Shown here one piece after another: positions 1-27,689 of a DNA stretch of 27,689 nucleotides. The stretch's first letter is position 1. Every line of letters starts with the position of its first letter. A program made the translations under genes and the position numbers. The stretch is from an uncultured delta proteobacterium (GTDB lineage: Bacteria; Desulfobacterota; Binatia; Bin18), in NCBI GenBank assembly GCA_963733195.1, contig CAVTCR010000072.1:1-27689 (forward strand), written 5' to 3'. The notes below the pieces were generated by a model. The model searched no databases and had not been told where the DNA came from. It worked only from the letters and a program-made list of their open reading frames with translations.

Positions 1-1
1 C

Positions 2-479
2 GGCAACATCTGTCGCAGCCCCTTTGCCGCATTACTGGCAAAGGACGATGCACCAGAATTCGATGACAGGCCCGAAGGCTATCTCGGCGGGATTTTATCC
101 GCACGGCGGCCGACTGACGCCCGCCTGGATCGCAGAACTGGCATCTGATTATGCGATCGATTTGACGCAACATCGCTCTCGCGTCGTGACCGAAAGCCAA
201 GTCGAGTCGGTCGATGCGATCTTTGTCATGGATCGGCGGAACTATTTCGACCTGGTAACGCGATTCCCCGGAGTCAGGGACAAAACCTATTTCCTTGGAT
301 GGTTTGCCGGCGACGGCGCGGACATCGAGGATCGATACGATAAGGACCTGGCCACAGCCCGCGATTGCTTGCGTCGGCTGGCCCGATCGCTGGATGGCCT
401 GCTCAACCGGATTCACGTCGTCCCAGGGGGCGCGCCGGGCGGAAATGGGCCGGGCCCGCAGGAGGCAGAGAGGCGATGA
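2..479 (+). CDS. Low-molecular-weight protein tyrosine phosphatase (Wzb/ArsC-like), 5'-truncated by the window edge, one frameshift near nt 25-30
   Basis: Frame 2 reads GNICRSPFA (P-loop). Frame 3 continues with SAGF, HRSRVV, DAIFVMD and DIEDRY (variant of the DPY loop). Confidence 0.85.
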   Translation, partial: ATSVAAPLPHYWQRTMHQNSMTGPKAISAGFYPHGGRLTPAWIAELASDYAIDLTQHRSRVVTESQVESVDAIFVMDRRNYFDLVTRFPGVRDKTYFLGWFAGDGADIEDRYDKDLATARDCLRRLARSLDGLLNRIHVVPGGAPGGNGPGPQEAERR

Positions 480-1194
480 CGTTATTTTCTCGCATCTTGA
501 GCCGTACGAAGAATTACGAATACACTGACCACGACCTTACCTTTTTCATGCTGATCTATCGAGACTATGAGGCCGCGAACCGATGCTTAGCGCGACTCCG
601 TAGTTACTTCCCGGAAGCGCGCGTCATCGTACGATCAGACGGCGATAGCGACCAGCGTCACGAAGAGTTGATCGACCGTTACGGCGTCGAGTATCACGCC
701 GAACGAAGGTTGTTTCCCGTCGAAAACGGCGGCGCCATCATTGTACGAATGCTCGAGCTTTACCTGGAACGTCCTACCCGATACCTCTTTAAGATCGATC
801 CCGACACAACGGTCCACCGACGTTTTCGCTATTTGCCGGCGCAAGATGCCCACTTCGGCACGCTTCAGGGGCTGTCACGGCTTTCGCTCAGTCCAAGGGG
901 GGCGCGTGGGTTGAACGCGGTCGGTGGCCGAAAGCATTCTAGCTTCCCGGTTGCTTGAAAGCGACGACCTGCAGCACCCCCAGGCATGCCGAGACCGTTC
1001 GCACTATTGGCGGGTCCTGGCGAGACGCGCCGAGCGAGTGGGGCTCGCCAGCTTCGATTGGCCTCGGGTGGGCCGCCTCGGAGCTCCGCATATCGGTGCT
1101 CGAATTTCCCGAGGTTTACAGCCGTGCGAAAACTCTAGTCGACAATCGGAACCTGAGATATGCGATTACGCATCCAGAGCCTGCCCCCTTCTAA
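476..1194 (+). CDS. Putative glycosyltransferase-like (GT-A fold) protein, frameshifted
   Basis: The ATG at 476 overlaps the upstream TGA (ATGA). It contains VIVRSDG and a KIDPD DxD motif. It continues through frames 924..1232 and 955..1194 to ...AITHPEPAPF*. Confidence 0.55.
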
Positions 1195-1272
1195 CCGACC
1201 GTTTTTGCTCGGCTGGGTCCAGCAGCTCGTGAGACTTCGCAGGACAGGCGCGCGACCAGGAACTCGTCATCC

Positions 1273-3579
1273 ATGCGTATTGCAATGATCGTCGGCACAT
1301 TCGGCAAAATTTCCGAGAAGTTTGTTTTGGATCAGATCGCCGGCCTGATCGATCTCGGGCATGAGGTTGAAATTTTCGCCCGAAGTGTGGCGAACGAAGC
1401 CGTCGTGCATCCGGACGTGGTTCGCTACGGTCTTCGTGAAAAATTGCACGTCCTGGGGATTCCGTCCGGCGGCAGCTGGCGTTACATACTGAGAGCTCTC
1501 ATCGTGGCCGTTACGGTGATTCCCCCATCACCCCATTCTCGTCTTCAAAATGATCTTCAGCTATTGGGATTGGGATGCATTGTTCTTGCTGGCAAAGCTA
1601 CACGACCGAAAGTTCGACCTAGTTTTCGCTCAATTCGGGCCGAACGGAGAATTGGCCGCTCGACTCAAAAAGGCGGGAATGCGTTGGCCTCTTTTGACGA
1701 TTTTCCGCGGATACGACATCCGCCAGGCAGTCCAGCGCGGTGCTAAGAACTATTCGAGTCTTTTCAGGGTTGGGGACCTTTTTCTCGGGGTGTCGCAAGA
1801 CATTGTTGCACAGTTGTGCCGATTGGGGGTTGCCGCTGAAAGAATACGGCACCTTCCGGGCGGCGTGGATTCGACAAGTTTCATCCTTCATCCGACAGAA
1901 AGCCGTGGGAGCCGTCGCAACGCTTGGTGCTCCTGACAGTCGCTCGCCTTCATCAAATCAAGGGTCTAGCGTACGGAATCCGGGCCTTTAAAGCGCTCGT
2001 GGAGCGGAACCATGACCTCAACTTGGAATACCGGCTGGTGGGCGCGGGACCGCAGGAAAAAGAGCTGCGACAGTTGGTTGGCGACCTTGGGTTGGAAAAG
2101 GAAGTCCTTTTCTTGGGACCCTTCGCTGAGGATCAGGTGGCTTCGCAATACCGGCAGGCCCATCTCTTCATGCTACCGAGCGTCGCCGAAGGGTTACCGG
2201 TGGTGGCGCAGGAGGCGATGGCCTCCGAACTGCCCGTTGTAGCCACTGTCGTTGGTGGCGTAGGTGAATTGCTAGTCCACGGAGAAACTGGATTGTTGGT
2301 GCCACCAAAAGACGCTCAAGCGCTGGCCGATGGGCTTCAGCAGCTAATCGACTCGAGGGACACGTGGCAGGAACTGGGACAGCGTGGGCGCCGGCTGGTT
2401 GCTTCCAAGTACGAGATCAAGCAGCAGAACCGCGAACTCGAACAGATTTGCTTGCGGCTTGTGGCACACGCGCGGAACAAAATTCCGGTCGAAAGCGTCA
2501 AAAACTGCCGCGCTGGAATGGTTACAGCTATCATACCCGTCCGCAATCGGTCCGATGAACTGGCCGGATGCTTGTCCGGACTGCTGTCGCAGTGGCGGCA
2601 TTTTCCCTTGCAGGTCATAGTGGTCGACGATGCAAGCACCGATGATGGAACGCGGAACCTGGCCGCCCTCCACCCGCAGGTCACTTACGTTCGAACGGAC
2701 GTGCCGCGAGGGTCGGCGTTCGCCAAAAATCTCGGATTATCACTCGCCGAGGGTGAGTTCGTACTGTTTCTGGATTCCGACGTGACGTTCCTCTCCAACA
2801 CCACGCTTCAGACAATGGTTGCCACGATGAGCGACGATCTCCAATGCGGGCAGGTCGGCGGCGAAGCGATCGTCGATTGCGCCGAAAAAGTGAAATTCAT
2901 CTTCGGCCGGCATATCGACAAGAAAACGGGAATGAGCCGAATCCGGTTCATCCCCGCCGAACAGGCCGGATCCCGCCGATTCAGATGCGATTACGTGCCG
3001 ACGAGCAACTGCATGGTGCGGCGCGATGTCGCTTTGCACGTGTGCGGTTTCGATGACGCTTATTCCAGTGTGGGCGAGGACAAGGACTTCGGATACCGGG
3101 TGAAACAGCTTGGCTTACGAAGTTATGTTCTTTCGGACAGCGCAGTGTGGCATCATTTTTCCACAACCGGCCGCACCGACTCAGGATTGCGCAAACAGTT
3201 TCGCACGCAGATCCGTTTCATCTTGCGGCACTTCGGTCTGTCCGGAGTGGTAAAGATGTTGTCCGGCATTTTCCTGGAAGCTGTGTTCGGCCGAACCCGG
3301 GCAGGCAATGAAAATTCGCGACCCGGATGTTCAGCGCTTTCAAAAGTACTATCGAGAGACGCTGCTTCAACTGAAGCCGGCGCGCAACCTGATCGATACA
3401 ATTTGGCAAAACGTCTATCACGGCGGGCTTTTTCTCTCAGCCGTGCTCTGGAATGTGTCGAAAACACGAAGACTACGACCGTGTGGAAGCATTCATTTCG
3501 ACTTTCAAGGGCGGAATTCCTCCGGAACCGATTCTCAAATCCGAAATCCGCAGTCGTAAGTCCGAAATCCCGCCGCTAA
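1273..3579 (+). CDS. GT4 (WcaL-like) glycosyltransferase apparently fused to a GT2 domain; several frameshifts
   Basis: The N-terminus MRIAMIVGTFGKISEKFVLDQIAGL is WcaL-like. GT4 motifs are LTVARLHQIKG and EGLPVVAQEAMA. GT2 motifs are AIIPVRN, VIVVDDASTD, LFLDSD, GFDD and EDKDFGYR. Confidence 0.8.
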
Positions 3580-3858
3580 TGCTCGGAGGAGCACCAAAGC
3601 GATCGCTATGGATGCCGAAGTAATCGACTTTTGGCCGCCCTCAGTTCGACGATTTGTTCCGTGCTGAATAGAGCCTCTATCTCTGCAAGCGCGTGTGTGA
3701 CGTCAAATTTCCCGCCGGCATGAGCGAGGCGTGACCTCAACATCTACTGACTATGACTCAGATCTGAGGGATCCTGGACCGTCAGCCTTGGCAGCTTCAC
3801 GAATAGTCAGCAACCAATTCATCTTCGGACTCCCTTCGCAAGGCGGCTTCGATTGTTA

Positions 3859-5898
3859 TTATTCTCCACTTGGCCGCACGGCAGTCACGGTGACCTCGAT
3901 GCTGTGGACTGCGGTACTGTCTCCCATATCTGCCTTGCGGCCAGGGTTCAGTACATTCACATTTGCTCGTGTATTCTCACGATTCGGCCACCGGCCTTTG
4001 TGCGACAACGCGACGCCACGCGGGATGTCGGTGGAGAGCGTCACGTGCATACGTAGTTGTCCAGTCTCGTTGGACAGTAAGACTTCCTCTCCTTCGCTCA
4101 GGCCACGTTCAGCGGCATCCAACGGATGAATGGCAACCGTGGCCGGTCCGATGCGTGTAGCAACTTTTTCGACATTGGCAAAACTATCGTTCAAGAGCCA
4201 CGGCGAGGCCGGTGATAAGAGGCGGAGACGGTCTGCGCCGGGCCTCGGATCAGCTAGTGGAAGTGGCACGCGTGAATGTCCATCTGCTTCGGCACGCGCT
4301 GAGGTAATCTCAATGCGTCCACTAGGAGTAGGGAAGGTGCGGTCGGCAAACTGCATAACTGGCTCTGGAGAAACAAAGACCGTGCCTTTTGCTGCCAGCG
4401 AGGAAAACGTTTCTCCAATGCCCATCCGCTCCAACAAGGTTGCCATGATGGTGGCGTCGCTCTCATACAATTCCGGTTCTGTGTAGCCCATAGCGCGAGC
4501 CAGACGACGAAAAATTTCCATATTGGATAAAGCTTCGCCAGGAGGTTCAGTTACTTTTACTTGGGCGGAGAGCGTTAAATTGAAATACGCCATCACTAGA
4601 TCATCGAATTCTAAAAAGCTTGCGGCTGGGAGGACAATATCCGCAAAGTTCGTTGTATCTGTGGCAAACAAATCAACGGCGACAGTGAAGAGGTCTTCAC
4701 GCCGTAACGCTGCGTGTAATCGTGCTTGTTGGGGATTCGAGGCTGCTGGATTGATATTCCAACACATCAACGCCCGCGAGCGCGTCGGATTTTCCAGACA
4801 GTCGACCAGATCCATATGACTGAGCGGTGGCGGAATGTTGGCTGCGAGCTGCGGAGCCACCAGGTATTCCAGATCGAGCTTACGCTCGCCAAAGCCATTG
4901 AGATAGAGAAACCCCGCACCGGGTTTGCCGATGTTGCCGGTAACAGCGGGCAAAAGGCCACACGCGCGCATGACATTGCCGCCGTGCGGCTGGCGTTGCA
5001 GCGATTGTCCGAGCCACAAGAGCGAAGGATCCTTGGCCATACAGGCGTGCGGCTTCTTCAATCAGTGTGCTGGCACGCCAGTCGTCGCTTCTCCCCAGGC
5101 TGGTGTGCAATCCCGCAGCATCGGCTCAAGTTCTTCCCACCCAACAGTGTGTGATGCGATGAAATCGCGATTGATGCGGCCGTCGCGCCAAAGAACATGT
5201 AACAGCGCAAAGGCTAACGCCGCGTCACTGCCCGGAAAGGGTTGGAGATGCAAATCAGCAGCCTGCGCCGTCGGCGTACGCACGGGGTCGATGACGATTA
5301 CTTTACCAGGGGCTTCTCGCAACCAGTGTTCATGCGCATGTGGTGCTGAGGCCGAGGGATTCGCTCCCCACACCATGATGCAGGCGGCGTCTCGCGCGGT
5401 ACGGGGATCAAAGCCCACCAGCGGAGTGCCGTACAGATACGTCAACGCTACCTGTCCAGCTTTATTACAGATGGTGTCAGGATCGACTTCGGTTGCGCCC
5501 AAGCGGAAGAAAAAGCGCAGAGGAAACAGATAGGCAAGTAGAGAAATCGTGCCAGTGTAGTGAGCATTCAAGATTGTCTGCGCACCACTAGTTGCAACGA
5601 TCTGCTTGAACCGCTCGGCAATCGTCGTCAGCGCCGTCTCCCACGACACTGGTTCGAACTGGCCTGCACCTTTGGGGCCGATGCGTCGCAGCGGGTGGGT
5701 GAGCCGTACTTTGGGATCGAGCCATTCGCGATTATACGCGATCGAACATTTGGCGCAGAGTTTGCCGCGATTGATTGGATGGGCTGGATCGCCCCGGACC
5801 TGGGTAATTTTCTCACCCTGTTTAACGACGACGATCCCGCACGTGTCATAGCAATCGCGGGGACAGGTGGTACGGATATGCTCTGTGCTGGTTGTCAT
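3859..5898 (-). CDS. Molybdopterin (bis-MGD) oxidoreductase with an N-terminal 4Fe-4S motif; two compensating frameshifts near 5030-5065
   Basis: Motifs TCPRDCYDTC...KLC, RLTHPLRR, IMVWGANP, DPVRTPTA, PGSDAALA, ADIVLPAASFLE and the C-terminal IHPLDAAERGL. No Tat signal is visible. Confidence 0.9.
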
Positions 5899-5955
5899 TG
5901 TCTGTTTCTCCGTTACCTATAATGTGTTCCCGGATTCCGTCTCACTCCATTCAAG

Positions 5956-6357
5956 CTATGGCACTGGAACAACAGGTGGGGCTCCCTTCTCCTTGACAAA
6001 AAATACCAGAAACTTGGCCGGCTGGGAGTTGCTCGCGTTCTTCGAGACCGCGTGGATGTCCTCGGGCGATTCGTAAAACGTCTGACCTGGTCCCAGGGTC
6101 ACCGCTTGTCCGCCTTCGACCTGCATGACGATGGAACCTTCCAGGACATAGACAAAAGTGTGTGCGTTATGCCTATGCTTGTCGGTCGAGCCTCCCGGCG
6201 CGTACTCCACCGTGAGCATTGTCCCTTCCTTGCCGGCGAGTCCAGCTAGATCCTTCGCCATGAGCGGGTTGACCTTAGCGTCCTCAGCCATAGATGGAGC
6301 CGCAAGAAGGCAGAGCATTCCTACCAAAGCCGATTGTGCTGCCATACGATATCTCAT
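5956..6357 (-). CDS. Exported cupin-domain protein
   Basis: RBS GAGGAGG precedes ATG 6357. It has a signal-peptide-like N-terminus and cupin motifs HRH-x(5)-YVLEG and PGQTFYE-x(4)-H. Confidence 0.85.
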   Translation of the reverse strand: MRYRMAAQSALVGMLCLLAAPSMAEDAKVNPLMAKDLAGLAGKEGTMLTVEYAPGGSTDKHRHNAHTFVYVLEGSIVMQVEGGQAVTLGPGQTFYESPEDIHAVSKNASNSQPAKFLVFFVKEKGAPPVVPVP

Positions 6358-6493
6358 CCGATTTCCTCCTCTTCTCTTTCCTATGAACAGTCTCACATGT
6401 GGTTAGGTCGTCGCCAAAGAGTTCGTCTTTGATTCTCAGGTGATTGTCCTGGCTCCGATTACAAGAAGATTGCTGCATTCATTGCATGTCTCC

Positions 6494-7063
6494 TTACTTG
6501 CGCAACTTGCGTACCGGATGGTCCGGCGGCAGCATGCAGAGGTTGTCACTCTCGATTTTCAGCGCGCAGTTGAACCGGGCACGAAAATTCTCCAACGCGA
6601 TGGCTGCGGTCAGCTCAACAATTTGTTCGCTAGTGAATAAAGACTGAATTTCCGCGAACACGGCATCGGACACATCGGCTGGCGTACGCGTCATCCCTTC
6701 TGCATAGCGCAGCACTGCCTTTTCACGGCCGTCGAAATGCGGGCTCGTCTCGAAAGCGGCCAGAGTCTCTAACTGCTCGTCGGTGATTCCGGCGTCTCTG
6801 CCTACGGCAGAGTTGATATCCACTCAAAAAGGACAGCCGACCATTTGCGCTGCGCGTACCGACACCATCGTCTTGAGACGGCCCTCGACGACAGTTGAGG
6901 CGCTGATCGCTTGTCCCATCTTTGCATGGGCAAGGAGGATCTCTGGTCGATGGGCCATGACCAGACTTGGCGTAATGACACGCCCGAAGAAGTCGAGGCT
7001 TCCCTGAAATACCGGTCGGACACTCTCGGGTGCGTTTTGTGGGTCGATTCCATTGATGCGCAT
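6494..7063 (-). CDS. AhpD/carboxymuconolactone-decarboxylase-family protein, probable selenoprotein (189 aa, CPFU motif, Sec80)
   Basis: ORFs 6824..7063 and 6494..6823 are in one frame, separated only by TGA (6824-6826) at the second Cys position of the AhpD CxxC motif (VGCPF*VDINSAVG). RBS AGGAGG lies upstream and a hairpin follows the TGA. Confidence 0.85.
6796..6812 (-). promoter_or_regulatory. Candidate bacterial SECIS hairpin
   Basis: The mRNA reads UGA-GUGGAUAUCAA-CUCUGCC-GUA-GGCAGAG. This is a perfect 7-bp stem beginning 11 nt after the UGA, with a G-led apical loop. Confidence 0.7.
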
Positions 7064-7191
7064 TTTTATAACACCTCCTAGCGGCGGTATTTCGCCGCTC
7101 TGTTCATGCTGTCATTCTCATATACGTTTACTGTTATGCGAGACTATGTTGCATTGAGCATCGCGCGTAGCGAATGCGCTCCGACGCATAG

Positions 7192-7620
7192 TTAGACGAC
7201 ATTTTTATCCGCAGGTCTAGCTATCTCGTCATAGCCTCGACCCACGAACTCTATCAGGCAAAACCCATTGCCAAATGGATCGGACAATACAGCAATTTTT
7301 CCCCAGGCGTGAGAAGCCATTGGTTTCTCGACTTTGGCGCCAAACTGTAACGCCTTCTCTATAGCCTGCTCGATATCATCCACAACAAAGTCAAGATGAA
7401 CCGGCGTCCAATGGCGTTCGTAAGACCTCTGTGCGGAACTCGTTGAACAGGGGCGGGAGCCCTCCTCTTTCTCCAGGAGATAAACCGCAACATCACCAAG
7501 AAAGAGTTCGGCTACCCGCTCGGTCAGAAACCGGGCAAAACGCAGCCCTAGGCCATCTCTATAAAATGAAATACCAGACTGTATGTCCGGCACATCAATA
7601 TTCGCTAGAAGGCTCTTCAT
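7192..7620 (-). CDS. VOC/glyoxalase-family protein
   Basis: NIDVPDI...FYRDGLG, VHLDFVVDDI, WGKIAVLSDPFGNGFCLIE. RBS AGGAGG precedes ATG 7620. Confidence 0.9.
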   Translation of the reverse strand: MKSLLANIDVPDIQSGISFYRDGLGLRFARFLTERVAELFLGDVAVYLLEKEEGSRPCSTSSAQRSYERHWTPVHLDFVVDDIEQAIEKALQFGAKVEKPMASHAWGKIAVLSDPFGNGFCLIEFVGRGYDEIARPADKNVV

Positions 7621-7667
7621 ACTCTCCCTCCTGAAGGTGTAAGGCGCGACGCTGCAGGGCTGATCCC

Positions 7668-8492
7668 TCAACTCTGCATGAAGCCGTTCAACTCCGAGGC
7701 CGACGAGGAACGGTCAAGGTAGCCGAAGGTACCCTTTTCCTGGACCTCGCGGGCGGCTTCGAGCAGGTTACTCATCGCCGCGTGGTACAGTGAGGTGGCG
7801 AGGCTGATCCGCCTGACGCCGGCCGCCTCGAGCTCGGCGACGGAGAATGACTTGCCCCTGATGCCGACCATGAAGTTGACCGGCTTCGACACTGCGGCGC
7901 AGACCGCACGCACAGATGCAAGGTCGGGTAGGCCTGGTGCAAACAGCACATCCGCTCCTGCCCTCTCGAACGCCTGCAAACGTTTGATCGTGTCCTCCAA
8001 ATCCGGGTTGCCGCGTAGGAAGTTCTCCGAGCGGGCGGTCAAGGTAAATGAGAAGGGGAGTGCCCGCGCCGCCTGCGCGGCCGCCTCCACGCGCTCGGTC
8101 GCGTGACCGATGTCGTAGAGCGGCTTGTTCTTGTCACCGGTCGCATCCTCAATCGAGCCGCCGACCAATCCTGCCTCGGCGGCGAGACGAATCGTTTCCG
8201 CCACGGTCGCCGGCGCATCACCGAAGCCCTTCTCCAGATCGGCAGACACGGGTAGGTCGGTCGCCACGACAATGGCGCGTGCCAGCGCTAGTGCCTCCTC
8301 ACGTGTCACCTTGCCGTCGCGGCGGCCGAGGACGCCGGCGGAGGCGCCGCTCGACGTCGCCAGTGCCTGGAAGCCGAGCCCGGCGAGTATGCGTGCGGAG
8401 CCCGCGTCCCACGGGTTTGGGATCACGAATACGCCCGGCCTCTGATGCAACGCGTTGAAGCGGGTGGCCTTGTCACTCTGGGTTGTGGTCAT
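7668..8492 (-). CDS. Isocitrate lyase/PEP mutase family protein
   Basis: PNPWDAGSA, ALATSS, LPVSADLEKGFG, GGSIED, AGADVLFAPG. Confidence 0.92.
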   Translation of the reverse strand: MTTTQSDKATRFNALHQRPGVFVIPNPWDAGSARILAGLGFQALATSSGASAGVLGRRDGKVTREEALALARAIVVATDLPVSADLEKGFGDAPATVAETIRLAAEAGLVGGSIEDATGDKNKPLYDIGHATERVEAAAQAARALPFSFTLTARSENFLRGNPDLEDTIKRLQAFERAGADVLFAPGLPDLASVRAVCAAVSKPVNFMVGIRGKSFSVAELEAAGVRRISLATSLYHAAMSNLLEAAREVQEKGTFGYLDRSSSASELNGFMQS

Positions 8493-8621
8493 GACATTCT
8501 CCTTACGTCTTGAGTTATATTTCTTTAAGAAGCGGCCATCCTGGCAGTGCTACTTTTTTCATGTGACGCCCCCTTTCTCAGCGGTCGTGTGACTCGGTGT
8601 CGTCACTGTAGAGAAACTAGT

Positions 8622-8665
8622 TGGTTCTATCAAGAGAGCCATTTATCTGATAGTTGATGGAACCA
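8622..8665. promoter_or_regulatory. Probable MocR-family operator (inverted repeat)
   Basis: TGGTTCTATCAA (8622-8633) and TTGATGGAACCA (8654-8665) match 11/12 as inverted repeats, with an internal GAGCCA half-site. It lies between the divergent regulator and target genes. Confidence 0.65.
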
Positions 8666-8690
8666 CTTTTTGTATACGCGATAGCTATTT

Positions 8691-10186
8691 ATGAGCAGAG
8701 TTTCGTCCTCTCTGGTTTCCGCGTTGGTCGCGCTCGATACCGCCTCGCCTGATCCGCTTCATCGACAACTGTACGGCAAGCTCCGGAATGCAATTCTCAC
8801 AGGGCGGATTTCTCCGGGAGCGCAGATTCCATCCTCGCGAGACTTGGCGCGAGAGCTTGGCGTGGCCCGTAACACCGTACTCAACGCTGTCGAGCAACTG
8901 ATCGCCGAAGGCTATCTACAGGGAGAACCCGGTTCGGGCACCATGTACATCGAACTCTGCCAGACGATACGCTCCACGTTCCACGTCTACAGGCTGCTAC
9001 CGCGCAAAGAGCACGAAAGCACTTTCCGCTTTCTCAGCGCAGTAGAGGCCTGGCGAATCTATCAACTCTTCTCCCCTCGGCGGGACGGCCGAAGCCCTTT
9101 CATCTAGCCGTCCCGGCAGTGGACGCTTTCCCTTTTAATCTCTGGGCGAAGCTCGTACAAAAACAATGGCGGCGACACCCAAGCGATCTCCTCGGTTTTG
9201 GGGAACCTGCCGGGTACCTGCCGCTCCGCCGCGCCATCGCAGCGTACCTGACCGGCGCCCGTGCCGTTCGCTGTGAGGCTGAACAAGTTGTCATCGTCTC
9301 TGGAGCGCAACAGGCGTTGGACCTCGCGTCCCGCTTGTTGATCGATCCCGGAGATCCCGTCTGGGTTGAAGAACCCGGCTATCCTGGGATACGCGCTACC
9401 TTGCTTGCCGCCGGCGCGCATCTCATCCCTGTGCCGGTAGACGAAGAAGGACTCAATGTGCAGGCTGGAATCACACGTTCCGCGCATGCTCGCCTGGTCT
9501 ATGTGACACCTTCACATCAGTTTCCGTTAGGTTACACCATGACGCTGGCGCGACGCCTGGAATTGCTCAACTGGTCTCAGCGAGCGCACGCCTGGATTCT
9601 GGAAGATGATTACGATAGCGAGTATCGCTACACGAGTCGCCCAATCCCAGCCTTGCAAGGGCTCGCCGCTCAGGAACAGGTCATCTATGTGGGTACTTTT
9701 AGTAAAGTACTCTTTCCTTCACTCAGACTGGGGTATCTGGTCGTCCCGTCCGCGCTTGTCGAGGTCTTTACCGCGGCGCGAACGGTTGCCGCTGGGTACC
9801 CACCCCTTATCGAACAAGCAGTGCTGACAGAGTTTATCACCGAGGGCCATTTCGGGCGCCATATCCGACGCATGCGCGCCCTTTATCAAGAACGCCGGGC
9901 GGTGTTGCTGGACGAAGCGCAGCGTGAGTTGACCGGACTTCTTGAGGTCCAGGTCTCAGACGCGGGGCTCCACGCGATAGGCTGGTTGCCCCAAGGGACA
10001 GACGACCGTTCGGCGGCGCGACTCGCCGCGGCAGAAGGAGTGGACACAGTCCCACTGTCGAGTTTCTATTGGGGACTAGGGAAACAGAGTGGTCTGGTGC
10101 TTGGATTTGCCGCATTCAGTGCGCCCGAGCTGCGCAGCGGAGCGCGAAAACTCGCTCGGGCTTTGGCTTTGTTGAAATCGCAATGA
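8691..10186 (+). CDS. MocR/GabR-family PLP-dependent GntR regulator, frameshifted in the linker
   Basis: GntR HTH: LRNAILTG...PSSRDLARELGVARNTV. Aminotransferase-like domain: YVTPSHQFPLG, ILEDDYDSEY, GTFSKVLFPSLRLGY. Confidence 0.93.
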
Positions 10187-10267
10187 TTTGTGAAAGGAGC
10201 GACTGAGGTTAACAGCGCAGACACAGAAGGAGAATCCTGTGCAGATCACCACTGAGTTGACGCTGGC

Positions 10268-10434
10268 TATAGTGAACCTAAATGAGATGTTCCGTGCAGT
10301 TTTCCTGCGCCCTTCGACTTCGCTGCGCTACGCTCAGGACGAGCGGTTTCCGGCCCCGTTCGTGCTGAGCGTAACCCGAAGGGTGAAGTCGAAGTATGAA
10401 CGGCGCTCGCCACAAATGATTTAGGATACCTATA
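10268..10434. mobile_element. MITE-like element with imperfect terminal inverted repeats and an internal REP-type palindrome
   Basis: The left end TATAGTGAACCTAAATGAGATGT matches the reverse complement of the right end, TATAGGTATCCTAAATCATTTGT, at 17/23. The internal long hairpin is CTTCGACTTCGC..TACGCTCAG..CTGAGCGTA..GTGAAGTCGAAG. Confidence 0.6.
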
Positions 10435-10697
10435 TCGCCGCAGAGTAGCCTGCCACGGAGCCATCTCCCATTTTATTTGTGACTGCCGGTTATACTAGCA
10501 CTAGACAAATTCACAAACTCGAAACTTCTGCTTGCTGCGTAACTGGTAATCCAGTATGCCATATTGCGCGCTATGAAGTAAAGTGGCAATTGCACGCTGA
10601 TAGGCATTCGTTTATCGTCGGAAATGATCCTCCCAACGTTCCTCAGTTGTCAAATCTATGGTACAGAAAAAGGGAAACCACGAGAGGGTGAAGCATT

Positions 10698-10934
10698 ATG
10701 TCAGCGAGCCTCAACGAACTTGCCGAACGGATTGTTGCGCTTGCGCCTGCAGAGCAAGAAGCACTCATCGAGAGAGTCGCTGAGTTAAACTTCCAACGCG
10801 GGTTAGAGGCCTTGTCGCAGAGGTACCGGAAACGTCTTGCGCAGGAAGGACAATTAGACCAAGCAGCGACTGAAGTTCTTGCTGAACTCGCCAAGCTGAG
10901 AGAAACAATTGCCGCACATGACTATCGGGCGTGA
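10698..10934 (+). CDS. Small helical protein, probable antitoxin
   Basis: 78-aa ORF with RBS GAGGG. Its 3' end overlaps the start of a PIN-like ORF. Confidence 0.55.
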   Translation: MSASLNELAERIVALAPAEQEALIERVAELNFQRGLEALSQRYRKRLAQEGQLDQAATEVLAELAKLRETIAAHDYRA

Positions 10935-11007
10935 ATGGGTCGTCCTTGATACGAATGTGTGGATATTTGGTCTACGTGGCAACAAGAACTTGTCCACTCA
11001 GGTTTAA
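10918..11007 (+). pseudogene. Truncated PIN-domain (VapC-like) toxin stub
   Basis: MTIGREWVVLDTNVWIFGLR carries the hallmark PIN beta1 motif (hhhDTNVh). It stops after 29 aa and I found no PIN continuation in other frames. Confidence 0.6.
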
Positions 11008-11404
11008 TCTCGCTTGCCGCAGTGGCGTCAGCGGTAAGAAAAGTAAACTTGGCTCTGGCGTGGCTCTTGCTTTTGCTCACAGTCAAGGAATGCTGGGCGA
11101 GCTGATACACGATCGTGGACATTGCCGCGCTCTTGCAGTTGATTTTTGCGTCAGCTTCCTAAGAATCTATATACAATCAGAGCAAGCCCATCTGCAACGC
11201 TGGTACGACAAAGCAGGCGTCGGTACGCCGGAACGCAAAGGCATAACACGAAGTGACGAAGCGAAGGATGAAGTCTTATCGCAAGGTGACTCGCGTGTCA
11301 CAAAATAAGACCGGATGTTCGGATAAAATACCACAAGGGACGGAAAGGGAAAAAGTAGAAGCCATGAAACCGTTAATTTTTACGCCATGCTCGACGACTT
11401 CCTG

Positions 11405-11421
11405 CTGGCCTGGTTCTTGCG
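11405..11421 (+). promoter_or_regulatory. Candidate sigma54 (-24/-12) promoter
   Basis: CTGGCCTGGTTCTTGCG has exact GG-N10-GC spacing with TGGC and TTGC. It is preceded by an A/T-rich tract and lies about 55 nt before ATG 11476. Confidence 0.55.
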
Positions 11422-11475
11422 GACAGTAAGTGACGCGCGCATTGCACGACACTCTTTCAGTAGTAGGAGGCAGAT

Positions 11476-11697
11476 ATGATTCCTTTCATTCCGACATTCT
11501 CTGGGGTTCCAACCAATGTCCTCGATATGACTGACGCTATTGCTCCATTTGCGGGTACTGTCCTTGTCGGGCTCTTTCTCTCCAGTCTTGCCGGCATTGT
11601 GATCACCGTACTCCTCGATCGTTGGCTCACACAGCGACAACAGCGAGTGCTGGCGACGCAAGTGGCAGAGCTGAACCCAATACGCCACGCAGCCTAA
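11476..11697 (+). CDS. Small single-pass membrane protein, unknown function
   Basis: Strong RBS AGGAGG. Hydrophobic segment FAGTVLVGLFLSSLAGIVITVLL. The C-terminus ends in HAA. Confidence 0.6.
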   Translation: MIPFIPTFSGVPTNVLDMTDAIAPFAGTVLVGLFLSSLAGIVITVLLDRWLTQRQQRVLATQVAELNPIRHAA

Positions 11698-11752
11698 GCG
11701 CGAGGGAACAGTTGTTGAGGTTCTCTCAATGAGGAGCAGAGGAGCACTGACG

Positions 11753-12602
11753 ATGAACACAAGCCTAATTCAAGACACCACAATAGAACTGCAATACGTT
11801 GAAGCCCCACTCAATTATCTGAGTGAGGAGACGACAAAAGCCCGCCGCCTACATGTACACGCCGCCGCCAGGCATTCCGAGCCGGTCAGGACAGTACATT
11901 GCTCATACGCTGCCAATCTTTAACGGTCGCGTGTTGCAGGATCACCTCTCGTTGGACCGACACGGCTTTCAGTTGATCCGCCGCAAGACTCAGGTGAAGA
12001 ATTTTTACGATGCCCAGGAAGTGAAAGCGATCTACTATCCCGAGGTCGAGTACCTGGTGAGGAAATTCACCGGTGCGGCGAGAGTCATTGCTTTCGATCA
12101 TAACGTACGCTGCGGAACGCTGGCAAAACAAGGTGAGGCCGGCATACGTGAACCGGTGAAAACCGTGCACAACGATTACACGCTCAAATCCGGCCCGCAG
12201 CGCGTACGTGACTTGCTCCCACCCGAGGAAGCCGAAGAGCTGCTCCAGCATCGGTTTGCGGTGATCAACGTCTGGCGGCCCATTCGTGGACCTGTGCAAG
12301 AGTCACCATTGGCGGTGTGTGACGCCCGCAGCATCACCCAGGAAGACTTCATCCCGACTGATCTGGTGTACCGTGACCGTAAGGGCGAGATCTATTTGGT
12401 GGCGTTCAGTCCTAGTCACCGCTGGTTCTACTTCCCACACATGCAGACCAATGAGGCGCTGCTGCTCAAATGCTACGACTCGATGGACGACGGACGCGCA
12501 CGGTTTACCGCCCACTCCGCGTTTGCTGATCCGACCAGTCCGCCTGATGCGCCGGCGCGGGAGAGTATTGAAGTACGTACGCTGGCGTTCTTTGCTTCGT
12601 AG
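11753..12602 (+). CDS. CmcJ/NvfI/AsaB-family Fe(II)/2-oxoglutarate oxidoreductase, one frameshift near 11840
   Basis: SLDRHGFQL, FDHNVR, VHNDYT (HxD), INVWRPI, PLAVCDARS, HSAF, RESIEVRTLAF. Confidence 0.88.
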
Positions 12603-12629
12603 CCTAACCAGTGTCAAAGGAGGGACATC

Positions 12630-13353
12630 ATGGCTGAAACATCACCACGCCCGGTTGCCGTCGTCGTCGGAGTGGGTGCAGGATTAGGCGCGGCCTTAGC
12701 ACGCCGCTTTGCGTCGGGGTACACAGTGGCGCTCCTCGCGCGTGGAGAAGAGTATTTGACCTACGCTTGCCAAAGAGATCGAGGGCGCGGGTGGACGTGC
12801 ACTGGTAGTGCCCACCGACGTGAGTCAAGAAAAACAGATTGAGGCGGCCTTCACTACTATCCGTCGTGAATTGGGCGCTCCGGAGGTGTTGCTCTATAAC
12901 GCGGCAATGCGTCCGTTTGGCCGGCTGCTGGAGACCAAGGCCAGCACGTTTGAGAACACCTGGCGTGTCTGCGTCTTTGGTGCGTTCCTTTGCGCTCAGC
13001 ATGTCGTACCCGACATGCTGACGAAAGGTAAAGGTAGCGTCCTGTTTACAGGTGCCACGGCGGGCGTCAAGCCGTTCCCGACGTCGGCGGCGTTTGGCCC
13101 AGCGAAGTTTGCCATGCGCGGACTGGCGCAGGTGTTGGCGCGCGACCTTGGCCCACGAGGGATTCACGTGGCTTATATCAACGTGGACGGACCGATCGAC
13201 ATGCCGTTTATTCGCCAGCGGTTTCCTGACATGAAAGATGAAGACATGCTCAAACCGTCAGCAATTGCCGAGACCTATTGGCACCTCGCTCACCAAGATC
13301 CTAGTGCGTGGACGCAAGAACTTGATGTGAGACCATTCAAGGAGAAGTTCTAA
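12630..13353 (+). CDS. Short-chain dehydrogenase/reductase, frameshifted
   Basis: VVGVGAGLGAALARRF, LLYNAA, FTGATA, AAFGPAKFA, GIHVAYINVDG. Confidence 0.88.
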
Positions 13354-13501
13354 GCGACCTATCAGATATCGAACGCCTGTGCGCGAAAGGATGACGACTC
13401 GCCGCGCCGCTGGGTGATGTAATCCTTCCCGAAGGAATTCAGGTATACGTCGAGCGCGTACTGAAACAGTGCCAAGAAACCCTAACCAGAGAAGAATATT
13501 C

Positions 13502-13855
13502 ATGCCGCCAGACCTGGAGCCGCTTGCGGATCTGGACTTTTGCTATCTCACCACGACTGGCCGCGTGACCAGTCAGCCACGGACCATCGAAATCTGGTTT
13601 GCCGTACATGGGCAAACCCTCTATATGCTAGCGGGAAGTGGAAGAAACGCGGGGTGGGTGAAGAATCTCAAACACACCCCGGAAGTCACTGTGCGCATTG
13701 GCAAACACCACTTCACGGGTCGTGCGCGGATCGTGGAAGACAGTGCTGAAGATGCACTTGCGCGTCAGCTCGTCGTCGGCAAGTATCAGCCACGTGATAG
13801 TGACGACCTTTCTACGTGGGGGAAGGTCGCGCTCCCTGTGGCGGTTGATTTTTGA
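13502..13855 (+). CDS. Deazaflavin (F420)-dependent nitroreductase-family (DDN-like) protein
   Basis: YLTTTGRVTSQPRTIEIWF, WVKNLKHTPEVTV, GRARIV. Confidence 0.8.
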   Translation: MPPDLEPLADLDFCYLTTTGRVTSQPRTIEIWFAVHGQTLYMLAGSGRNAGWVKNLKHTPEVTVRIGKHHFTGRARIVEDSAEDALARQLVVGKYQPRDSDDLSTWGKVALPVAVDF

Positions 13856-13913
13856 TCGTAACTGGGGGAAGTGGTATCAGCGATAGCAAACTCTCAGGAA
13901 CACGGAGGACATC

Positions 13914-14729
13914 ATGGCAGCAGAAATCGCACGTGACGATTATAAGTTGAAATATGTCAGCTTGGCCGAAGCGAAGAACATGACTGGGCTGCGGCTCATT
14001 CTCGGCGCACATACGATCCCTGGCCCGTGGCGCGAGGCGTGCAAAAGCATCTTTTATGTGAAGAAAATTCCTTACACACCGGTGGCATCTGCCGGGCAGG
14101 ATGGATCAGACCGTGAGTTACGCGAATGGACTGCGCAGAATAGCGCGCCCGTGGCGATCTGGAATGATGAACGCCCACGCTCGACGTGGATCGAACAGCT
14201 TTACCTGGCTGAACGCTTACAGCCGACCCCAGCCCTAATTCCTGCGAGTATCGACGACCGCTCATTGATGTTTGGCTACATTAACGAAATCGCGGGTCAG
14301 AACGGCTTTGCCTGGTCCAAGCGTCTCACCATGATTCATGGCACAGTGACCAATCCCAAGACCGATGAGCCCACACGCGCCTTTTGGCTTAAGTTTGGGA
14401 CGAAGTATGGCTATAGCGCGGAAGCAGCCGAAGCTGCGCCCGCACGCATGGTGGAGGTCTTACGATTTCTTGGTACCCGTCTGGAGCAGCAGAAAGCTAA
14501 AGGCAGCAAGTTCTTCATCGGTAATCAACTTTCTGCACTCGACATTTACTGGGCGGCATTCACGGCACTCGTGCAACCGCTACCGCCTGAGTTGTGTCCG
14601 ATGGCCACGGCATTTCGTGCCTTTTACACGGAAAAGAATCCAGTGGTGACGGCGGCGGTATCGCCGGCGTTATTGGAACATCGCGACTTCATTTACCGCG
14701 AGTATCTGGAGTTGCCGATCGTGTTTTAG
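13914..14729 (+). CDS. Glutathione S-transferase-like protein
   Basis: PGPWREACK N-terminal motif, SAPV cis-Pro-like motif, and the GST C-terminal signature FFIGNQLSALDIYWAAF. Confidence 0.7.
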   Translation: MAAEIARDDYKLKYVSLAEAKNMTGLRLILGAHTIPGPWREACKSIFYVKKIPYTPVASAGQDGSDRELREWTAQNSAPVAIWNDERPRSTWIEQLYLAERLQPTPALIPASIDDRSLMFGYINEIAGQNGFAWSKRLTMIHGTVTNPKTDEPTRAFWLKFGTKYGYSAEAAEAAPARMVEVLRFLGTRLEQQKAKGSKFFIGNQLSALDIYWAAFTALVQPLPPELCPMATAFRAFYTEKNPVVTAAVSPALLEHRDFIYREYLELPIVF

Positions 14730-14799
14730 AGCGGAATGAAGGGAGGTATTGCCTTCCGTACGTATGTTGTAAGAGAGACCGGCGCAAGGAGGGACAGCA

Positions 14800-15672
14800 A
14801 TGTTCGAGGGATTCGAACACCTACAAATCAAAACAGCGGGAGCAACCATCAATGTACTGAAAGGCGGGAAGGGGGCGCCGGTCCTGCTGTTACACGGGTA
14901 TCCACAGACGCATGTGATGTGGCATAAAATCGCGCCACGGTTAGCCAACGATTTCTCTCTGGTTCTTCCTGACCTCCGCGGCTATGGCGACAGCAGTAAA
15001 CCGCCAGACGGTGATGATCATTTCGGTTACTCGAAACGTGCTACTGCTCAAGACCAAGTCGAGGTCATGGAGCAGCTTGGCTTCAAGCAATTTGCCGTGG
15101 TGGGACACGACCGTGGCGGGCGCGTGGCGCATCGCATGGCGCTTGACCATTCTGAACGAGTGACCAAACTCGCGGTCCTTGATATCGCTCCGACTCACAA
15201 ATTGTATCATAACGTGAGTAAAGCCTTTGCGACCGCATATTACCATTGGTTCTTTTTGATCCAGCCGGCTCCGATGCCAGAAACCCTGATCGGCAATAGC
15301 GCTGAATTCTATCTCAACTCGTTGCTCGGCATTGGCAGGCTCAAGCCGCACGCGATCACTCCCGAAGCTTTTGCTGAATACCTTCGCTGCTTCCGTGACC
15401 CGGCAACTATTCATGCGACTTGTGAGGATTACCGTGCTGCTGCGTCCATTGACTTGGTGCATGATGACGCCGACATGGATCGCAAGGTCACCTGTCCGGT
15501 ACTGGCACTCTGGGGCGAAAAGGGGGTTATGCACAGAATGTACGACGTTGTCGCAGTCTGGCGTGAGCGAGCGGTCAATGTGAGTGGCAAAGCCTTACCG
15601 TGTGGTCACTTCCTGGCCGAAGAGGCGCCGGAGGAGACACTGACGGAACTCAGGAGTTTTCTTAAAGACTGA
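14800..15672 (+). CDS. Haloacetate/fluoroacetate dehalogenase (alpha/beta hydrolase)
   Basis: LLHGYPQTHVMWH, DLRGYG, GHDRGGRV (Asp nucleophile plus two Arg), LDIAPT, YYHWFF, CEDYRA, CGHF. Confidence 0.88.
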   Translation: MFEGFEHLQIKTAGATINVLKGGKGAPVLLLHGYPQTHVMWHKIAPRLANDFSLVLPDLRGYGDSSKPPDGDDHFGYSKRATAQDQVEVMEQLGFKQFAVVGHDRGGRVAHRMALDHSERVTKLAVLDIAPTHKLYHNVSKAFATAYYHWFFLIQPAPMPETLIGNSAEFYLNSLLGIGRLKPHAITPEAFAEYLRCFRDPATIHATCEDYRAAASIDLVHDDADMDRKVTCPVLALWGEKGVMHRMYDVVAVWRERAVNVSGKALPCGHFLAEEAPEETLTELRSFLKD

Positions 15673-15685
15673 GAGTGGTGAGCCC

Positions 15686-16336
15686 ATGAGCACGACAGAT
15701 CCCACTCAGCACCTTGCTAAAGTCGATCCCGTGATGCGTCGTCTCATCCGGGAAATCGGGCCGTATAGCTTGCAGACCAACATCCGTCGCTCCCCTTTTG
15801 AAATCCTGGCACGCGCCATTGCCAATCAACAGCTCAATGGCACCGCCGCTGAAACTATTCTGCGCCGCCTCGTCGCGCTCTTTCCTGGACGTCAATTCCC
15901 AACTCCTGATGACCTACTCACGGCTAGTGAAGACGACATACGGGGCGTGGGCTTCTCGCGCGCAAAGGTGGCGGCCCTGCGTGACCTCGCTGCGAAGACG
16001 TTGGATGGGACGGTGCCTCTGGCGCGTGTTATTCGCCGACTCGACGATGATGTGATTGTCGAGCGCCTCACCCAAGTCCGTGGCGTCGGCCGCTGGACGG
16101 TGGAGATGCTGCTGATCTTCCATCTCGGACGACCGGATGTGTTACCTATTGACGATTTTGGTGTACGCGCGGGTTTTCGTGTCGCCTACGGTTTAGCTGA
16201 TTTGCCGAAGCCAAAGGAACTGCTGCTCCATGGGGAACGCTGGCGACCGTATCGCACCACAGCGGCGTGGTACTTGTGGCGGGCAGTGGAGCGGGCGAAA
16301 GCCGCGCAACTGTTGCAGAGTAAGAAGAATACGTAG
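15686..16336 (+). CDS. alkA: DNA-3-methyladenine glycosylase II (AlkA/HhH-GPD family)
   Basis: AIANQQL, GFSRAK, RGVGRWTVEMLLIF, RPDVLPIDDFGVR, WRPYRTTAAWYLW. Confidence 0.9.
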   Translation: MSTTDPTQHLAKVDPVMRRLIREIGPYSLQTNIRRSPFEILARAIANQQLNGTAAETILRRLVALFPGRQFPTPDDLLTASEDDIRGVGFSRAKVAALRDLAAKTLDGTVPLARVIRRLDDDVIVERLTQVRGVGRWTVEMLLIFHLGRPDVLPIDDFGVRAGFRVAYGLADLPKPKELLLHGERWRPYRTTAAWYLWRAVERAKAAQLLQSKKNT

Positions 16337-16454
16337 ATCTCTTATAAGGTGACTTTAAAAATTCGGTTACCGATTTTGGTTGTCAAATTTCATTAGGCTA
16401 AAAACTATTTGTGACGCCTAGACCCCGGCAAATGCAAACTGTTCGATAAAGATG

Positions 16455-17298
16455 TCAAAAGGCGAGTTTGATCATGGAGTGCGGAACGAATTCGTTTTGC
16501 CCGGCGATGCCAAACTCGTTGTGAATATAGCGAAACTCGACGCCGCAAAACAGATGATTCTCGTAGCCAAAGAACGTTCCCACATCGAGCAGCAATTGCG
16601 TGTCACTATAGATGGTCCACGGGAGATCGCCTTCATCGCCGGCAATGTCGATATAGCCCCCGTACGACAATTTTAGTCCAGACACTGTGAAAGGAATCGC
16701 CCAGTCCAGGATGACCTGCCAGGTTACACCGTCCTGGTCAACATTATCCTTCACAAGGAACCTAGAATTGGCAAACTCGAAGTGAAGGAAGTCCAGACTG
16801 AAGCTGACGCCACTCGAATGCGTCAAGAAACCGTCAGCAAAGGCGAACTCATGGGCGATCAGCGCGTCTTTGACTAGCCCACGAGAGAGCTTCCAGCCAA
16901 AAATCTTACTCAAGCTGAAGCGCGGGTGCCACTCGCCGTAATAGGTGGCGTCGCCGAGTAATCGGTCATGCTCGGCTAGATTGTAGACATCAAGGAAGAA
17001 ATAATTATCGCCGTACCACCAGGCGTCGGCGTGTTCAAAGGTCAATGTATCTCGCGTTCCCTTCCCCAGGTCCCAGTTAAAACCGTAGAGATACTGGATG
17101 TTCGACGTCATCCATTCAATAAACGGTTGTTTCTTTTGTTGCGTCTGAAGAGAGGGGAGTCTCGGGCAGTGGGCCTACCACGCCGATTTCTGGCGTCTTC
17201 TCCTGCGCCGCCGCCTCCCAGCTCTCGCCATTTATCACAACGATAAGCAGGAGTATCAGCCAGGCACACAGTCTATGGGAAAAGCAAGTCATAGACAT
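16455..17298 (-). CDS. Tsx/OmpK-like outer-membrane nucleoside channel, one frameshift near 17140
   Basis: WMTSNIQYLYG, TLTFEHADAWWYGDNYFFLD, YGEWHPRFSL and a C-terminal Phe. A signal-peptide-like segment lies in the upstream frame, and the start is approximate. Confidence 0.75.
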
Positions 17299-17539
17299 GC
17301 GGATGGAGCAGTGTTCTGACGACCGCCACAGCCTAGTCATTTTTATGGAACTATCAAGAGAGCAAAAATTTCGTTTCGGCGTTAGCTCAGGCTGGAAGGC
17401 GAAAGATACATTGGAAAACTGCCACACTGTCACTTTATGTTGTACTTGACTCGTCCCTATTAGTCGCTGACTCCGGAGAGAATATACAGGCAAGCGCCAA
17501 CAGTTCCTATACACCCCGGAGGCGCAAGTGAACGCGTTC

Positions 17540-17851
17540 TTACAGCCCGATCATCTTCTTGTAGATCTTGAGCGCCTGCGCACGAGTAGACGTGCGCGCT
17601 ACGGCTTGCTTCCAGATAGGATAACGGTCTTTCATACACGTTGCGCAGGGGCGGTAACCGGCAGCAATAGCTGTAGCCTCATCGGCAAAGAACACGCGGT
17701 GTTTGACGTAATAACCTTTGGCGATCCAGAGCAACGCACTGCGACAATCCATGCGGCCGTAACCCTTACTGCCCCGGTGACCACCGAAAGTGCCTGGGGT
17801 ACTACTTTCATAAAACTTTCCGTCTGGCCCTATAAGTTTGTAGAGTTTCAT
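17540..17851 (-). CDS. Stand-alone Ada metal-binding-domain protein
   Basis: YGRMDC...RVFFADEATAIAAGYRPCATC. Confidence 0.85.
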   Translation of the reverse strand: MKLYKLIGPDGKFYESSTPGTFGGHRGSKGYGRMDCRSALLWIAKGYYVKHRVFFADEATAIAAGYRPCATCMKDRYPIWKQAVARTSTRAQALKIYKKMIGL

Positions 17852-17864
17852 TAACCCTCGACTC

Positions 17865-18375
17865 TCACCCTATAGTGACACTCACACCTTCGTGTTGTAG
17901 CAGCCAACGTTTACGCTCCAGGCCACCAGCGTAGCCAGTCAGTGCCCCATTTGCGCCCACCAACCGATGGCAGGGAACGACAATAGCGATCGGATTCAGC
18001 CCATTCGTCATGCCGACAGCACGATAGGCAGTAGGTTTCCCCAACTTTGCTGCCAACTCGCCATACGTGAGCACTGTTCCTGGCGGGATCGTGCGTAACG
18101 CCGACCACACCTGCTGCTGAAACGCAGTGCCTCCAGTGTTGACGGGAATACGGCTGATACAGGCAATGATCACCCGCGAGATAGGCGCGGATCAGACTGC
18201 TGAATCCTTGTGGGTCGATAGTATCTTGCAACTGAAAATCAGGGTCACGCCGTCTCAGCAGCGTCATCATGCGGTTTTCGTAGCCGGCGTAGTCAAGAGC
18301 GCAGAGCCGCTCGCCGTCAGAGACCAGTAGAATCTTCCCGAGTGCCGAATCGATTCTGTCGATGAGGAGTTCCAT
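17865..18375 (-). CDS. ogt: Methylated-DNA-protein-cysteine methyltransferase, one frameshift near 18170
   Basis: [59 protein letters not shown]. Confidence 0.93.
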
Positions 18376-18554
18376 AGCGCCCTTCCTTATCATTCGTCCT
18401 CTGATTCTTTAAGAGAGACACCACAGGAAGGGAAATGTGAAAAGAGAAGGACTACGATCTCATAGGAACATCTGCGCCCTCACCTGTAAAAATCTGGATG
18501 TATCTGTCGGGTATGTCAGCGCAAGTGCGATTCAGGGCTGACCACCCACCAATG

Positions 18555-19487
18555 TCATTCTGAGGTCGCAGACCGAAGAGTCTCTTTGTTCGGTGCCTTG
18601 ACTGATTCCGGGCGGTTCAACACCGCATTGAAGACGGTCGCTGGCACACGGAGACGGTCGTCATCTGCGTAGAGCGTACGCAATTCGGTGAATGCAGTAT
18701 CGGGCGCTCGTGTGATCGCGGCAAGCCGGTCGAAAAACGTAAGCTGCTCATCAGTGAGCGACGTATCCGGTTGGGGCATGGCGCCCCAGACGTCCCACGG
18801 CAGCATCTCCATTTTGTTGAGTGCTGCGACATCACGCACCAGATTCCCGGCAATAAACCACAGTCCGCGTAGGTTCGCGAAGGCGATGCCGAACTTCGCC
18901 GGCTCGACCTGACCTGCGCGGCATTGTGCCCACGCCTCGCCCGCGATCACGAAGCGATCGCGCGGCACATCAAGGATGTCGAAATCGGGTTTGAGTTTCT
19001 CCTGCCATATGTCGTCTAGCTGCGAGTCGACTAAAACCCACCGCGCTTCTGTAGCATTCCAGTATTCGCACACCCAGTGATCCTCCAAGTATGGGGGATT
19101 GAAATACGCGCCGAAACCGCATCGAGATCTCGCTGGAACACCTTTGGCCCGCAACATCGCGACTAGAAAACGCGTAAAGTTATGACAGCGGCAAGCCAGG
19201 CGCTTATTGACCGGTCGAGCGACCGACAGCGACTGGTCATCGAGAGCAAGGAGGCGATCCAACATTTGCTCCATGGAGCGAAGATGAATTTCATTCTGGC
19301 GTTGATCTGGAATCGCGTAGCCGTAGAAACTAGCCGCCACTACATCATAGATCCCTAGTCCCTGAATAAGGCGCACTAACTCTCTCACGTCGTTTGGCAA
19401 CTCATCAAACAGTGACGCGTGGCGTCCCGCTGAGGTCAGTATTGACGGTTGCGTATAGAAGTCGAGAAGATGTTGTTGGGTCGTCAT
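18555..19487 (-). CDS. Transglutaminase-like cysteine-protease-fold protein
   Basis: Triad motifs [30 protein letters not shown] and WVLVD. Confidence 0.85.
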
Positions 19488-19833
19488 GATGGTCTGTTCC
19501 TTTCGTCGTCACTCTCAACGCGATGAACCGACGCATGTGTCGTGCTACGAGGTATGACAGCGACACTATGCACAAGATCACCAATAGCACCCGTAGGTGC
19601 GTTGCCGTTGACAGCGACATCCCGACACCGGTTCCCATCGCCACATAGGCCGCCAAGCAGGCGGGGCACTTGGGCAACAGCGCCAGGACGGCGCCCGGCA
19701 CTATCCATCCGGCGATGTCGAGGCAACGCCGAGCGAACGTCAGCGTCTGCGGATCGTCATCTGCGGTCTGCGCTGTGAGCGTCTCGCGGTTTGCGCCATG
19801 TGCAGCGACTGCGCAGCAACAATGAGCATTCAC
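19405..19833 (-). CDS. Cys-rich two-TM membrane protein (CxxC); the true 3' end may be 19484 if frameshifted
   Basis: The GTG start overlaps the DUF899 stop (GTGA). It has N-terminal [18 protein letters not shown] and two hydrophobic segments. Confidence 0.7.
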
Positions 19834-20621
19834 GAGTGGTCCTCCCGCGAACAGCACGAGGAGTCCGAGTTTTTAGGAGGCGCGTACAACGCCTTCGGGT
19901 CGACGACATAGTCGTCACCATAGCGATCGTGGTGGCGAACCCAGGCCATCTTAAAGGCCAGGCTGTCTTCGTCGCGGCCCTTCGGCACGAGGTCGAGGTA
20001 GTTGTACGCGCCAATCAACATGTCGACCCCGCGAGCGTAACTGGAATAGGTGTGGAAGATGTCGCCGGTCGCGTCCTTGTAAAATACGCTGGTGCCGGGG
20101 GCTTCGCCCTCGTCCTGAGATTCGCGTATTTGGTAGTTGTAGTATGTCTTGCCCTTTGCCACATCGTCCTTGGTGAACGACACGTGATAGTCGCTGTTAA
20201 AGTCGCAGCCGTATGACGACACCCACTTAAAGCGCCAACCCATGCGCTTCTTAAAGGCTTCGATCTCGGGGAAGGGCGCTCGCGAGACCGCCATCAGCGT
20301 CACGTCACGGTGCGCGAGGTGCACGACGCTACCGTCGATATGATCGGACACCAGCGAGCAGCTCGGGCAACCGTGCTCCCACCCTGGACCAAACATGAAG
20401 TGATAAATGATCAATTGTCCGCGTCCGTCGAACAGGTCAGCGAGCGTTTCTTTGCCGTTTGGCCCGTCGAATACGTAGTTCTTCTCAACCTTTACCCAGG
20501 GCAGCTCGCGACGCTCGGCACTCAGTTGATCGCGCAACCGGGTGAGTTCTTTTTCCTTCTGCAAGTGTCGCTTCCGTGCAGCGATCCACTCCTCTTGTGA
20601 TACGATACGGTTGTGTTGCAT
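19830..20621 (-). CDS. DUF899 thioredoxin-like protein
   Basis: [67 protein letters not shown]. Confidence 0.93.
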
Positions 20622-20653
20622 GATGTGATCTCCTTTCAGTAAGATTTTTTGCT

Positions 20654-21124
20654 TCAGTCTTTTGCAAGATATTCGACAAGCAGCTCAAAGGCGCTGCTCC
20701 AGCCTTCTCCATGCTCATTTCGCGATGTGATCGACTCGAAGACACCCTGATGAAAAGTGAGCAAGGTCTTTCCATCGTGATCGGCGAAGGTCACCGTTAC
20801 CAGCGTCTCGTGCTTAGGCTTACCCTCCGCATCCTCCCATGCTTGAGTGAAGACAATTCGCTCCGGCTCGACGATCTCGCGGAATACGCCGTGCTCTGCA
20901 TGTTCGGTTCCCTTGGGTGATCGCGAGCGAGTACGCCATGCCCCACCGAGTCGAAGATCCATCTCGCAGGACAGCGTGGTGAAGCCGCGCGGTCCCCACC
21001 ACTGCTTGATGCGTTCGGGCTCGGTCCAGGCTTTGAAAACGAGTGCGCGCGGCGCATCAAAGACCCGCGTGATGACCAGCTCGCGCTCCGTCGTATCGGT
21101 TGCAACGCTACTTCTTGCGGCCAT
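20654..21124 (-). CDS. SRPBCC/AHSA1-family ligand-binding protein
   Basis: ELVITRVFDAPRALVFKAWTEPE..QWWGPRGF, GVFREIVEPERIVFT, GWSSAFELL. Confidence 0.93.
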   Translation of the reverse strand: MAARSSVATDTTERELVITRVFDAPRALVFKAWTEPERIKQWWGPRGFTTLSCEMDLRLGGAWRTRSRSPKGTEHAEHGVFREIVEPERIVFTQAWEDAEGKPKHETLVTVTFADHDGKTLLTFHQGVFESITSRNEHGEGWSSAFELLVEYLAKD

Positions 21125-21458
21125 GTTTCTTCTCCTTTCTCTGCACCTTGTGTAGATATTCAGCTAAACGATCGAAGCTTTGTTCCCAGAAAGGACGATA
21201 GTGCTCCAGCCAGTCGGTGGCGTCCTTGAGCGGGCCTGCCGCGAGCTGGCAGGGTCGCCACTGCGCGTCCCGGCCACGGGCAATTAGCCCGGCGTTTTCC
21301 AACACCTTGAGATGCTTAGAAATGGCGGGCAGGCTCATGCTGAATGGTTCGGCTAGCTCCATGACCGAGGCCTCCCCCAAAGCGAGACGCTCCAGGATTG
21401 CGCGTCGAGTGGGATCGGCAAGAGCAGCGAAGGTAGTGTTGAGGGGATCAGGTGACAT
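21108..21458 (-). CDS. ArsR/SmtB-family transcriptional regulator
   Basis: FAALADPTRRAILERL..SVMELAEPFSMSLPAISKHLKVLE..AQWRPC. Confidence 0.93.
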   Translation of the reverse strand: MSPDPLNTTFAALADPTRRAILERLALGEASVMELAEPFSMSLPAISKHLKVLENAGLIARGRDAQWRPCQLAAGPLKDATDWLEHYRPFWEQSFDRLAEYLHKVQRKEKKHGRKK

Positions 21459-21463
21459 AGTTA

Positions 21464-21495
21464 TTAACTCTTTGGTTAATTAACCAAAAGGTTAA
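21464..21495. promoter_or_regulatory. Tandem ArsR-type operator
   Basis: Two abutting TTAAC-N6-GTTAA palindromes (21464-21479 and 21480-21495) lie just upstream of arsR. TTGACA is on the minus strand at 21517-21522. Confidence 0.75.
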
Positions 21496-21537
21496 ATACA
21501 CTCATCGATGAGAGCTTGTCAAGCAGAGTTGGGTTAT

Positions 21538-21618
21538 TCAGTGAGTTTTCTGTTCGTCGAGAGTGTTGTGCAGGTCGCGAAAGAGTTCGGCTTTTACCTT
21601 TTGGTTTGGATTACTCAT
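21538..21618 (-). pseudogene. 26-aa gene stub resembling the N-terminus of an ICL/PEP-mutase family protein
   Basis: RBS AGAGG then MSNPNQKVKAELFRDLH. Compare MTTTQSDKATRFNALH at 8492. Confidence 0.4.
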
Positions 21619-21638
21619 TGGCGCCTCTTTAGCTAGAG

Positions 21639-21754
21639 CTAAAGTTCGAACAGTTCACGCACCAATTTTTTGATCTGAGTAAGCTGTTCTGGTGTTAGAG
21701 TTCCCAATTTTGCTCCCAGACGCCGACGATCAATAGCGCGGAGTTGGGAATCAA
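21639..21754 (-). pseudogene. mazF: MazF/PemK toxin, C-terminal fragment
   Basis: It reads QLRAIDRRRLGAKLGTLTPEQLTQIKKLVRELFEL*, the typical PemK/MazF C-terminus. It is too short to appear in the ORF track. Confidence 0.85.
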
Positions 21755-21908
21755 GCTTCATTTTGCTGAGCGGTGAATCGTGAGAGGGCAAGCGGTGAGG
21801 AAGCGCGCTGGCCTTCACGACCCCGATACGGCTTCTGCTATACAGCGTCCGGTCTGGAGAGCATCACACTTATTGTGATGTGGTACGGCATGCCGGAAGG
21901 GAACGGCC

Positions 21909-23567
21909 ATGAAGCAACCCGAAGATGTCCAGCTCAGCCGGGAGGACGGCGAAGCGTTGCTCGCCCGGCTCGAAGCCAACACGCTGACCGCGGACGATCG
22001 GCGCGTGTTGGGGAAAGTGCTGACCTCTTACTTTTGGTTGTTGTTTGCGCTGCGGGAAGCGAAGCTGAGTCTCAAGCGAATCAAGGCGCTGGTGTTTGGC
22101 GAGAAGCCCAAGCCACCCAAGCCGCCGGCAGCGGGCGGGACGGCGGGCGGCGGGAGTGCGGGCGAGAACGCAACGCAGACCAGCACATCACAGGGAGTGC
22201 CATCCCTCCACTTCCCCATCGTCGCCGGAGAAGAAGCCGCCGCCTGGGCATGGGCGGCACGGCGCGGAGGTCTATCGGGCGGCGCAGACGGTGGAGTGTC
22301 GGCATGAGGAATTAGCCGTGGGTGAGCGATGTCCGGCGTGTGGTCGTGGGAACCTTGTATCGCTTACCGCCGGGCGTGGAGATGCGGCTCGATGGCAACG
22401 CGTTATTGTCGGCGGTGCGCTATGAGCTGGAGAAGTTACGCTGCTCGGCCTGTGGGCAAATCTTTACCGCATCGGTGCCGGCAGCAGCAGGGACCGAGAA
22501 GTATACGGCACGGGCGCGGGCGGTGTTAGCGCTGGCGCGCTACTACTTAGGGCTTGCCGTGGCATCGGCTCGAAGGATTCCAAGCGTTAGTCGGCGTGCC
22601 GGTGCCCGATGCGACACAATGGGATCAGGGCGAGATCGTGGGCGACTGTACCCATCCCATCTTCAAGTGGTTGGAGAAGCTGGCGGCGCAAGGCGAAGTG
22701 ATCTTTCAAGATGATACGCCCGGGCGGGTGTTAACGTTAATTGAGGAAAACCAGCAGGCGCGAGCGAAGGCCCGGGCGCAAGGCAAAGCGAAGCCGGACA
22801 CACGGACGGGCATGCAAACGACGGCGTTGATCGTGCAGGTGGGGGAGCGGCGCATTTGCTTGTATTATACGGGGCGGCGGCATGCGGGCGAGAATCTGGA
22901 GGCGCTCTTAACGAAACGGGAACCGGGACGCGAAAAACCGTTGGTGATGTCCGATGCCTTGAGCCAGCAACAATGCTGAGGAAGACGAACGCTCATCCGC
23001 TGTCATTGTCTGGCCCATGGGCGGCGCAGTTCACCGAGTTGGCCGAGGATTTCCCTGCGGAGAGTGCGGTTGTGGTGGAGGCGCTCAAGCTGATGTACGA
23101 CCATGAAGAGCAGGCGCGGGACCAAGGGCTCAGTGCGCAGGAGCGATTGGTCTACCATCAAACGTATAGTGAGCCCGTATTGACGACACTCAAGACGTGG
23201 CTGGAGCAGCAAACGGCAGAGCGTTGGTAGAACCCAATAGTAGTTTGGGCAAAGCGATCGCGTACTGTTGGAGCATTGGGAGACGCTGACGCGAGTCGTC
23301 AAAGTGCCGGGCGCGCCACTCGATAATAATGTCGCCGAGCGCGCGTTAAAACTGGCGATTCGCCAGCGCAAGAACTCCTTGTTCTATGCCACCGAGCATA
23401 GTGCCTACATTGCCAGTATCCTCACCAGTGTGATTGCCACCTGTGTACAGGCCGGGGTCAATGCCTTGGACTATCTGGTCGCGGTCCAGGAACACCGCCA
23501 GGAGGTGTTTGCCAATCCCAGTGCCTGGCTGCCGTGGAATTATGAGGCGGCCCTCGTGCCGTCGTAA
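21909..23567 (+). CDS. tnpC: IS66-family transposase TnpC, multiple frameshifts
   Basis: Coiled-coil ending ALVFG, GHGRHG, zinc finger CPACG..RCSACG, FQDDT, MSDAL, CLAHGRR, PLDNNVAERALK..RKNSLFY, WLPWNY. Confidence 0.9.
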
Positions 23568-23914
23568 CGGATGGGCCGCCAGTCGGGGGCGAGTTGGGCG
23601 CGGTCAGGATGGCCGTTGCCTAAGAGCACGTTCAGCTCCCACGCGGAGAGGGTCACGCTCTGGGTGCTGGCGGTCGGCCACCAGGAAAAACGCCCGTGGG
23701 ACAGACGTTTCGTGCAGAGCCAAAACCCTTGGCCATCGTAGGCCAAGAGCTTAAGCGTCGTGCCAGTGCGGTTGCGAAAGACATAGACCGTGCCGCCCAA
23801 GGGATTCTCATGCAACAGCCTGGCGACAGAGCGCCGCGAGCCCATCGATACCCTTCGGAAGTCGACAGGCTGCACGGCCAGAAAGATGCGACTCTGGGGC
23901 GTGAGTTGGAGCAT
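23540..23914 (-). CDS. tnpB: IS66 accessory protein TnpB
   Basis: MLQLTPQSRIFLAVQPVDFR...VYVFRNR..LKLLAYDGQGFWLCTKRLSHGRFSW. There are internal compensating frameshifts. Confidence 0.9.
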   Translation of the reverse strand: MLQLTPQSRIFLAVQPVDFRRVSMGSRRSVARLLHENPLGGTVYVFRNRTGTTLKLLAYDGQGFWLCTKRLSHGRFSWWPTASTQSVTLSAWELNVLLGNGHPDRAQLAPDWRPIRYDGTRAAS

Positions 23915-24315
23915 CAGTGGGAGTCCAGGAAGGTTTGGAGCAAGGGGACGAGGCGGAGAGGCGTCACTGTACGTGATGCGCAGCCGGGTGCCATCGGGCC
24001 GTTGGATTTCGACTTCCGTCGCGGGCGTCCGCCAGGCCGGCCGCGACTTCGACAAATGCGGGACGTGGGGAGAGGGCAGTGGCGCGGGCGTGCCATTCAG
24101 GGCCTCACGCCGTCGTTTGAGCGCATGGGGCGTGAGGCCCAGTTGGTTGGCGACCCGCGAGACGGAGAAGGTGGCCGTGAGCGCCACGGCGCTGCGCCCA
24201 CAACTCCGTGAGGAATGCGTCCCCGGGGAGTGCGGCGGCTTTGCCGCCACTGCGCAAAGTGGTGGGTTAAGTGCATAAGGGCTTCTTCGGCCTGGGCTGG
24301 CGATAATGGCTGCAT
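23914..24315 (-). CDS. tnpA: IS66 accessory protein TnpA-like, frameshifted
   Basis: FAQWRQSRRTPRGRIP, VSRVANQLGL (HTH-like), VEIQRPDGTRLRI and LLQTFL. TGATG couples it to tnpB. Confidence 0.75.
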
Positions 24316-24521
24316 ACCAAGCTCCCATCGTCGAACAAATTGTGGGAGCAACAATAGACGCCTGCGATGCTGCGCTGTCACGCAGGCTCACCGGACGACA
24401 CTACTCTGTGCCAGACGGGCGAAACTGCCGAAGACGATCGCTCTCACTTGAAGTGTGGAACGTGCAAAGATGGGCGAAGCGCCTTTCAGTGAAAGAGGGC
24501 AAGCTTGCTCCCCGGAAAGAC

Positions 24522-24750
24522 AAATCAATGCTACTGATCTAGCAGAAAGATGGTTAGAAAGGTCCGGGTCAATAACCAAGGTGGCTGGGAACCTGCGCGC
24601 CTTCAAGCGGCTGGTCAGTGGAACAATTTGGATAGTGGTCAGTCTGGCTGTGAGCTGAGGGTTCTGCAGAATGAGAGCAGGACGGAGCCCGGCTTGCTCG
24701 TGACCATCGGCAGCCGGAATCTGGACCCAGTAGATATCACCGGGGCTCAT
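24522..24750 (-). pseudogene. mazF: MazF/PemK toxin, N-terminal fragment (76 aa)
   Basis: GDIYWV...GHEQAGLRPALILQN...IVPLTS...NHLSARSVALI, after which the similarity breaks off. Confidence 0.9.
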
Positions 24751-24962
24751 GCAAGGTTCTTTTCAAACTCGACCAGCGCCTCGTCGCTCAGACGATCCCA
24801 CTCAGCGAACTCCGCTTCTAATCCCGAGTCGGCGAGCGGGAGATAGTAAGTGAGAGCATCTACAATGACACTCTGGGGTTTGGTCTTCTTTGCTTTTGCA
24901 ACCCGTTCTATACGCGCCTTGATTTTTGGTGAAATAACGATTTGGAGACGACGACTTGCCAT
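24747..24962 (-). CDS. Ribbon-helix-helix-type antitoxin
   Basis: 71 aa with a basic RHH-like N-terminus and an acidic C-terminus (EAEFAEWDRLSDEAL). It has an ATGA overlap with the toxin. Confidence 0.75.
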   Translation of the reverse strand: MASRRLQIVISPKIKARIERVAKAKKTKPQSVIVDALTYYLPLADSGLEAEFAEWDRLSDEALVEFEKNLA

Positions 24963-25130
24963 TTTGTCCTAGGCCTCCCATGCTTCAGCACTGTAACACC
25001 CTTCTTGCTCGGATCAATCCACCAGTGCCTCCAAGACGCGGGTGAGGCGCGCCAAATCCCCGCGGTGAATCATTTTGTCACTGGTTTTATAACTGAGAAT
25101 CCGTTCGACTTGAGTCGAAGGAGGATTGAT

Positions 25131-25473
25131 TCAATTCAACAGCTTGAGCTTTCCGGTTAACTGCGTCGATCTCCATATCGTCTGCGGGACCAAGGCCTAA
25201 GCAGGTTACTGTTCCGGTTGGCACGACCGTTCGGCCTGCATCTCTAATCAGACACGCGGGAATATGACGCTGCAGGGCTGATGTTTGTAACTCTATGAGT
25301 TCCTCTGTGCTGTTGCCCGTGAGCACAACCTTCGGCATGCCTTCCTCTAACCACCGGTGTCGTGCCTGCGTGCTCGCTTCGAGAAACGCACCGATAGCCG
25401 CATGCGCAACCTGGGCTGCCAGTTTGCCCTTTGGCAGTTTGAGAGCAGTATTCACCACAATGACCTGTTTCAT
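25131..25473 (-). CDS. pth2: Peptidyl-tRNA hydrolase type 2 (Pth2), one frameshift near the C-terminus
   Basis: MKQVIVV..LKLPKGKLAAQVAHAA, KVVL, IRDAGRTVV..GTVTCLGLGP. The shifted frame ends TGKLKLLN*. Confidence 0.92.
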
Positions 25474-25773
25474 GATTGTTTGGTGTAGCAGAGGAGGAAC
25501 TCCTTGCATATGAAAAAGCTTGGGCATAGAACGCGAAGTGAGAGATGCGTTACCCCGTCAAGGTAACTTCGGAAGGTCTGGAAACGTGAGTCAGGCAGCG
25601 TATCCTCTCGGGTGACATAACCCACGGGACTCAAAGCTGGGTATCGGAATGGCTATGGCAAACCTCGACGCCTAACGTTGACGAGCGGGACCATCACCGT
25701 CAGATGGCCGCCTGACCCGTGTGGCTGTGTTGTTCTTCTTGCTCCGGGAGAGGCGGAGGAGTAAAGAGGCCCT

Positions 25774-27689
25774 ATGCACTGCGCAAGCTGTGGCTTTGAC
25801 AATGCAGAGGGAGCCAAGTTCTGTGAAGAATGCGGGGTGCCGTTTGTGCGGCTCTGCCCGAGTTGTGGCCAGCAAATGCGGCCCACCGCCAAGTTCTGCT
25901 CCGAATGTGGGACGGCACTGAAGGCTATAGGAAAGCCAGTGCCAGCGAAGCGCCGCAAAGGCGCGAACACCACAGGCCAGTCCCATCGTCCTACGGCTCG
26001 TTCCACAACGGCAAGCCCTCATGCTACTGCACCGGAAGCCGAGCGCCGCCAGCTCACGGTGATGTTCGTTGACTTGGTGGACTCGACTGCCCTGTCCACA
26101 CAGCTCGACCCCGAGGAGTTACGCGGCGTGGTGCAGGCCTATCAAGCCGCGTGCGCAGACGTGATCGGTGGCTTTGCGGGGCATATCGCCCAATACCTCG
26201 GTGACGGGCTGCTCGTATACTTTGGCTATCCCGGTCGCCCACGAGGATGATGCCCAACGGGCCGTGCGGACAGCTTTAGGCATTCTCGTGGCCATAACAC
26301 AGGCTCCGCTCCTCCAACAGCATGGCGTGCAGGTGCGGATTGGCATTCACACCGGCCCCGTCGTCGTCGGCGAGATCGGCGGAGGAGCAAAGCGTGAACA
26401 ATTGGCGCTGGGAGAGACACCCAATATTGCTGCACGACTGCAAGGAGTTGCCGAGCCAGATACGGTGGTTATCAGTGCGGCCACCTCTCGGCTGGTGCAG
26501 GGCTTGTTCGAGTGCCAGGACTTGGGGCCACAGACACTCAAGGGCATCTCCACCCCATTATCCGTGTACCGGGTCATGCGGGAGAGTCAGGCCCAGAGCC
26601 GCTTTGAGGTCGCGGTCCGGACCGGCCTCACGCCCCTGATTGGGCGCGAGCACGAAGTGGGGCTGTTACAGGAACGGTGGGTGCAAGCGAAAAGCGGCGC
26701 AGGGCAAGTCGTCTTGCTGAGTGGTGAGGCCGGCATTGGCAAGTCGCGTCTAGTGCAGACGCTCAAAGAGCAGGTGAGCAGCGAGAGCGCGACCCGGATT
26801 GAGTTCCGCTGCTCGACCTTTTACCAGAATACGGCCTTCTATCCGGTCATCGAGCACTTGCAGCGGCTCCTCCAGTTGCAACGAGACGATACCCCTGACG
26901 CCAAGCTTGCGAAACTAGAGCGTGTCCTTGCTGCGTATCGCTTTCCCCAGACCGACACCGTGGCGCTCTTTGCCTCACTGCTGTCACTGCCGCACCCTAA
27001 GGGCTATCCGCCTCTCACCGTCAGTCCCCAGAAGCAGAAGCAGAAGACCCAGGAAGCCTTAATGAGCTGGCTGGTAGAGGAGGCCGAGCAGGCCGCGGTT
27101 TATTGCGTGTGGGAAGATTTGCACTGGGCCGATCCGTCCAGCCAGGAGTTCCTCGGGCGCTTAATTGATCAAGCGGCGCTGGCCCGCCTGCTGCTGGTGC
27201 TGACCTTTCGGCCGGAGTTCACGCCACCATGGGCTTCACGCGCGCACCTCACCTCGCTGACGCTCAGCCGTCTGCCCCGCACGCAGGTGGAGGAGATGGT
27301 AGAGAGGGTAACGGGCGGGAAGGCACTCCCGCCCGAGGTATTGCAAACAGATCGTGCACAAGACGGACGGCGTGCCGCTGTATGTGGAAGAGTTGACCAA
27401 GATGGTGCTAGAGTCGGGATTGCTCAGGGAGAGCGATGGCCACTATGAACTGACCGGACCTCTGCCTTCGCTGGCTATTCCCGCTACACTCCAGGATTCG
27501 CTGATGGCGCGGCTGGACCGGCTGGCCACGGTTAAAGAGGTGGCGCAGCTGGGAGCCACCTTGGGGCGAGAGTTTTCCTATGAGCTGCTGCAGGCCGTCG
27601 CGCCGGTGGAAGAGGCAAGCTTGCAGCAGGCGCTGGTCAAATTAGTGGACGCCGAGGTGCTCTACCAGCGTGGGCTGCCGCCGCAAGCC
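25774..27689 (+). CDS. Double zinc ribbon + class III nucleotide cyclase + AAA/STAND ATPase protein; frameshifted and running off the window
   Basis: Four Cxx[43 protein letters not shown], Walker [16 protein letters not shown]. Confidence 0.92.

Follow-up and report, generated by a model that had tools for sequence, protein, structure and literature searches.

An AhpD-like gene interrupted by a single TGA codon

The window, i.e. the whole 27,689-nt stretch of DNA analysed here, carries on its minus strand a complete gene of the AhpD/CMD family (YciW-related) at positions 7063..6494. The gene starts with an ATG (7063..7061), which is preceded at a distance of 8 nt by the Shine-Dalgarno-like sequence AGGAGGUG, read directly from the sequence (7072..7079, minus strand), and it ends with a TAA (6496..6494). 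When TGA is translated as selenocysteine (U), the frame encodes 189 residues before the stop. Its sole internal TGA is codon 80 (6826..6824, minus strand), found in the context AAQMVGCPF-U-VDINSAVGRDAG. With genetic code table 11, the same region appears as two abutting ORFs of the same frame, one of 79 aa (6824..7063) and one of 109 aa with a GTG start (6494..6823). The original prediction, which gave no strand, had proposed that a single reading frame is broken by one TGA at the position of the second Cys of the AhpD CxxC motif, and the translation (GCPF-U-VDINSAVGR around 6826..6824) confirmed this. Residues C77-P-F-U80 constitute a CxxU redox motif (6824..6835, minus strand).

Gene callers routinely divide genes of this kind into two. 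A search of the protein database gave 597 matches, and among the best 120 listed, 118 are proteins of 103–114 aa that cover only the C-terminal 54–58% of the query and are named 'hypothetical protein' or 'alkylhydroperoxidase family enzyme'. All six fragments that we inspected start with V/M-DINSAVG, that is, at the codon following the TGA. Moreover, an exhaustive search of representative sequences revealed N-terminal fragments that end at residue 79 (P0165, P0193, P0209 and P0251). The idea that standard gene callers split a 189-aa gene is thus borne out by the closest database entries. More distant full-length representatives (28–47% identity) carry a Cys at this column, and both C77 and C80 are nearly invariant in an alignment of 39 sequences.

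The joined protein belongs to the AhpD/CMD superfamily

Neither half of the protein alone gives any Pfam match, whereas the joined protein matches the CMD family PF02627 with 38.9 bits (cutoff 23, E = 8.8e-10) and also an AhpD core domain model. The best-scoring curated model is NCBIfam NF053654 (E = 7.2e-44), which aligns its positions 3–176 of 179 with residues 2–175. However, the score of 149.7 bits lies below the equivalog cutoff of 310 bits, as do those of all 14 other members of the clade that were tested (96.1–147.2 bits). The protein also falls below the cutoff of TIGR01926, the 'peroxidase-related enzyme' model (37.8 versus 81.8 bits, E = 1.7e-09), to which it aligns over residues 10–171.

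AlphaFold2, supplied with the 39-sequence alignment, predicted an all-helical structure with a pLDDT of 94.5 and a pTM of 0.88, and the modelled fold is that of the AhpD/CMD superfamily. C77 and U80 lie at the start of the predicted helix 78–90. Foldseek matched the model with a TM-score of 0.83 to Bmp8, to AhpD of Deinococcus radiodurans and to several peroxidase-related proteins with an AhpD core. The canonical AhpD motif CxxCxxxH is incomplete, as Asn84 takes the place of the His found in PA0269 (CVNMH); relatives have N, G or H at this position. Asp82 is invariant (77 of 77 rows) and Glu114 is nearly so in the 39 sequences; both residues are candidates for an acid/base role in a protein without the canonical His.

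TGA is maintained at codon 80 in related loci

To examine the codon column, we scanned genome contigs with two peptide patterns, one of which is encoded by the hairpin described below, and obtained 269 matches confirmed by tblastn, the best 80 of which were kept. In these 80 loci the aligned column holds either TGA (77 loci) or a Cys codon (three loci), which is precisely what the original prediction expected of a tblastn alignment of homologues. The Cys codons are TGT in L060 and TGC in L066 and L067, three loci labelled Solirubrobacterales/Solirubrobacteraceae. Among the best 80 of the 269 loci, TGA is also present in 44 of the 47 that lack the hairpin-encoded pattern, and therefore the excess of TGA is not an artefact of the search. 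The tblastn alignments run across the TGA and the gene is collinear with the best 80 related loci; the UGA persists in relatives with as little as 38% identity and alternates solely with Cys codons. These relatives, labelled as soil and groundwater metagenome-assembled genomes (MAGs), bear the labels Binataceae, 'Deltaproteobacteria', Methylomirabilota, Dehalococcoidia/Chloroflexota, Gemmatimonadota, Acidobacteriota, Verrucomicrobiota and Myxococcota, among others.

The gene shares 89% identity with the related locus L001 across the TGA, with neither a frameshift nor a further stop in 189 codons. Compared with L001, the N-terminal half shows 28 synonymous and five non-synonymous codon changes, and the C-terminal half 35 synonymous and 12 non-synonymous ones, a pattern indicative of purifying selection on both halves.

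Two TGA-containing paralogues, all with the hairpin, were noted in each of five MAGs (L008 and L039, L006 and L041, L009 and L035, L025 and L040, L011 and L019). The pairs L008/L039 and L006/L041, each from a single contig series, are strongly diverged (44–46% versus 76–80% identity to the query). Another copy, L044:2933-3277, matches residues 54–166 only, with a TAG located three codons before its TGA; judged by these features, it is probably a decayed paralogue.

These comparisons bear on the possibility that the TGA arose through faulty sequencing or assembly, or through a recent nonsense mutation in a TGC or TGT codon, in which case the gene would encode an ordinary Cys enzyme or be a fresh pseudogene. 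The window does contain other lesions, with indels in a neighbouring molybdenum oxidoreductase gene and several genes that appear split between frames. However, a TGA in the same column in 77 of the best 80 independent loci from many MAGs, an intact downstream hairpin that is under selection, and an 89% match to L001 over 189 codons free of frameshifts and further stops make this explanation extremely improbable. Furthermore, the one lesion that was checked is a pair of indels and not a substitution.

That lesion lies in the oxidoreductase gene (domains Fe4S4, Molybdopterin and Molydop_binding), which we had considered as a second selenoprotein candidate (5898..3859, minus strand, TGA at 5064..5062) and rejected. 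In comparison with the intact homologue of L001, it has a 1-nt deletion and a 1-nt insertion around 5066 and 5026, and these −1/+1 changes about 40 nt apart create the TGA; reading the shifted frame between them restores the usual LIEEAARLY motif. The earlier assertion that the other visible lesions of the window are indels thus holds for this gene, the lesion that was compared with L001. Further apparent breaks, recognized by ORF layout and partial Pfam matches, are located at 1550-3579 and 12286-13353 on the plus strand and at 17540-18393 and 18555-19857 on the minus strand. The broken genes include those of a glycosyltransferase, an Ada/Ogt-type methyltransferase, a transglutaminase-like protein and a short-chain dehydrogenase without its N-terminus. 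Multiple frame breaks of this kind suggest an indel-prone assembly or decaying genes.

Position 80 would not be selenocysteine if the organism had reassigned TGA to a standard amino acid, namely Trp or Gly as in genetic codes 4 and 25. In favour of this reading, two close full-length proteins among the best 120 of the 597 database matches were deposited with W at this column; a W in these entries means that the gene caller read through the TGA. However, of the 21 other ORFs of the window with Pfam support, 10 terminate in TGA, and some of these, such as 7668..8492 and 19830..20621, match their Pfam profile end to end. In addition, the alternative residue of the homologues is Cys and neither Trp nor Gly, the related loci span many unrelated phyla, and a recoded genome would need no conserved hairpin at a fixed distance from the codon. 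Reassignment can practically be dismissed.

A conserved SECIS-type hairpin follows the TGA codon

On the minus strand, the UGA is followed by 11 nt (6823..6813), the 5' arm CUCUGCC (6812..6806), the loop GUA (6805..6803) and the 3' arm GGCAGAG (6802..6796). The resulting SECIS-type hairpin (6812..6796) is the perfect 7-bp stem, 11 nt past the UGA, that had been noticed at the outset, and its 17 nt fold with a minimum free energy (MFE) of −10.0 kcal/mol. In Escherichia coli, fdhF requires its minimal upper stem-loop to be spaced 11 nt from the UGA. The bacterial SECIS (bSECIS) model set out in a 2026 review (PMC13188914, legend of Figure 2) specifies an apical loop of 3–9 nt, an upper stem of 4–16 bp, a G within the first two loop nucleotides (in most cases one that precedes a G or U), a UGA-to-loop distance of 16–37 nt and an MFE of at most −7.5 kcal/mol. 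The hairpin, with a loop of 3 nt that begins with G-U, a stem of 7 bp, 18 nt between UGA and loop and −10.0 kcal/mol, lies within all of these ranges, although its loop has the minimum length that the model allows. The proposed match to the geometry of bacterial SECIS elements therefore agrees with the published model as given there.

In the single sequence, however, the hairpin alone is weak evidence, and the chance level is not negligible. The 66-nt fold has a z-score of −1.34, and 18 of 200 shuffled sequences fold equally well. In a simple scan of both strands of the window, a hairpin compliant with the model follows 26 of 877 TGA trinucleotides. Thirty-five in-frame TGAs of the window are flanked on both sides by 50 or more open codons, and four of these are followed by a model hairpin; the hairpin after codon 80 is the strongest of the four, and it alone lies within a recognisable gene. 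Searching the whole window with Rfam revealed no family at gathering scores and, near the hairpin, only a chance snoRNA match (E = 7.7). It is because of the comparative data, namely the codon column, covariation and the synonymous sites, that the case stands far above chance.

For covariation, we aligned the hairpin of the window with those of 76 TGA loci (76 distinct rows); L037, in which the contig ends early, was left out and the three Cys loci were kept apart. The seven pairs are formed in 95.9% of 532 cells, compared with 33.5–60.3% in controls with a slid 3' arm. Both sides have changed at three of the seven pairs (31 cells), with U-A replaced by G-C in 14 rows and C-G by U-A in 11. The covariation score of 0.216 compares with 0.089 ± 0.010 for shuffled alignments, none of which reached 0.216 in 500 trials, and RNAalifold found the same helix unaided. 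The G at the first loop base is invariant in the aligned relatives.

Synonymous sites were examined because the hairpin sits in conserved codons. The codons of the stem are frozen, with UCU used for Ser in 58 of 60 cases, GCC for Ala in 72 of 77, GGC for Gly in 70 of 71 and AGA for Arg in 56 of 60, whereas the Val codon of the loop is free (GUG 19, GUC 13, GUA 11 and GUU 11). Nearby four-fold codons show 1.8–2.0 bits, and at an upstream Arg column AGA appears in only 2 of 61 rows. Folding of the 17-mer gave a median MFE of −9.7 kcal/mol for the Sec rows (n = 78), 72 of which are at −7.5 kcal/mol or lower, versus −0.6 to −4.8 kcal/mol for the Cys forms (n = 3); by this folding, no hairpin is present in the three Cys-form loci. 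Taken together, the alignment indicates that the hairpin is maintained by compensatory changes and frozen synonymous codons. Although the sequence of the window permits the weaker lower stem that had also been suggested (GUGGAU/AUCAC), this stem is not conserved, being paired in 66.3% of cells. As a conserved element it was rejected: of its five pairs, 4-44 is unpaired in 39 of the 76 rows, 6-42 in 30 and 9-40 in 43.

The hairpin could also be viewed in the light of a true stop at codon 80. The locus would then produce two small proteins (79 and 109 aa), or the N-terminal piece only, and the hairpin would have another function, for example in attenuation or in coupling re-initiation at the GTG. 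Indeed, a GTG directly follows the TGA, and the 109-aa piece is called as a protein in public annotation. However, the start codon is not conserved after the TGA, since this position is GTG, GTA or GTC (Val), ATC, ATG, ATA or ATT, or CTG or CTC depending on the locus. Moreover, the break would interrupt the CxxC motif where a helix begins, within one compact domain that is modelled with a pLDDT of 94.5 as one chain; the Cys-form homologues are continuous, and the codon choice in the stem fits the SECIS model at the canonical spacing. A true stop is accordingly very improbable.

Selenocysteine machinery and integrity of the gene

No selA, selB or selD domain was detected in the 47 larger ORFs of the 27.7-kb window or in the eight proteins around the gene, and no tRNA gene was found in the window. 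Of the best 80 related loci, 60 were scanned with ARAGORN and none of these yielded a tRNA-Sec, a result that is uninformative. The absence of sel genes from the window, together with the damaged appearance of several neighbouring genes, would fit a genuine selenoprotein family whose member in this genome is a relic left after loss of the Sec machinery. However, a 27.7-kb window is too small to judge the absence of sel genes. Both halves of the gene and the hairpin are intact, and the codon changes relative to the nearest relative are mostly synonymous, which makes a relic improbable.

Genomic neighbourhood

The neighbours of the gene in the window, encoding a cupin, the molybdenum oxidoreductase, a glyoxalase-like protein and a PEP-mutase-like protein, are each found in only one to five related loci. 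A MocR-type regulator (GntR helix-turn-helix and aminotransferase-like domains) occurs within 4 kb in 10 of the best 80 loci, from several phyla (L006, L010, L019, L025, L037, L051, L062, L066, L067 and L074), and in the window at 8691-10186. In L019, which was looked at individually, it is transcribed divergently from the AhpD-like gene. The copy of the window appears to be broken between frames, with a GntR ORF at 8691-9107 and an aminotransferase ORF at 9119-10186 (plus strand).

A small membrane ORF, whose core comprises about 145 aa and gives weak, sub-cutoff matches to DUF4345/DUF6632, directly precedes the AhpD-like gene in 12 loci, or 13 when counted by tblastn (L031, L033–L035, L039–L041, L058, L060, L062, L066, L071 and L077). 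The distance from its end to the AhpD-like start ranges from −3 to 44 nt. This ORF is absent from the window. A similar domain is fused to the N-terminus of Cys-form representatives of about 350 aa (P0128, P0133, P0139 and P0141; BLASTP E = 1e-07). We draw no firm functional inference from the conserved neighbourhood.

At some distance from the gene, the window also carries IS66-family fragments (23268-24391), consisting of a DDE_Tnp_IS66 tail and a TnpB_IS66-like ORF, and an adjoining ORF for a PemK/MazF-type toxin (24388-24750).

Selenocysteine at codon 80 and its possible role

We regard the comparative evidence for selenocysteine at codon 80 as decisive. The region 7063..6494 (minus strand) is thus very probably one gene, encoding a thiol/selenol oxidoreductase of 189 residues (about 21 kDa) from the YciW/COG2128-like branch of the AhpD/CMD superfamily, in which UGA codon 80 specifies selenocysteine. 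By established selenocysteine biology, SelB in complex with GTP and Sec-tRNA(Sec) would bind the apical part of the hairpin while the UGA is in the ribosomal A site; this complex would then outcompete release factor 2 and deliver selenocysteine at the UGA. Recognition of the SECIS by SelB is specific to the lineage.

In AhpD of Mycobacterium tuberculosis, the second Cys is the attacking residue. From the fold and the motif, the selenolate of U80 may likewise be the attacking nucleophile, and C77 would resolve it through a selenenylsulfide. The enzyme would then reduce a peroxide, a disulfide, a partner of the peroxiredoxin type or some other small electrophile, and, as the family suggests, a cellular thiol system would re-reduce the oxidised enzyme.

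A broader proposal would place the protein in a distinct, uncurated YciW-like clade that is nearly exclusively of the Sec form, is spread over many soil and groundwater phyla and scores below every curated cutoff, with its NSAVGR segment determined by the SECIS no less than by the protein. The proposal also places the gene, in some lineages, in an operon with a small four-helix membrane protein, or has its Cys form fused to such a protein, and on these grounds the members might act in a membrane-linked selenol relay or as Bmp8-like small-molecule reductases, and not as classical AhpD proteins that recycle AhpC. Taken as a whole, this proposal is speculative and we consider it rather unlikely.

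The locus leaves unchanged what is known of selenocysteine decoding and of AhpD-like selenoproteins, and its main value lies in the repair of annotation, as no Pfam match is obtained unless the two ORFs are joined. Once the Sec codon is recognised, many MAGs of little-known soil lineages such as Binataceae regain a full redox enzyme, which implies that these lineages use selenium; our literature search found no paper joining 'Binatia' with 'selenocysteine'. The gene also provides a clean teaching case of an RNA element that limits codon choice inside a coding region.

Comparison with known systems

Among the solved structures, Bmp8, a tetrabromopyrrole debrominase (PDB 6ohi and 6ohj), is the best whole-chain match to the predicted model (TM-score 0.83 over 175–177 columns, 21–22% identity). 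Bmp8 acts by a thiol mechanism. It also matches in sequence over residues 9–170 (E = 1e-12), with its GCMYC aligned to GCPFU; however, Bmp8 is a Cys enzyme, whereas the protein of the window has a Sec. Nothing points specifically to dehalogenation, because 2prr, 6k40 and 2oyo match equally well (TM-score 0.83). Our literature search found no primary paper on Bmp8, and the analogy with a dehalogenase is based on PDB titles.

The PA0269-type AhpD of Pseudomonas aeruginosa (PDB 2ijc, 2o4d and 7xw1) is similar over residues 49–169 (E ∼1e-13), with GCAYC aligned to GCPFU and a Foldseek TMt of 0.88–0.93. These solved proteins have a Cys, and a His four residues past the second Cys, whereas the protein of the window has Sec and Asn84; the latter also possesses an additional N-terminal segment of about 50 residues.

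The closest resemblance is to the AhpD-like selenoproteins of the COG2128/YciW type, which share the CMD/AhpD domain, a Sec at the position of the second Cys, widespread Cys homologues and a bSECIS with a G in the apical loop just downstream of the UGA. As anticipated, CxxU proteins of this type are known from metagenomes: they have been on record since 2005, when 27 Sargasso Sea sequences became the first to be reported (PMC1088965), and the table for the GOS data lists 299 sequences of 'AhpD-like 1' (COG2128, CxxU), the fourth most numerous family, and 70 of 'AhpD-like 2' (pfam02627, CxxU) (PMC2398784). According to these two reports, they rank among the most abundant known prokaryotic selenoprotein families (PMC1088965, PMC2398784), and BSepDB has a page for the AhpD-like family (PMC13326102). 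As far as they are described in these sources, the published sets are mostly marine, whereas the relatives found here, compared with them by description, come from soil and groundwater MAGs. The review ties the AhpD-like family to TIGR01926 (PMC13188914), whereas the protein of the window remains below the cutoff of that model. It does align end to end with NF053654 ('GroundWater_YciW', YciW-related (seleno)protein), a family that is curated with both Sec and Cys forms. Judged by its scores, the gene is of a kind already known and is best described as a member of a sister clade of NF053654, and not of that equivalog itself.
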